Notes under the pieces: generated by a model
Seen by the model: only the letters and a program-made list of their open reading frames with translations
The model's database searches: none
What the model was told of the DNA's origin: nothing
Translations under genes and position numbers: made by a program
Source: an uncultured delta proteobacterium
Lineage (GTDB): Bacteria; Desulfobacterota; Binatia; UBA9968
Length of the DNA stretch: 64,000 nt
Assembly: GCA_963816145.1 (NCBI GenBank)
Contig: CAWFJP010000029.1
Coordinates: 416,001 to 480,000, forward strand
Direction: 5' to 3'
Shown here: positions 1-64,000 of the stretch, piece by piece
Layout of the letters: every line of letters begins with the position of its first letter
How positions within the stretch are numbered: the first letter of the stretch is position 1

Positions 1-3000
1 CGACGCGATGATGGGAGTCTTCGTCAAGAAATTCCCAAATCATGGTCTGCTCTTGGTAGTCGATGAATTGCTAGATTATCTCCGCAGCCGTCATGATCAA
101 CCGTTGATTCTAGACTTGGTTTTCCTGCGTGAGATTGGCGAGGTCTGCAAGGATACCCGTTTCCGCTTCATCGCGGGTGTCCAGGAAGCTATCTTCGATA
201 GCGGCCGGTTTGCCCATGTGGCTGATAGCCTGGGACGGGTTAAAGACCGATTTCAGCAGGTGCCGATTGCGACCACGGACGTCAAATATGTTGTCGCGAA
301 CCGCCTCCTGCAAAAGACACCGGCGCAACTAGAACAAGTTCGTGATTATCTGACGCCTTTCGCCAAGTTCTACGGAAACATGACCGAGCGGATGGATGAC
401 TTCGCCGCGTTATTCCCGATTCATCCGGACTACATCGATACGTTCGGACGAATCCCAATTGTTGAAAAGCGCGGTATTCTACAAATCATTTCCTCTGACA
501 TTAAAGCTCTGGTCGCTAGCGATGTCCCCCAAGATCGCCCCGGCGTCGTTGCATTCGACAGCTTCTGGAAGACGTTAAAGGAAAATCCCGCGCACCGTGC
601 CTTGCCGGATGTCAAAGGAATCATCGATTGCAGTGAGATATTGGAAGCCAAAGTTCGTAGTGCCTTCCCGAAGAAAACCTACCAACCGATGGCTTTGCGG
701 ATCATCGAGGGTCTCTCGGTGCATCGTCTGACAACCGGCGACCTGTATTCACCGCTTGGGTTGACCCCGGAAGAACTGCGCGATGGCTTGTGTCTCTACC
801 ATTCCGGCGCCGCTGATATGGGCGGAGATCCGGCAGACGACTTGCTCTCGCTCATTGAGAATACGCTTCGAGAAATCCACAAGACGGTAAGCGGCCAATT
901 TATTTCGTCGAACAAAGACAACCGGCAGTATTTCCTCGACCTAAAAAAGACCGACGATTACGACGCGCTTATCGAGAAACGTGCTGAACCCCTCGACGGC
1001 AGCACCCTCGACCGCTATTACTACGATGCGCTTCGCCAGGTGCTTGAATGCACCGATATACCTACTCACATCACCGGCTTTCAAATTTGGCAGCACGAAT
1101 TAGAATGGCAGGAACGCAAAGCTGGACGCCTCGGATACTTGTTCTTCGGCGCACCCAACGAGCGCTCCACAGCAGTACCACGGCGTGAATTTTATCTCTA
1201 TTTTATTCAGCCTTTTGACCCGCCGCGTTACACCGATGAGAAAAAGCCCGACGAGGTATTCTTTCGCTTAACCGGAAAAGACGAGGCGTTTTCCCAAAGC
1301 CTTCGGTTATATGCCGCGGCGTTAGAGCTGGGCCACATTTCCTCGGGTATCAAAAAGCAAACCTACGAGAAAAAGGCAGGTGGAACATCTCGGCACACTT
1401 ACGAAGTGGCTGCGCGAGCACTTGTTCCAAGCCGTGGAGGTAACGCATCAGGGAACACGAAAGAAATTCTTAGAGTGGTTAAAAGGAACCGGTGGCGGTG
1501 GCAGTCTCAATATCCGAGATGCGGTCAATACCGTCGCGGCGAAATGTCTTGCTGAGCATTTTGCCAATTGCGCCCCGGAATATCCCCGTTTCTCGACACT
1601 GGTCACTTACGGACGCGACGGCAACGCACAGCAGGCCGCTCAGGAAGCTCTGCGGGGTATCGCCCAAACTAATCGCACCAGACAGGCCACGGCTGTTCTC
1701 GACGCCCTGGAATTACTTGACGCGGACAAAATCGACCCGTCGAAATCACGCTACGCACGGTACATCCTCGACCAACTGAAGGCCAAAGGTCAGGGGCAGG
1801 TCGTCAACCGCCAGGAAATCATCACCACATTAGAACCAGAAATTGAATTCATGGTTCCCGACAAGTTTCGTCTCGAACCCGTTTGGGTGTCAGTGGTATT
1901 AACGGCTCTTGTTCACGCTGGGGATGTCGTTCTGGCTATCCCCGGAGCCAAGTTCGACGCTACAAATCTCAACGCACTTGCCGCTACACCGTTGCAAGAC
2001 CTGCAAAACTTCAAGCACCTGGAGCGCCCCAAGGATTGGGACATCGCCAGCCTCAAAGCGTTGTTCGAGCTTATGGACTTGGCGCCGGGCATGGCGATTC
2101 AGGTTACTCAGGGCGACTCCGTCCCGGTACAGCAACTACACAAAGTGATTAACGAGCGGGTCGAAAGACTGGTTTGGGCAAAGCAGCAGCTTCTCGGCGG
2201 CATTCCTTTCTGGGGCCAGAATCTGTTCAGCGGCGAGGAAATGGAAAAGCTCTCGACGCTGATGACGGAGGCCAAAGAATTTCTCGAAAGCCTTCAAGCT
2301 TATAATACCCCCGGCAAGCTCAAGAATTTTAAGTACGATGCCGGACAAATCAAAGGTTACGAGGCTTCATTTCGCCGGCTGAAGGAGGTGGAAGATCTCC
2401 AAAAGTTCTGCGGCGAATTAGTTCAATTCACCCAATACCTGTCCGCTGCGGCAGCCATGCTGCCGGAGGATCACGCTTGGGTTGCCGAAAGCAAAAGCAA
2501 GCGAACCGAATTGCTCGCCGAAATTCGCAAACCTGCCCAACGGGAATCCGCAATCGTTTAAATCTGAGCTGCTCGCTCAATTGAAAAAACTCAAAGCCGG
2601 GTACATCAAGATTTATCTCGATCTCTATCGCAAAGCGCGGCTCAGTTTAGCGCAGGACAAGGGAAAAGAAAGATCTCCTTCAAGATTACCGCCTCAAGCA
2701 ACTCCGTCGTTTAGCCACAGTTGCCTCAATCAACTCGGTGCAATTAACTCAGTTCGACAGCCAGCTAGATAAGATCAAGACTGGAACTGCGGTTACGGAA
2801 AAGGATCTGGAAAACGAACCCCGATCTCCGGACGGCTTCTGGCCGAGTATGGAAGACACCAGCGTATCTGCCGAGACTCGTTTGAAAAACCTGAAAGTCG
2901 AGCTTGACCGGATTCACAAAGGCTGGACCAAGAGCCTACTCAACGATTTAAATGACCCAGTGATCCAGAGCAATTTCGACCTGTTCAAGGCTGCTCAAAA

Positions 3001-3250
3001 AAAGATGCTTAAAAGCTTTATGGCAGACAAAGAGCTGCCCGACGATATATCACAGGAATTCCTGGCCGCCATCCAAAGCGCTCTATCTGGGTTGTCCAAG
3101 TTGCCGATCAAGCTCGATGAGTTAAAGAAGGTTTTGTTCCCCGACGGAAGCCCCGCTACCCCAAAGGAATTCAAAGAGAGATTCGCAGAATATCTAGATA
3201 AACTTCTCAAAGGACGCGATGCCGCAAAGGTTCGGCTCGTCATCGAGTAA
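1..3250 (+). CDS. brxC: BREX type 3 ATPase BrxC/PglY (DUF6079 family); 5'-partial, interrupted by three +1 frameshifts (~1379, ~2552, ~2662)
   Basis: ORFs 8-1555, 1380-2561, 2482-2772 and 2738-3250 join into one frame (YEKKA|VEHLGTL, RESA|SFKSELL, QDK|EKKDLLQDY) when one base is removed at each junction. Walker B-like [12 protein letters not shown]; C-terminus [12 protein letters not shown]; context upstream of pglXI-brxHII-pglZ. Confidence 0.85.
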
Positions 3251-3273
3251 AGCTACATACAAACTAAAACTCC

Positions 3274-5196
3274 ATGACCCTGGACGAATTAAAAGCGCGA
3301 TTGAATCAGCTCGAATGGCGCGACGTAGAATTCAAAGAATCCACCTTCGACATTCCCAAGAATGCTTATCCGACCGTTTCGGCATTTTCCAACACTGAAG
3401 GTGGCTGGATTGTTTTTGGCATTCAGGCAAAGGGTGGGCAATTTACCATCAAAGGAGTCGTCAACGCTGACGAATTGCAAAACGGATTCATCGGCACGCT
3501 GCGTCAGAAGGGCAAGTTCAGTTGTGCCATCGCTTTCAAGGAAACCCAACTGCACGACGGTAGCGACACCGTCCTAGTCTTTTACATTCCGGAAGTTCAT
3601 CGTTCTGACAAGCCCGTTTATCTGGATGGGAGGATCGAGGAAACCTATGTGCGCAAGGGCGGCACGACGCAGAAGTGTAATCGCAACGAAATCGAAGCAT
3701 TCCTCCGTGACGCCTCACTTGAGCACTTCGAGGATCGAGTTGTTGATACGTTAGAAGTGGATTCTTGTTTTGACGCCGATAGCCTGAAGTGGTATCGACG
3801 TTTTTTCCACGAGCGCCAACCAGGCCACGAAACCGAATCGAAGAGTGACGTTGAGTTTCTGGAACACTTCGGATTAGTGTTGCCAGTGAATGCCACTCTT
3901 CGTCCCACGCGAGCGGCCATACTTCTCTTTGGTTCGAACGCCGCCATGCACCGCGTGCTACCGCGGCAGGTCGTGGACGTTTTTATTTTCCAATGCAATA
4001 GTGCTGATAGATTGCCGGAGCAACGTTGGGACGACCGCATCGAAACCTTATCCGAAGGAAACATCCTTAACGCGTGGCGGCGTATCGTAGCCATGTATAC
4101 GTCCAAATTTGCCGAAAGCCGATTTGAATTGGACGACGTGACTTTACAACGTAAGGGGACGCCACCCGATTATCTTGCTTTTCGCGAAGCTGTTCTGAAC
4201 CTATTGATTCATCAGGACTACGGGGACCATGGCCGTAAGGCCAATATTACGATTTTCACCGATGAAGTGACATTCTGGAATCCAGGTTCATCATTTGTGG
4301 CAGGTGAAGAGTTTTTTAAGCCTGGTGATAAGCCAGTTCGTAATACGCGGTTGCGCGCCATGCTCACGCGCATCGGTATCGGGGAGCAGGCAAATACGGG
4401 CGTTAGGAACATTTTTGCGCACCAGCGCACGATGGGCAGAGTAGCGCCGAGAATAGCGAACGATCCGGTCAGCCACGCGTTCTCCATTACCCTGTCTAAA
4501 CAAAGCGTCGAGTCGGAACGCCAAAGGTTGATAAAACTAAATCTAGGGGCACACCTTACTGAGGAGCAAGCGGCTGTTTTCATTCATTGTTGGCAGCGTG
4601 GTGAGATCCGACCTCTGGAAGCCCAATCGGTCTGCGGTCAGCCTTTGACCGAAACCCAGAAAGTTTTGAACTCCCTTTGTACCCAGAGTCTGCTGGAGCG
4701 CCAGAGCGACGTAAGTGGGGAGGTTTTCCAGGTTGCTGCTCATTTGCGTGAAATCTTTGCCGGCAGCGGGACCAAAACCCAGCAAGCCAAGCCCAGCTTG
4801 ATCACTGAACAAGCTGCTCAGCCACCGGCTAACATGTTCACTGAACAAGCTGACGTTTTGCGTCAGATGACCGAAAAGCACTGGCAGGTCCTTGCGTTCT
4901 GCGATCTACCGAAAACGATTTCTGAGATCCGCAGCCGCATCGAAATTGCCAGTCGGCAGCATGTAAAGTACCGATATATTGATGTTCTCTTGCGTGGCGG
5001 ACTGATTAAGATGACCCTACCGGAGAATCCCACCAGCCCTAAGCAAGCTTACGTCGTAACCTCGGCTGGGTTAGAACTCATAAAAAACAAGGTCGCCAAT
5101 AGTTCCGTCGCTGACCAAGCTTCGCCGCCCCACAATCAACTTGGTCAGTCGGCGAGTGAACAAGCTTCTGGACAGAAACCGGACGGCAAGACATGA
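3274..5196 (+). CDS. Schlafen/AlbA_2 domain + HATPase_c_4 (RecG-C-like) domain + C-terminal winged HTH protein
   Basis: N-terminal EWRDVEFKE and VSAFSNTEGGWIVFG (AlbA_2); middle AFREAVLNLLIHQDY...NPG...RN...GEQANTGV (HATPase_c_4); C-terminal MTLPENPTSPKQAY (Fic-like C-terminal HTH). Confidence 0.8.
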   Translation: MTLDELKARLNQLEWRDVEFKESTFDIPKNAYPTVSAFSNTEGGWIVFGIQAKGGQFTIKGVVNADELQNGFIGTLRQKGKFSCAIAFKETQLHDGSDTVLVFYIPEVHRSDKPVYLDGRIEETYVRKGGTTQKCNRNEIEAFLRDASLEHFEDRVVDTLEVDSCFDADSLKWYRRFFHERQPGHETESKSDVEFLEHFGLVLPVNATLRPTRAAILLFGSNAAMHRVLPRQVVDVFIFQCNSADRLPEQRWDDRIETLSEGNILNAWRRIVAMYTSKFAESRFELDDVTLQRKGTPPDYLAFREAVLNLLIHQDYGDHGRKANITIFTDEVTFWNPGSSFVAGEEFFKPGDKPVRNTRLRAMLTRIGIGEQANTGVRNIFAHQRTMGRVAPRIANDPVSHAFSITLSKQSVESERQRLIKLNLGAHLTEEQAAVFIHCWQRGEIRPLEAQSVCGQPLTETQKVLNSLCTQSLLERQSDVSGEVFQVAAHLREIFAGSGTKTQQAKPSLITEQAAQPPANMFTEQADVLRQMTEKHWQVLAFCDLPKTISEIRSRIEIASRQHVKYRYIDVLLRGGLIKMTLPENPTSPKQAYVVTSAGLELIKNKVANSSVADQASPPHNQLGQSASEQASGQKPDGKT

Positions 5197-5307
5197 ATCT
5201 AGTTCCGTACTGCTGCTTGATCGAACCCGCAGCGGGACTGAAGCTTGTTCGGTGCCGCCGAAGATGGCGTTACCCTGCAAGCGAAAGTCCTTTCAGCGCA
5301 TAACACC

Positions 5308-8226
5308 ATGGAACAATCCAAACTAAATCTTCCGGACCAAACCGCCGGCCCGGTCGAGTGTCTTGGCGAAACGTTTCCCAGCGACGCAGCCCGTCGAGAG
5401 CATTACCTGAAACTGCTAGCCCAAAAACTGAAGGACCCGGAGTTCCGCAAGATCGAGGGTTTCCCGATCGGCAAGGATGAGGACATTCTCGCGCTGTCCG
5501 ATCCGCCTTACTACACTGCCTGTCCGAATCCGTGGCTCGGCGAGTTCATCAAGCGCTACGGCACACCATTTGATCCGAAGCAGCCGTACCACCGCGAGCC
5601 GTTCGCTACGGATGTTAAAGAAAACAAGCATCATCCCATCTACAACGCACACACCTATCACACGAAAGTCCCTCACCGTGCGATCATGCGCTACATTTTG
5701 CATTACACTGAACCGGGAGACTTGGTCCTGGATGCATTTGCTGGGACTGGTATGACCGGGGTGGCAGCCCAACTTTGCGGCGACCGTGGCGAAGTACAAG
5801 CGCTCGGCTATCGCGTTAAAGATGACGGCACAATTCTCAACGACAAAGGCGAAACGGTTTCGAAACTCGGCATTCGTCGGGCCATTCTTAACGAACTCGG
5901 ACCATCGGCTAGCTTTTTGTCGCAGTGTCATAACTACGGCGCACTGTGCACGGATTTCAAAGCCGTAGCATCTGCTTCGATACAAAAAATCGAGCAGGAG
6001 TTTGGCTGGATGTTCCAAACTCTTCATTCTCCTGAAGAAAAGGACATCACGGCGATTGTTGAATTAATAAAGAAGCAGGCCTCTCGCAAACCGGACTTTG
6101 GCTCATCGGCCGGCACGATAAATTACACGATTTGGTCCGAGGTTTTCGTTTGTTCCGAGTGTGGTGGGGATGTGGTGTTTTGGGATGCCGCAGTGGACAA
6201 AGACAATGGTCTTATGCGCGATTCTTTCCCGTGTCCACATTGCGATGCGCAATTGACCAAGCGGGGCTTAGATCAATCATTTATTTCCAGACTCGACCCC
6301 GCCCTTAACGAAGTGGTGAAGCAGGCCAAAATTGTTCCCGTGCTAATTAACTATACCTTTAGAGGACGAAGATACGAAAAAAAACCTGACCGTGCCGACC
6401 TCGCCTTGGCAGAAAGATGCGAATCACAACACATACCTTCTTGGTTTCCTTCGGACAGAATGCCGGAAGGGGTTGAAACTCGTCGCAACGATTCTGGAGG
6501 ATTGACACATTTTCATCATTTCTACACGAGACGAAATCTTGGAATCTTCGCCGCCGCGTGGGCGACACTACCATCGACACACAAATGGATTGTAACAGGC
6601 TGTCTCCACAGAGGATCAAAACAGCACCAGGTTGCAATCACACGCGTTGGCGGCGAAAAGGCTGGCGAAGGCGGAGCCACTGCTGGTCATCGTCGCGGGA
6701 CCCTCTATGTCCCGTCAAATCAGGTTGAAATGAATGGCATAGCTCTGATGCGAGATCGTGCCGACGCGATAGCCAAAGGCATTGCGTCCATGCCACAGAC
6801 AGATGCTGTCATTGTGTCTACCCAATCCGCTAGTTCGCTGAAGTTAATGCCTGAGTCGCTTGATTACTTTTTTTTCGACCCTCCGTTCGGCGCGAACATC
6901 GCGTACTCAGAGTTGAACTCGACTACAGAAGCATGGATTAGAGTTTTTACCAATAAGACGCCTGAGGCAATTGAGGATCGAGCGCAGAAAAAGAGCATCC
7001 AGTCCTACAAGGAACTCATCTCTGCCTGTTTCAATGCAGTCTATAGCGCTCTTAAACCGGGCCGCTGGATGACAGTCGAGTTCTCTAACACACAGGCCGC
7101 CATTTGGAACGCCATTCAAACCGCTCTCCAAGAAGCCGGCTTCGTAGTAGCAAACGTATCTGCGCTCAACAAGGGCCGTGGCGGACTTATGGCAATCGTC
7201 GGCGTTACGGCGGTGAAGCAGGATCTTGTCATCTCCGCTTACAAGCCGAACGGTGGGTTAGAGGAACGCTTCGCCAAACGAGGCGAGACCGAAGAAGGAG
7301 CTTGGGATTTCATTCGCACACACCTTAAGAATCTGCCCGTGGTCAAAGCTAAAGGTGGGCAAATGGAGGTAATTGTTGAACGAGACCCACGCATTCTTTA
7401 TGACCGCATGGTAGCATTTTATGTCCGCCATTCCACACCTGTTCCGCTCAGTTCCGCCGAATTCCAGGCGGGACTGGCAGATAAGTTTCCAGAACGCGAC
7501 GACATGTTCTTCCTGCCCGAGCAGGTCAACGAATACGACAAAAAGCGGGCGCAGTTGGAGAACGTCGGTCAATTGGCCATCTTCGTTGAAGACGAACGCA
7601 GTGCCATCAATTGGCTACGCAGTTTTCTAAAAGATCGCCCGTCAACATATCAAGACATCCAACCGGAGTTCATGCAACAACTCAGTGCTAGCTGGAAGAA
7701 GTGGGAGACTCGGCCGGAATTGAGCGCGCTCCTTGATCAAAGTTTTCTCTGTTACGATGGAACGGGTGATGTTCCGAGCCAGATCCACAGCTACCTGTCG
7801 TCCGAGTTCAAAAACTTGCGGAACCTGCCGAAAGATCATGCGCAGTTGAAGGCTAAAGCCAAGAACCGCTGGTTCGTGCCTGATCCGAAAAATCTTATCC
7901 AAGTGGAGCAACAGCGAAACAAAAAACTGCTGGAGGAGTTCTGGACGTATCTACCGGACGGCTACACGCCACCCGTGTTGACGGCGAACAAGGGCCAGAC
8001 GCTGCCCGGCCGTGCTGTCCCGCGTCCGAAGATCCCTAAGGGTAAAAAACTCAAAGAACTCCGCTCCGAGGCAGTCCGCGTCGGCTTCAAACATTGCTAC
8101 CAGCAGAAAGACTACCAGACGATTCTGGTTGTGGCTGAGATGTTGCCGGAGAGCGTGTTGAACGAGGATGAGCAGTTGCAAATGCTTTACGACACCGCCG
8201 TAACGCGCAGTGGCGCCGGTGAGTGA
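5308..8226 (+). CDS. pglXI: BREX type 3 DNA methyltransferase PglXI
   Basis: YNAHTYHTKVPH, SAM-binding DAFAGTGMTG, catalytic DPPF, CxxC...CPHC zinc motif; start placed at the ATG of MEQSKL. Confidence 0.85.
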   Translation: MEQSKLNLPDQTAGPVECLGETFPSDAARREHYLKLLAQKLKDPEFRKIEGFPIGKDEDILALSDPPYYTACPNPWLGEFIKRYGTPFDPKQPYHREPFATDVKENKHHPIYNAHTYHTKVPHRAIMRYILHYTEPGDLVLDAFAGTGMTGVAAQLCGDRGEVQALGYRVKDDGTILNDKGETVSKLGIRRAILNELGPSASFLSQCHNYGALCTDFKAVASASIQKIEQEFGWMFQTLHSPEEKDITAIVELIKKQASRKPDFGSSAGTINYTIWSEVFVCSECGGDVVFWDAAVDKDNGLMRDSFPCPHCDAQLTKRGLDQSFISRLDPALNEVVKQAKIVPVLINYTFRGRRYEKKPDRADLALAERCESQHIPSWFPSDRMPEGVETRRNDSGGLTHFHHFYTRRNLGIFAAAWATLPSTHKWIVTGCLHRGSKQHQVAITRVGGEKAGEGGATAGHRRGTLYVPSNQVEMNGIALMRDRADAIAKGIASMPQTDAVIVSTQSASSLKLMPESLDYFFFDPPFGANIAYSELNSTTEAWIRVFTNKTPEAIEDRAQKKSIQSYKELISACFNAVYSALKPGRWMTVEFSNTQAAIWNAIQTALQEAGFVVANVSALNKGRGGLMAIVGVTAVKQDLVISAYKPNGGLEERFAKRGETEEGAWDFIRTHLKNLPVVKAKGGQMEVIVERDPRILYDRMVAFYVRHSTPVPLSSAEFQAGLADKFPERDDMFFLPEQVNEYDKKRAQLENVGQLAIFVEDERSAINWLRSFLKDRPSTYQDIQPEFMQQLSASWKKWETRPELSALLDQSFLCYDGTGDVPSQIHSYLSSEFKNLRNLPKDHAQLKAKAKNRWFVPDPKNLIQVEQQRNKKLLEEFWTYLPDGYTPPVLTANKGQTLPGRAVPRPKIPKGKKLKELRSEAVRVGFKHCYQQKDYQTILVVAEMLPESVLNEDEQLQMLYDTAVTRSGAGE

Positions 8227-8235
8227 TGACAGCGA

Positions 8236-11012
8236 ATGTTTGAACCCGGTCAATGGCTATGGAGCATCGAGCACCGCCAGCCTTGCAAGGTGGTCGAGGT
8301 TTCTCGCCTTTGGGATGACGCCACCTATCACGTCTGGTTTCCCGCGACCGACAGCGTCGTCCGCGCCACGCCAGATCGACTGAAGCCACTCGATGCCGCC
8401 GAGGCCGGCCATCCGGCTCGCATCCGTTATGTCCTCTACGCTGCCCGTATCGCAAATCTCTTGAGCGAGGATGTTCTACTCGCCCCGGCGAGCGCATCGG
8501 TTATTCCGTTGCCGCACCAATTGAGGGCACTTCGCCGCGCCGTATCACAGGATCGCGTTCGCTTCCTATTGGCCGACGAAGTCGGCTTGGGCAAGACCAT
8601 CGAAGCCGGCTTGATCATGCGCGAACTCAAGTTGCGCGGTCTGGTGCGGCGCACATTGGTCATCGCACCCAAGGGCCTCGTCACCCAATGGATGGCTGAG
8701 ATGCAGACGCACTTCGGCGAAGACTTCCGTTTCTTCTCGCCCGCTGACTTCTCCGCTTACCGCCGCATTGCGTCCAATGAAAATGTCTGGCGCTCGTTCG
8801 ATCAGGTGATTTGCTCGCTTGATTCGGTCAAACCGCTCGAAGCCCGTCAGGGCTGGTCACGGGACGACATCACTGAGTTCAACAAGGAACGCTTTGAAGA
8901 CCTCATCACGGCGGGTTGGGATTTAATCATTGTGGACGAGTCTCACCGCATCGGCGGCAGCACCGAACAGGTTGCGCGACATCAGTTGGGCCGCGGCCTG
9001 TCGGAGGCGAGTCCCTATTTTCTTCTGCTTTCCGCTACGCCGCACCAGGGCAAGAGCGATGCCTTCCACCGGCTCGTGTCGTTACTGGATAAGAAGGCTT
9101 TCCCCGAACCCGGCAGCGTTACCCGCGAGCGCATCCATCCCTATGTGATTCGCACGGAGAAGCGCCAGGCGATTGACGCGGACGGCGATTCGCTCTTCAA
9201 ACCGCGCATCACCAAATTGGTCGGCGTGAATTGGACAGGCCACGAGGACCAGAAGCAGCTCTACGACGCGGTCACCGAATATGTGCGCGAAGGTTACAAC
9301 CAGGCCATGCGCGAAAAGAAGACGTATGTCGGCTTCTTGATGATCCTGATGCAGCGGTTGGTCACTAGTTCTACGAACGCCATCATTACCACCCTGGAAA
9401 AACGTCTCTCCGCTCTGCAAGAGCCCGGCGAGCAACTATCACTACTGCCTTTGATGGCTGAGGAGGAGTGGAACGAGTTGGATGGTCAGGACCAGCTCGA
9501 ATCATTTCTCAGAACACGGCTCGCGGCTTTGAAAAACGAGCGCGCCGAGGTTGAGTTGCTTCTGACTGCGGCGCGCAAGGTGCAGGCCCGTGGTCCGGAC
9601 GCCAAGGCGGAGGCGTTGCTCGAATGGGTTTACAAGTTCCAACAAGAGGAAGGCGACCCGGACGTGAAGCTGCTGGTCTTCACTGAGTTTGTTCCAACTC
9701 AGCAGATGCTCGCGGAGTTTCTCAGCAATCGCGGCATCTCGGTCGCTTGTCTCAACGGCAGCATGACCATGGAGCAACGCCAGCAGGTGCAGGAAGCGTT
9801 CGCCAAGGAAGTCCGGATTCTCATTTCCACCGATGCCGGCGGCGAAGGCTTGAACCTCCAGTTCTGTCATATCGTCGTCAACTTCGACATGCCGTGGAAT
9901 CCCATGCGGATCGAACAACGCATCGGCCGGGTGGACCGCATCGGCCAGCAATCAGTGGTCCGGGCGATCAACTTTCTTTTCGCCGACAGCGTTGAATTCC
10001 GCGTGCGCGATGTTCTGGAAGAAAAGCTCGCGGTCATTCTCGAAGAGTTTGGTGTGGACAAAACTAGCGACGTTCTGGACTCGGCCGAAGCGGCGCATCT
10101 GTTCGACAATCTGTATGTGGACGCACTGTTGCACCCAGACCGGATTTCCCAAACCGTCGAACAAGTGACAGAGACCATCAAAGCCCGCGCCGGTGACGCT
10201 CACTCGAAAAACTCCATGCTGTCCAACGGTGAGGCGTTGTCGTCCGAGGAGGCAAAAAACGCGCTGAATCACCCGTTGGCCGAGTGGATAGAACGCATGA
10301 CCGAGAATTATCTGGATGCTTTCGGCGGCAAATACGAAGCCGAGTTGGACAGCCTGCGCATCCAATGGCCCGGCGAAACCGAAATGCACCTGTACGCGCT
10401 TCCCACGCGCACTGGCACGCCACCTCCCAAAACTGAATTGCTCCGGCTCGATCACCCCAAGGTGCGCGGTATTCTCTCGCGACTGCCCCGCTTTGTGCCG
10501 GGCATGCCGGTCCCCACGCTGCGGTTTTCGTCGCTCCCGGCCAATCTCATTGGCGTGTGGTCGCTCTGGGAAATCAGCATCGTGACGCAAGACCGCCAGA
10601 AGCGCCGGATGCTGCCGCTGTTCGTCCATGACGACGGGCGGGTACTAGCGCCTACGGCGCGATTTCTCTGGGAGCAGCTTTGTCTTGAACCGTGGTCAGT
10701 GGATCAAACGCCGGCGGCGGCATGAACGAAGAAGTTTTTCGCAAAACCGAGACGCTCGCGCATGAGCAATGCCGCGATCTGTACCTGGAGATGCGGCAAC
10801 GGCACTTGAGCCAGCTGCAGCTTGAAAAGGAAAAAGCAGACTACAGCTTTCGTGCGCGGCGCAAACTGCTTCAGGCGATCGGCCTACCCGAAGTCCGCGA
10901 CTTCCGTCTGCGCCAGTTCGCACAGGAAGAAACCCAATATGCTGAGGAGTTGAAGCGGCAGAGCCAGGTCATGCCGCAGCTGACACCACTGCTGATGTTG
11001 AAAGTGTCCTGA
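8236..11012 (+). CDS. brxHII: BREX type 3 SNF2-family helicase BrxHII; C-terminal ~96 aa in a separate frame (10722-11012)
   Basis: LADEVGLGKT, IVDESHR, SATP, STDAGGEGLNLQ, QRIGRVDRIGQ. Main ORF stops at 10725; the continuation MNEEVFRK...LLMLKVS starts at an overlapping ATGA. Confidence 0.85.
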
Positions 11013-11014
11013 CC

Positions 11015-13009
11015 ATGTCTGAGTGGCGTGAACAGATTGTCGGTCGCTTCGTGCCAAACATCGCACGCGTTACTGCCGTCTCCGACCCAGACGGTTTGCT
11101 TCGCGATCCCGGTGTGTTCCAAGCCGTTCAAGCGAAAGGCTTCGCCATCGTGCAGTTTGAAGACTCCGTTTCCTTCCGCTTCGATTACGAAAGCCGCTTT
11201 CGCGCCAAATGGGATGCCGGCGAGTCGGTGGAACTGGTCGTCGTTTTTAAACCCGTGGAGCATGATTTCGAAACGCTTCCCGCCGATGTGCTCGCCAACG
11301 CTCAACGCTTGTCCTTCACTCTCAAAGACATTTTCCCCAAGCTCTCGTATTCAGTCGTTTCCCAACTGGAGACGGTCTATTTCGACGCGCTTTTTCAGGC
11401 CCAACAGCAGTATGTGTCGCAGGCTCACGACGAGGCACAGACCCGCGGCTTCGTTCTTCGCCACGTGTTTGGCATAGAACCGAGTGTGATCAAGAACGCA
11501 GCCGACCTGCTTCGAATGCTGTTTCAGCGGCATTACAAAAAGTCAAATATTCCTCTCATGCTGGATGAATATTTGGAGGCCTGCTTACGCCAAATCCGGG
11601 AATTTCGAAGCTGGCCCCTCGATGTCATCCTTCGCAATCGCTCCGCGTTTTGGGAATTTCTTGACGAGAGGTGGCCGATATTCGTTCGCCAATATCGTGA
11701 ATTGGCCGGGCAAGTGAAAGAGCAGGCGCCGCCGTTAAAATATCCTGGTCCCGATCTATTACCTTTCGACCACGACGACGTTCGCGTCTACGTCGACAAC
11801 TTGTTTAAGGACGGACTTCTGACGCCGGTAGCTTGCGACGGGAACGAGAAGACCGAACAGGCGTGGATGCGGGTAGGGCTTCTCGAAAGCCAAGCGGACA
11901 ACTCGGAATTGCGTTTCGAGGAGTTGAAAAAAGATTTATCGGACGCGTGTCCAGAGGTCGATGCAACGCCACAGGACTGGCTGACATTTGCGTTTCGTTA
12001 TGCGCAAGCCATCGCACTTTGGACACAACTAAGCCCGGCTGCTCGATATCGCTACCAAGCGCGTTTTTCCGAAGTGCGAAGTCTTGTAAATCAGCTATTT
12101 CTCACTTGGCTCACTAGCAACTACTCTGGGCTTTTCAATTACCCGGCATCAAATCCGCTTATGGTGCATCACATCCCGGGATTTATTAGTCATCAGATCG
12201 CAAATAAACTTTGTCAGCGGGCCGTTTTCATTCTCATCGACGGGCTGTCAATCGATCAGTGGCTTGTTATAAAGGAAAGTCTTAAAGGACAGGGATCGAA
12301 GAGTTCTGTCGAGGAGAATGCTCTATATGCCTGGATTCCGACGGTCACGGCAATTTCACGGCAAGCGGCGTTTTCTGGCAAGGTCCCACGCTACTTCGCG
12401 GAAACCATAAGTCGAGCGGATCGAGACGAGGCCGGATGGCGACAATTCTGGGTTGATCGGGGATTGTCGCAAGCGGAAACAGGATTTCTCGCGGTATCCG
12501 GTGATCCTGGTGATCTCGGAATTATTGATGAGCTTCTTACAACAGAGGTTCGTGTCCTAGGATTGACCATATACAAGATCGACAAGATCATGCATGGAAT
12601 GCAATTGGGGGCCGTCGGCATGTCCAGCCAGCTGCGGACATGGACGGAAGAAGGATTTTTGCCGAATCTTATTAATCTCTTTCGAGCACGCGGATTCGAC
12701 GTCTTCATTTCGGCCGACCACGGCAACCTGGAGGCGGTGGGGCTCGGTCGACCGAGAGAAGGCGTGTTGAGTGAAACGCGAGGGGAACGATGCAGAATTT
12801 ATCCTGATGCCACCTTGCGAAAAGGCTGCTTGACGGCATTCCCAGAAACAATTCCTTGGGAGAATGTCGGTTTACCGGATAACCTCAGTGCTGTGTTGGC
12901 GCCCTACGGAAAAGCCTTTACGCAAAAGGATTCGATGGTGGTTTGCCACGGCGGGGCGGCGCTCGAAGAGGTTTGTGTTCCGTTTATAAGAATTCGCAGT
13001 CAGACTTAA
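11015..13009 (+). CDS. pglZ: BREX type 3 PglZ (alkaline-phosphatase-superfamily core protein)
   Basis: ILIDGLSIDQW, WIPTVTAISRQAAFSG, ISADHGN, HGGAALEEVCVPF motifs; operon position. Confidence 0.9.
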   Translation: MSEWREQIVGRFVPNIARVTAVSDPDGLLRDPGVFQAVQAKGFAIVQFEDSVSFRFDYESRFRAKWDAGESVELVVVFKPVEHDFETLPADVLANAQRLSFTLKDIFPKLSYSVVSQLETVYFDALFQAQQQYVSQAHDEAQTRGFVLRHVFGIEPSVIKNAADLLRMLFQRHYKKSNIPLMLDEYLEACLRQIREFRSWPLDVILRNRSAFWEFLDERWPIFVRQYRELAGQVKEQAPPLKYPGPDLLPFDHDDVRVYVDNLFKDGLLTPVACDGNEKTEQAWMRVGLLESQADNSELRFEELKKDLSDACPEVDATPQDWLTFAFRYAQAIALWTQLSPAARYRYQARFSEVRSLVNQLFLTWLTSNYSGLFNYPASNPLMVHHIPGFISHQIANKLCQRAVFILIDGLSIDQWLVIKESLKGQGSKSSVEENALYAWIPTVTAISRQAAFSGKVPRYFAETISRADRDEAGWRQFWVDRGLSQAETGFLAVSGDPGDLGIIDELLTTEVRVLGLTIYKIDKIMHGMQLGAVGMSSQLRTWTEEGFLPNLINLFRARGFDVFISADHGNLEAVGLGRPREGVLSETRGERCRIYPDATLRKGCLTAFPETIPWENVGLPDNLSAVLAPYGKAFTQKDSMVVCHGGAALEEVCVPFIRIRSQT

Positions 13010-13021
13010 ACGTTATTCGCT

Positions 13022-13767
13022 ATGCGCGACAAAATCGAAATCGCCTTTCGCCGAAAAGTGCGAGCAGTCTGGTTGGAACAAGGACTTGCGCTGGCCGCGA
13101 ACGGGGTGACATGGAAAGACGCCAAGGTGTCTTTAGCCAAAGAAATCGCGGCCGAAAACCCAGGTAAAGAAACGATTCGCAAAGCCTTGGAACATCTGCG
13201 GAGGATTTGGTTCGAACCACCCAATGATTCTATTGCGCTCCGATCCCAGGCACTGAATATGTTTCGGGCGGATAATTCCCGTGATACCCGGTTTCTTCTG
13301 AATTGGGGCATGGCGATCGCCGCGTATCCATTTGTTGGAAGTGTCGGCGAGGCGATGGGCCGATTGCTCAAGCTACAAAACGAGGCGCGACGTGCCGATG
13401 TGCAGCGTCGTCTGCGCGAGCAATATGGTGATCGTGACTTCGTCAATCGTATTACCCGTTACACATCAGTAGTTTTCTCGACTGGGGTATTGTCGCTGAA
13501 ATCAAAAGAACTGGTGTCTATGTTGTAGGAACAAAGATTCAAGCGAAGAACACGGACCAGTTGGCGTGGCTCGCCGAAGCTGTTCTCATTTCGCGAGGTG
13601 AGAATCAAATGACCCTTTCTAAGCTTCATCACCATCCGATTCTCTTCCCCATCGCGCTGGATACGTTTAACGGGTTTACTTTACGAAGCAGTCCACGACT
13701 GAAAGTTGCACGTCAAGGAATGAGCGAGGAAGTCGTTTTCGTCGAAAATGGGTCTGAAGTCGAGTAA
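13022..13767 (+). CDS. brxA: BREX type 3 BrxA-like protein, frameshifted at ~13462
   Basis: WGMAIAAYPF and YGDRDFV motifs; adding one base gives RYNISSFLDWG and reads through into ORF 13561-13767; last gene of the BREX-3 order. Confidence 0.7.
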
Positions 13768-13896
13768 TTTTGGGGTGCTAACACTGAAGGAGCAGCGTTG
13801 GGCGCTGCGTTGGGGTCAGGCATGAGTCGTGCGTAATGTAGCTACTGCGAATCGATTTCGGCGACTCAACCGATTACCGGAATGTCGAACGACCGC

Positions 13897-14400
13897 TCAA
13901 ACAACCTTGTTGCCGCATTCCGGACAGAACTTGGCTCCGGGTTCGTAGGTCGCGTGGCAACTTCCGCACTCGTTTTTAGGCCGCAACGGGTTGCCGCACT
14001 CGGGACAGAATTTGCCGCCCTGGGTGCGGGCGCCGCAGGACGGGCATAGCGCGACCGCTTCGCTGGTGAGATCGAGATTTTTCGTGAGGTCTTGCTGGCG
14101 CACCTTTTCTTTCATCTGGTCGACGGTCGTCTGCACTTGCGCCGCGGCGATTTCGGTCTCGATATCGGGGGCGCAGGCGTAGCAGAGTGCGCGCTTACCG
14201 TTCCAGCAGGTCGCCTGGCAAACCCAATGGGTGCATTTCGGACATTGGCGGAAATTGCTCTTCGCCGCTTCGACGGCTTCGCGAAAAGCCTTGTCGTGGG
14301 CCGGTCCCTGGATGGCGCGCTCGATTTCGTAGCTGTTGGAGCCGGCGGAGCCGAGAATGCCGCCGAATAGGCCGCCGGCGGTGCGCAACACGCTCGCCGG
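13897..14400 (-). pseudogene. Double zinc ribbon protein, apparently 5'-truncated
   Basis: Multiple CxxC pairs (CPKC, CYAC, CPSC, KFCPECG x2). The ORF begins mid-domain (VLRTAGGLFGG) with no RBS, and the upstream frame is unrelated sequence ending in a stop. Confidence 0.6.
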
Positions 14401-14462
14401 TGTAAGCCTGGGGCCGCCGGCTGAGTATTGACTTATCTGCCGCTATCGCAGAGTTCGCCGCG

Positions 14463-14702
14463 TTAGCCTCTAGCGCTTGATGCATGCAGGGTCGGTTTCT
14501 TTTCCTTTGTCACTCTCAGGAGAAATCGAAGAGCCTCATTGACTGCAACGGCGTTGGGGAATGCTTTAGCCACGTCAGGTTCCAGCCGGACAACCGACTG
14601 ACCAAAACTTTTTCGAGCCGGACCTAATCGGCGTACGACCAACTTTTTAAGGTCGTATTCCGGACGTAAGTCATCAGTCGCATTACGTTTAGCCTTCTTC
14701 AT
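14463..14702 (-). CDS. BrnA-like antitoxin
   Basis: DDLRPEYDL...VRLEPDVAKAFPNAVAVNEALR; overlaps the 3' end of the BrnT gene. Confidence 0.75.
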   Translation of the reverse strand: MKKAKRNATDDLRPEYDLKKLVVRRLGPARKSFGQSVVRLEPDVAKAFPNAVAVNEALRFLLRVTKEKKPTLHASSARG

Positions 14703-14961
14703 AGTTTTTTCTCTCCGCTGCGGTGGTTTTTCTGGCACTTATCAGCCGTATCCTATCACCCCGCTCTGTGTAGGATACGATCAAGAGCCGCCCTTGATGC
14801 GACTTGCCGAGCATGAGATAACGATTTTCGTCGATGGAATGGTCCGGATCGTAAAACTCCACGTACAAGGGATCGTTAAATACGGTTTTGGCTTCATCGA
14901 ACGAGACATCGTGCTTTGCCAGGTTGTCAGCGGCTTTCGTTTTGTCCCATTCATATTTCAC
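14689..14961 (-). CDS. BrnT family toxin (DUF497 ribonuclease)
   Basis: YEWDKTKAADNLAKHDVSFDEAKTVF...ENRY...IRLISARK. Confidence 0.9.
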   Translation of the reverse strand: MKYEWDKTKAADNLAKHDVSFDEAKTVFNDPLYVEFYDPDHSIDENRYLMLGKSHQGRLLIVSYTERGDRIRLISARKTTAAERKNYEEG

Positions 14962-15124
14962 AAAGGAAGTATCTCATTGGTTATTTGGACGACGCAAGAG
15001 GTGGATTCAAAGTTGGCTTTGTACCTGCCCGATTCAGTCAAACTTCATGCTACATTCCTCACCCTCATAGCTCTTGAAGTCCCAGATAGCGACCGATATT
15101 ATCCCGCCGAAGGAGAATTTCTCG

Positions 15125-16522
15125 ATGGCCGAACGGACTCTCTACGACAAGATTTGGCAATCGCATACGGTGGGCATCCTGCCGACCGGCCAAACCCAGC
15201 TCTTTATCGGGCTTCATCTAATTCATGAAATCACCACCGCGCCGGCGTTCGATATGCTCAGGGAAAAGGGCATGGACGTGGCATTCCGCGATCGTACCTT
15301 TGCGACCGTCGATCACATCGTTCCCACCGACATGCGCCAACGGCCATTCAAGGATCAAGAGGCCGAAGATCTCACCCAAGCGTTGGAAAGAAACGTCGCC
15401 CAGTTCGGCGTCGAATTTTTCGGCCTCGACAGCATGAACCAAGGCATCGTCCATGTAATCGGACCGCAGCTGGGTCTGACGCAGCCGGGCATGACGCTGG
15501 CCTGCGGCGACAGCCATACGAGCACCCATGGCGCCTTCGGAACGTTGGCCTTCGGCATCGGCACCAGCCAGGTGCGCGATGTCTTGGCGACGCAGACCCT
15601 GGCGATGGACAAATTGAAAGTGCGCCGCATCAACGTCAATGGCGCGCTTGGCACCGGAGTTTATGCCAAAGACGTGATCCTGCATATCATCCGCCAGCTG
15701 GGGGTCGGCGGCGGCAAAGGATTTGCCTACGAGTACGGCGGCGAGGTGATCGACCGGATGAACATGGAAGAGCGCATGACCGTGTGCAACATGAGCATCG
15801 AGGGCGGCGCTTTGGTCGGTTACGTCAATCCGGATCAGACGACATTCGATTACATCAAAGGGCGGCCTCATGCGCCCAAGGGCGAGGCGTTCGATAAGGC
15901 GGTCAAGTACTGGCAGTCGGTGGCCTCGGACGCCGATGCGAAGTTCGACGATGTGGTGAATTATGACGGTAAAGACATCGAGCCGACGGTGACCTGGGGT
16001 ATCAACCCGGGGCAGTCGGTCGGCGTGTCGGAAAAACTGCCGTTGCCGGAAAAGTCGAGCGATCCCGAGAGCTCAAAGAAGGCTTATGAACATATGGGCT
16101 GGACACCCGGGGCGCCGATCATCGGCACGCCGGTGAATGTCGCTTTCATCGGTTCCTGCACCAACGGCCGGCTCGCCGATTTCCGCGCCGCGGCGAAGAT
16201 CGCCAAGGGGCGCAAGGTAAATCCCAATGTGCGCGCCCTCGTGGTGCCTGGATCTGCCGAGGTAAAGAAACTTGCCGAGGCGGAGGGTTTAGACAAAATC
16301 TTTGAAGAAGCGGGATTTCAGTGGCGCGAGGCCGGCTGTTCAATGTGCTTGGCGATGAACCCCGACAAACTCAATGGCCGGGAAATTTCCGCGTCGTCGT
16401 CCAATCGCAACTTCATCGGCCGGCAGGGCAGCCCGCAGGGCCGAACCCTGTTGATGAGTCCGGCGATGGTGGTGGCGGCCGCTCTCAACGGCAAAGTCGT
16501 CGACGTGCGCGAGTACGAATAA
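15125..16522 (+). CDS. leuC: 3-isopropylmalate dehydratase large subunit
   Basis: [48 protein letters not shown]; AAGGAG RBS. Confidence 0.95.
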
Positions 16523-16531
16523 CGGAACGAG

Positions 16532-16629
16532 GTTCAAATCGTTCAAAAAGTTCAAGCCGTTCAAATTGTTCCGCATCTGTACACGGCTTGAGCGGAGCGC
16601 AGCGGTTGAACGGTTTGAACGACTTGAAC
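16532..16629. repeat. Tandem-repeat palindrome: 4x GTTCAA (9-bp period) ... 3x TTGAAC
   Basis: GTTCAA at 16532, 16541, 16550, 16559; TTGAAC at 16606, 16615, 16624; lies between leuC and leuD. Confidence 0.85.
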
Positions 16630-16652
16630 TGATTTGGACCTAGTGAGGAACC

Positions 16653-17267
16653 ATGAGTGAAATAATTAAGATCGTCAAAATTACCGGCACGGCGCTGCCG
16701 ATGCGCGGCAACGAAATCGACACCGATCGGATCATTCCGGCGCGCTATTTAAAAGAGGTTACTTTTTCGCGCATGGGCGACTATCCGTTCTTCGACGAGC
16801 GCTACACCAGCGAGGGCAAGAAGAAGGATCATCCGTTCAACGATCCCGAGTATAGCGGCGCGTCGATTTTGTTCGTCAACAAGAACTTCGGCTGCGGCTC
16901 GTCGCGCGAGCATGCGCCGCAGGCGCTCAACCGTTTCGGCATCAAAGTCATCGTCGGCGAATCTTTCGCGGCGATCTTCGCCGGCAATTGTACCATGATG
17001 GGCGTGCCGACGGTGACGGTGAGCGAAAGGGACATGCAGCAGCTGATGAAGAGTGTCGAGGAAAACCCCAAGACCGAGTACACCGTCGATATCGACAACA
17101 AGACCTTGACCTACGGTAACGTGAAGATCGCCATCGACCTGCCGGAAACTTACCGCACGGCCTTGACCATGGGATCTTGGGATTCCACCGCGCTGTTGCG
17201 CGCCAATCTCGATCAGGTCAAACAAACCGCCAAGAAATTGCCTTACATGAACAACTTCGCGGGTTAG
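16653..17267 (+). CDS. leuD: 3-isopropylmalate dehydratase small subunit
   Basis: IDTDRIIPARYL, NFGCGSSREHAP, ESFAAIF. Confidence 0.95.
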   Translation: MSEIIKIVKITGTALPMRGNEIDTDRIIPARYLKEVTFSRMGDYPFFDERYTSEGKKKDHPFNDPEYSGASILFVNKNFGCGSSREHAPQALNRFGIKVIVGESFAAIFAGNCTMMGVPTVTVSERDMQQLMKSVEENPKTEYTVDIDNKTLTYGNVKIAIDLPETYRTALTMGSWDSTALLRANLDQVKQTAKKLPYMNNFAG

Positions 17268-17275
17268 CGACGCAA

Positions 17276-17536
17276 GAGATCGGAGATCGGATAAGAGATG
17301 TCTCCCGCAAAGTAACTCATGTACGGGTCGGCACAACACAGCAAATGAAAATGAGCTGCGCCACGTTCAAAGCAACGACGGAAATCCCCCAATGGCCCCC
17401 TTTGCCAAAGGGGGCGGGCCGAAGGACCGGGGGATTTTTTGCCTTTGATCGGCATTTTCATAAGAGGCGCAAAGCGCGCGCAGTTCGGAATGATAAAATA
17501 GGAAAAAACTTTGCGCGCTTGGCGGCTTGGCGCGAT
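17276..17536. repeat. Compound intergenic palindromes (GAGATCG, CCCCCTTTG..AAAGGGGG and CGCAAAG/CTTGGCG types)
   Basis: gagatcggagatcgg; ccccctttgccaaaggggg flanked by atccccc/gggggat; gcgcaaagcgcgc...tttgcgcgcttggcggcttggcgcg. Confidence 0.6.
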
Positions 17537-17611
17537 AAAGTTTTCTGATTGAGTGTCGGCGAACCTCTAAAAAGTCAGAATCTAACTTCAGCGGTATAAC
17601 ACCCGTGACCC

Positions 17612-18310
17612 ATGGCTGAACGGATTGTTTCCATGCACGCCGCCCATCGCAGCGGCAAGGATGTTGTCGACGGATTTCTTTCCCGGCCGACGGCCGGCGG
17701 CGAACGGCCGGCGATCGTTTTGGTCCACGGCTACCGCGGCCTGGACGACGGCCAGCGGGCGGTGACGCGCCGCTTCGCGCAAGAGGGGTTTGTTTGCTTG
17801 TCGCCGGATCTATTTCACGGCAAGACCTACCATACCCTGGAAGAGTGCGCGCTCAAGAAGACTTCGTTGGACATTCCCCACGCGGTCAACCAGATCGTCG
17901 ACAGCGTGCCCTATCTGCGCAAGCTGCCTTGGGTCGGCAAGAAGAAAGTCGCAGTTTTGGGCTTCTGCATGGGTGGCGGTTTGGCGCTCTATGCCTTGGC
18001 GCAGTCTAAAGCCTTCGATGCCGGGGTGATTTACTATCAGAGCATGTTTCCCGATCCCGAGGATCTGAAGAGTATCTCGGCGCCGATGCTGTGCCATTAC
18101 GGCACCGACGATCGCGGCACGACCCAGACCGAGATCGACATGTTTCGCGAGAGCTTGGAGCGGCACAAGAAAAAATTTCACATCGAGATGTATTCCGGCG
18201 CCGGCCACGCATTCCTCAACAACCCGTCGAGTAAAAACGCGGCCAACCGCGATGCCGCCGCTAAATCGGTTATCACCACAGCCAAGTGGCTGAAAAAAGT
18301 GCTGGCCTAG
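17612..18310 (+). CDS. Dienelactone hydrolase family protein
   Basis: Nucleophile elbow GFCMGG, YSGAGHAF. Confidence 0.9.
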   Translation: MAERIVSMHAAHRSGKDVVDGFLSRPTAGGERPAIVLVHGYRGLDDGQRAVTRRFAQEGFVCLSPDLFHGKTYHTLEECALKKTSLDIPHAVNQIVDSVPYLRKLPWVGKKKVAVLGFCMGGGLALYALAQSKAFDAGVIYYQSMFPDPEDLKSISAPMLCHYGTDDRGTTQTEIDMFRESLERHKKKFHIEMYSGAGHAFLNNPSSKNAANRDAAAKSVITTAKWLKKVLA

Positions 18311-18337
18311 CATTAAATAAAGTCCTGGAGGACAACA

Positions 18338-18643
18338 ATGGCGAACAAGTGGGACGAACGTAAGAAAGCGCAAGAGGACGAGTACTTCGTCAAGAAGGAA
18401 CGCGAACAGCTGGCGAAATTAAAGGCTAAACAGGAAGCGGAAGCCAAAGAGACGGCGAATAAAGTCGTCCACATGCGCTGTCCCAAATGCGGCGAGCCGC
18501 TAAAGGCGCGGAGCTTCCAGAAGATCGAGATCGATCAGTGCACCGGTTGCAATGGCATCTGGCTCGATGCCGGTGAACTTGAGCAAGTCGCCGAAAAGGA
18601 TGAGGGCAGTTGGCTCGGCAGGTTCTGGCAGAAAAACGGCTGA
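18338..18643 (+). CDS. Small protein: charged N-terminal helix (IF1-like) + zf-TFIIB-type zinc ribbon
   Basis: GGAGG RBS; MRCPKCG...IDQCTGCNGIWLDAGELE zinc ribbon. Confidence 0.8.
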   Translation: MANKWDERKKAQEDEYFVKKEREQLAKLKAKQEAEAKETANKVVHMRCPKCGEPLKARSFQKIEIDQCTGCNGIWLDAGELEQVAEKDEGSWLGRFWQKNG

Positions 18644-18705
18644 TAGCGACAAGTCGCGAGGCTTGGGTTCGGAAGATTGGCCGCAGGAACCAAAAACCGG
18701 GAAGA

Positions 18706-18843
18706 GCCGCAAAGGGCGCAAAGACCAAAGATGACGGAACGAGCCGTCATCCCGAGGGAACACGAGGGATTCAAGACCGGATTTCTCCCAAGGGTCGACA
18801 TGACAACATTTCCGGTGCTTGCGCCTTTGCGCCTTGGCGAGAG
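18706..18843. repeat. CGCAAAG-type palindrome with an embedded GTCATCCCG-type element
   Basis: gccgcaaagggcgcaaag ... gtcatcccgagg ... cttgcgcctttgcgccttggcg. Confidence 0.6.
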
Positions 18844-18884
18844 ACTCCGTAATTCGAAACCGTAATTGACCAAAGGAGACGACC

Positions 18885-19445
18885 ATGAAAAAATAGTAAG
18901 TGGTTTATCATTGGCATTGGCGATAGCTGTGGCTGCAAGCCGCGGCGCTGGTTTCGGCGCAAGAGGGCAAAATCGTCCCGTATGTGCCGACGCCGCAGGA
19001 GGTCGTCGACCGCATGCTCGAATTGGCCCAAGTTAAGAAGGGCGATGTCGTCTACGATCTCGGGTCGGGGGACGGGCGCATCGTCGTGACCGCGGCGAAA
19101 AAATACGGCGTCAAGGCGATCGGCTTCGAAATCGATCCGCAGCGCATCAAAGAATCGCATGAGAACATCAAGAAGGCCGGGGTCGAGAATTTGGTCGAGA
19201 TCCGCCAGCAAGATATTCGCACGGTCGATTTGTCGGCGGCCAACGTGCTGACGATGTATTTGCTGCCCGAAGTGAATCTGATGATCCGTCCGAATATCTG
19301 GAAACAGATGAAGCCGGGATCGCGCGTCGTGTCCCATGATTTCGATATGGGCGATTGGAAGCCGCTCAAGACGGAGTATATCAAGGACGGGTCGAGCTGG
19401 GATCACACGCTTTATCTCTGGCATGTCGAGGCGGCGAAGAAATAG
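18885..19445 (+). CDS. Class I SAM-dependent methyltransferase with probable signal peptide (compensating indels in the 5' part)
   Basis: VPYVPTP, YDLGSGDGRI, VVSHDF. AAAGGAG RBS and ATG at 18885 are in frame with ORF 18984; MKKIVSGLSLALAIAV is readable in the shifted frame. Confidence 0.8.
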
Positions 19446-19463
19446 TTCGGACTGCGCCCAAGG

Positions 19464-20618
19464 ATGGTTATGCAACTGACACGAGTACTGTTTGGCGCGC
19501 TGATAGCGGTCGGCTATTTCCCCAGTCTGTCCTTGGCACAAATCAAAATCGGCGTCGCCGAAGCGTTGACCGGCAATGCGGCGCAGTATGGCGTGCCGAT
19601 CCGCAAGGGCTTCGAGCTGGCAGTAAGTGAGATCAACGGCAGCGGCGGCATCAATGGCCAAAAGATCGAGCTTGTCGTTGAAGACGAGCAGGGCAAGAAA
19701 GAAGATGCGATCAACGTTTTCAAGAAACTGATCTTTCAGGACAAGGTGTTGATGCTGTTCGGCCCGACGCTGTCCAACTCGGCACAGGCCTCCGATCCGG
19801 TGGCCCAGGGCGCCAAGGTGGTGGTGTTCGGCACGTCGAATACCGCCGACGGCATCACCTCCATCGGTAACTTTGTATTTCGCAATTCGGTCACTGAGGC
19901 TGATATCTTGCCGGTGACTCTGAAGGTTGCGACGCAGAAAACCGGTCTGAAAAAAGTCGCGGTGCTTTACGGCAACGACGATATTTTTACCAAAAGCGGC
20001 TACGACAATTTCAAGAAAGCGCTGCAAGCGCTAAAAATCCCAGTGACCACGACCGAGACTTTCGCCAAGGGCGACGTCGATTTCAAACCGCAGCTGACCA
20101 AGATCAAAGCGAGCAATGCCGACGCTGTGGTGCTCTCGGCATTGGTGGCCGAGGGTGCGCCGGCGATGGTGCAAGCGCGGCAATTAGGCATCATGTTGCC
20201 GTTTATCGGCGGCAACGGCATGAACTCGCCCAAGGTCTTCGACCTCGCCAAGGACAATTCCGACAACCTATGGGTCGGCAGCCCCTGGTCCATAGAGAAT
20301 CCCGCGGCGGAGAACAAGCGCTTCGTCGCCGCCTATCAGAAGGCGCAAAACGCATTGCCCGACCAGTTCGCCGCCCAAGCCTACGACGCCGTGTACATCG
20401 TCGCCCAGGCATTGAAGAAGGTTAAGCTCAGCGGCAAGCTAGAAGCCGATCGCAGCAACCTGCGCAATGCTTTGCCGGCGGTGCAAATCACCGGCGCCAC
20501 TGGAGCTTTCAAGTTCCGCCAGGTGACGGGTAGAGACGGCAAGCCGGCCGGTTACGATGCCGTGCAGACCGCCATCGTGATGATGACCAAGGGCAACCAG
20601 TACGTCATTCAAAAATAG
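19464..20618 (+). CDS. Branched-chain amino acid ABC transporter substrate-binding protein (LivK-like)
   Basis: Signal peptide, IKIGV...LTG, INGSGGINGQKIEL, AAQAYDAV. Confidence 0.9.
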   Translation: MVMQLTRVLFGALIAVGYFPSLSLAQIKIGVAEALTGNAAQYGVPIRKGFELAVSEINGSGGINGQKIELVVEDEQGKKEDAINVFKKLIFQDKVLMLFGPTLSNSAQASDPVAQGAKVVVFGTSNTADGITSIGNFVFRNSVTEADILPVTLKVATQKTGLKKVAVLYGNDDIFTKSGYDNFKKALQALKIPVTTTETFAKGDVDFKPQLTKIKASNADAVVLSALVAEGAPAMVQARQLGIMLPFIGGNGMNSPKVFDLAKDNSDNLWVGSPWSIENPAAENKRFVAAYQKAQNALPDQFAAQAYDAVYIVAQALKKVKLSGKLEADRSNLRNALPAVQITGATGAFKFRQVTGRDGKPAGYDAVQTAIVMMTKGNQYVIQK

Positions 20619-20621
20619 CAG

Positions 20622-21503
20622 ATGCTTGCCCAGCAACTCGTTAATGCGATTTCACTGGGCGGTGTCTACGCGCTCTTCGCTCTCGGATTTACTCTGATCT
20701 TCGGCGTCTTGAACGTCGTCAATCTCGCCCATGGCGCCATGTTCATGCTCGGCGCCTACACGGCGCTGCAGGCGGTGTTGTTATTCAAGCTTCCCCTGGC
20801 AGCGGCCGTTCTGGCGGCTATCGCCGTAACGGCCGGCGCCGGCTGGCTGCTCGACCGCTTCATCTTCGCGCCGCTGCGGGCGCGCCAGGCGCCGCACTTG
20901 GCGCCGATGATTGCCACCATCGGTTTGGCGATCTCGCTCAACAGCACGATCCAAGGAATCTTCGGCGCCGAGAATCTGCGCTTCCCGGTGCATGGCTTGG
21001 CCGCCGACGGGTTGCGACTGGGCGGTGTGCAAATCACCTGGCTGGAACTGCAAATCATTTTTCTGGCATTCCTGTTGATGGCGGTTCTGCTGTGGTGGCT
21101 CATGCGCACGCGCATGGGTACGGCACTGCGCGCACTGGCCGAGTCGCGCAAAGCCGCGGCGCTCTTGGGTATCGATGTCGAGGGGCTGTTTCGTCTGACC
21201 TCGGTGATCGCATCTTTGCTGGGCGGCGTGGCCGGCGTTTTGATCGCGCTCTACACCAACGCGGTGTTTCCCCAAATGGGTCAGCCGATGCTGCACAAGG
21301 GCATCGCCGTGGTCATCCTTGGCGGCATGGGCGACATCCGCGGCGCCTTGCTCGGCGGCTTTTTCCTCGGCTGCGCCGAAGTCTTTTCGGTCGCCTACGT
21401 CGGCTCGACCATGCGCGATGCCGTGGCGTTCGGCTTACTATTCGCAATTCTACTTCTTCGGCCGGAAGGATTGTTCGGCAAAGCCGCCCAGCGGCGGGCG
21501 TGA
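20622..21503 (+). CDS. livH: Branched-chain amino acid ABC transporter permease (LivH-like)
   Basis: YALFALGFTLIFGVLNVVNLAHG, ILGGMG, LLLRPEGLFG. Confidence 0.9.
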   Translation: MLAQQLVNAISLGGVYALFALGFTLIFGVLNVVNLAHGAMFMLGAYTALQAVLLFKLPLAAAVLAAIAVTAGAGWLLDRFIFAPLRARQAPHLAPMIATIGLAISLNSTIQGIFGAENLRFPVHGLAADGLRLGGVQITWLELQIIFLAFLLMAVLLWWLMRTRMGTALRALAESRKAAALLGIDVEGLFRLTSVIASLLGGVAGVLIALYTNAVFPQMGQPMLHKGIAVVILGGMGDIRGALLGGFFLGCAEVFSVAYVGSTMRDAVAFGLLFAILLLRPEGLFGKAAQRRA

Positions 21504-21524
21504 TCGAAACATCCTGCGGGTTTC

Positions 21525-21552
21525 GTTCAAGGTTCAAAGGTTCAAAGTTCAA
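21525..21552. repeat. 4x GTTCAA tandem repeat
   Basis: gttcaaggttcaaaggttcaaagttcaa. Confidence 0.7.
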
Positions 21553-21649
21553 GGTCGGAGCGCGAGATTCGTCGACGTGTGGTGCTGAGATCAATTTTTA
21601 TTGGTTGTCGGGTGATAGAAATCCCTCGCGTGTAGAAAAGCTAATGTCC

Positions 21650-21742
21650 GTCATGCCGGCGCAGGCCGGCATCCAGTCTTGCTCGGATCGAGCTTCGGCC
21701 TGCCACCGAAGACGCCTGGATTCCGGCTTCCGCCGGAATGAC
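21650..21742. repeat. REP-like inverted repeat (GTCATxCCGG...CCGGAATGAC)
   Basis: gtcatgccggcgcaggccggcatccag ... ctggattccggcttccgccggaatgac. Confidence 0.8.
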
Positions 21743-21821
21743 AGAAGGAAAGTGAACTTCGAGTCGATAGTTTGACAAGCCGTTGGCTTTGAGCCGAGGG
21801 TTGCTGGTTTCAGATCATCGT

Positions 21822-22682
21822 ATGGAATGGCTAGAGACCTTTTGGGCGACTTACAGCACTCTGGTGCTTTCCATCGGCACCAACGTGCTATTGGCGCTGT
21901 CGATCTATTTGACGCTTGCCTGCGGGCTTTTGACCGTCGCCAATGCCGCCTTCATGGGTATCGGCGCCTATACCGCGGCGCTGCTCAGTTTGCACAGCGG
22001 TTTGCCTTTCTATTTGTCTTTGGTGCTCGGAGCGCTGCTGCCCGCAGCGGTGGCCTTGTTGCTCGGTCCGCCGACACTGCGGTTGTCGGGAGTTTATCTG
22101 GCGATGGCGACCTTGGCCTTAGGCGAGATCGTCCGGATATTTCTGCTCAACAGCGAAAATCTCACCGGCGGCGCTCTCGGCCTTAACGGCATCCCGCAGC
22201 ATACCCAATGGTACGATGTTGTCGTGATTGTTGTCGCCGCGCTGTATACGCTCTTGCGCGTCGCCGGTTCGCGCATCGGTCGAACGATGGTGGCGATCTG
22301 TCAGGATGAAGTCGCGACGGAACTCACGGGGCTCAACGTGCGCGCGTACAAGCTTGTCGCCTTCACGCTTGGCGCCGGGCTGGCCGGGCTTGCGGGCGGC
22401 TTGAACGCTCACTTCACTTTTTTCATCAGCCCGAACGAGTACGGCTTTGACCGTGGCGTGGAGATCTTGGCGATGGGGGTGCTCGGCGGCACCGGTAGCC
22501 CCTGGGGCGCGGTCATCGGCGGCGTGCTAATCACGCTCCTGCCGGAGTTACTGCGTGGTCTCGGCAATTACCGGCCGTTGATCAACGGGGTGATTCTGAT
22601 CGTCATCATTCTTTATTCTCCCAAGGGAATCTGGGATCTCACGCGTTTTATCCGGGTCAAGCGTGCCGCGGCAGCCAACTAG
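21822..22682 (+). CDS. livM: Branched-chain amino acid ABC transporter permease (LivM-like)
   Basis: FMGIGAY, LRLSGVYLAMATLA, LTGGALG, VLGGTGS. Confidence 0.9.
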   Translation: MEWLETFWATYSTLVLSIGTNVLLALSIYLTLACGLLTVANAAFMGIGAYTAALLSLHSGLPFYLSLVLGALLPAAVALLLGPPTLRLSGVYLAMATLALGEIVRIFLLNSENLTGGALGLNGIPQHTQWYDVVVIVVAALYTLLRVAGSRIGRTMVAICQDEVATELTGLNVRAYKLVAFTLGAGLAGLAGGLNAHFTFFISPNEYGFDRGVEILAMGVLGGTGSPWGAVIGGVLITLLPELLRGLGNYRPLINGVILIVIILYSPKGIWDLTRFIRVKRAAAAN

Positions 22683-22684
22683 CT

Positions 22685-23473
22685 ATGCTGACATTGTCAT
22701 CGATCGCAAAGAATTTCGGCGGCCTGCAGGTGCTGCGGGACATTAGCCTGGCGATTCCCGAGCGCGGCATCTTCGGCCTGATCGGTCCCAATGGTGCCGG
22801 GAAGACTACCGTGTTTAACTTGATCACCGGTTTGTTGGCTCCTTCGAGCGGCACCATCGAGTTCCACGGACAACCCTTGAACGGCTTGCCGCCCCATCAG
22901 ATTACCCGAAGGGGCATCGCCCGAACCTTTCAAAATATTCGCATCTTCAAAGAGATGTCCCTGAGCGAAAATGTTTTAGTCGGCATGGGGCGGCAGGCGC
23001 GCTACGGCGCCCTGCGCGTGCTCTTGCCGTCTTCAAGTTTGCAGGCGGCGCAGCGCGCCGAACGAGCCGAGGCCAGGGAGCTGTTAGCAAGAGTTGGATT
23101 GGGCGATAAGTCGGAAATTTTGGCGGGCAAACTTTCATACGGCGAGCAGCGCCGCTTGGAGATCGCTAGGGCGCTGGCGACAGCGCCCAAGCTCCTGTTG
23201 CTCGATGAACCGGCGGCGGGCATGAATGGCGCGGAGAAGCAGCAACTCATGGAAGAGATCGTCAAGCTCGAAGGGAATGGCTTGAGCCTGCTGATCATCG
23301 AGCATGATATGCGTTTCGTTATGGGCCTTTGCCGAGAAATCGCCGTGCTCAATTTTGGTCAATTAATCGCCCAAGGCACGCCGGAGGCGATTCGCGCCAA
23401 TCCGGATGTCGTCGAAGCTTACCTGGGTGAGCAAGACGACGGCGATTCACCGGCCGTGAAAAGCCCGTCATGA
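22685..23473 (+). CDS. livG: ABC transporter ATP-binding protein (LivG-like)
   Basis: GPNGAGKT, RTFQN, LSYGEQRRLEIARAL, LLDEPAAG. Confidence 0.9.
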   Translation: MLTLSSIAKNFGGLQVLRDISLAIPERGIFGLIGPNGAGKTTVFNLITGLLAPSSGTIEFHGQPLNGLPPHQITRRGIARTFQNIRIFKEMSLSENVLVGMGRQARYGALRVLLPSSSLQAAQRAERAEARELLARVGLGDKSEILAGKLSYGEQRRLEIARALATAPKLLLLDEPAAGMNGAEKQQLMEEIVKLEGNGLSLLIIEHDMRFVMGLCREIAVLNFGQLIAQGTPEAIRANPDVVEAYLGEQDDGDSPAVKSPS

Positions 23474-24183
23474 GCGTCTTGCTTGAAGTCAAGAATTTGC
23501 ATGTCCACTACGGCGCCATCGAAGCGGTCAAGGGCATCGATTTCTCCTTGGAATTGGGGCAGATTGCCACTTTGCTCGGGGCCAATGGCGCCGGCAAGTC
23601 GACCACGCTCCTGGCGCTGTCGGGCCTGGTCGACGCCAGCGACGGTTCCATCTTGTTTGATGGCAAGGAAATGCGCGGCCGGGCGCCGCACCAGATCGTC
23701 GATCTGGGCATGGTGCAGGTGGCCGAAGGGCGCGAGATTCTCACTACGCTGACGGTCCACGAAAATTTGCTACTGGGCGCCTATCGACGCCTGGATCGCG
23801 GCGAGATCGATTCTGATTTGGACAAGATGTTGGTGCTCTTCCCGCGCTTGAAAGACCGTCTCGGCGGTGCCGCCGGCAACCTTTCCGGCGGCGAGCAGCA
23901 GATGCTCGCCATCGCGCGCGCCCTGATGGCGCGACCGCGCCTCTTGCTTTTGGACGAGCCGTCAATGGGTTTGGCACCGCTCCTCGTCCAGGAAATCTTT
24001 CGGACTCTGAAGCAACTTCGTGAGAGCGGATTGACGATCTTGCTGGTGGAGCAAAATGTCCGGCAGGCGCTCAAGATCGCCGAGCGTGGTTATGTCATGG
24101 AGAATGGCGCCATCGTGTTATCAGGGCGGAGCGACGACCTGCTGCACAATGATCAAGTGATCGCCGCTTACCTGGGTGGATGA
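23470..24183 (+). CDS. livF: ABC transporter ATP-binding protein (LivF-like)
   Basis: GANGAGKS, LSGGEQQMLAIARAL, LDEPSMGLAP, AYLGG. Confidence 0.9.
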   Translation: MSVLLEVKNLHVHYGAIEAVKGIDFSLELGQIATLLGANGAGKSTTLLALSGLVDASDGSILFDGKEMRGRAPHQIVDLGMVQVAEGREILTTLTVHENLLLGAYRRLDRGEIDSDLDKMLVLFPRLKDRLGGAAGNLSGGEQQMLAIARALMARPRLLLLDEPSMGLAPLLVQEIFRTLKQLRESGLTILLVEQNVRQALKIAERGYVMENGAIVLSGRSDDLLHNDQVIAAYLGG

Positions 24184-24446
24184 GTCCGCTCGAGTGATCG
24201 CCGGATGTCGTTTCGTCACAAATAGGAAATCTTTTTTGGCTCAAGCAAAGCGGGGCAGTTGTTGCAGTTTCGGGAGCCTCAGGGGAGTTCATCGGGTTTC
24301 TAGCGGCTGGCGGAAAACTTACAGGTTTGTTCTCAATTGTGCCGATCATCGCTATTTGTGCACTCTTCCTTCGGGCCGAATTTCTCGGTTTGTCCCATAG
24401 TTGCGCAGCTGTCAGATCCTGTCCCGGCAAATTTGCAGGGCATTTG

Positions 24447-24461
24447 TGGCATGGATTCTGC
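24447..24461 (+). promoter_or_regulatory. Putative sigma-54 (-24/-12) promoter
   Basis: TGGCATGGATTCTGC has GG-N10-GC spacing and ends ~47 nt upstream of the ATG at 24509. Confidence 0.55.
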
Positions 24462-24508
24462 CTAATCCTGCGGTTAGAAATCTGGCCGCAATCGAAGGAG
24501 GAGTTTCC

Positions 24509-24712
24509 ATGGATGAAATTTTGACCGCAGGGGAAGTTGCCGAGTTGTTACAAATTCACCCTCGGACGGTTTATAAACTGGTCAAGCAGGGTTCGATTCC
24601 AGGCCGCAAGTTTGGCGGCGGATGGCGTTTTAGCCGAACCGATATCCTGGCGATGGTCTCGCCCACGGGGCAACCGCCGGCGCCGCCCCAGTTGCACACC
24701 GAAGAGCGCTAG
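24509..24712 (+). CDS. Excisionase-like HTH_17 DNA-binding protein
   Basis: AAGGAGG RBS; EILTAGEVAELLQIHPRTVYKLVKQGSIPGRKFGGGWRF. Confidence 0.85.
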   Translation: MDEILTAGEVAELLQIHPRTVYKLVKQGSIPGRKFGGGWRFSRTDILAMVSPTGQPPAPPQLHTEER

Positions 24713-24735
24713 TTTCCAGCATCGAGTTTTCATCA

Positions 24736-24790
24736 AGAAGCCCTCCCGGATCGAGTCGCGTCGACTTCGAACGGGAGGGCTTCTATTTTT
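24736..24790 (+). terminator. Intrinsic terminator
   Basis: agaagccctcccg ... cgggagggcttct followed by ATTTTT. Confidence 0.7.
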
Positions 24791-25014
24791 CCTAACTCAT
24801 CCCGATATCAAAAGATCCTAGTGGTTCAGTTCTGAAGTATTGTTGTCTTCGTTCGGGATGACGGCTACTCAGGTTTTGTCATTTCGAGCGCAGCGAGAAA
24901 TCGATCCAATCTGTGATCGGCGGAACAGGCTAAATGAAGCACGACCAAACTGTCGAGAGGCTTGCTTCCCTAACGCCAAGCAGCTAGGAAGATTGGATCA
25001 ATCTATATCAAAGG

Positions 25015-26199
25015 ATGGCATCCATGGGTGGGGCACTGGCGGGCATTAGGATTATCGAGGCAGCAAGTTATGTTACCGGACCGTTTGCGTCGCAGCTGCT
25101 GGCGGACTTGGGCGCGGAGGTGATCAAGGTCGAGGAGCCCAAGCGCGGCGATCCATTTCGCGGCTGGGGCGAGCGCAACTATGCGGCGACCTTTTGCAGT
25201 CTCAACCGCAACAAGAAAAGCGTGACGGTGGATTTCCGCACCGACGAGGGGCGCGATGTGCTGGTCAAGCTATTAACCGGCGCCGATGTGTTTATTCAAA
25301 ACTTTCGCCCTGGCGTCTTGGACAAGCGCGGTTTGGGCTACGGCGATATCAGAAAGCTCAACCCGAAAATAGTCTATTGCTCGATCTCGGGCTTCGGTCC
25401 CAAAGGGCCCTATCGCGACATGCCGGGCTACGACACCATCGGTCAGGCGCGCAGCGGCCTGTTGAGCTTGCTAACGGATCCAGGCAAGCCCCAAGGCATG
25501 GGCATATCATTTTCGGATCATCTGACCGGTATGTACGCCTGCTACGGCGTGTTGGGCGCGCTGATGAACCGCACGCTGACCGGCGAGGGACAGCATGTGG
25601 AGACCTCCTTGCTGCGTGCATCAGTGTCGTTTGTCGGCGAAAATGCGGCGCGCTATTTCGAGACCGGTCATGTGCCGCGGCGCAAGCATCGCACGACCAC
25701 CGCCGGCGTGTTCGCCTTCGAAGACCAAGAAGGCTTGGCGTTCGTGTTGCATATGTCGTCGCCGGATAAGTTCTGGTTCGGCCTGTTCGACGTCGTTGGC
25801 AAGCCGGAATGGGCGCATGACCCGCGTTTCAACAATCGCAAAGCGCGAGTGGAAAACTACGATGCATTGAACGACCAGTTAGCGCCGATCTTTCGCGCCG
25901 GCAAGCGCGAAGATTGGCTGCGCCGGTTGATCGCCAGGGACGTGCCGGCGGCGCCGATCAACACCCTCGATGAAGTGTTCGCCGATCCGCAAGTGAGATC
26001 CTACGGCTTCCCCATTGAGGTCGAACATCCGCAGATGGGTAAAATGCAGCTTATCGGCAACGCCGTCGACATGAGCCGCACGCCGCCGACCATCGATCGG
26101 CCGCCGCCGGTGCTGGGCGAACAGACCGAAGAGATTCTCGGCGCGCTGGGCTTGGATGCGCAAGCGATCGCGGATTTGCGCGCTAAGGGCGCGGTCTGA
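25015..26199 (+). CDS. CaiB/BaiF family (class III) CoA-transferase
   Basis: LADLGAEVIKVE, NRNKKS, NFRPG, ISGFG, GYD, PPVLGEQT. Confidence 0.92.
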   Translation: MASMGGALAGIRIIEAASYVTGPFASQLLADLGAEVIKVEEPKRGDPFRGWGERNYAATFCSLNRNKKSVTVDFRTDEGRDVLVKLLTGADVFIQNFRPGVLDKRGLGYGDIRKLNPKIVYCSISGFGPKGPYRDMPGYDTIGQARSGLLSLLTDPGKPQGMGISFSDHLTGMYACYGVLGALMNRTLTGEGQHVETSLLRASVSFVGENAARYFETGHVPRRKHRTTTAGVFAFEDQEGLAFVLHMSSPDKFWFGLFDVVGKPEWAHDPRFNNRKARVENYDALNDQLAPIFRAGKREDWLRRLIARDVPAAPINTLDEVFADPQVRSYGFPIEVEHPQMGKMQLIGNAVDMSRTPPTIDRPPPVLGEQTEEILGALGLDAQAIADLRAKGAV

Positions 26200-26265
26200 G
26201 CGATGATTCGAGTGATTGGAGTGCTGGGTTATCCAGACCCACTACTCCAATCCATTGATACTCCC

Positions 26266-26751
26266 ATGCGTCATCCCAGTTTAGTTCTTCTATCTCACGA
26301 CCATCACCATGGTCTGGCATTGGCGTTGCGTTGTCGCAAACAGTCGCTTGGGCAGATCAAGCCTATGGGTGCCGAGGGGCTGCGCGCGCGCGCTCAAGAG
26401 TTTCTAGACTTTTATCGTGCCAACCTTGTGGCCCATTTCAAAGCTGAAGAAGAAGTTTTGTTCCCGCTGATGCGCCAACAGGTGCTGGGCTGTGGTGTAA
26501 TGATCGACCAGTTGGTGCGCGATCATGAGCAGCTTCGCCGCTCGGTGCGGCAGCTTGAAGCGGGCACCGGCTTGGCAAAATTGATTTTTGACTTGGGCGA
26601 TCTACTAGAACGCCATATCCGCAAGGAGGAGCGGGAACTCTTCCCACTCTTCGAAGCTCATGTCGACGAGGCTCAGGCTGAGGCAATGGGCTTGAAGATT
26701 AAGGAACAACTTGGCGATGGCCGCACGATAAGGATGAAGGATGAAGGATGA
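26266..26751 (+). CDS. Hemerythrin-like domain protein
   Basis: RHPSLVLLSHDHHHGL, HFKAEEEVLFP, HIRKEERELFP. Confidence 0.85.
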   Translation: MRHPSLVLLSHDHHHGLALALRCRKQSLGQIKPMGAEGLRARAQEFLDFYRANLVAHFKAEEEVLFPLMRQQVLGCGVMIDQLVRDHEQLRRSVRQLEAGTGLAKLIFDLGDLLERHIRKEERELFPLFEAHVDEAQAEAMGLKIKEQLGDGRTIRMKDEG

Positions 26752-26796
26752 AGGAAGCTCTTACACTTCGCCCCTCATCCTTCCGCCTTTATCCTT
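26731..26796. repeat. AGGATGA x3 tandem with inverted (C/T)TCATCCT-like copies
   Basis: aggatgaaggatgaaggatgaagg ... cttcgcccctcatccttccgcctttatcctt, between convergent genes. Confidence 0.7.
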
Positions 26797-26800
26797 TTTT

Positions 26801-27154
26801 TTAGTCCATTAACTTCAACAAAACATGGCGGCGATTTTTCGTGTGCGGCCGCACTTGAGCGGGCCAGCGGCCGTCTTCGATGGCTTTGTCCCAGGCTGGG
26901 CTGGTGAGCACGTCGGGGCTTTCCAGTTCGTAGATCGCCGTATAGGTCGGTTCGTTTGGGATCTCGATGGTTTTGCGCTCGCCACCGATATTCATCGTTA
27001 GCGTCCCCCGTTTGTAGCGCGAAACGCCGAGAACGCCCGGAACCTTGAGCAGGTTGGGCACATGCTCTTGGTCGTAGACTTCGTTAAAGATCGCGTCATG
27101 TTCCGCGTCGACATCCATGCTGGCGATCATTAAGTATTTTGCTTTGCCTGCCAT
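26801..27154 (-). CDS. EthD/DUF4286-like dimeric alpha-beta barrel protein
   Basis: FNEVYDQEHVPNLLKVPGV...YTAIYELES; GAGGAG RBS. Confidence 0.7.
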   Translation of the reverse strand: MAGKAKYLMIASMDVDAEHDAIFNEVYDQEHVPNLLKVPGVLGVSRYKRGTLTMNIGGERKTIEIPNEPTYTAIYELESPDVLTSPAWDKAIEDGRWPAQVRPHTKNRRHVLLKLMD

Positions 27155-27212
27155 GTTTTTCTCCTCGTGCGGCGATTTTAAAGATAGGATAATTAGATTC
27201 AGAGAATGGATT

Positions 27213-27279
27213 CACCACAGAGCCGCAGAGCACAACAAGAATAACAATTTAATCTCTGCGAACTCAGCGCCTCTGCGGT
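27213..27279. repeat. CAGAG-type palindrome
   Basis: caccacagagccgcagag ... ctctgcgaactcagcgcctctgcggt. Confidence 0.65.
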
Positions 27280-27301
27280 AAAGATTCTCGTCAAAGGTTC
27301 T

Positions 27302-27664
27302 CTACATGCCCAAGAAGCTGCCGAGCTCCGGCGCCGGCGATTTGATCTCGACGACGATGGACTCTTCGATGCCCTCGACTCCATGAGGCACACCCTTGGG
27401 GTGGCGGCAGACATCGCCGGGGCCAAGGATAAATTCTTCCTTGCCCACGGTCATTTTGACTTTGCCCTTGACCACGTAGGCCAGTGATTCGTGGTTGTGC
27501 ACATGCAGCGGCGCGCCGACGCCAGGGGTGTAATGGATTTCCAGAAACGTCATTTCATCGCCGGTGATGAGCGGTTTCACTAGCAAATCGCCGCCATACA
27601 TTGGCTTGCCTTCGATGGCTTTGACGGTGATCGCTTTGACATCGGCGTTTTTCGATAGAATCAT
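27302..27664 (-). CDS. Cupin domain protein
   Basis: PLHVHNHE...G...PGD...PKGVPHG. Confidence 0.85.
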   Translation of the reverse strand: MILSKNADVKAITVKAIEGKPMYGGDLLVKPLITGDEMTFLEIHYTPGVGAPLHVHNHESLAYVVKGKVKMTVGKEEFILGPGDVCRHPKGVPHGVEGIEESIVVEIKSPAPELGSFLGM

Positions 27665-27828
27665 TTGCGCTCCTTCATCGGCTGTGGGGGATGGTATTAG
27701 GACTGGGCGGATTCTAACGATGGGGCGAATTCAAGTCAATGTGACGGAGCCAGAGACAACAGGTCTCCTCGCCTTTCTCATCAATCCTTGATAGGTGCAA
27801 AATAGCAAGAGATTCACTGGAGGGACTC

Positions 27829-28668
27829 ATGTTGGTGCAGGCTTTGGATCATTTTGTCGTGCCGGTTAACGATATCGTTGTCGCCGAGGATTTTTACGTC
27901 CAGGTGTTCGGCGGCAAGATTGTCAAACGCAACGGTCTCAATGTCAAAACCCAGGTTCTGGGAGCGCATACATTCATGGAAATCGCCGGCAAACGCATTG
28001 GCGTTTACCTGCAAAAAGAGGAACGTGGCCAGGCCATCGCGACCCGCGGCACACCGACCTATTCGTTTACCACCACCAAGCATGGCATCGAAGAGGTGAT
28101 GGATGCGCTGGAGCGGTGCAAGATCGTTTTCGAAGGTCCGCAAAAAAACAGCCATCCGTTCGCCACGACCACCCTGTTTTTTGCCGACCCGGCGGGCAAT
28201 AACTTCGCGGTCTATGTGCCGAGCATCGATGGCCAAAACACGGCCGCGACGGATGGGCGCCTAACCGGGGTAGGTTATTTGGAATTGGAGGCGCCCAAAC
28301 TCGATGATTCGATCAAGTTTTACGAAGCGGTTTTGGGCTTCGAGTTACTTAGCCGCGGCCAAGACGCCAAGAGCAAGCGCAATCAGACCGCCATGCGCAT
28401 GGCCAGCGGGCAACACTTGATTCTCACCGAAGCGCCATTCGCTCCCAAGGGTTATCCGATGAGCCGGAAAATCCCCGGCCCACACCTCGGTTTCTACGTC
28501 GCGCCGCAACAGTGGCGCGACGCGTTGGCCCAACTCGACCGCCTCGGCATTCCCAACGGCGACCGCGGCGAAGAGGCCAAAGGGCGCCATCCTGGCGGCA
28601 CCGCCGGGACTTACATGGACGATCCTGCGGGTTACGTGATTCAGTATATTACCGAGGGTATGCAGTGA
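27829..28668 (+). CDS. Two-domain VOC/glyoxalase family protein
   Basis: LDHFVVPV...FY...DPAGN and second repeat FYEAVLGF...HLGF...DPAGY; GGAGG RBS. Confidence 0.75.
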   Translation: MLVQALDHFVVPVNDIVVAEDFYVQVFGGKIVKRNGLNVKTQVLGAHTFMEIAGKRIGVYLQKEERGQAIATRGTPTYSFTTTKHGIEEVMDALERCKIVFEGPQKNSHPFATTTLFFADPAGNNFAVYVPSIDGQNTAATDGRLTGVGYLELEAPKLDDSIKFYEAVLGFELLSRGQDAKSKRNQTAMRMASGQHLILTEAPFAPKGYPMSRKIPGPHLGFYVAPQQWRDALAQLDRLGIPNGDRGEEAKGRHPGGTAGTYMDDPAGYVIQYITEGMQ

Positions 28669-28695
28669 CACGGTTGCGGCGCGCTGAAGAGAGCT

Positions 28696-29067
28696 TCAAG
28701 CTTTGCTGGTGGGAGACGTCAAGCGCCATCGGCCGTAGGCGACGAATACAGAGAGCCCTCCGGTCATGAGCGGAATGAGTGCCGTTGCGATATCACCAAT
28801 GATCATAGTTACCACGGTCGCCCCGATCATGATGACGCTCAACCCAGCGGCGGCAAGCGGCGTGAGGCCGGGACGAACTCTGAAAAGCCAGGGAAGGATC
28901 AAACCTATGGCGCCGAGCAATTCCGCTACCCCAATGAAGCGGAGAAACCAGCCGGGCATGGCGATCTGCTTGGTCATTTCCTCGATGGGCGTGATCAACT
29001 TCATGCCGCCGGCGAATAGAAAAAGCGCGGCGAGCAATGCTTGGATAATCCACAAAGCAATGTTCAT
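28696..29067 (-). CDS. DoxX family membrane protein
   Basis: LWIIQALLAALFLFAGGMKL, FIGVAELLGAIGLILP, VAYGRW. Confidence 0.85.
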   Translation of the reverse strand: MNIALWIIQALLAALFLFAGGMKLITPIEEMTKQIAMPGWFLRFIGVAELLGAIGLILPWLFRVRPGLTPLAAAGLSVIMIGATVVTMIIGDIATALIPLMTGGLSVFVAYGRWRLTSPTSKA

Positions 29068-29150
29068 GATGGGTTTCCTTTCGTGGCGATTGTACCCTGT
29101 TAAGCGTTGTTAAATTCCGGTAGTGGTTCACTTCGAGAGGGCCACAGGTC

Positions 29151-29232
29151 TTCATCCTGAGGAAGCGTGCTCGCTTCGCGTGAGATGACAGCAGAATAGT
29201 CGATTTGTCATCTCGAACGAAGTGAGAGATCT
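29151..29232. repeat. GTCAT-type REP-like elements
   Basis: tcatcctgaggaagcg...gagatgac and gtcatctcgaacgaagtgagagatct; related copy at 24855-24903. Confidence 0.55.
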
Positions 29233-29291
29233 CGGTGTAACTGAACCGCTACATAAATTCCACGGCCTGTTTAGTAGACGGCACTCGGGTA

Positions 29292-29831
29292 TTATTGTTT
29301 GCCGATTGTCTCCGCCACTGATTTCAATTGTGCCAAGCCCTTTTCGAAATCGGCGCCGACCAGTTTGTCCATGTTCATCAAAAGTCCGAAGGCCTTGGCT
29401 ATAAAATTGTTCGTGCCGAACATGCTCCAGGTTACTGTTGTTTGATTGCCATCGGGTTTGAAGCTGAACTCAGCGGTGTTAGTCGCGGCAAACGGTTTGA
29501 GGAATTCGAGCTTAATGCGGATGAGTTCATTCGGCTGGCTTTCCGTCAACGTCATTCGTCCCTCTCCAACTTGATCGTTGCCGGACCACGAGTAGCTCGC
29601 GCCGACGCCGGCGGATGCTCCCGCGAATGACTGCTTCATATTCGGGTCGAGTTTTGCCCAGGGCGACCAGCCATCCCATTTGTGGAAATCGTTGACCTGC
29701 TCGAACACCGTCGCTGCGGGTGCGTTGATCGACGTTGAGCGCACAATACGAAAATCGGGCGGCTGCAAGGCGATGACAACGGCCAAGGCGGCGAGAATTG
29801 CGAGCAGAGCGATAAGAACTTTCTTGAGCAT
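29292..29831 (-). CDS. SRPBCC/polyketide cyclase family protein with N-terminal membrane anchor
   Basis: RSTSINAP, WDGWSPW, GVGASYSWSGN, DFEKGLAQLK; start at MLKKVLI. Confidence 0.85.
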   Translation of the reverse strand: MLKKVLIALLAILAALAVVIALQPPDFRIVRSTSINAPAATVFEQVNDFHKWDGWSPWAKLDPNMKQSFAGASAGVGASYSWSGNDQVGEGRMTLTESQPNELIRIKLEFLKPFAATNTAEFSFKPDGNQTTVTWSMFGTNNFIAKAFGLLMNMDKLVGADFEKGLAQLKSVAETIGKQ

Positions 29832-29901
29832 AAGTTGTATCTTCGTGGTTAGAAATTCCCCGTGTCTCCGAAACGTTGAACCTTGAATCTTCGAACGAGC
29901 C

Positions 29902-30198
29902 CTATCCCCCCGCGATCGCACCGATAATCATGAACGGCGCCGCGCCGGTGGCAATTGCATCGGGCAACAAGGCGTCCGGTGGCTCATGGGAAAGATCCTG
30001 CCCGCAGGCGAAGAAGCGCACGAAGGCGCGGCGGTTTTGCGTGACATGATCGCGGATCGTGCCGTGCAGCATCGGATAGCGCGCTTCGAGGGCGTCGAGC
30101 ACGCTGCGTTGGGTGACTCGGCCGGTGACTTCGAGCTGTACTTCGCCGTCGACCTGCGCCAACTTGCGCAAGTGCGCGGGCAGCGTGACGCGGATCAT
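29902..30198 (-). CDS. MoaD/ThiS-like ubiquitin-fold protein
   Basis: [11 protein letters not shown]...LEARYP...RAFVRFF...IIGAIAGG with C-terminal GG; ATGA overlap with the upstream gene. Confidence 0.85.
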
Positions 30199-31382
30199 GG
30201 CAGCGTCTGAACCTCCACCGAGACTACCGCCGGCAGATCGCGCACGATCGGCGCCCAACTATCGCCGGCGTCGGCAGAGGCGTACACCTGACCGCCGGTG
30301 GTGCCGAAGTAGACGCCGCACTTATCGAGCGAATCGACGGCCATGGCATCTCGGAGCACATTGACGTAGCAGTCGCTTTGGGGCAGGCCCTTGGTCAGCG
30401 CCTCCCAATCGTTGCCGCCCGTCCGGCTGCGATAGACCCGCAGTTTGCCGTCCGGCGGGAAATGCTCCGAGTCGCTCTTGATCGGCACGACATAGATCGT
30501 TTCCGGTTCATGGGCATGCACGTCGATGACGAAGCCGAAGTCGGTGGGCAGGTTGCCACTGACTTCATGCCAAGAGTCGCCGGCGTCGTCGCTGCGCATG
30601 ACGTCCCAGTGTTTTTGCATGAACAGTACGTTTGGCCGCAACGAATTCATGGCGATGCGGTGAACGCAGTGGCCAATCTCCGCAGTTGGATCGGGGATGT
30701 AAAGGGAATGCAAGCCGCGATTGATCGGCTTCCATGTATTGCCGCCATCGTCGCTGCGAAACGCCCCCGCGGACGAAATCGCAATGACGATTCGCTTCGA
30801 ATTGCTGGGATCGAGAATAATCGTGTGCAGACACATCCCGCCGGCGCCGGGCTGCCACGCGGATCCAGTGCCGTGACCGCGCAAAGCGGATAATTCCTGC
30901 CAGGATTTTCCCCCATCGGTGCTGCGGAACAGGGCCGCATCCTCAACGCCGGCATAGACCGTTTCCGGATCGTTAAGCGAGGGTTCGAGATGCCAGACAC
31001 GCTTGAATTCCCACGGATGCGGCGTGCCGTCGTACCATTGGTGCGTTGTCAGCGGTTTGCCGGTTTCCGCCGACGTGTCATATACGAATTTGTTGCTTTC
31101 GCCCTTGGGCGTTCCATCCGGAGCCGTGGTGGGTTCCCCCGCAGGCGTGCCCGGTTGGTGCCAGCTCTTGCCGCCGTCATCCGATCGCTGGATAATCTGG
31201 CCGAACCAACTGCTCGATTGCGATGCGTAGATTCGATTGGGATCCACGCTGGACCCCTTGAGATGATAAATCTCCCAGCCCGCGAAATGGGGCCCGCTGA
31301 TTTGCCAGTTTTGCCGCTTTCCGTCCGAACTCAGGATGAAAGCCCCTTTGCGTGTGCCGACCAAAACTCTTACGCTGCTCAT
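30195..31382 (-). CDS. BNR/Asp-box repeat beta-propeller protein (sialidase-like fold)
   Basis: Repeated SxDxGxxW motifs ([44 protein letters not shown]); no signal peptide. Confidence 0.85.
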
Positions 31383-31404
31383 AGATTTTCCTTTCCGTTG
31401 TAAA

Positions 31405-31764
31405 TTAGACCATTGGTAAGCCGGGAATTTCAATGACCGGTCGAACTTCTACCGTGCCCTTGCGCGCCATCGGAATCCGGGCGGCGAGGCCAAGCGCTTC
31501 GTCGAGATCCTTGGCGTCGATCAAAAAGTATCCGCCCAACTGTTCGCGCGTCTCGGCGAATGGACCGTCGGTCACCAAGCGTTTGCCGTCGCGCACTCGG
31601 ACACTGGTAGCCATCGACGTCGGGTGCAGCGGATTTGCGCTTAGATACTTGCCGTTTGCATGGATCTCTTGGGCGAGCTGCGTCGACTCGGCGTAACATT
31701 CCTGCCGTTCGGCTTCGCTCAAAGGATTTTGCTCATTCAGGTAAATTAACAACATGTATTTCAT
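31405..31764 (-). CDS. YciI/DGPF domain protein
   Basis: MKYMLLIY...[16 protein letters not shown]...VEVRP. Confidence 0.9.
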
Positions 31765-31819
31765 CTCAGTGTCTCCGTTTCATGAACCGCGCAAGTATCT
31801 CTCAGGGGGGCCCGTTGGT

Positions 31820-32293
31820 CTATTCCCCCTTAAACGCCCGCGTTAGAGTTTCGATGTCAATTTTGTTCATTTGCATCATTGCCGCCATGACTCTCGCCGA
31901 TTTAGCCGCATCTTTGTCTTGTAACATTTCGACCAGCGCGGACGGAACAACTTGCCACGACAGGCCGAATTTATCTTTGAGCCAACCGCACTGGCTTTTT
32001 TGACCGCCGTCGGACAATCTCTCCCAGAGTTCATCGACTTCTGTCTGCGTTTTGCAGTCCACCGACAGGGATATGGCTTCGTTGAATTTGAATATCGGCC
32101 CGCCGTTCAACGCGATGAACTCCTGGCCTTCGAGTTCAAACGCGATGGTCAGCACTGATCCCTTCGGGCCCGGCCCGGATTCACCGCAGCGCAAGACTTT
32201 GCCAATTTTGGAGTTTTTGAAAATGGCGCAGTAGTGGTTGACCGCCTCTTCCGCGTTGTAATCGAACCATAGGCATGGGGTAATTTTCTGCAT
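31820..32293 (-). CDS. VOC family PhnB-like protein (3-demethylubiquinone-9 methyltransferase-like)
   Basis: [27 protein letters not shown]. Confidence 0.9.
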
Positions 32294-32301
32294 AGGGTCT
32301 C

Positions 32302-32670
32302 CTATCGTTCTCCGGGCAAGCCGGAAATTTCCCGCAAGGGGCGCACTTCGACGGTGCCGATGCGTGCGCCTGGCACCCGGGCGGCGATTTGCGTCGCTTC
32401 GTTAAGATCCTTGGCGTCGATTAGGAAATAACCGGCGATCTGTTCGCGGGTCTCGATGAACGGCCCGTCGGTGACCATCGGTTTACCTTCGCGCACCCGA
32501 ACGATGACCGCCGTCGCCGCCGGCTGCAGCGGCGAAGCGCTCAGATATTGCCGCTTGGTGTGAAGCTGGTGCGTGAGCGCGACGGATTCGTGGAGCATTT
32601 GCTGTTGTTTCTCCTTAGTGATCTTGTCGAACGCCACTTCATCGTGATGAACCAGCAACATGAATTTCAT
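32302..32670 (-). CDS. YciI/DGPF domain protein
   Basis: MKFMLL...[16 protein letters not shown]...VEVRP. Confidence 0.9.
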
Positions 32671-32698
32671 AAATCTATCTCCAGCCGTGCAGGGTCAC

Positions 32699-33109
32699 TC
32701 AGGGCGCCACAGTGACCATCCAGCCAACGCCGAAACGGTCGGCGACCATGCCGAAGCAAGGTGACCAGAATGTCTTGGTTAGCGGCATCCGCACCTGTCC
32801 GCCATCGCTAAGTGCCTCAAAAACGCGCTTGGCTTCCGCCTCGTTGGCTACGGCCAGCGACAATGAGAAACCCTGAAAATTAAGCCCCTCGCTGCCACCG
32901 TCGGAGGCCATGATATTTGCGTTACCGACACGCAAATGGCTGTGCATGATTTTGTTATCCCAACCCGCCGGCACCATGCCGGGTGGTGGCGGTTCCGGGC
33001 TATCTTTGTAGCGCATCAGCATCGATACTTCGGCGCCCAGAGCGTTCTGGTAAAACTCGATCGCCTCTTGGCAATGTCCGTTGAAAAATAGATAGGGTTC
33101 GATTGTCAT
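32699..33109 (-). CDS. VOC family PhnB-like protein
   Basis: PYLFFNG, IMHS, MPLTKTFWS, DRFGVGWM. Confidence 0.9.
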   Translation of the reverse strand: MTIEPYLFFNGHCQEAIEFYQNALGAEVSMLMRYKDSPEPPPPGMVPAGWDNKIMHSHLRVGNANIMASDGGSEGLNFQGFSLSLAVANEAEAKRVFEALSDGGQVRMPLTKTFWSPCFGMVADRFGVGWMVTVAP

Positions 33110-33197
33110 GGCATTCCCTCCTGTCGGTTTGGTGTTAGCCGGTACTTCCCGTTTTAGCGTTATGCGATCATGGTTATTTTGGCGCGGTCATGGAGTA

Positions 33198-33224
33198 GTC
33201 GTTCGGCCCAGCCGCAAATCGACA
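33198..33224 (-). promoter_or_regulatory. Putative ECF42-type sigma promoter (TGTCGA-N17-CGAC)
   Basis: Minus strand reads TGTCGA tttgcggctgggccgaa CGAC, between the sigma gene and the VOC/DGPF operon. Confidence 0.7.
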
Positions 33225-33233
33225 ACCGGCAAA

Positions 33234-34503
33234 TTATTTTTTTAGATCAGCCAGCCGTCGCTCCAAAAAGCGCCGCTCCGGTCCCTGTTGGGTGAGGCTT
33301 AGGGCTCGTTGGTAGGCGGCGCGGGCTTCAGTGGCCCGTCCCAAGCGGCGACAGAGGTCGGCCCGGGCTGCATGAGCCAGGTGGTACCCCTCGAGATCAC
33401 CGCGCGCAAGTATGGTATCGATCAGGCTAAGGCCCGCCTCGGGCCCGTCGCGCATGGCCACCGCCACCGCCCGATTCAATTCGATCACAGGCGAGGGCTC
33501 CGCCTGCAGCAGGAGGTCGTACAGCCCGACGATTTGCACCCAATCCGTAGCCCCGGCGCTAGGGGCATTGGCGTGCACGGCGGCGATGGCCCCTTGGATG
33601 GAGTAGGGGCCGACTTCGCTGGCGGCCAGGGCGCGTTGCACCAGAGCGGTGCCTTCGCGGATGGCATCGCGGTCTCCACGGTCTACGGTCTTGTTCCTCC
33701 AGCAGCACCAGGTCGCCGGTACTGGACATGCGCGCCGCGCGCCGCGAGTCCTGCAGCAGCATCAGTCCCAGAAGTCCAGCGACATCCGGTTCGGGGAGTA
33801 AGTTCAAGAGCAGCCGTCCGAGGCTAATCGCCTCGCTGGATAGGTCATGGCGCGTGATTGCCGCGCCGGATGACGCAGCGTAGCCCTCGTTGAAAACCAG
33901 ATAAACGACCCGTAGTACGGCGTCCAAGCGATCGGGTAGATCAGCACGCGCCGGCACCTGGTAGGGAATGCGCGCGTTGCGGATCTTCGCTTTGGCGCGG
34001 ACGATGCGCTGCGCCAATGTCGGTGCCGCGGTCAGGAAGGCACGAGCGATTTCTTCCGTGGTGAGGCCACATACCTCGCGCAAGGTGAGCGCCACTTGAG
34101 TGTCTAGCGCCAGCGCTGGATGACAGCAGGTAAAGATCAGCCGCAGCCGGTCATCTTCCACGCTCGAATGGTCGGTCGCATCTAGATCCTCAGCGTCTGT
34201 TGTAAGCCGCTCGGCAATGTTATCTGGCAGGGGATCGAGGCGGGACTGTTTACGGATCGCGTCGATGGCTTTGAAGCGCCCCGTCGATATCAGCCAAGCC
34301 CGCGGCTTAGCCGGCACGCCATCGCGCGGCCACTGCTCAAGTGCCGCTTTAAAGGCTTCGTGCAGCGCTTCTTCGGCGAGATCGAAGTCGCCGAGCAAAC
34401 GAATCAGAGTGGCAAGAACCGAGCGCGATTCGGTACGATAGATGGTCTCGACCGCTTCGTGTGGCTGCTGGGTAGTGCTCGCTTGAGTATCGCGCCGGTT
34501 CAC
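33234..34503 (-). CDS. ECF sigma factor with C-terminal TPR-like extension (ECF42-type), +1 frameshift at ~33675
   Basis: DLAEEAL...QWP, DDRLRLIFTCCHPAL, LVFNEGY. Continuation WDRDAIREG...GPYSIQGAIAAVH...LNRAVA in ORF 33234-33641; GGAGG precedes GTG at 34503. Confidence 0.85.
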
Positions 34504-34689
34504 GATTCCCGTACCTCCCATGATACGGCTACGGATTCCCCAAACTAGATTGTACATGAATCAGCCTCTGTGTTTAGCCCGGCAAGTGAAAAAATTGCTC
34601 ACGGTTTGGGGCCCAACCCGTGGTCAAGCTTTGGCTTAGATATAGTGTTAACGGCCTGCTATGATCGGGGCCACGAAAGGGCAATTATC

Positions 34690-35694
34690 ATGACGCATAA
34701 AGTTACGTTGATTCCGGGCGATGGGATCGGTCCCGAGGTAGTCAAGCCGGCACTGGAAGTCATCAAAGCCGCCGGCGCAAAAATTGATTGGGACTCCCAT
34801 CTGGCCGGCACAGAGGCTTTGAAAAAACATGGGACGACCATCCCGCGGGCGCTGATGGATTCGTTCAACAAGACCAAGATCGCTCTCAAAGGGCCGGTGA
34901 CGACGCCGGTGGGCGAAGGATTTAGCAGCGTCAATGTCGAGCTGCGCCAGACTTTCGATCTCTATGCCAATCTGCGGCCGATCAAGAATTTGCCCGGGGT
35001 CAAAGCGCGTTATCAAGACGTCGACTTGGTGGTCGTGCGCGAGAATACCGAAGGGCTGTATTCCGGCATCGAACATGAAGTCGTCCCGGGCGTCATGGAG
35101 AGCTTGAAGATCATCACCGAGAAGGCTTCGACGCGTATAGCCAAATTTGCCTTCGAGTACGCCAAGACGCATGGCCGAAAAAAAATCGTCGCGGTGCACA
35201 AAGCCAACATCATGAAACTCACCGACGGTTTGTTCTTAGACTGCGCCCGCAAAATGTCGCAAAAATACAAGCGCATCGGCTTTAGCGACATCATCGTCGA
35301 TAATGCCTGCATGCAGTTGGTCCTCGATCCACTCCAGTTCGATATCTTGCTGCTGGAAAACCTTTACGGCGACATCGTGTCGGACCTCGCTGCCGGTCTG
35401 GTCGGCGGATTGGGCCTGGTCGCCGGCGCCAATCTCGGCGACCACCACGCGCTTTTCGAGCCGGTGCATGGCAGCGCGCCGGATATCAAAGGGAAGGGGA
35501 TCGCCAATCCGTCGGCGATGATCACCGCCGCGGTCATGATGCTGCGCCATATCGGCGAGCGCGCCGCGGCCAATCGGATCTATGCCGCCTTGGAAAAAGT
35601 CCTGTGGCGCGGCGATTGTGTCACGCGCGATCTCGGCGGCACAACGACGACGAAGAAATTTGCCGAGGCGATCATTAGAGAGATCGAGAGATAG
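34690..35694 (+). CDS. Isocitrate/isopropylmalate dehydrogenase family protein (NAD-dependent IDH-like)
   Basis: TLIPGDGIGPE, RENTEGLYSG, HKANIMK, NLYGDI, EPVHGSAPDI. Confidence 0.9.
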   Translation: MTHKVTLIPGDGIGPEVVKPALEVIKAAGAKIDWDSHLAGTEALKKHGTTIPRALMDSFNKTKIALKGPVTTPVGEGFSSVNVELRQTFDLYANLRPIKNLPGVKARYQDVDLVVVRENTEGLYSGIEHEVVPGVMESLKIITEKASTRIAKFAFEYAKTHGRKKIVAVHKANIMKLTDGLFLDCARKMSQKYKRIGFSDIIVDNACMQLVLDPLQFDILLLENLYGDIVSDLAAGLVGGLGLVAGANLGDHHALFEPVHGSAPDIKGKGIANPSAMITAAVMMLRHIGERAAANRIYAALEKVLWRGDCVTRDLGGTTTTKKFAEAIIREIER

Positions 35695-35939
35695 ATTCAA
35701 TACAGGGGATGATGCAAGGTGTTTTTCCCCGAAAAAATTCACACGCGCCGCCGCATATCCAATATGAGTCAATTCCTCGCGGTACCCAATACTCGGCTGG
35801 TTTTACCGGACATATTCAAGTAAAAGGGCTGGAATATATCGCCGAATAGGATCGCGTTGATGGTTCGGGTTGCGTGCCTGCTCCGCACCTTCAGTAAGGG
35901 CCAATCACGGCGAATAAGTATTTCTCGAAACTATTGATC

Positions 35940-36437
35940 ATGTTTCGTTCCGTCGATCTTCCCGCAGGTGTTCCCGGTCGCTTGCTACTGCACAGCATGC
36001 CAGGACGCTACGAAGCTTTGGAGCGGGTGTGGCACCAGGTGCGCACCGATGCGGTGCGGACCATAGTCTGTTTGACCGAGCGGGATGAGCTGCACGAGAA
36101 ATCCTTCGAGTACGCCCAGGCCCTGGAGCGCGGCACCGTCCCATGTTTGGTTTTGCCGTTTGAAATTCCCGATCGCGGCGCGCCGGAGGACCGTGAGGGG
36201 TTTTGGGAGTTGGCAGTCGGGGTCGCGAACCGATTGCAGTCTGGCGAAATTGTGCTGATTCACTGCGCCGGCGGCGTCGGGCGCACGGCATTGCTGGCGA
36301 TCTGTGTGCTGCTGGCTCTGGGGCAGCCGGCAAGTGAGGCGCGGAGCTTAGTGTCGCGAGCCGGATCGACGGTTGAAACTGCGCCGCAAAGTAATCTTAT
36401 TGCCTGGTGCGCGGCGCAAGCAATCGTGCCGGTGTGA
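35940..36437 (+). CDS. Dual-specificity/tyrosine protein phosphatase family
   Basis: HCAGGVGRT (HCX5R) motif, IPD, VET..Q. Confidence 0.85.
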   Translation: MFRSVDLPAGVPGRLLLHSMPGRYEALERVWHQVRTDAVRTIVCLTERDELHEKSFEYAQALERGTVPCLVLPFEIPDRGAPEDREGFWELAVGVANRLQSGEIVLIHCAGGVGRTALLAICVLLALGQPASEARSLVSRAGSTVETAPQSNLIAWCAAQAIVPV

Positions 36438-36492
36438 GGTTCCACGCGTTGTTTACGAAATTATTCGGGTCTGGGTGAAAAGCAAGGAGATC

Positions 36493-37047
36493 ATGCAACA
36501 AGCGGATTCGATCAGGCCAAGAGTCAGCAAGCTGGAACTGTTCCTGACATTTTCGCGGATTACCCTATCGAGTTTTGGCGGTGCGCTTTTCTGGGCGCGG
36601 CTGGGAATCGTCGAAAGACGGCGTTGGCTGACCGAGCGCGAGTTTGCCGAGTTCTTGACCATCGGCCAGCTCTTGCCTGGCCCCAACGTGCTCAATCTGA
36701 CGGTCTTGGTCGGCTATCGATTCGGCGGTTGGAGCGGCGCCGCGGTGTCGGTCTTGGGTTATCTTGGCTGGCCGTTTCTAGTCGTCATCGGCATGGGCAT
36801 GCTGTACCAGCAGTTCGGCGCGCTGCCGCAGGTGCAGCAGGCGCTCGGCGGCATGTCCAAGGTAGCGGCGGGACTGCTGCTCGCGACGGTGATCAAGCTG
36901 GCGATGGTGCTGCCGCGCCGGTTGCGGCCTTGGCTATTTGGCCTTATTGCGTTTGTCGCCGTCGGCGTGATGCGCTGGCCGTTGATATGGGTCGTCGCGG
37001 CGCTAGGGCCTTGTGCCGTCTTCCTGGCCTGGAAAGCGAAGGATTGA
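36493..37047 (+). CDS. Short-chain chromate transporter (ChrA family) subunit 1
   Basis: SFGG, RRWLTEREF, QLLPGPN; AAGGAG RBS. Confidence 0.88.
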   Translation: MQQADSIRPRVSKLELFLTFSRITLSSFGGALFWARLGIVERRRWLTEREFAEFLTIGQLLPGPNVLNLTVLVGYRFGGWSGAAVSVLGYLGWPFLVVIGMGMLYQQFGALPQVQQALGGMSKVAAGLLLATVIKLAMVLPRRLRPWLFGLIAFVAVGVMRWPLIWVVAALGPCAVFLAWKAKD

Positions 37048-37574
37048 TGGAACGCGTCGACCTGAGCGCATTGTTCTTCCATTTCGTGGCGTTATGGTTT
37101 GTCGCGGTCGGCGGGCCATCGGCGATCTTGCCGGACATCCACCGCTACGTGGTGGACGTGCATCACTTGTTGAGCAATCGGGAGTTTGCCGAGATCTATA
37201 CGTTAGCGCAGGCGGCGCCCGGACCCAACGTCATGTACACGACGCTGATCGGCTGGTATCTCGCCGGCTGGTCGGGGGCGTTGGCGACGACTGTCTCGCT
37301 GCTAGTGCCGGCAACCACATTGACCCTGGTCGTCGGCCATTTCATCGAGCGCTACCCCGATGCGCCGATTCTGCGCGCCATCCGCCGCGGCTTGACGCCA
37401 ATCACCATCGGCTTGATGTTCTCCGGCGCGACTGTGCTCATGCGCGCCGTGAGCCATGACTGGCGCGGCTATTTGACCACGATACTCACCGCCGCCGTCG
37501 TCCTGCGCCTGACCTGCAATCCGCTGTGGTTACTCGCTGCGGGTGGATTGCTTGGCATTGCCGGGGTTTTCTGA
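37047..37574 (+). CDS. Short-chain chromate transporter (ChrA family) subunit 2
   Basis: AVGG, AQAAPGPN; TGATG overlap with the first subunit. Confidence 0.88.
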   Translation: MERVDLSALFFHFVALWFVAVGGPSAILPDIHRYVVDVHHLLSNREFAEIYTLAQAAPGPNVMYTTLIGWYLAGWSGALATTVSLLVPATTLTLVVGHFIERYPDAPILRAIRRGLTPITIGLMFSGATVLMRAVSHDWRGYLTTILTAAVVLRLTCNPLWLLAAGGLLGIAGVF

Positions 37575-37603
37575 GACGTGATCGAATCGAATTGAATTAC
37601 CGC

Positions 37604-37636
37604 TGGAACCATTGGAACAGCTGGAACCGATGGAAC
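37604..37636. repeat. 4x TGGAAC tandem (9-bp period)
   Basis: TGGAAC at 37604, 37613, 37622, 37631. Confidence 0.75.
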
Positions 37637-37644
37637 CACTGCTA

Positions 37645-38212
37645 TCAACGACCGCCGAGTAGTTTCTCGATCTGTGGCGATGAGCCGGCGATCTTCCGGG
37701 TCGACTGCGCTTTCGAAGGCGGCGATCTGCTGGCCTGATTTGTCGACGAGATATTTGTGGAAATTCCACTTTGGCGGGTGTCCAGTGCGGGTCGCGAGTT
37801 GGCGATAGAGCGGGTTGGCATTGGCGCCAACCACCGCGGTCTTGGCGAAGACTGGAAAGGTGATGCCGTAATTGACCTGGCAGAACTGGGCGATCTGCTG
37901 GTTCGATCCCGGCTCCTGGCCGCCGAAATCGTTGGCCGGAAAGCCCAGCACGACGAAGCCTTTGTCGCGATAACGGCGATAGAGTTTTTCCAAACCGTCA
38001 TATTGCGGCGTGTAGCCACACTCGCTGGCAGTGTTGACGATCAATACGACTTTGCCGCGGAATTGGCAGAGAGATATTGGTTCGTCCATCAAGTTGGCGA
38101 CTTTATGATCGAGGATCGGCGGGCAGGGGGACTCGGCCGAGCTGCTTGGTGTGGCGATGCCAAGTGACGTGATAACGGCTAAGGCAAATAGATATATCGA
38201 TCGCCTGAACAT
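37645..38212 (-). CDS. Glutathione peroxidase family protein with signal peptide; +1 frameshift near the C-terminus (~37675)
   Basis: VNTASECGYTPQY, GFPANDFGGQEPG, WNFHKYL; the natural ending QIEKLLGGR* is in the shifted frame. Confidence 0.88.
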
Positions 38213-38387
38213 TGTTTCCCTCCAGCGTGAAATGCGACATTGTAAACCTAGGCGAGTCAATCGGAGATTACAAGTTGGTACATTCAGCTCACACATTGTC
38301 AGTCAGATGGGTCCGTCCGCCGTTCCACGGCCGCCGACGCGTTTTGACTGTTGGGCGGCAGGAATTCAATAATCATTCAGTGCTTCT

Positions 38388-39554
38388 ATGACGGAAAACA
38401 ACACTCGGCAAAATCCTGGCCCCGAGACCGGCTACACCTATGTTCGCGCACAAGCTCTACTGGACAAAGTCAGCCAACGCATCGACGACGCCGCTAGAAT
38501 CGCCGTGGATACCGAAGCCGACAGTCTGCACAACTACTTCGAAAAAGTCTGTTTGATCCAGCTCTCGATCGATGGCGAACATTACTTGGTCGATCCCCTG
38601 GCGGGATTGGAGTTGAGTGGATTTCTCGCATCCCTGGCGGTAAAGCCGTTGATTTTTCACGCCGGCGACTACGATCTGCGCATACTACGGGCCTCGACGG
38701 GCTTCCGGCCAAGTGGTGAAATTTTCGACACCATGATCGCGGCTCAACTGCTGGGCATCGAACAGATCGGTCTAGCGGCGGTGATCAAGCGCAATTTTGC
38801 GATGACGATTGGCAAGGAAGGGCAGAAGTCGGACTGGTCGCAACGGCCGTTGAGCGAAAAGCAATTGCAATACGCGGTCAACGATACGCGCTATCTCGAG
38901 TCGCTGGCCGACCGGCTGACGGATGAGTTGGAGGCGAAGGGGCGCCTCCAATGGCATCGCGAGAGTTGCCGAGCGATGGTGCAGGCGAGCGGTCGCGATA
39001 ATCCCCGCGATCCGGAGGATGCTTGGCGCCTCAAGGGCGCGGGCCGGCTGACTCGGCGGCAGTTGGCCTACCTGCGCGAGGTCTGGCGCTGGCGCGATGG
39101 GCATGCCCGGCGCTTCAATCGGCCGCCGTTCAAGATTTTTGGTAATCAACAGATATTCGAGCTCATTCAATGGGTGGAGTCGCATCCCAACGAGCCGCTC
39201 GACAAAGGTCCCAAGTTGCCGCGTAATATTCAAGGCGCGCTGCTGACGACTCTCGTAGACGCGGTTGCGCGGGCGGCGGCGCTGTCGCCTGCGGATTGGC
39301 CGGAAACGAAAAAGCATGAGCGCGGCGAATCCGCCAGCGCCGAGTCGGTCGCAAGGGCCGACGCGTTGCGCAGCGCCTGCGCTGATCTCGCCAAGGTCTT
39401 GGAAATATCCCCGTCGGTGCTGGCGCCGCGAGCGGCGCTCGAAGCGATCGCGCGGCGCCAAACACGGGGTATCGAGGAAATCATGGAGCGCGGTGGCCTC
39501 TTGCGCTGGCAAGCGGAGATAATTCAAGGTGTGGTAGAGAAATGTCTCGGATGA
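38388..39554 (+). CDS. rnd: Ribonuclease D (3'-5' exonuclease + HRDC)
   Basis: AVDTEADS, CLIQL, DTMIAAQLLG, SDWSQRPL, YAVND. Confidence 0.88.
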   Translation: MTENNTRQNPGPETGYTYVRAQALLDKVSQRIDDAARIAVDTEADSLHNYFEKVCLIQLSIDGEHYLVDPLAGLELSGFLASLAVKPLIFHAGDYDLRILRASTGFRPSGEIFDTMIAAQLLGIEQIGLAAVIKRNFAMTIGKEGQKSDWSQRPLSEKQLQYAVNDTRYLESLADRLTDELEAKGRLQWHRESCRAMVQASGRDNPRDPEDAWRLKGAGRLTRRQLAYLREVWRWRDGHARRFNRPPFKIFGNQQIFELIQWVESHPNEPLDKGPKLPRNIQGALLTTLVDAVARAAALSPADWPETKKHERGESASAESVARADALRSACADLAKVLEISPSVLAPRAALEAIARRQTRGIEEIMERGGLLRWQAEIIQGVVEKCLG

Positions 39555-39605
39555 CAATGTTTTGAACGACTCTGTATTCTAATCTCGCTGCGGTTCGGGG
39601 GACAT

Positions 39606-41066
39606 ATGACTCGGAGTGGTGACGATTTCCTGCGCGGCCTGCGCGATGGCAGGGCGGTATATTTGAATGGCGAGAGGGTGGCCGACGTGGCGGCTCACCC
39701 GGCGTTTGCTGCTGGCATCCGCACGGTGGCAGGGCTTTTCGACCTGGCGCATGATCCGGCCAACCGTGAACTGATGACTTACCCTTCACCGCGCGACGGC
39801 CGCCCAATCAATAAGGCTTGGATGGTGCCGCGCACGCGCGAAGACTTGGTAGCGCGAAGAAAAGCGATCAAGTCCTGGGCCGACGCGAGTTTCGGATTTC
39901 TCGGTCGCTCGCCGGATCACGTCGCATCGTTTTTCGCCGGCTTCGCCGGATCACCGGCATTTTACGCGCGCGAAAGGCAGCAATTTGCCGATAATCTGTT
40001 GCGCTTCGCCGCCAAGGCGGCGGATGAGGATCTTTACATCAGCTATGTCATCGTGCATCCAACCGTCGACCGGACCAAGCCGGCGCATCAGCAGGCCGAG
40101 CCATATCTTTACGCCGGCGCGGCGGCTGAGCGCGACGGCGGCATCGTCCTGCGCGGGGCGCAGATGCTCGGCACCGCCTCGGTGATGTCGGACTATGTTT
40201 TTGTAACTGTAATCTTGCCGCTCAAACCCGGCGACGAAGACTACGCGATCTCGTGTGTGGTACCCAATGGCGCCCCGGGCCTGAAGCTCTACCCGCGCCG
40301 GCCCTATGCCCTCGGCGCCACCAGCGTCTTCGATTATCCGTTATCGAGCCGCTTTGACGAAAGCGATTCGTTGGTGGTGTTCGACGATGTCTTTGTGCCT
40401 TGGGAAGACGTCTTTATATACAAAAATATCGAGCTGACCGCGGGCCAGTTCAGCACCACCGCGGCCCATGTGCTGGGCAATACGCAGTCGCATATCCGCT
40501 CCTGGGCCAAGCTCCAGTTTCTAGTCGGTCTGGTGAAGCGCTGCATGGACGCGAGCGGCCGCTCGGCCGCAAGCGAGATTGTCTCTCAGTTGGGCGACCT
40601 GGCGACCCGTGTGTCGATCGTCGCGGGCATGATTCTCGGCGCCGAAGCGGCGGCGGAGCCGGATCAGTTCGGCGTCATGAGACCGAAGGACTCGCTGCTC
40701 TACGCCAGCCAGGTTTACCAACAGGCGATGTATCCTGCGCTCCTCAACCAAGTCCGCGGCCTTATGGGCGGCAGCTTGATCCAGTTGCCGGCGACAGTTG
40801 GCGAGTTTGCCGCGCCGGAGTCGGCGGCGGATATCGAGCGCTATGTACGCTGGCCTCATGCTACCGGAGAGCTGCGGGTGAAATTATTAAAGCTGTTGTG
40901 GGACGCGATCGGCTCGGAGTTCGCCTCGCGCCATCTTCAGTATGAAATGTTCTATGCCGGCGAACCGTCCGCTATCCATGGGCGCGAGTTTCGCAACTTC
41001 GACTGGGCGGCGGCGCAGGAGTTGGTCGAAAAATGTTTGGCGAGTTATAACAAGGATAGCCGCTAA
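39606..41066 (+). CDS. 4-hydroxyphenylacetate 3-monooxygenase oxygenase-component family (HpaB-like)
   Basis: LRDGRAVYLNGE, GRSPDH, LSSRFDESD, FDDVFVPWE, SEFASRHLQYEMFYAG. Confidence 0.88.
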   Translation: MTRSGDDFLRGLRDGRAVYLNGERVADVAAHPAFAAGIRTVAGLFDLAHDPANRELMTYPSPRDGRPINKAWMVPRTREDLVARRKAIKSWADASFGFLGRSPDHVASFFAGFAGSPAFYARERQQFADNLLRFAAKAADEDLYISYVIVHPTVDRTKPAHQQAEPYLYAGAAAERDGGIVLRGAQMLGTASVMSDYVFVTVILPLKPGDEDYAISCVVPNGAPGLKLYPRRPYALGATSVFDYPLSSRFDESDSLVVFDDVFVPWEDVFIYKNIELTAGQFSTTAAHVLGNTQSHIRSWAKLQFLVGLVKRCMDASGRSAASEIVSQLGDLATRVSIVAGMILGAEAAAEPDQFGVMRPKDSLLYASQVYQQAMYPALLNQVRGLMGGSLIQLPATVGEFAAPESAADIERYVRWPHATGELRVKLLKLLWDAIGSEFASRHLQYEMFYAGEPSAIHGREFRNFDWAAAQELVEKCLASYNKDSR

Positions 41067-41135
41067 TAAGGATAGCTTTGGCGATTCAAATCCGGGAAAA
41101 GCTTCACGGCAAAGACGCAGAGTTGCGCCCGCCAG

Positions 41136-42008
41136 TCAGTCAAACCGGAACGATGCGTCGGTGCCGCTCACCGCTCCCTTGAGCGATGGATTATTCAAAG
41201 TCCCTTTGAACTTGAGATCGTTGATGTCGTAGATGCCGTCAAAGCGCAGATGTTTCGGCGTTGCTCTTCTGAACAGCGGCAGGGCGCGGTTCACTTTTCC
41301 TAGATCGAGGTTCTTGGCGTTCAGATTCCCCTCTATGGGATAGTTGCGATAATCGCCGATTCCCGCAATCGGGCCGACGCGAATGTTGAACTTCAGATTG
41401 GGTTTGGCGGTCATCACCGCCGCGGTCAGCTGCAGCTCGACGGGCTCGTCCTCGTCGAAGTCGCTCTGTCGTAGATCGATCTGCGACAAAACGATTTCGC
41501 TATCGTTTTTCAGGTCGCGATAACGCAATGTGCCATTGGTTATTTGCACCCCAGCGAGGGCAAATATCTGGCGATCATTGGCGCGCTGATCGCTTCGGTT
41601 GGTTCTGTTTGCCGGCGGCTTTCTTTCCCCGCCTTGAGGCTCATAGTTGTAACGGCCGTCAGCCTCGCGAATGATCGTGATCACGGGCGAATCCAGGGTG
41701 ATTTTAGCGGGCTGGAGCCGGCCAAGGAACAGGGGGAAAAAGCGCAGCTTAACTTGCATATCCTTGGCCAGCACCAGGGGATTGGCGCTGTCCCCGGGGT
41801 CGCCGGCGATGGCAAGGTTTGCCATACGAAGGGCAAATGGTTGGTAACTGATCTCGATCTTGTCCGAAGTTATAGCGTGACCGAAAGCGCGGGCCAGGCG
41901 GCCGAGTAAATAGTCTTTGTTGCGCTCAACGATGGAATTGACGTTCCACGCGGCGACAATGAGCAGGCAGGTTAAGACCAGACCGGCGGCGATGATGGGT
42001 TTACGCAT
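41136..42008 (-). CDS. AsmA family protein (N-terminal domain only)
   Basis: N-terminal TM anchor, LDSPVITIIREADGRYN, ITNGTLRYRD. Confidence 0.6.
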   Translation of the reverse strand: MRKPIIAAGLVLTCLLIVAAWNVNSIVERNKDYLLGRLARAFGHAITSDKIEISYQPFALRMANLAIAGDPGDSANPLVLAKDMQVKLRFFPLFLGRLQPAKITLDSPVITIIREADGRYNYEPQGGERKPPANRTNRSDQRANDRQIFALAGVQITNGTLRYRDLKNDSEIVLSQIDLRQSDFDEDEPVELQLTAAVMTAKPNLKFNIRVGPIAGIGDYRNYPIEGNLNAKNLDLGKVNRALPLFRRATPKHLRFDGIYDINDLKFKGTLNNPSLKGAVSGTDASFRFD

Positions 42009-42194
42009 AGCGGGCGCAGATGTTCGATTCAATCTAAACTGATGCAAGTGAGTCGAGTTTGATACTGGGTATGTCCTCGCGCACTCAATCTTATTCCTTG
42101 CGGCTGTTTTTTCAAACACCACCAGCAGATTTCGCTCTGGGCGAAGGGCTTGGACCGCAACGGTTCTTCAATTATGTTAAAGTTTTCTTGATCT

Positions 42195-44738
42195 ATGCGA
42201 ACCTTGAATTTACCCATCTCCGAAATTGAACAACGGTTGCGCGCCATTTTGGCAACCCAGAAACGGTTGCTGTTGACTGCACCGACCGGCTCGGGCAAGT
42301 CGACACAGGTACCGCAGATGCTTCTTGACGGCGGCCTGCTCGGCGCGGGGCAAGTAACTGTGTTGCAGCCACGCCGCTTGGCGACCCGCATGTTGGCTAC
42401 CTGGGTGGCGCAGTCGCGCGGCGGCAAACTCGGTGGCGAGGTCGGCTATCGGATGCGCTTAGATCATGTCGCGTCGGCGGCGACGCGGATCTGTTACGTG
42501 ACGGAAGGTGTGCTCTTGCGCCAGATGTTGACAGACCCAGAACTCCTGGGTGTCAACGCCCTCATCTTCGACGAATTTCACGAGCGCCATCTCTATGGCG
42601 ACATCACGCTGGCGCGCGCGCTGCAAATTCAGGAAAATGCGCGACCCGATCTGATCATCATCGTCATGTCGGCGACCTTGGATGTCGGCGCGGTCGAGAA
42701 ATTCCTGCAGCCCTGCGCGGTGTTGGCCTCCGCGGGCCGGAACTATCCGGTCGATGTCGAATATTTGCCGCAGTCGGCCGGTGCGGTGCCGGTTTGGGAT
42801 CTCGCGGTCCGGCAGACCGAACGTTTGGTACGCGAGGAGAGTGCAGGCGATGTGTTGATCTTCATGCCGGGCGCCTATGAGATTTCTCGTACGGTGCAGG
42901 CGGCGCGCGACAAGCTCGGACCGCAGTTCGTGGTTTTTCCGCTGCACGGTGAACTTCCGACAGGTGATCAGGATGCCGCGTTGGCGCGCTATGAGCGGCG
43001 CAAGGTCGTGGTTGCCACCAACGTCGCGGAAACTTCCCTGACCATTGACGGCGTGCGCTTGGTCGTCGACAGTGGATTGGCGCGGATTCCGCGTTTCGAT
43101 CCTTACCGCGGTATCAATACGTTGCTGGTTGACAAAATCAGCCGTGCCGCCGCGGATCAGAGAGCCGGCCGGGCGGGCCGTACCGCGCCTGGCCGGTGCT
43201 TGCGTTTGTGGACGGCCTACGAGCAAGAGGCGCGTCCGTTCCAAGAGCTCCCTGAAGTTAAGCGTCTGGATCTCGCAGAGGTCATTTTGACGCTCAAGGC
43301 GAGCGGGGTTGTCGACGTAAAACAGTTTCGCTGGTTGGAGACTCCCGACCCGCGCGCGTTGGAGCGGGCCGGGACTCTATTAGCGGATCTTGGAGCGATC
43401 GATGGATCCACCGGCGCGATCACCGATCTTGGCAGACGCATGCTGGCGTTCCCGGTTCATCCGCGTTATGCGCGCATGCTCTTGGCGGCGCAAGAATTTA
43501 ACTGTGTGCGGCCGGTGGCGTTGATCGCGGCACTTACTCAAGGCCGTGACCTGCTGTTACGCCAGCTGGCCATGCAAACCGACGATGGCCGCAGTGATCT
43601 TTTTGACGCTGACGGCGAGTCGGATTTTTTCATTCTTATGCGCGCATGGCGGTATGCCGAGCGCAACGGCTTTCACCCTGAACGCTGCCGGCGCATGGGT
43701 GTTCACGCTCAGGCGGCGCGCCAGGTCGGGCCGTTGTTCGAGCTGTTCCTGCGCATAGCCGGAGAAGTGGGTTTGGATATCAGCGAAAAGCCCATCGACA
43801 ATACGGCGGTGCAGCGCTGCCTTCTTCTCGGCTTTTCCGATCAGTTGGCGCGGCGCTTGGATGGGAAATCGTTGCGCTGCGACTTGGTCCATGGCCGGCG
43901 CGGTGTGCTGGCGCGCGAGAGCGTGGTGCGCTATGCACCGTTGTTCGTGGTCTCTGAAGTGCATGAAGTCGAAAGCAGCGGCGCCAGAGAGCGAAATCTC
44001 AACGTCAGGCTCAACCTAGCCACCGCGGTCAATGAGGAATGGCTGCGCGAATTGTTTCCGCAGGATTTCCACGAAACACGAGCCGTGATCTATGATCCAG
44101 CGTTACACCGCGTGGTGGCGCGGGTCGAGCGGCGCTTCCGTGATCTGCTGCTGGAGGAAAATCTCACCGAAAATCCGCCGTTGGACGAGGCGGCGGCACT
44201 TTTGGCACGGGAAGTGATCGCCGGGCGCTGCGTGCTCGAGAACTGGAACGAATCCGTCGAGCAGTGGATTTTGCGCGTCAATCGCTTGCGTGAATGGATG
44301 CCGGAACTGGAGTTGCCAGCCATCAATGGCGAGGATCGCGCCGCCATCATCGAGCATATTTGCCATGGGGCGTTGAGTTACGGCGAGATCAAAGACCGCC
44401 CGGTGATTCCCGTGGTGAAATCCTGGCTGTCGCACCAGCAACAAAGATGGATCGATGAATACGCTCCGGAGCGTATCCAGTTGCCGCGCGGCCGTTATGC
44501 CAAGCTGGTCTATTCCGCCGACGGGCCGCCGACGATCTCGGCGCGCATTCAGGATCTCTACGACATCAAGGATGGAATTTCGATCGCCAACCGGCGCGTT
44601 CCGGTGCGCATCCAAGTGCTCGCGCCAAGTAACCGTCCGGTGCAGGTGACCGATAATCTATCGCTCTTCTGGCGCGAAACCTATCCGAAACTCAAACAAC
44701 AATTGCAGCGCAGATATCCCAAGCATGAGTGGCGCTGA
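42195..44738 (+). CDS. hrpB: ATP-dependent helicase HrpB
   Basis: APTGSGKST, QPRRLA, DEFHER, MSATL, ATNVAETSLTIDGV, QRAGRAGR, C-terminal RYPKHEW. Confidence 0.95.
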   Translation: MRTLNLPISEIEQRLRAILATQKRLLLTAPTGSGKSTQVPQMLLDGGLLGAGQVTVLQPRRLATRMLATWVAQSRGGKLGGEVGYRMRLDHVASAATRICYVTEGVLLRQMLTDPELLGVNALIFDEFHERHLYGDITLARALQIQENARPDLIIIVMSATLDVGAVEKFLQPCAVLASAGRNYPVDVEYLPQSAGAVPVWDLAVRQTERLVREESAGDVLIFMPGAYEISRTVQAARDKLGPQFVVFPLHGELPTGDQDAALARYERRKVVVATNVAETSLTIDGVRLVVDSGLARIPRFDPYRGINTLLVDKISRAAADQRAGRAGRTAPGRCLRLWTAYEQEARPFQELPEVKRLDLAEVILTLKASGVVDVKQFRWLETPDPRALERAGTLLADLGAIDGSTGAITDLGRRMLAFPVHPRYARMLLAAQEFNCVRPVALIAALTQGRDLLLRQLAMQTDDGRSDLFDADGESDFFILMRAWRYAERNGFHPERCRRMGVHAQAARQVGPLFELFLRIAGEVGLDISEKPIDNTAVQRCLLLGFSDQLARRLDGKSLRCDLVHGRRGVLARESVVRYAPLFVVSEVHEVESSGARERNLNVRLNLATAVNEEWLRELFPQDFHETRAVIYDPALHRVVARVERRFRDLLLEENLTENPPLDEAAALLAREVIAGRCVLENWNESVEQWILRVNRLREWMPELELPAINGEDRAAIIEHICHGALSYGEIKDRPVIPVVKSWLSHQQQRWIDEYAPERIQLPRGRYAKLVYSADGPPTISARIQDLYDIKDGISIANRRVPVRIQVLAPSNRPVQVTDNLSLFWRETYPKLKQQLQRRYPKHEWR

Positions 44739-44899
44739 GCAATAAATTGAGTTGCCTTAGGAAAATCACGGATTCGGAGATTTAACCGCAAAGGGCGCAA
44801 AAAACGCAAAAAAGGAATCGTACTGCCAGGGAGCAACTCTCGGTGGTTAACCTCCGCCCTGCCACAGAGATTGCGACGATCGGAAGAGGAGAATGGGGT

Positions 44900-45739
44900 A
44901 TGAAGCTATCGACATACAATCAGATTGCGGTTCCGTCGTTCATGTATGGCACGGCTTGGAAGAAAGATGCTACGGCGCAGTTGGTTAAATTGGCGGTGGA
45001 ATGCGGTTTCACGGCCATCGATACCGCCAACCAGTTGATTCATTACCAGGAAGCGCTGGTAGGTGAGGCGTTGCAGTCGCTGGCGCAACAGGGTGTGACG
45101 CGAGAATCGCTATTTCTCCAAAGCAAATTTACTTCAGCCGATGGCCAAGATCATCGCACTCCGTACGATCCCAGCGCCGCTCTCACTACTCAGGTGCAGC
45201 AGTCTTTCGACAGCTCGCTGGAACATCTGCACACCGACTATCTCGATTCCTATGTGCTCCACGCGCCGTTTTCGCGACGCGGGTTGGGTGCGGCGGATTG
45301 GGAGGTGTGGGCGGTGATGGAGTCGCTTTATCTGGCGGGCAAGACCAGGATGATCGGGATTAGTAATATCACAGCTGCCCAATTAGCGCTGCTCTGCCAG
45401 GAAGCACAGGTGAAACCGATGATGGTGCAAAATCGCTGTTTCGCGGTACGGGCGTGGGATGAGGAAGTGCGCGACATTTGTCGGCAGCACGGCATCATTT
45501 ACCAGGGATTTTCGTTGCTCACTGCCAATCGCGACGTCCTTGCCGCACCGGAAGTTCGCGCGCTTGCCGAGCGCGAGGGCGTCGGACCGGCCCAGGTGGT
45601 GTTTAGTTTCGCCATGCAAGTCGGCATGTTGCCGCTGACCGGCACGGCTAACCGACAACATATGTTGGAGGATCTCGCCGCGGAGCGGATCACGCTTTCG
45701 GCTGATGAGGTTCAGCGCATCGAAATGATCGGGTTGTGA
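44900..45739 (+). CDS. Aldo/keto reductase family protein
   Basis: YGTAWKK, IDTAN...HY, LFLQSKF, DYLDSYVLH, IGISN. Confidence 0.88.
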   Translation: MKLSTYNQIAVPSFMYGTAWKKDATAQLVKLAVECGFTAIDTANQLIHYQEALVGEALQSLAQQGVTRESLFLQSKFTSADGQDHRTPYDPSAALTTQVQQSFDSSLEHLHTDYLDSYVLHAPFSRRGLGAADWEVWAVMESLYLAGKTRMIGISNITAAQLALLCQEAQVKPMMVQNRCFAVRAWDEEVRDICRQHGIIYQGFSLLTANRDVLAAPEVRALAEREGVGPAQVVFSFAMQVGMLPLTGTANRQHMLEDLAAERITLSADEVQRIEMIGL

Positions 45740-45788
45740 CGTTTTGGAAGTTACTTGTGAGTTGTCATTTTGAGGAGAATATTCGCTC

Positions 45789-45867
45789 TCACCACGAAGG
45801 ACGCGATCACGAAGGTTTCGTAAAACCAGAAATTCGACCTTCGTGATCTTCGTGTCCTTCGTGGTGA
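45789..45867. repeat. CACGAAG-type palindrome
   Basis: tcaccacgaaggacgcgatcacgaagg ... ccttcgtgatcttcgtgtccttcgtggtga; between convergent genes. Confidence 0.85.
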
Positions 45868-45919
45868 AAATGTTTTTGACATTCACTCGCGGCCATGCCA
45901 CGCCAGATTGCCGCGCAGT

Positions 45920-47245
45920 TCATCGCTTCTGCTTCTTTTTTTCTTCCCAGTATTTCAGTCTCTCCTTGATTTGTCTCTCATAGCCGGATTCGGACGGCGT
46001 GTAGTAGCTTCTATCGGCAAGCTCGTTGGGCAGGTGTTGTTGATCGACGATATGCTCCTCGTAATTGTGGGCGTATTGGTAATCTTTTCCATAGCCCAAG
46101 TTCTTCATTAAGCCGGTAGGCGCGTTGCGCAGATGCATGGGGACGGCCAACGCGCCATGCGCTTCGACATCTTTTGCCGCTGCCAACATCGCTTTGTATG
46201 ATGCGTTGGATTTAGGCGCGCTCGCCAGGTAGGTCACCGCCTGAGCCAAGGGAATCTTGCCTTCCGGGAGACCGACGAAGTGGACGGCGTCTTTGGCGGC
46301 GACGGCGACCTGCAAGGCCCGCGGGTCGGCGTTGCCGATGTCTTCGGAGGCGAAGATCACCATGCGGCGGGCGATGAACAGCGGCTCTTCGCCGGCCTCC
46401 AACATGCGCATCATCCAGTAGAGCGCCGCATCCGGGTCGCTGCCGCGCAGGCTTTTTATAAACGCAGAGATGACGTTGTAGTGCTCTTCGCCGGCTTTGT
46501 CGTATTGCAAGGGCTTCTTTTGCAGGGCCTCTTGAAGATGGACGAGAGTGATTTCGTTTTGCTTGTGAGCTTGGGCCAGCGATGCAGCGCTCTCCAATCC
46601 GTTTAACGCCACCCGGCAGTCGCCCTGGGATTGTTGGATGATGAAGTCGCGGCCTTCAGCGGAGATCGTCAGTTTCATTTTGCCAAGACCGCGCTCGGTA
46701 TCGCCGAGGGCGCGGTCGATAATCTTGCCCATGTCGGTGGGGGAAAGTGCTTTAAGCACCAGAACCTGACAGCGCGAGAGCAGGGGAGAGATGACCTCGA
46801 AGGAAGGATTCTCGGTGGTGGCGCCGATCAGGATGAGCGTACCCCTTTCCACATGGGGAAGAAAATTGTCTTGCTGCGATTTATTGAAGTGATGGATCTC
46901 GTCGACGAACAACACCGTCGGTGTGCCCAAACGTTGGAGCTGTTCGGCGTCCTGAATGATTTTTTTTAAGTCTTTGACTCCGGAAGTCACGGCCGAGAAA
47001 TGCACGCAGTGGGCACCGGCGGAGTTGGCTAGGATCTGCGCCAAGGTGGTTTTGCCGCTCCCGGGCGGCCCCCACAGAATGAGTGATCGAAGTTTGCCGG
47101 CGCCGCTGAGGCCGCGCAGCAGTTTGCCGGCACCGAGCAAGTGTTCTTGGCCGACAAATTCGTCGAGCGAAGTTGGCCGCATCGCTTCGGCCAGCGGTCG
47201 TGAGGAAAAATTGTTTTTGGCTGGTGCCGAGTCAAAAAGGTCCAT
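45920..47245 (-). CDS. rarA: Replication-associated recombination protein A (MgsA)
   Basis: [51 protein letters not shown]. Confidence 0.95.
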
Positions 47246-47354
47246 GCACAGTCATGCTAGCACAAGTGTGACGTCGGATTGTAGTCACCCTGAATTTGCT
47301 TTCGCTCGCCGCCCGTCAGTGCTATGTTGGGCGAAGCAGCGGGGAAAAACAGCC

Positions 47355-47723
47355 ATGGCAGAAGCTTCGGATAAAGACAATCCATCGTTCATTCAAGGCG
47401 CGGCGCCGCGCACGGTGCTGTTCGCCAACTCATCGATTTCGGGCAAGCTCAGTTACAATCTGCCCGTCAAAATCGACGGTCATTTCACCGGCGAGATCAA
47501 ATCCACGGAACTGTTGGTGATCGGCCCCAACGCACAGGTGGAGGCGCATGTGTCGGCGCGGCAGGTGCACCTCGAGGGCAAGCTGATCGGCTCCGTGCAG
47601 GCGATGGGCTGTCTTGAGATTCTAAAAGGCGGTTACTTCAAGGGTGAAGCTCGGGTTGCGGAACTCAAGCTTCACCCCGATGCGGTGTTCGAAGGGACAG
47701 GGAATATTCTCGGCAGCAGCTAG
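47355..47723 (+). CDS. Bactofilin (polymer-forming cytoskeletal protein)
   Basis: ISGKL...VKIDGHFTGEI...LVIG...V...GKLIG beta-helix pattern. Confidence 0.8.
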   Translation: MAEASDKDNPSFIQGAAPRTVLFANSSISGKLSYNLPVKIDGHFTGEIKSTELLVIGPNAQVEAHVSARQVHLEGKLIGSVQAMGCLEILKGGYFKGEARVAELKLHPDAVFEGTGNILGSS

Positions 47724-47735
47724 TTGCCGCTGCTC

Positions 47736-48080
47736 TTAGCCTTCTTGCTCGGTGAGGCGGGCGGCTTTACCGGACAGATCCCGTAGATAATAAAGCTTGG
47801 CGCGGCGGACTTTTCCGTGCGACATGATTTCGACTTTCTCGATGCGCGGCGAGTGGATCGGGAAAATGCGCTCGACACCGACCCCATAGGAAATTTTTCG
47901 TACGGTGAAGTTGGCGCGGGCGCCGGTGCCGGCCATGCCGATCACGACCCCTTCAAATACCTGAGTGCGCTCTTTTTCGCCTTCGACAACTTTGACATGG
48001 ACGCGGACAGTTTCGCCTGGACGCAAGTTCGGAAGGTCCGGCTTCAGCTGTTCGGATTCGATTTTCGCAATGGTATTCAT
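47736..48080 (-). CDS. rplS: 50S ribosomal protein L19
   Basis: [38 protein letters not shown]. Confidence 0.97.
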
Positions 48081-48095
48081 AACTGCTCCTATCGA

Positions 48096-49373
48096 TTACC
48101 TCGCTAGTAGGCGGTCCAAAATGATCGCCGCGGCGGAACGGACCGATAGGTGGTTATAGTCGGAACCGCCAGCGACCGCTTCTAGAACGTAATCTGCTCG
48201 TGAAATTATTGTCTCAGTCAGGCCCCACCCTGTGCCGAAAATGACCAGAAAGGGCCGAGTCACACTATGTAACATGTCTTGCAGCGCGACGAAAGAGGTC
48301 CGCTCTGTCCCAGTGTCGCGGGCCGAAGTCACGACGATCAAAGGCTTTTGGCTGCACTCTTTTTCGATATCGATAATCGTGTCGTCGAGGTTGTCGCTAA
48401 TCCGCGCCAGCGCCAGCGCATCCTTGCGCGTGACGTTGTATTGGCTGCCGTAGCCGACCTCCCAGTGGTCGATAATCTTGAGCGCCAATTTTTGCAGCGG
48501 CTTGACCGGCGTGACGACATAGAACCCTTGAATACCGTAGGTTTTGCCGGCGCGACAGATATCGTGGATATCCATGTTGGTCACTGCCGTGGTGACCACC
48601 TGGTGGTTCTTGTCATACACCGGATGATGCATGAGGGCGACATAAATTGGCGCTCGCCGGTGTTTCTTGCCGCCTGTTGCAGCGCCGGCTAGATTGGCCG
48701 CGTCAAGAAGATCGGGCCGGCGCCGGCGGGTGATCTCAAGACTCATTTCCCGGCGCCAGTCCTTGACCCGTTGGTGGGCTCCCGACAACAGCACTTCGGG
48801 AACCTTCATGCCGCGAAACTCTTCGGGACGGGTGTATTGGGGATATTCGAGCAGACCATCGCTGAAGGACTCATCGGCTGTCGAGTTTTCATTGCCCAGT
48901 ACGCCGGGTATCAGTCGGGTCACGGCGTCGATGACGATGTTGGCCGCCGGCTCGCCGCCGCTGAGCGTGTAATCACCGACGGAAATCTCTTCGTCGATGA
49001 ATGACTTGACGCGCTCGTCGACCCCTTCGTAGCGGCCGCAGAGCAAGACAATTTCATCTTCACCCGCCAAACGTTGGGCCTGGCTCTGTTTGAAGATTCG
49101 TCCCTGGGGCGCGAGCAGAACGACGCGGGCTTTCGGATTGTTCTTACGCGCCGCTTCGATGGCTGTCACAAGCGGCTCGGGTTTCATGACCATTCCTTGA
49201 CCACCGCCGTAGGGATAATCGTCGGTCATGCGGTGCTTGTCGGTGGTGTAATCGCGCAGGTCGATCAGATTGATCTTGACGAGATTTTTTTCCTGAGCGC
49301 GTTTTAAGATGCTATGGCCCAGAGACGAGGCGAACATCTGCGGAAAGATCGTGATGACGGTGAAGGTCAGCAT
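48096..49373 (-). CDS. trmD: tRNA (guanine37-N1)-methyltransferase TrmD fused to a second SPOUT domain (DUF2168/TM1570-like)
   Basis: DDYPYGGGQGM, CGRYEGVDER, SVGDYTLSGGE, LEYPQYTRP; then ALMHHPV...TAVTNMDIHDI...FGTGWGL...YNHLSVRSA. Confidence 0.92.
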   Translation of the reverse strand: MLTFTVITIFPQMFASSLGHSILKRAQEKNLVKINLIDLRDYTTDKHRMTDDYPYGGGQGMVMKPEPLVTAIEAARKNNPKARVVLLAPQGRIFKQSQAQRLAGEDEIVLLCGRYEGVDERVKSFIDEEISVGDYTLSGGEPAANIVIDAVTRLIPGVLGNENSTADESFSDGLLEYPQYTRPEEFRGMKVPEVLLSGAHQRVKDWRREMSLEITRRRRPDLLDAANLAGAATGGKKHRRAPIYVALMHHPVYDKNHQVVTTAVTNMDIHDICRAGKTYGIQGFYVVTPVKPLQKLALKIIDHWEVGYGSQYNVTRKDALALARISDNLDDTIIDIEKECSQKPLIVVTSARDTGTERTSFVALQDMLHSVTRPFLVIFGTGWGLTETIISRADYVLEAVAGGSDYNHLSVRSAAAIILDRLLAR

Positions 49374-49405
49374 TGATTTGCAAATTTAGGCCGACGCGTT
49401 GGCGG

Positions 49406-49945
49406 CTACAGGTCGAGCAGCCCTTCCGGCGGATCGACGATCACCCTGCGGGTATCGAAGTCGACCTTGTCGACAATCTCTTTGACCGCCGGAATTAGAA
49501 ATTCTTTTTCGGCTTCCTTGACGACCAGGATGTCGTTCCCGGCGGTTGATAGCACCGAGACGACGATACCGATGCGCGCGCCGTCTTTGTGGAAAACCTC
49601 GAAGCCGATTACTTGGTAGTGATAGTACTGTCCTGGATCGAGCGGTTCGAGCTCGCTCTCGTCCACGGATAACGTCGCGCCTAACCAGCACTGGGCTTGT
49701 TCGATGCGATCGATGCCGCGCAGCTTGATCAAGAATTGCTTCTTGAATGGTTTGGCATCCGCTGCCAGTTCCAAGTTCGCGTGGGCATCGCCAAGATCTA
49801 GACAAACCCTGCGTCCCGCGACCAATACGGCAGTGTCGGCGTTGAAGGGGTTGAGCTTCAACCAGCCGTCGAGGCCGTGGGTGGTGGCGATCGCGCCGAG
49901 GGGAACGGATGGTTCTGCCATCGGCGCAGCCTCGGAGCGGGTCAC
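49406..49945 (-). CDS. rimM: 16S rRNA processing protein RimM
   Basis: THGLDG, YYHYQVIG, GNDILVV, LIPAV, PPEGLL; operon position. Confidence 0.9.
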   Translation of the reverse strand: MTRSEAAPMAEPSVPLGAIATTHGLDGWLKLNPFNADTAVLVAGRRVCLDLGDAHANLELAADAKPFKKQFLIKLRGIDRIEQAQCWLGATLSVDESELEPLDPGQYYHYQVIGFEVFHKDGARIGIVVSVLSTAGNDILVVKEAEKEFLIPAVKEIVDKVDFDTRRVIVDPPEGLLDL

Positions 49946-50178
49946 TCTTCTTCGACGATTTCCAGGATGACTTTGCGGTTGCTTTTGGAAGCGGCAGCGT
50001 TGAGCAGCGTGCGGATCGATTTCGCCGTGCGGCCTTGCCGGCCGATCACACGGCCGAGGTCTTCCTTGGCGACTTTGAGCTCGAATATGGCAGTGTCGTC
50101 GCGCGTAGTCTCGTTGACCTCGACAGCGTTGGGATCATTTACCAGAGACTTAGCTAGGTATTGAACCAGTTCCTTCAT
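49942..50178 (-). CDS. khpA: KH domain RNA-binding protein KhpA
   Basis: DLGRVIGRQGRTAKSIRT; lies between rpsP and rimM. Confidence 0.9.
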   Translation of the reverse strand: MKELVQYLAKSLVNDPNAVEVNETTRDDTAIFELKVAKEDLGRVIGRQGRTAKSIRTLLNAAASKSNRKVILEIVEEE

Positions 50179-50204
50179 TCAGGCGGTTCTTTCCGCGGTC
50201 AAGC

Positions 50205-50450
50205 TTAGCTGGCTTTCCGCTCTTTTTTCATCAGTTCGGAAACGGTTTGACTTGGCTTGGCGCCTTTCTTGATCCACGCGTCGATTTTTTCGCGATCCAT
50301 TTTCACACCGCCGGTTTTGGCGCGCGGATCGTAGGTGCCGACCTGCTCGATGTAGCGGCCGTCGCGGGCGAAGCGCTGATCGCTAACGACGATGCGGTAG
50401 AAAGGTTTTTTCTTGGCGCCATGGCGGCTCATACGAATGCTTACACTCAT
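50205..50450 (-). CDS. rpsP: 30S ribosomal protein S16
   Basis: [33 protein letters not shown]. Confidence 0.97.
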
Positions 50451-50470
50451 GCTAGTTCTTCCTTCTCGTG

Positions 50471-51811
<1,341 letters not shown>

Positions 51812-51893
51812 GTACGGGGATGCTAAGATGCGATATTTTCAAGAGAATTACCAAAACAAAGTAATAAAAAACGTTTCTGGAGTCAAGTTCGCC

Positions 51894-51943
51894 AAAAAAA
51901 CAAAAGCCCGTTACGCGCATCGGGTCGACACGCGTAACGGGCT
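51894..51943 (-). terminator. Intrinsic terminator after groEL
   Basis: 13-bp stem agcccgttacgcg/cgcgtaacgggct followed by a T-rich tract on the minus strand. Confidence 0.8.
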
Positions 51944-51962
51944 GGGGCAATTTAAACCAAAG

Positions 51963-53642
<1,680 letters not shown>

Positions 53643-53654
53643 TTATCTGCTTAA

Positions 53655-53945
53655 TTACTTTTCGATAACGCCGAGGATATCGTCCTCGCGCATGATCAGA
53701 TGCTCTTCGCCATCAACGTTGATTTCTGTGCCGGAGTATTTTCCGAACAGGATGAGGTCATTCACTTTGACATCGAGCGGGGTAATCTTGCCGTCGTCGT
53801 TCAGCTTACCTTTTCCGACGGCGACCACTTTCCCTTCCTGCGGCTTTTCTTTAGCCGTGTCGGGAATAATGATTCCGCCCTTACTTTTTTCCTCCTCCTC
53901 GATGCGTTTGACGATGACCCGGTCCTGCAAAGGCCTAATTTTCAC
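53655..53945 (-). CDS. groS: Co-chaperonin GroES
   Basis: [21 protein letters not shown]; GGAGG RBS. Confidence 0.98.
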
Positions 53946-54133
53946 TTCGCGCCTCCTTTCAAGCGTTTGAATTTAACTGACTGATTTTAAAGTAGTTTGC
54001 TGCTAATCGGAACCGCCGGCGCGGAGCCAGGGACAAACTAGAGCAGGCTGAAGTTAAGCATCAATGCGCTGATGTCAAGGTTTTTGTCGGCAAATTTCTC
54101 ATAGAAATCGAGTGGCTTCGGCCGATTGGTGGT

Positions 54134-54409
54134 CTATCGGCGATGCTTGCGGGACTCTTCTTCGTAATACTTGCGGTAGAGCACATCCCATTCGCGGCTG
54201 CCCGGCGGTATTTGCCGGGATAGCGTCGCAATCTTCTGGCGTACCGCGTCGTCGAGCTGGTCTTCAAAATGGAAAAATTCCTGGAGAATTTGTTTGGTCT
54301 CGGAGAGCGAGCGGCCATCGGCAGGGAATTCGGCTAACTTTGACTTGGTCAGACTCTCAAGCACCAGATGAGCTAAGTGGGATACGCGGCTCTCCGAAAG
54401 CCGGCTCAT
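54134..54409 (-). CDS. DUF507 family protein
   Basis: RLSESRVSHLAH...VRQKI...PGSREWDVLYRKYYEEE. Confidence 0.7.
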   Translation of the reverse strand: MSRLSESRVSHLAHLVLESLTKSKLAEFPADGRSLSETKQILQEFFHFEDQLDDAVRQKIATLSRQIPPGSREWDVLYRKYYEEESRKHRR

Positions 54410-54681
54410 AGGATGAAGCCTTTCTTGGCCGCGAGTTTCTGCTTGGCCAGCAAAAACATCTTAAAAGGGTCCATGTCTCTGCTGACTTGGGCATAACTGG
54501 CGAGCATTTTGCGCGCCTCTTCCTCAATCGCTTCCTCCTCGGCAAAGTTGCGGTTGATGGCCTCCACGACTTTAGCCTTGAGCTCGGCGTCGCTGGCTTT
54601 GCTGACAATCAAATCCTTTTTCCGATAGGCAGCCACGAGCTGGGATGCCAATCGATCAAGCTGTTCGGGTTTGATCTTCAT
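54406..54681 (-). CDS. DUF507 family protein
   Basis: EEEAIEEEARKML...MFLLAKQKLAAKKGFIL; ATGA overlap with the next gene. Confidence 0.7.
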   Translation of the reverse strand: MKIKPEQLDRLASQLVAAYRKKDLIVSKASDAELKAKVVEAINRNFAEEEAIEEEARKMLASYAQVSRDMDPFKMFLLAKQKLAAKKGFIL

Positions 54682-54685
54682 GAAT

Positions 54686-54973
54686 TGTGAATAAGTCTGT
54701 GAACAACTCGCCGATCATCTGTGCTTAAGTTTTTCTCCGATGCTCTGTTTACGGTTCTATCCAGCTTATGAATTGAAGTCAATTACCATGGATTGACCGC
54801 TTCAGCCCCCGTTAGAAACGTTTAATTTCTTGTACATAGGAAGTTTTTTTGAGAAGATCATTGGGATAATGGTATTGCTGTCGAACTCGCCGCAAAGTTA
54901 TCCACAGCAGCAAATTGATTGTGCTGCGGTCGGAAGCTGCCGGGTTGTGGAGAAGTCCCATGGCTGTGCATAA
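54686..54973. promoter_or_regulatory. DnaA-box cluster with AT-rich core (oriC candidate)
   Basis: TTATCCACA 54898; TGTGAATAA 54686; TGTGCATAA 54965; near-matches TGTGAACAA 54698, TGTGCTTAA 54720, TGTGGAGAA 54946; AT-rich stretch ~54812-54870. Confidence 0.65.
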
Positions 54974-55868
54974 ACCTTCGGCGCTCTTTCCCGGCGCGCG
55001 CATCGGTGTCATCGCGCCGGCTGGGCGCGTTGATCGCGTTTCGCTCTTGGCTGGGGTCGCAGCGATCGAGGCCCAAGGCTATGCGGTGGAACTTGCCCAG
55101 GGAGTTTTCCTGGCCAACGGGTATCTTGCCGGCGACGCCGCCGGCCGGGCAGGCGATTTAACCAACTTCTTTCGCCGGGACGATATTGCAGCGATCTTTT
55201 GTGCGCGCGGCGGGTTCGGGTCAATTCAAATGCTCGGTTTCTTGAGCGACGGGTTGAAGAAACATCCCAAGATATTTGTCGGTTACAGCGATATTACGAT
55301 ACTGCTCGAGTGGCTGCGTACTCGCTGCGGCATGGTGACTTTTCATGGGCCGATGGTGGCGATGGACTTGGCGCACGGCTTATCTGATCGGAGCGGCGAT
55401 CACTTTTGGGGCATGTTGAGCGGCCGTAGTCGAGCCTGGAAACTGCCGTTGGGGGAGGTCATTCGCAACGGCCGGGTCGAAGCAGAGATGACCGGAGGCT
55501 GTTTGTCAATGCTTGTCACCACGCTAGGAACGGCCTACGAGATCGACACCCGTGGTCGAATTCTCCTTCTTGAGGATGTCGGCGAACGGCCCTATCGCGT
55601 CGAACGCATGCTAACCCACTTGAAGATGGCCGGTAAGCTTGACCATCCGGCTGGTGTAGTGTTTGGTGATTTCACCGATTGCGAGGGCGAGGGGCCGCGC
55701 GATGTCCGCGCGGTGGTCCGCGATTTGTTTGCTCGAGCGCCCTATCCGGTGGTGATGGGGCTACCGGCCGGCCACGGTGAGGAGAACTTGGCACTGCCCT
55801 TTGGCGTCAAGATGCGTTTGGACGGCGACGGTGCGACATTGGAAATGTTGGAGTCGCCTGTTTTGTAG
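54960..55868 (+). CDS. ldcA: LD-carboxypeptidase (peptidase S66)
   Basis: CARGGFG, FVGYSDIT, TFHGPM, LEDVGE, GHG. Confidence 0.9.
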   Translation: MAVHKPSALFPGARIGVIAPAGRVDRVSLLAGVAAIEAQGYAVELAQGVFLANGYLAGDAAGRAGDLTNFFRRDDIAAIFCARGGFGSIQMLGFLSDGLKKHPKIFVGYSDITILLEWLRTRCGMVTFHGPMVAMDLAHGLSDRSGDHFWGMLSGRSRAWKLPLGEVIRNGRVEAEMTGGCLSMLVTTLGTAYEIDTRGRILLLEDVGERPYRVERMLTHLKMAGKLDHPAGVVFGDFTDCEGEGPRDVRAVVRDLFARAPYPVVMGLPAGHGEENLALPFGVKMRLDGDGATLEMLESPVL

Positions 55869-55934
55869 GGTGCTTCGCCAACGACGACGCGGCGCGAACC
55901 AGCGCTCGCGGCATACTTGGACAATCTAAAATTT

Positions 55935-57068
55935 ATGGCCATGGATTTTCAACCGGTCGAGAACGCTTTCAATGAGGCGGTCGCTCAAGGCGTCTTTCCC
56001 GGTGCGGTGGTGCTGGTGTGCAAGGACGAGCAGATCGTTTTCGAGAAAGCGTTTGGCTATCGCTCGTTGTTGCCACAAAAGAATCCGATGCAGTCCGATA
56101 CGATCTTCGATCTCGCATCGTTGACTAAACCGATGGCGACTACCGTGGCGATCATGCTGCTGGTGAACGAAAAGAAGTTGCGCACCGACGATAAGCTGAC
56201 CCGTATCATCCCCATGTTTGGGGTGTTCGGCAAGAGTATGACGACTTTTCGCCACCTGCTCAGCCACTCATCCGGGTTGGCGGCGTGGAGGCCCTATTAC
56301 GAAGAGATCATTAAAAGTGAAAAGGCCGGGCGGATCAATTTTGTCGTCAGCCGCGCGGCGAAAAGCTATGTCCTGGAGCAAATCCACCGCGACAAACCGT
56401 TGAGCTCTCCGGGCACTCAGGCGCTCTATAGCGATCTCGGGTTCATGGTGTTGGCGGAAGCCGTCGAGACCGTATCGAGCAGCGGTTTGGACCGCTTCTG
56501 CCAGGAGCGCATCTTTAAACCCCTCGGACTGCGCTCAACCGGCTTCGTCGATCTTACCGAGTTGCGCAAACGACGGCTGCAACCGGTCGAAGAGATGATC
56601 GCGCCCACCGAGAACTGTCCGTGGCGTAAAAAAATACTCTGCGGTGAAGTGCATGATGACAACGCCTATGCCATGGGCGGTGTGTGCGGCCATGCCGGAC
56701 TGTTTTCGTCAGCGCGTGACGTGCATACTTTTCTATTGCGTATGAACCGCTGTCTGGAAGGCAAGGATGATTTCTTGCCGCAAGCGGTGTTGCAGGAATT
56801 CTTAACCAAAGATAGCTCGGTGCCGAACTCGACCTATGCGCTGGGCTGGGACACGCCGTCACCGGTCAATTCATCGAGCGGCACGCTATTTTCGCCCCGT
56901 TCCGTCGGCCATCTCGGTTTCACCGGCTGTTCGATGTGGTGGGATATTGAAAAGAATTGTCACGTCATCTTGTTGACCAATCGAGTGCACCCAAGCCGCA
57001 AGAATGAAAAGATTCGCGACTTCCGTCCCCATGTGCACGACCTGATTATGAAAGCGCTTTTTCCATGA
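55935..57068 (+). CDS. Beta-lactamase-family serine hydrolase (AmiE/YbbE-like)
   Basis: FDLASLTK (SxxK), YSDLG, GEVHDDNA, GHAGLFS, GHLGFTG, LTNRVHP. Confidence 0.85.
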   Translation: MAMDFQPVENAFNEAVAQGVFPGAVVLVCKDEQIVFEKAFGYRSLLPQKNPMQSDTIFDLASLTKPMATTVAIMLLVNEKKLRTDDKLTRIIPMFGVFGKSMTTFRHLLSHSSGLAAWRPYYEEIIKSEKAGRINFVVSRAAKSYVLEQIHRDKPLSSPGTQALYSDLGFMVLAEAVETVSSSGLDRFCQERIFKPLGLRSTGFVDLTELRKRRLQPVEEMIAPTENCPWRKKILCGEVHDDNAYAMGGVCGHAGLFSSARDVHTFLLRMNRCLEGKDDFLPQAVLQEFLTKDSSVPNSTYALGWDTPSPVNSSSGTLFSPRSVGHLGFTGCSMWWDIEKNCHVILLTNRVHPSRKNEKIRDFRPHVHDLIMKALFP

Positions 57069-58480
57069 ACGACTTGCCGGCAGCGGGAAGCCATATTCAT
57101 TTAACCGCGATCTGCGGCGTTGGCATGGCCTCTCTGGCGGGGCTATTGAAGGCGCGCGGCTATCGCATCACCGGATCGGATCAAAACATTTATCCGCCGA
57201 TGAGCACTTATTTGGCCGACATCGGCATTCATGTCCTCGGCGGCTTTCGCGGCGAACATCTGCTGCCGCGACCCGATCTCGTGGTCATCGGCAACGCGGT
57301 GTCGCGCGACAATCCCGAAGCCGAAGCGGTGTTGGCCCAAGCTATTGAATATATTTCCTTTCCCCAGGCGCTGGGCCGCTTTCTCATCGGCGCGCGCAGC
57401 TCGCTGGTGGTCGCCGGCACCCATGGAAAGACGACGACAAGCGCGTTGGCCGCCTGGGTGCTTACGAGCGTCGGACTCGATCCTGGCTTCTTTGTCGGCG
57501 GCGTGCCGCTCAATTTTGGCAGTGGTTGGAATGCCGGCACCGGCGAGCATGTTGTGCTCGAAGGCGATGAGTATGACACCGCCTTTTTCGACAAAGGACC
57601 AAAGTTTCTGCACTACCGTCCGAAGCATGTCATCTTGACCAGCGTCGAGTTCGACCACGCCGATATATACCGCGATCTCGCTCATGTGAAGAGCGCTTTT
57701 GCCAAGCTCGTCGATATTGTTCCCGCAGATGGTTCGCTGGTCGTGTGCAGCGACTATCCCGAGGCGGTTGCGGTAGCGCGCGCCGTCAAGGCTCCATCGA
57801 CCACTTACGGTGAGTCCGGCGATTGGACCGCCACGAATATCAAATTCGACCAAGGGCGAAGTCTCTTTGAACCCTGTTTCAAGGGCCGATCGGAGGGGCT
57901 GGTCGAGGCAGCGGTCATTGGCCGGCACAATGTCAAAAACGCCTTGTCGGTTTATATCATGGGCCGAAACTTGGGGATCGCTCACGACCGACTGCTCGAC
58001 GGCTTTGGCACTTTTAAAGGGGTCAAACGGCGCCAAGAAGTGCGCGGTGAAAAACACGGCGTCTTGGTGATGGACGACTTCGCGCATCATCCAACCGCGG
58101 TGCGCGAAACCATCGATGCGGTCCGCGCCGCTTATGCGGGTCGCAGGCTTTGGGCGATTTTCGAACCGCGCAGCAATACCAGCAAACGCAATGTTTTCGA
58201 AAAAGAATTCGCCGCGGCGCTGGCGTTGGCCGACAAGACCGTTGTCGCCGGTGTTTACCAACCTGAGAAAGTCCCCGAAGGCCAGCGCTTGTCGGTCGAC
58301 GGGCTGGTCGATGAGATCAATCGAGTTGGCGGCGCTGGGCGGGCGCTGACCATCGCCGACTCGGCTGCAATCGCCGATTATGTGGCGCGCAATAGCCGGG
58401 CTGGGGACGTGCTACTAGTGATGTCCAACGGCGGTTTTGACGGTGTCCACGACAAGATTCTGCAGGCTCTAACCGGCTAA
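57065..58480 (+). CDS. mpl: UDP-MurNAc:tripeptide ligase Mpl
   Basis: ICGVGM, GSDQNIYPPMS, AGTHGKTTT, EGDEYDTAFFDK, DDFAHHPTA, FEPRSNT, MSNGGF. Confidence 0.93.
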   Translation: MNDLPAAGSHIHLTAICGVGMASLAGLLKARGYRITGSDQNIYPPMSTYLADIGIHVLGGFRGEHLLPRPDLVVIGNAVSRDNPEAEAVLAQAIEYISFPQALGRFLIGARSSLVVAGTHGKTTTSALAAWVLTSVGLDPGFFVGGVPLNFGSGWNAGTGEHVVLEGDEYDTAFFDKGPKFLHYRPKHVILTSVEFDHADIYRDLAHVKSAFAKLVDIVPADGSLVVCSDYPEAVAVARAVKAPSTTYGESGDWTATNIKFDQGRSLFEPCFKGRSEGLVEAAVIGRHNVKNALSVYIMGRNLGIAHDRLLDGFGTFKGVKRRQEVRGEKHGVLVMDDFAHHPTAVRETIDAVRAAYAGRRLWAIFEPRSNTSKRNVFEKEFAAALALADKTVVAGVYQPEKVPEGQRLSVDGLVDEINRVGGAGRALTIADSAAIADYVARNSRAGDVLLVMSNGGFDGVHDKILQALTG

Positions 58481-58696
58481 ATAGCGCTGGGCGCACTCTT
58501 CGCTGCAAAAATACTTTCCGTAGCGCGTCACAGCTTCTGATTTCGGCACATAGGTTTGGCATTGGGGATCGAGCACCATTTGTTCGCCGAGTTGCGCTGG
58601 ATCCGCCGGCTTTTGGCCGCCGCGCAGCAGCGGCTTCAATGCCGAGTAGACGATGTAAATGATGATGAAAAGAAAAACTAAGCGGAGCAGAGTCAT
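58469..58696 (-). CDS. Small membrane-anchored TRASH/YHS-like protein (PP0621-like)
   Basis: N-terminal TM, MVLDPQCQTYVP...YFCSEEC. Confidence 0.7.
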   Translation of the reverse strand: MTLLRLVFLFIIIYIVYSALKPLLRGGQKPADPAQLGEQMVLDPQCQTYVPKSEAVTRYGKYFCSEECAQRYLAG

Positions 58697-58728
58697 GTCG
58701 CTCCTAACTTGAGGGATGTGGAACTTCC

Positions 58729-59232
58729 TTAGACATGAAAGAGATGAATCTTCTTGTCGTCTTTGACGTTGATGAGGAGCTCTGAGATCGTGACCCCGAG
58801 TTCCGGGTGAATCACTTGCGGTGCGATCTCACTCAATGGGATTAGAACGAACTTACGCCTCGGCATTTCCGGATGGGGGATGCGCAGGTTTTTTTTCTTC
58901 ACCACGGCCAAATCGTAGAGCAAGATATCGAGGTCAATGATCCGCGCGCCCCAGCGTTTCTTGACCTTTTTGCGGCCCATGGCGCGCTCGATGTTTTTGA
59001 ATTTATCGAGCAGCACCTCCGGTTTGAACTTGGTCTCGATCTCGATGGCGCCATTGACGTACCAGTCTTTGGAATCGCCCAGCGGTTCGCTTTCATAGAG
59101 TGACGACTCTTTGATCACCCGCGTGTCGGGCAGTTTGCCGACGCGCTCCACGGCCTCGAAAAAGTTTTCCCGCTTGTTGCCCACATTGGACCCGATGCCG
59201 ATGTAGACTTGATGGGTGATGGCGTTAGCCAT
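58729..59232 (-). CDS. folK: 2-amino-4-hydroxy-6-hydroxymethyldihydropteridine diphosphokinase
   Basis: YIGIGSNVG, SSLYESEP, WGARIIDLDIL, PHP. Confidence 0.95.
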   Translation of the reverse strand: MANAITHQVYIGIGSNVGNKRENFFEAVERVGKLPDTRVIKESSLYESEPLGDSKDWYVNGAIEIETKFKPEVLLDKFKNIERAMGRKKVKKRWGARIIDLDILLYDLAVVKKKNLRIPHPEMPRRKFVLIPLSEIAPQVIHPELGVTISELLINVKDDKKIHLFHV

Positions 59233-59255
59233 GGTGCCGTTTGGGAAAGGGCGTG

Positions 59256-60428
59256 CTAAAGCTTGACGCGGCGAATCCTTTCCGCAACCTCCCGCAGTCG
59301 TTCTTTGTCGACACAGACGGTAAAGCGGACATAGCCTTCCCCGGCTTCACCGAATCCATTACCCGGAGTGGTGACTACCCCGGCTTCGTCGAGCAATTTG
59401 GTCGTAAAGTCGGCCGAGGATAGCCCTTTGGGACAACTCACCCAGACGTAGAATGTTGCCTTGGGTTTCTCGCATTCGAGACCGACGGCGCGCAGACCTT
59501 CGACCAAAATATCGCGCCGCTCTTGGTAAATTTTACGTGACGGTTCGACGATCTGATCGCCCAATCTAAGCGCTTCGATGCCGGCTTCCTGCACGGCCTG
59601 GAAGATGCCCGAATCGAGATTGGATTTTGCTTGCGCTAAGCCGCCGACTAGTTCCGGATTGCCCACAGCCATGCCGATGCGCCAGCCGGTCATGTTGAAG
59701 GTCTTTGACAGCGAATGAAATTCGATGCCCACCTCGCGGGCGCCGTCGACTTCGAGAAAGCTCATGGGGCGGTAGCCGTCGTAACCCATCTCGGTATAGG
59801 CGGCATCATGGCAGACGATGACGTTGTACTTGTTCGCGAAGGCCACGACACGCTGGTAAAAGTCTTTGTCCGCCACCGCGGCGGTGGGATTGTTCGGATA
59901 GTTGATCCACAGCAGCTTGGCTTGCTTGGCGATGTCCGCCGGGATCGCTTCAAGGTCCGGCAAAAAATGATTTTCTTTTTTCAATGGCAGAAAGTAATTC
60001 TTGCCGCCGTTGAAGGCGGTGCCGATATGGTAGACCGGATAACAAGGGCTCGACACCAGAACGACGTCGCCGGGATCGACGAATGCCACAGCCATGTTGC
60101 CGATGCCTTCTTTGGAGCCGATTAACGAGCAGACTTCTTTGCCAGGGTCCAGAGTCACGCCAAAACGGGATCTATACCAATTCGAAACCGCCTGGCGGAA
60201 CTCAGGCATCCCCGAGCTGTTCGGATAACGATGGTTGACCGGCCGACTGGCGCCTTCTAAGAGCTTCTCGACAACTGTTGAAGGCGTAGGGATATCGGGG
60301 TCGCCGATACCGAGATCGATAAGATCTACTCCCCGGCTCAGCGCTTCCCGTTTGCGCCGGTCGATTTCAGCGAAGAGGTAAGGGGGTAAGTCGTTGATTC
60401 GTTTAGCTTTTTTAATCGTGAGAGACAA
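59256..60428 (-). CDS. dapL: LL-diaminopimelate aminotransferase
   Basis: LPPYLFA, LGIGDPD, GSKEGI, NYPNNPT, HDAAY, FHSLSKTFNMTGWR. Confidence 0.8.
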   Translation of the reverse strand: MSLTIKKAKRINDLPPYLFAEIDRRKREALSRGVDLIDLGIGDPDIPTPSTVVEKLLEGASRPVNHRYPNSSGMPEFRQAVSNWYRSRFGVTLDPGKEVCSLIGSKEGIGNMAVAFVDPGDVVLVSSPCYPVYHIGTAFNGGKNYFLPLKKENHFLPDLEAIPADIAKQAKLLWINYPNNPTAAVADKDFYQRVVAFANKYNVIVCHDAAYTEMGYDGYRPMSFLEVDGAREVGIEFHSLSKTFNMTGWRIGMAVGNPELVGGLAQAKSNLDSGIFQAVQEAGIEALRLGDQIVEPSRKIYQERRDILVEGLRAVGLECEKPKATFYVWVSCPKGLSSADFTTKLLDEAGVVTTPGNGFGEAGEGYVRFTVCVDKERLREVAERIRRVKL

Positions 60429-60549
60429 TGCTCGCGGTCCTCCGTTAGAAAATCGACCTGGTTTTACCTGTTTTTTGCAGGTTTGACAACCGTCTGGACT
60501 ACCGGCGTTTTTTGCGATGCGTAGGAAAAATCGCTAGGATGAGTTGACT

Positions 60550-61047
60550 ATGGACCTCATCATCGACGGCTACAACCTGTTGGCGCTTGATCGGCGATTG
60601 GACCGCGGGTTGGAACAAAGCCGAAATTCACTTATCAATCATCTCGTGCGCTACCGCCAGGTAAAATCGCTGAATTTGACTGTGGTCTTCGATGGCTGGC
60701 GTTCTGGTTCAGCGACCGAAACCCGCCTTGCCCAGGATGGGATTAGTATCGTCTATTCACGCTTGGGTGAAAAAGCTGATGCCGTGGTTATCCGCTTGGC
60801 CCGTGAAAAGAGCAGCGGCGCGGTGGTCGTGTCGTCCGATCGAGAAATCCGCAACGCCGTCGAGCGCTTCGGCGCTGTGGCGATTCACGCCCAAGAATTT
60901 AATGATATCCTACAGGAGTTGGATTTCCCGGGCGGGGAAGACGGCTTTGACGATTGGCAAGATCGGCCATCGGATCGAACCAGGGCCAATCGTCTCTCAA
61001 AAGCGGACCGCAAGCGCCAGGACAAACTGCGCAAGCTGCGTCTCTAG
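60550..61047 (+). CDS. NYN domain protein (YacP/Rae1-like ribonuclease)
   Basis: IIDGYN, VVFDG, ADAV, VVSSDR. Confidence 0.8.
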   Translation: MDLIIDGYNLLALDRRLDRGLEQSRNSLINHLVRYRQVKSLNLTVVFDGWRSGSATETRLAQDGISIVYSRLGEKADAVVIRLAREKSSGAVVVSSDREIRNAVERFGAVAIHAQEFNDILQELDFPGGEDGFDDWQDRPSDRTRANRLSKADRKRQDKLRKLRL

Positions 61048-61061
61048 TCTAGCGGGAGAAA

Positions 61062-61733
61062 CTACTTGCTTTGCGGACGGTCGACCTTGTTCAATAAGCC
61101 GTTTTGAAATGTCAGTACCGACCCGTCCGGGTAGAGCCATTGTTCTTCAGCGCCTTTGATCGGTCCGCGCACTTTGATCACCCGGGTCGGTGGCCCGAGC
61201 ACGTTTTTTATTTCAACGGTATTCAGTCCCGGAATCGGTTGTTTTTTGATCGCCGCGTCCTTTATCGCCGGTGACCAGGGCTGCGCCTGGATCCACGCGA
61301 TACGTTTCTTGTCGGCTTCGGCGGCTTCAGCGGCTTTGCTTTTTTCTTCGGCCGCTGGATCGGCGGTGACGATGGTCAGATTGAGTGCTTCGAGAAATTG
61401 CTCCGGGCTGATGTAGCCTTCCTGGCCGTTCTCACGCTTGATTTTGTAGTACGGGTCTTTGGCGGCTTGTCCGACCAGCTCGATAATCTGAAAAGACTCA
61501 ACCGCGTCGACGCGAATGAGTTTGGCGTTAGGCGCCGGAGCGGCGCCAAAACTCGGCCCCTTGCCGTTCACCGGCTGACTCCAATATGTCTGTCCCACCC
61601 GACTCGCCAATGCTTCCAACTGCTTGGCGGTGTAGTGGTTCGACCCCCAAGCCGGACCGCCCAAGCCGAGTAGCAGCGACGTATATAGCGAGGCGGCGAA
61701 AGTCAGGCGGATTGTTGTTGTCGAGTGCTTCAT
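61062..61733 (-). CDS. Hypothetical exported protein
   Basis: Hydrophobic signal-like N-terminus; C-terminal LGPP...EQWLY motif. Confidence 0.6.
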   Translation of the reverse strand: MKHSTTTIRLTFAASLYTSLLLGLGGPAWGSNHYTAKQLEALASRVGQTYWSQPVNGKGPSFGAAPAPNAKLIRVDAVESFQIIELVGQAAKDPYYKIKRENGQEGYISPEQFLEALNLTIVTADPAAEEKSKAAEAAEADKKRIAWIQAQPWSPAIKDAAIKKQPIPGLNTVEIKNVLGPPTRVIKVRGPIKGAEEQWLYPDGSVLTFQNGLLNKVDRPQSK

Positions 61734-61891
61734 CGAATCGGTCGCTTCTCTGTTACTTTGACGACGCTGGGCGAAAAATCTTTGCTTTAAGAAATTTACC
61801 AGCTCTGGGCGGCGACGCAAGCCAAAACGAGGCCGCTATCATGACAAAGTGCAAGTTGGGCGAGGAATAATGCGGACATCTTTTGGTGGAG

Positions 61892-61920
61892 AAAATTAAA
61901 AGGGGGCCTAATGGCCCCCT
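61892..61920 (-). terminator. Intrinsic terminator after tRNA-Met
   Basis: 8-bp stem agggggcc/ggccccct with a 4-nt loop and a T-rich tail on the minus strand. Confidence 0.65.
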
Positions 61921-61931
61921 AAAAATATTTT

Positions 61932-62008
61932 TGGTTGCGGGGCCGGGATTTGAACCCGGGACCTCAAGGTTATGAGCCTTGCGAGCTGCCAGACTGCTCC
62001 ACCCCGCG
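61932..62008 (-). tRNA. Initiator tRNA-Met (CAT)
   Basis: CGCGGGGTGGAGCAGTCTGGCAGCTCGCAAGGCTCATAACCTTGAGGTCCCGGGTTCAAATCCCGGCCCCGCAACCA; C1:A72 mismatch, A11:U24 pair, encoded CCA. Confidence 0.95.
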
Positions 62009-62069
62009 ATAATCTGTCGAGTGATCTTTCTACCTTGCGCTTTTCGTGGAGTCAAGGTAGGGAAGCGGC

Positions 62070-62492
62070 ATGAGTGAGAATTCCCGCAATCCATTTCCGA
62101 CGGTCGACATTATTATTGAAATCGACGGCGGCATCGTGCTGATCGAGAGAAAAAATCCGCCGCCGGGATGGGCGATGCCAGGCGGATTCGTCGACTACGG
62201 CGAGAGTGTTGAGCGCGCGGCGGTGCGCGAAGCCAAGGAAGAAACCTGTTTAGATGTGAGGTTGGTCGAGCAGTTCTACACCTACTCCGATCCACAGCGC
62301 GATCCGCGCCATCACACTTTGGCGGTGGTGTTTATTGCGACGGCCCAGGGCACGCCGCGAGGCGCCGACGATGCGCGCGTGGCAAAGATCTTTTTCGAGA
62401 ATGGTTTGCCTGTGCCGATCGCTTTCGACCACGCGGAAATCCTGCGCGATTATTTTCACTTCAAGAAAACCGGCCAACGGCCAAAGCCGTAG
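62070..62492 (+). CDS. NUDIX hydrolase
   Basis: [23 protein letters not shown]; RDPR, AFDH. Confidence 0.92.
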
Positions 62493-62541
62493 TTCCTTGG
62501 CGGCAATGGCCTTGCGCTCTGCGCGGAAAGGAAAATCCATC

Positions 62542-62621
62542 TCACCACGAAGGCACGAAGAGCACGAAGGTTTCGGATAAACGATTTTCCCACCTACGTG
62601 CTCTTCGTGCCTTCGTGGTGA
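62542..62621. repeat. CACGAAG-type palindrome
   Basis: tcaccacgaaggcacgaagagcacgaagg ... cctacgtgctcttcgtgccttcgtggtga; between convergent genes. Confidence 0.85.
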
Positions 62622-62639
62622 AAACTCTGAATGTGGAAA

Positions 62640-63836
62640 TTAGCTAAGCTTCGCTACTGCGTCGCTAACGCGCTTGCAACCCTTCTCAATATCTGCCAGC
62701 GAGGTCGCATAGGAAAACCGGATATGCTGTTGCGAGCCGAAGTCTTCTCCTGGTACGCCGGCAACCTTGGCTTCGTCGAGCAGGTAATCGGCGACATCGC
62801 AGGGCGAACTTAGCTTCTTGCCATTGGCAGATTTACCGATCAGGCCGGCGATGTTGGGGAATACGTAAAATGCCCCTTCCGGTTTAAGACAGTGAAAGCC
62901 CGGAATCGCATTGAGGCGCTCGACGATTACGTCCCGCCGCTTGTGGAACTCGCGGACCATCATCGTGACCGATTCCTGCGGGCCGCGCACCGCTTCCAAT
63001 GCCGCCCACTGGGCGATGGAGGTTGGGTTCGAGGTGCTCTGACTTTGAATTTTCCCCGCTGCGGCGATGACGTCGCTCGCGCCCATCGCGTAACCGATAC
63101 GCCAACCAGTCATGGCGTAGGTTTTCGAAACGCCGTTGATGATCAGTGTGCGCTCACGTAGATTGGGACAAAGCGCGACGAGGTTATGCACTTCAAAGCC
63201 GTCGTAAACGATTTTTTCGTAAATATCGTCGGCAAAAATCAGACAGGGGTGTTTTTCCAGAACCTTCCCAATTGCCAACAGCTCGTCCTTGCTGTAAGTC
63301 GCGCCGGTGGGATTGCACGGACTGTTCAAGAAAAAAACTTTTGTGCGCGCCGTAAGGCCGGCTTGCAGATGTTCGGGTTTGATGCGGAATCCTGTCGACT
63401 CGTCGGTGGGAATGAGCTTCGGCACGCCATTGGCCAGCATCGCCATGTCGGCGTAGCTGACCCAATAGGGCGCCGGGATCAACACTTCGTCGCCGGGATT
63501 GACCACCGCTTGGAGCAAATTATACAACGAGTGCTTGGCGCCGCAGCTGACCACGACGTCTTCCTTGCGGTAACTGAGGCCGTATTCTTTTTGATACTTT
63601 TGGACGATCGCCTCGCGCAACGGTTCGATGCCTTTGACGTCCGTGTACTTGGTCAGGCCTTTGCGCAGCGCTTCGATGGCCGCGTCCTTGATATGCTCCG
63701 GTGTGTCGAAATCCGGCTCGCCGGCGGAAAAATTGACGACATCGATGCCTTCCGCGCGCAGCTTGCCGGCTTTGGCGGCGATCGCCAAGGTTACCGAGGG
63801 TTTGATCAGTTTGGTGCGTTCTGCCAGTACCGTCAT
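62640..63836 (-). CDS. Class I PLP-dependent aminotransferase (aspartate aminotransferase-like)
   Basis: GEPDFDTP, PAPYWVSY, NSPCNPTG, DDIY, NGVSKTYAMTGWRIG. Confidence 0.92.
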   Translation of the reverse strand: MTVLAERTKLIKPSVTLAIAAKAGKLRAEGIDVVNFSAGEPDFDTPEHIKDAAIEALRKGLTKYTDVKGIEPLREAIVQKYQKEYGLSYRKEDVVVSCGAKHSLYNLLQAVVNPGDEVLIPAPYWVSYADMAMLANGVPKLIPTDESTGFRIKPEHLQAGLTARTKVFFLNSPCNPTGATYSKDELLAIGKVLEKHPCLIFADDIYEKIVYDGFEVHNLVALCPNLRERTLIINGVSKTYAMTGWRIGYAMGASDVIAAAGKIQSQSTSNPTSIAQWAALEAVRGPQESVTMMVREFHKRRDVIVERLNAIPGFHCLKPEGAFYVFPNIAGLIGKSANGKKLSSPCDVADYLLDEAKVAGVPGEDFGSQQHIRFSYATSLADIEKGCKRVSDAVAKLS

Positions 63837-63847
63837 GGCGAAATTCC

Positions 63848-64000
63848 TTAGGCGTTAAATTTCTCTTTGAGTTTCTTGAGCACATTATCCGGCACTAGGC
63901 CGGCGACGTTGCCGCCGAGGCTAACGACTTCTTTGACCAGCCGCGAGCTGGTGTAGAACTCCGACTCTCCGGTCATCATGAAAAAGGTTTCCAGCTTCGG
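63848..64000 (-). CDS. coaD: Phosphopantetheine adenylyltransferase, 3' end only
   Basis: Manual translation PKLETFFMMTGESEFYTSSRLVKEVVSLGGNVAGLVPDNV...*. Confidence 0.85.
   Translation of the reverse strand, partial: PKLETFFMMTGESEFYTSSRLVKEVVSLGGNVAGLVPDNVLKKLKEKFNA

Follow-up and report, generated by a model that had tools for sequence, protein, structure and literature searches.

The gene and its surroundings

The window, that is, the entire stretch of 64,000 nucleotides (nts) from contig 29 that was analyzed here, comes from an uncultured delta proteobacterium of the class Binatia and carries on its forward strand a short open reading frame (ORF) whose product joins a predicted long N-terminal helix to a zinc ribbon and an aromatic C-terminal tail (Table 1). 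The protein begins MANKWDERKKAQEDEYFVKKEREQLAKLK. With a good Shine–Dalgarno sequence and several hundred close relatives among Candidatus Binatia, this reading frame is a real gene. Of 689 candidates collected, 687 are relatives of the window protein at E ≤ 0.001; the best 120 of them share 82–92% identity with it and are mostly 101 amino acids (aa) long. Where the source gives these close relatives a name, they appear as "zf-TFIIB domain-containing protein" from Candidatus Binatia. NCBIfam returned no match above its cut-offs for the window protein, and the protein is not named by any curated family.

The gene starts 27 nts past a gene of the dienelactone hydrolase (DLH) family, and a gene resembling SAM methyltransferases begins 340 nts downstream. 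Farther upstream, at 15074–17267, lie ORFs of 482 and 204 aa whose translations resemble the large and small subunits of 3-isopropylmalate dehydratase (leuC and leuD). Farther downstream, at 19464–22682, the translations of three ORFs of 384, 293, and 299 aa resemble a branched-chain amino acid ABC transporter, comprising one substrate-binding protein and two permeases. A scan for promoters and terminators across 17300–19100 gave counts no higher than those in shuffled sequences. One of four soil metatranscriptome runs (X1) yielded a 268-nt contig that spans 18342–18609 with three differences. As DNA may occur in such libraries, this contig is only a hint of transcription, and stretches that no contig covers carry no information.

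Table 1. Features of the helix–ribbon gene in the window, of its paralogs in the host genome, and of related loci with a second architecture
Feature	Position	Strand	Basis
101-aa ORF, stop included, encoding an IF1-like helix, a PF13453 zinc ribbon, and an aromatic tail	18338..18643	+	Translation, Pfam
Shine–Dalgarno-like GGAGG, 6 nts 5′ of the ATG	18327..18331	+	Read from the sequence
Predicted long N-terminal α-helix, residues 2–44	18341..18469	+	AlphaFold2, alignment A1
IF1-like motif, residues 5–29 (W5...K29), aligned to bovine IF1 22–46	18350..18424	+	Pfam, HMMER, helix profile, conservation counts; residue roles from PMC3041923
Zn_ribbon_TFIIB (PF13453), residues 47–86, ligands C48, C51, C68, C71	18476..18595	+	Pfam
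C-terminal aromatic/basic tail SWLGRFWQKN, residues 91–100	18608..18637	+	Predicted helix 93–100
Host helix–ribbon paralogs besides the window copy	L001:1486-1842; L003:1477-1824; L166:1456-1806		Helix profile of the host genome
Helix plus TerB-like protein	L171:585-1148	+	Helix profile, translation read
Helix plus TerB-like protein	L174:293-895	-	Helix profile, translation read
Helix plus TerB-like protein	L175:347-925	-	Helix profile, translation read
Helix plus TerB-like protein	L170:677-1231	-	Helix profile, translation read

Architecture of the protein

The architecture was modeled with AlphaFold2 on alignment A1, which comprises 35 diverse helix–ribbon proteins that are 25–51% identical to the query. 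The model (mean pLDDT 81.7, pTM 0.43) contains the long helix of residues 2–44, the ribbon, and two further helices at 78–88 and 93–100. The first of the three helices is predicted with pLDDT values of 84–94 over residues 1–30, while the last is modeled at a low 51–59; a tail of the W-[LF]-x-[RK]-[FL]-[FW] type is present in most rows of A1. K, E, A, and Q abound in the long helix, whose few hydrophobic positions do not follow a regular heptad. A DksA/TraR-like identity, that is, a coiled coil carrying a C4 zinc finger, was considered and rejected: no such Pfam family matched at E ≤ 10, and a single helix is predicted where that fold has two.

The CxxC...CxxC ribbon that the preliminary description had placed after the helix is indeed there. 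Pfam assigns it to PF13453 with E = 5.1e-17 and 61.4 bits, well above the family cut-off of 22 bits, and its cysteines are arranged as C48-x2-C51 and C68-x2-C71, with C48 and C68 invariant and C51 and C71 at least 90% conserved in A1. To judge from the sequence, this Cys4 arrangement is what would be expected of an ordinary structural zinc site, in which some relatives replace one ligand; gating of the protein by zinc or redox state, which the preliminary description had put forward, would be possible in principle but speculative. Only one relative of this ribbon has a solved structure, the Thermus thermophilus protein ZifS/TTHA0897 (PDB 8yoz), which shares the PF13453 domain and was found by phmmer (8yoz_A, E = 6.1e-5), by profile (8e-13), and as the top Foldseek match (8yoz_B, E = 8e-4). 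The two proteins differ at the N-terminus: the ribbon of ZifS starts at residue 4 with no helix before it, and a profile of the helix (A5, below) does not match ZifS at E ≤ 10. A search of the literature outside subscription journals found no paper on the function of ZifS/TTHA0897.

Resemblance of the helix to mitochondrial IF1

The preliminary description had aligned the helix, without gaps, to the inhibitory region of bovine IF1, the mitochondrial ATPase inhibitor. HMMER reproduces that alignment. Matched to the bovine IF1 chain 2v7q_J, query residues 5–45 correspond to IF1 22–62, and over query 5–29 the same 11 identities emerge (R25, A28, E30, Y33, F34, E40, Q41, L42, A43, L45, and K46), together with a tryptophan at the position of F22. 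Against Pfam, the window protein matches the IF1 family IATP (PF04568), with residues 3–38 covering profile positions 50–84 at E = 7.5e-5, though its 23.6 bits fall short of the gathering cut-off of 25 bits, leaving it outside the curated family. Its host paralog on contig 4 scores 22.6 bits. Among the 35 diverse members of A1, IATP matches 10 at E ≤ 0.01, the window protein scoring best of all, and a precomputed PF04568 match accompanies two of the 120 listed close relatives (P0043 and P0075). The other family against which a Pfam comparison had been suggested, that of the alphaproteobacterial ζ subunit (DUF1476), gave no match at E ≤ 10. Membership in it was accordingly rejected: DUF1476 is absent both from the 17 Pfam families that match the window protein at that threshold and from the 24 families with a match at E ≤ 0.01 to at least one of the 35 proteins.

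Searches of the Protein Data Bank (PDB) point the same way. A phmmer query with the window protein gave 20 sequences at E ≤ 10; IF1 chains account for 11 of them, the best at 0.013. The helix-only profile A5, 40 positions long, was built from 33 N-terminal segments (those of the window protein, two host paralogs, and 30 related loci) and excludes the ribbon. Run against 177,635 PDB sequences, it gave 16 distinct matches at E ≤ 10, of which 14 are IF1 or IF1-family chains: 12 are named ATPase inhibitor or IF1 and come from several organisms (E 0.0018–0.58), and the other two represent At2g27730, a plant protein that was deposited as subunit P2 of complex I (6x89_P2, the best match of all at E = 0.0015, and 7a23_n at 0.036). 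The two remaining matches are Prp18 (E = 4.9) and 7dtl_A, labeled "PSK" (E = 0.005). The latter, a chain of 91 aa matched over profile positions 11–30, is the sole non-IF1 PDB chain that A5 finds at E < 0.01. A comparison of residues 1–46 with the named clusters of the ESM Atlas produced no usable match.

Specificity was also gauged on the 7.8-Mb host genome translated in six frames. IATP finds four matches there at E ≤ 1, the top three being the window protein and two of its paralogs. A5 finds exactly four places at the same threshold, all of them helix–ribbon genes, from which it follows that charged helices in general are not picked up. As a resemblance between sequences, the likeness to IF1 is thus real and specific: it goes beyond chance and holds in both search directions. 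Its scale is about 20–24 bits over some 30–40 residues of charged helix, the E-values being 1e-3 to 1e-4 at best, and HMMER statistics are optimistic for segments of such a composition, dominated by K, E, A, and Q. Whether it reflects homology or convergence turns on about 21 bits over about 30 residues, which is too little to decide. The proposal of a bacterial IF1-like helix therefore stands as far as the specific, two-way match is concerned, and has to be narrowed in that the match lies below the IATP cut-off and lacks both the region that precedes the helix in IF1 and the IF1 coiled coil.

Conservation of the IF1 contact residues

The matching residues of the helix can be set against work on bovine IF1. 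The available text of Bason et al. (2011; PMC3041923) sorts residues of the long helix, which begins at residue 21, into three groups. Group 1 (F22, A28, E30, Y33, F34, Q41, L42, and L45) provides binding energy in the final complex; group 2 (A21, R25, Q27, R37, K39, E40, A43, and A44) is needed on the binding pathway and makes no contact in that complex; group 3 (K24, E26, E31, and R35) is conserved and dispensable for inhibition. Within group 1, E30 is the only charged residue with a major contribution, made through a salt bridge to R408 of the β subunit. By this classification, as far as the available text gives it, the equivalents of group 1 in the window protein (W5, A11, E13, Y16, F17, Q24, L25, and L28) are identical at seven of eight positions and conservatively changed at the remaining one, where W5 stands for F22. 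Group 2 has three identities out of eight, plus two conservative changes, and group 3 has none out of four.

The family as a whole keeps much of this pattern. Across the 35 proteins of A1, the equivalent of E30 is glutamate without exception, that of Y33 is tyrosine in 28 and phenylalanine in six, and that of F34 is phenylalanine in 32. Aliphatic residues (L, I, or V) occupy the L42 position in 30 proteins, and L or M the L45 position in 24. These five positions, E13, Y16, F17, L25, and L28 of the window protein, are those whose conservation the preliminary description had singled out for checking, and they have held up. It had also named a lack of conservation at the IF1-matching positions as grounds for abandoning the idea; with these positions conserved in 35 homologs, the idea is not refuted on those grounds. 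Elsewhere in the motif, the equivalents of E31 (D or E in 31 of 35), K46 (K or R in 30), E40 (E in 28), F22 (L, W, M, or F in 27), R25 (K or R in 24), and A28 (A in 19) are retained to varying degrees, while that of Q41 is not conserved, glutamine occurring in three proteins.

A mobile N-terminal module

A search with the ribbon family returned 8133 proteins at E ≤ 1e-3, counted as representatives at 50% identity. Most have other ribbon architectures, including chains of two to six ribbons, and many have no helix. Among the 150 representatives listed of these 8133, the helix occurs in 44, and in all 44 it is N-terminal, with no internal instance. Four proteins carry two helix–ribbon modules in tandem. 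In each of them the ExxYF motif is preserved in the first helix; among the internal helices, those of P0139, P0188, and P0192 have lost it, and that of P0138 retains it.

Nor is the helix confined to the ribbon. Its profile, run over 41 genomes of the host class, matched 33 of them in 53 places. The 49 places outside the host divide into 34 with a ribbon (29 with all four cysteines by pattern and five with one ligand position replaced), 11 with a different, all-helical domain of about 140 aa, and four that are short or different. This second architecture, in proteins of 183–201 aa, begins with the same helix: the helices of the two architectures align over 37 columns with an hhalign probability of 97.9 and E = 4.6e-13, and by this comparison they are clearly the same module. 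R8, E13, and F17 are invariant in nine aligned proteins of the second type, and one of the four scanned matches IATP at E = 0.0014. For the helical domain, the same four proteins gave 15.8–22.4 bits to TerB (PF05099; cut-off 24.4) and 14.2–20.1 bits to DUF533 (cut-off 29.6), all under the thresholds, and Foldseek found no PDB match to its model at E ≤ 0.001; the domain is for these reasons called only TerB-like. The preliminary description, which saw the helix as fused to a zinc ribbon, was right about the window protein, and the ribbon turns out to be one of at least two architectures.

The helix is therefore a mobile, strictly N-terminal module. With its motif retained on two unrelated domains, and at the N-terminus only, it resembles an effector that has its own target, not an element that packs on the ribbon. 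The four matches with neither a ribbon nor a TerB-like domain (L197, L189, L206, and L215) could be stand-alone helices or broken genes; in L197 (G044:C3:880800-881900), a frame of at least 49 aa contains just the helix.

Distribution and genomic context

The host has four helix–ribbon paralogs, on contigs 29, 2, 4, and 31. Judging from translations, the copy on contig 31 lies directly downstream of a gene for an FtsH-like AAA protease, and that on contig 4 lies near a DksA/TraR-like zinc-finger ORF. The same genome encodes two sets of F-type ATPase genes. One, on contig 17 (L013 and L018), is a standard b-δ-α-γ-β-ε operon; the other, on contig 1 (L014 and L019), has β upstream of α, both about 50% identical to their counterparts in the first set, and by this gene order, as in N-type ATPases, it is taken to be of the N-type. 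None of the four paralogs lies near either set. A tie between the helix and N-type ATPases was tried and discarded: apart from the host, a second β-like gene closer to the N-type occurs in just two genomes sampled from the class, G047 and G065, and both are without the helix. Among 80 related loci, collected with a 12-sequence alignment, tblastn with six host ATP synthase subunits (α, β, γ, δ, b, and ε) found no match at E ≤ 1e-5 within up to 10 kb, some of these loci being short contigs. Since IF1 and, according to the literature, ζ and AtpΘ are likewise encoded apart from the enzyme, the missing linkage to atp genes is weak evidence against a function on it.

By record title, with the caveat that bin labels may be wrong, the related loci belong mainly to Binatia-like "delta proteobacterium" metagenome-assembled genomes and to Acidobacteriota (Pyrinomonadaceae, Blastocatellia, and Chloracidobacterium), with single loci labeled Myxococcota, Nitrospirae, Gemmatimonadaceae, and others. 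No helix was found in 30 genomes from other families of the host phylum, 28 of which have an F-type β subunit. This patchy pattern, with 33 of 41 genomes of the class, none of 30 from the other families, and recurrence in Acidobacteriota and further phyla, suggests lateral spread or repeated loss.

Neighboring genes are kept within clades. The order seen in the window, leuC-leuD-hydrolase-target-methyltransferase-ABC transporter, recurs in the Binatia-like loci L023, L024, and L042. In Pyrinomonadaceae and Chloracidobacterium (e.g., L069:7231-12396), a same-strand run comprises a DUF2270 membrane protein, the target, an esterase, a 151-aa protein, an inositol monophosphatase, and an accD-like gene, with a tadA-like deaminase upstream on the opposite strand; these acidobacterial neighbor clusters occur in 26–34 of the 76 loci in which the ORF caller found the target. 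These neighbors, among them the leuCD-like, DLH hydrolase, and methyltransferase genes of the window, are housekeeping genes that bear no relation to energy conversion.

A putative plug of F1 and its alternatives

The reading favored here, at a probability of roughly 40%, takes the N-terminal helix for an IF1-like plug that acts on F1, the head of ATP synthase, and is carried on a sensor or dimerizing domain. The product would be a small cytoplasmic protein whose working part is the free N-terminal helix, roughly residues 2–44. The face formed by W5, A11, E13, Y16, F17, Q24, L25, and L28 would correspond to the binding face of the IF1 inhibitory helix, and the helix would enter a catalytic α/β interface of the host F1, N-terminus first. 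There, the invariant E13 would pair with a conserved arginine of the β C-terminal domain, while Y16, F17, L25, and L28 would pack on its C-terminal helices, such that rotation is blocked in the direction of hydrolysis. The Cys4 ribbon, which starts at the equivalent of IF1 residue 63, would then sit outside F1 and could take the place of the IF1 coiled coil as a dimerizing or regulatory handle; the TerB-like domain, where present, would likewise remain outside as a dimerizing or sensing handle. We infer the target, the binding mode, and any regulation from sequence comparison.

Several observations count in favor of such a plug. The identities cluster at the residues that give IF1 its binding energy, the sequence match is specific in both directions and accompanied by family conservation that mirrors IF1, and the helix is autonomous, always N-terminal, and shared by two C-terminal domains. 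The geometry also fits, with only four residues before W5 and a helix of such length that the ribbon would stay free of F1. The host β consensus contains the residues touched by IF1 (I-L before DELSEED; V and R in KLxVARAR), and these are conserved in bacteria generally, so that they do not single out this host. On the opposite side of the ledger stand the IATP score under the cut-off, the shortness of a match to a charged helix, the want of atp genes nearby, and the patchy spread. To these are added the missing counterpart of IF1 residues 13–20, the weaker binding of F22W in bovine IF1, and P0138, which keeps the motif internally. A prediction of the complex between helix residues 1–46 and one host α/β pair (α 96–501 and β 80–468, in place of the whole α3β3γ) weighs neither for nor against the plug, its scores of 0.16 and 0.11 lying under the mark of 0.32.

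A stronger version of the F1-plug reading, and a more doubtful one, makes the helix a genuine relative, in prokaryotes, of the inhibitory region of IF1. Bacteria of several phyla (by record title Binatia, Acidobacteriota, Myxococcota, Nitrospirota, and others) would use this movable N-terminal F1 plug on different sensor or dimerizing domains, either a Cys4 ribbon or a TerB-like domain, and eukaryotic IF1 would descend from such a bacterial module instead of having originated in mitochondria.

The most serious competitor, a reading with real but less than even prospects, is that the helix docks on some other conserved cytoplasmic partner, for instance a component of the apparatus for transcription, translation, or proteolysis. 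On this view the protein would act as a small adaptor or regulator with a ZifS-like zinc ribbon, and convergence or distant descent would explain why a charged amphipathic helix, anchored by one acidic and two aromatic residues, looks like IF1. The size and variety of the ribbon family, in which 8133 representatives include many chains of ribbons without the helix and the helix marks fewer than a third of those listed, would suit an adaptor well. So would four paralogs in a single genome, one of them just behind an FtsH-like gene, along with the lack of any link to atp genes, the patchy occurrence in a phylum where F-type ATPase is near universal, and a protein that curated families leave unnamed. 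Yet no search points to an alternative partner, A5 retrieves almost nothing but IF1-family chains from the PDB, and the positions that the family conserves are the contact residues of IF1, not those that IF1 keeps for other reasons.

Distinctly less probable is a helix with no outside target, which would serve to space or dimerize the ribbon, either as a coiled coil or as a stable helix on its own, with the IF1 match a statistical accident of composition. Such an element for self-association or intramolecular contacts would accord with the bias toward K, E, A, and Q, for which a score of 20–24 bits may be flattering, with the long helix that AlphaFold2 monomer models predict confidently in both architectures, and with the two chains of ZifS in its PDB entry. 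It is hard to reconcile with a helix that has few hydrophobic residues and no regular heptad, whose invariant residue is a glutamate beside an aromatic pair, and whose motif is retained on two unrelated C-terminal domains and lost when the helix is internal. Moreover, other charged helices, whether in the PDB or in the 7.8 Mb of six-frame host translation, went unmatched.

Comparison with known inhibitors

Bacterial curbs on ATP hydrolysis when the membrane potential drops are only partly understood, and comprise subunit ε, inhibition by MgADP, the ζ subunit in alphaproteobacteria, and AtpΘ in cyanobacteria. From its sequence, the window protein is a candidate for a further bacterial brake on the wasting of ATP. 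According to the available text of a 2022 review (PMC9317440), BLAST searches for IF1 came up empty in alphaproteobacteria and gave just two suspect hits elsewhere among bacteria, and IF1 was concluded to be absent from prokaryotes. Our search of the literature outside subscription journals found no description of a helix–ribbon family or of a bacterial IF1-like protein. A widespread bacterial module with conserved residues like the IF1 contacts would give the question of how bacteria curb ATP hydrolysis a concrete object. Should it inhibit F1, the regulators of bacterial ATP synthase would gain a new class, one coupled to metal-binding domains, and the module would bear on the origin of mitochondrial IF1. 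Should it not, the family would still be large and uncharacterized, made up of small zinc-ribbon proteins whose docking helix is sharply conserved.

The C-terminal region of IF1 forms a dimerizing coiled coil with a histidine pH switch. The window protein, with its putative inhibitory function, resembles IF1 in its long N-terminal helix, in the pattern of anchors, and in carrying a separate module behind the helix, which is of a different kind: in place of the coiled coil and its switch there is a Cys4 ribbon or, in relatives, a TerB-like domain. It is also bacterial and cytoplasmic where IF1 is mitochondrial. Another difference lies ahead of the helix, where four residues before W5 leave no counterpart of IF1 residues 1–17 and no room for the γ-contacting segment (bovine 8–20); some relatives in A1 carry 8–12 more N-terminal residues, unlike those of IF1. 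In the available text of Bason et al. (2011; PMC3041923), residues 1–7 of bovine IF1 are dispensable, residues 13–20 contact γ and slow dissociation, the F22W substitution reduces affinity, and H49 is mentioned.

The ζ subunit has a short leader before its first aromatic residue, and its C-terminal domain is a helical bundle. Like the window protein, it is bacterial, has a free N-terminal helix, and does without a coiled coil; its C-terminal domain differs from the ribbon. The available portions of two sources describe the ζ helix as a mimic of IF1 that blocks F1 as a one-way pawl (PMC10469736, PMC9317440), and the latter treats ζ and IF1 as analogues that arose independently rather than as homologues. 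Measured by sequence, the window helix is much closer to IF1 than this analogue view allows for ζ. The preliminary description had listed ε and ζ as the established bacterial F1 inhibitors, a list that is incomplete: going by the available text of its description, cyanobacterial AtpΘ, an inhibitor of ATP hydrolysis, is another (10.1101/2021.07.30.454416), and it resembles the window protein in being a small stand-alone bacterial protein encoded outside the atp operon.

The plant P2 (NDUP2) protein, product of At2g27730, has the same motif as the window helix and furnishes the best A5 match in the PDB, but it is eukaryotic and was deposited in complex I, not F1. An IATP-family helix thus need not bind F1, and the motif alone does not prove F1 to be the target, which counts against the F1 plug. 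That the bacterial helix itself binds another respiratory-chain complex, by analogy with both P2 entries, is very improbable, as P2 is a plant-specific addition and nothing ties the bacterial protein to nuo genes, the flank searches having covered the ATP synthase subunits. At2g27730, deposited as subunit P2, is labeled IF1 in the accession list of one preprint.
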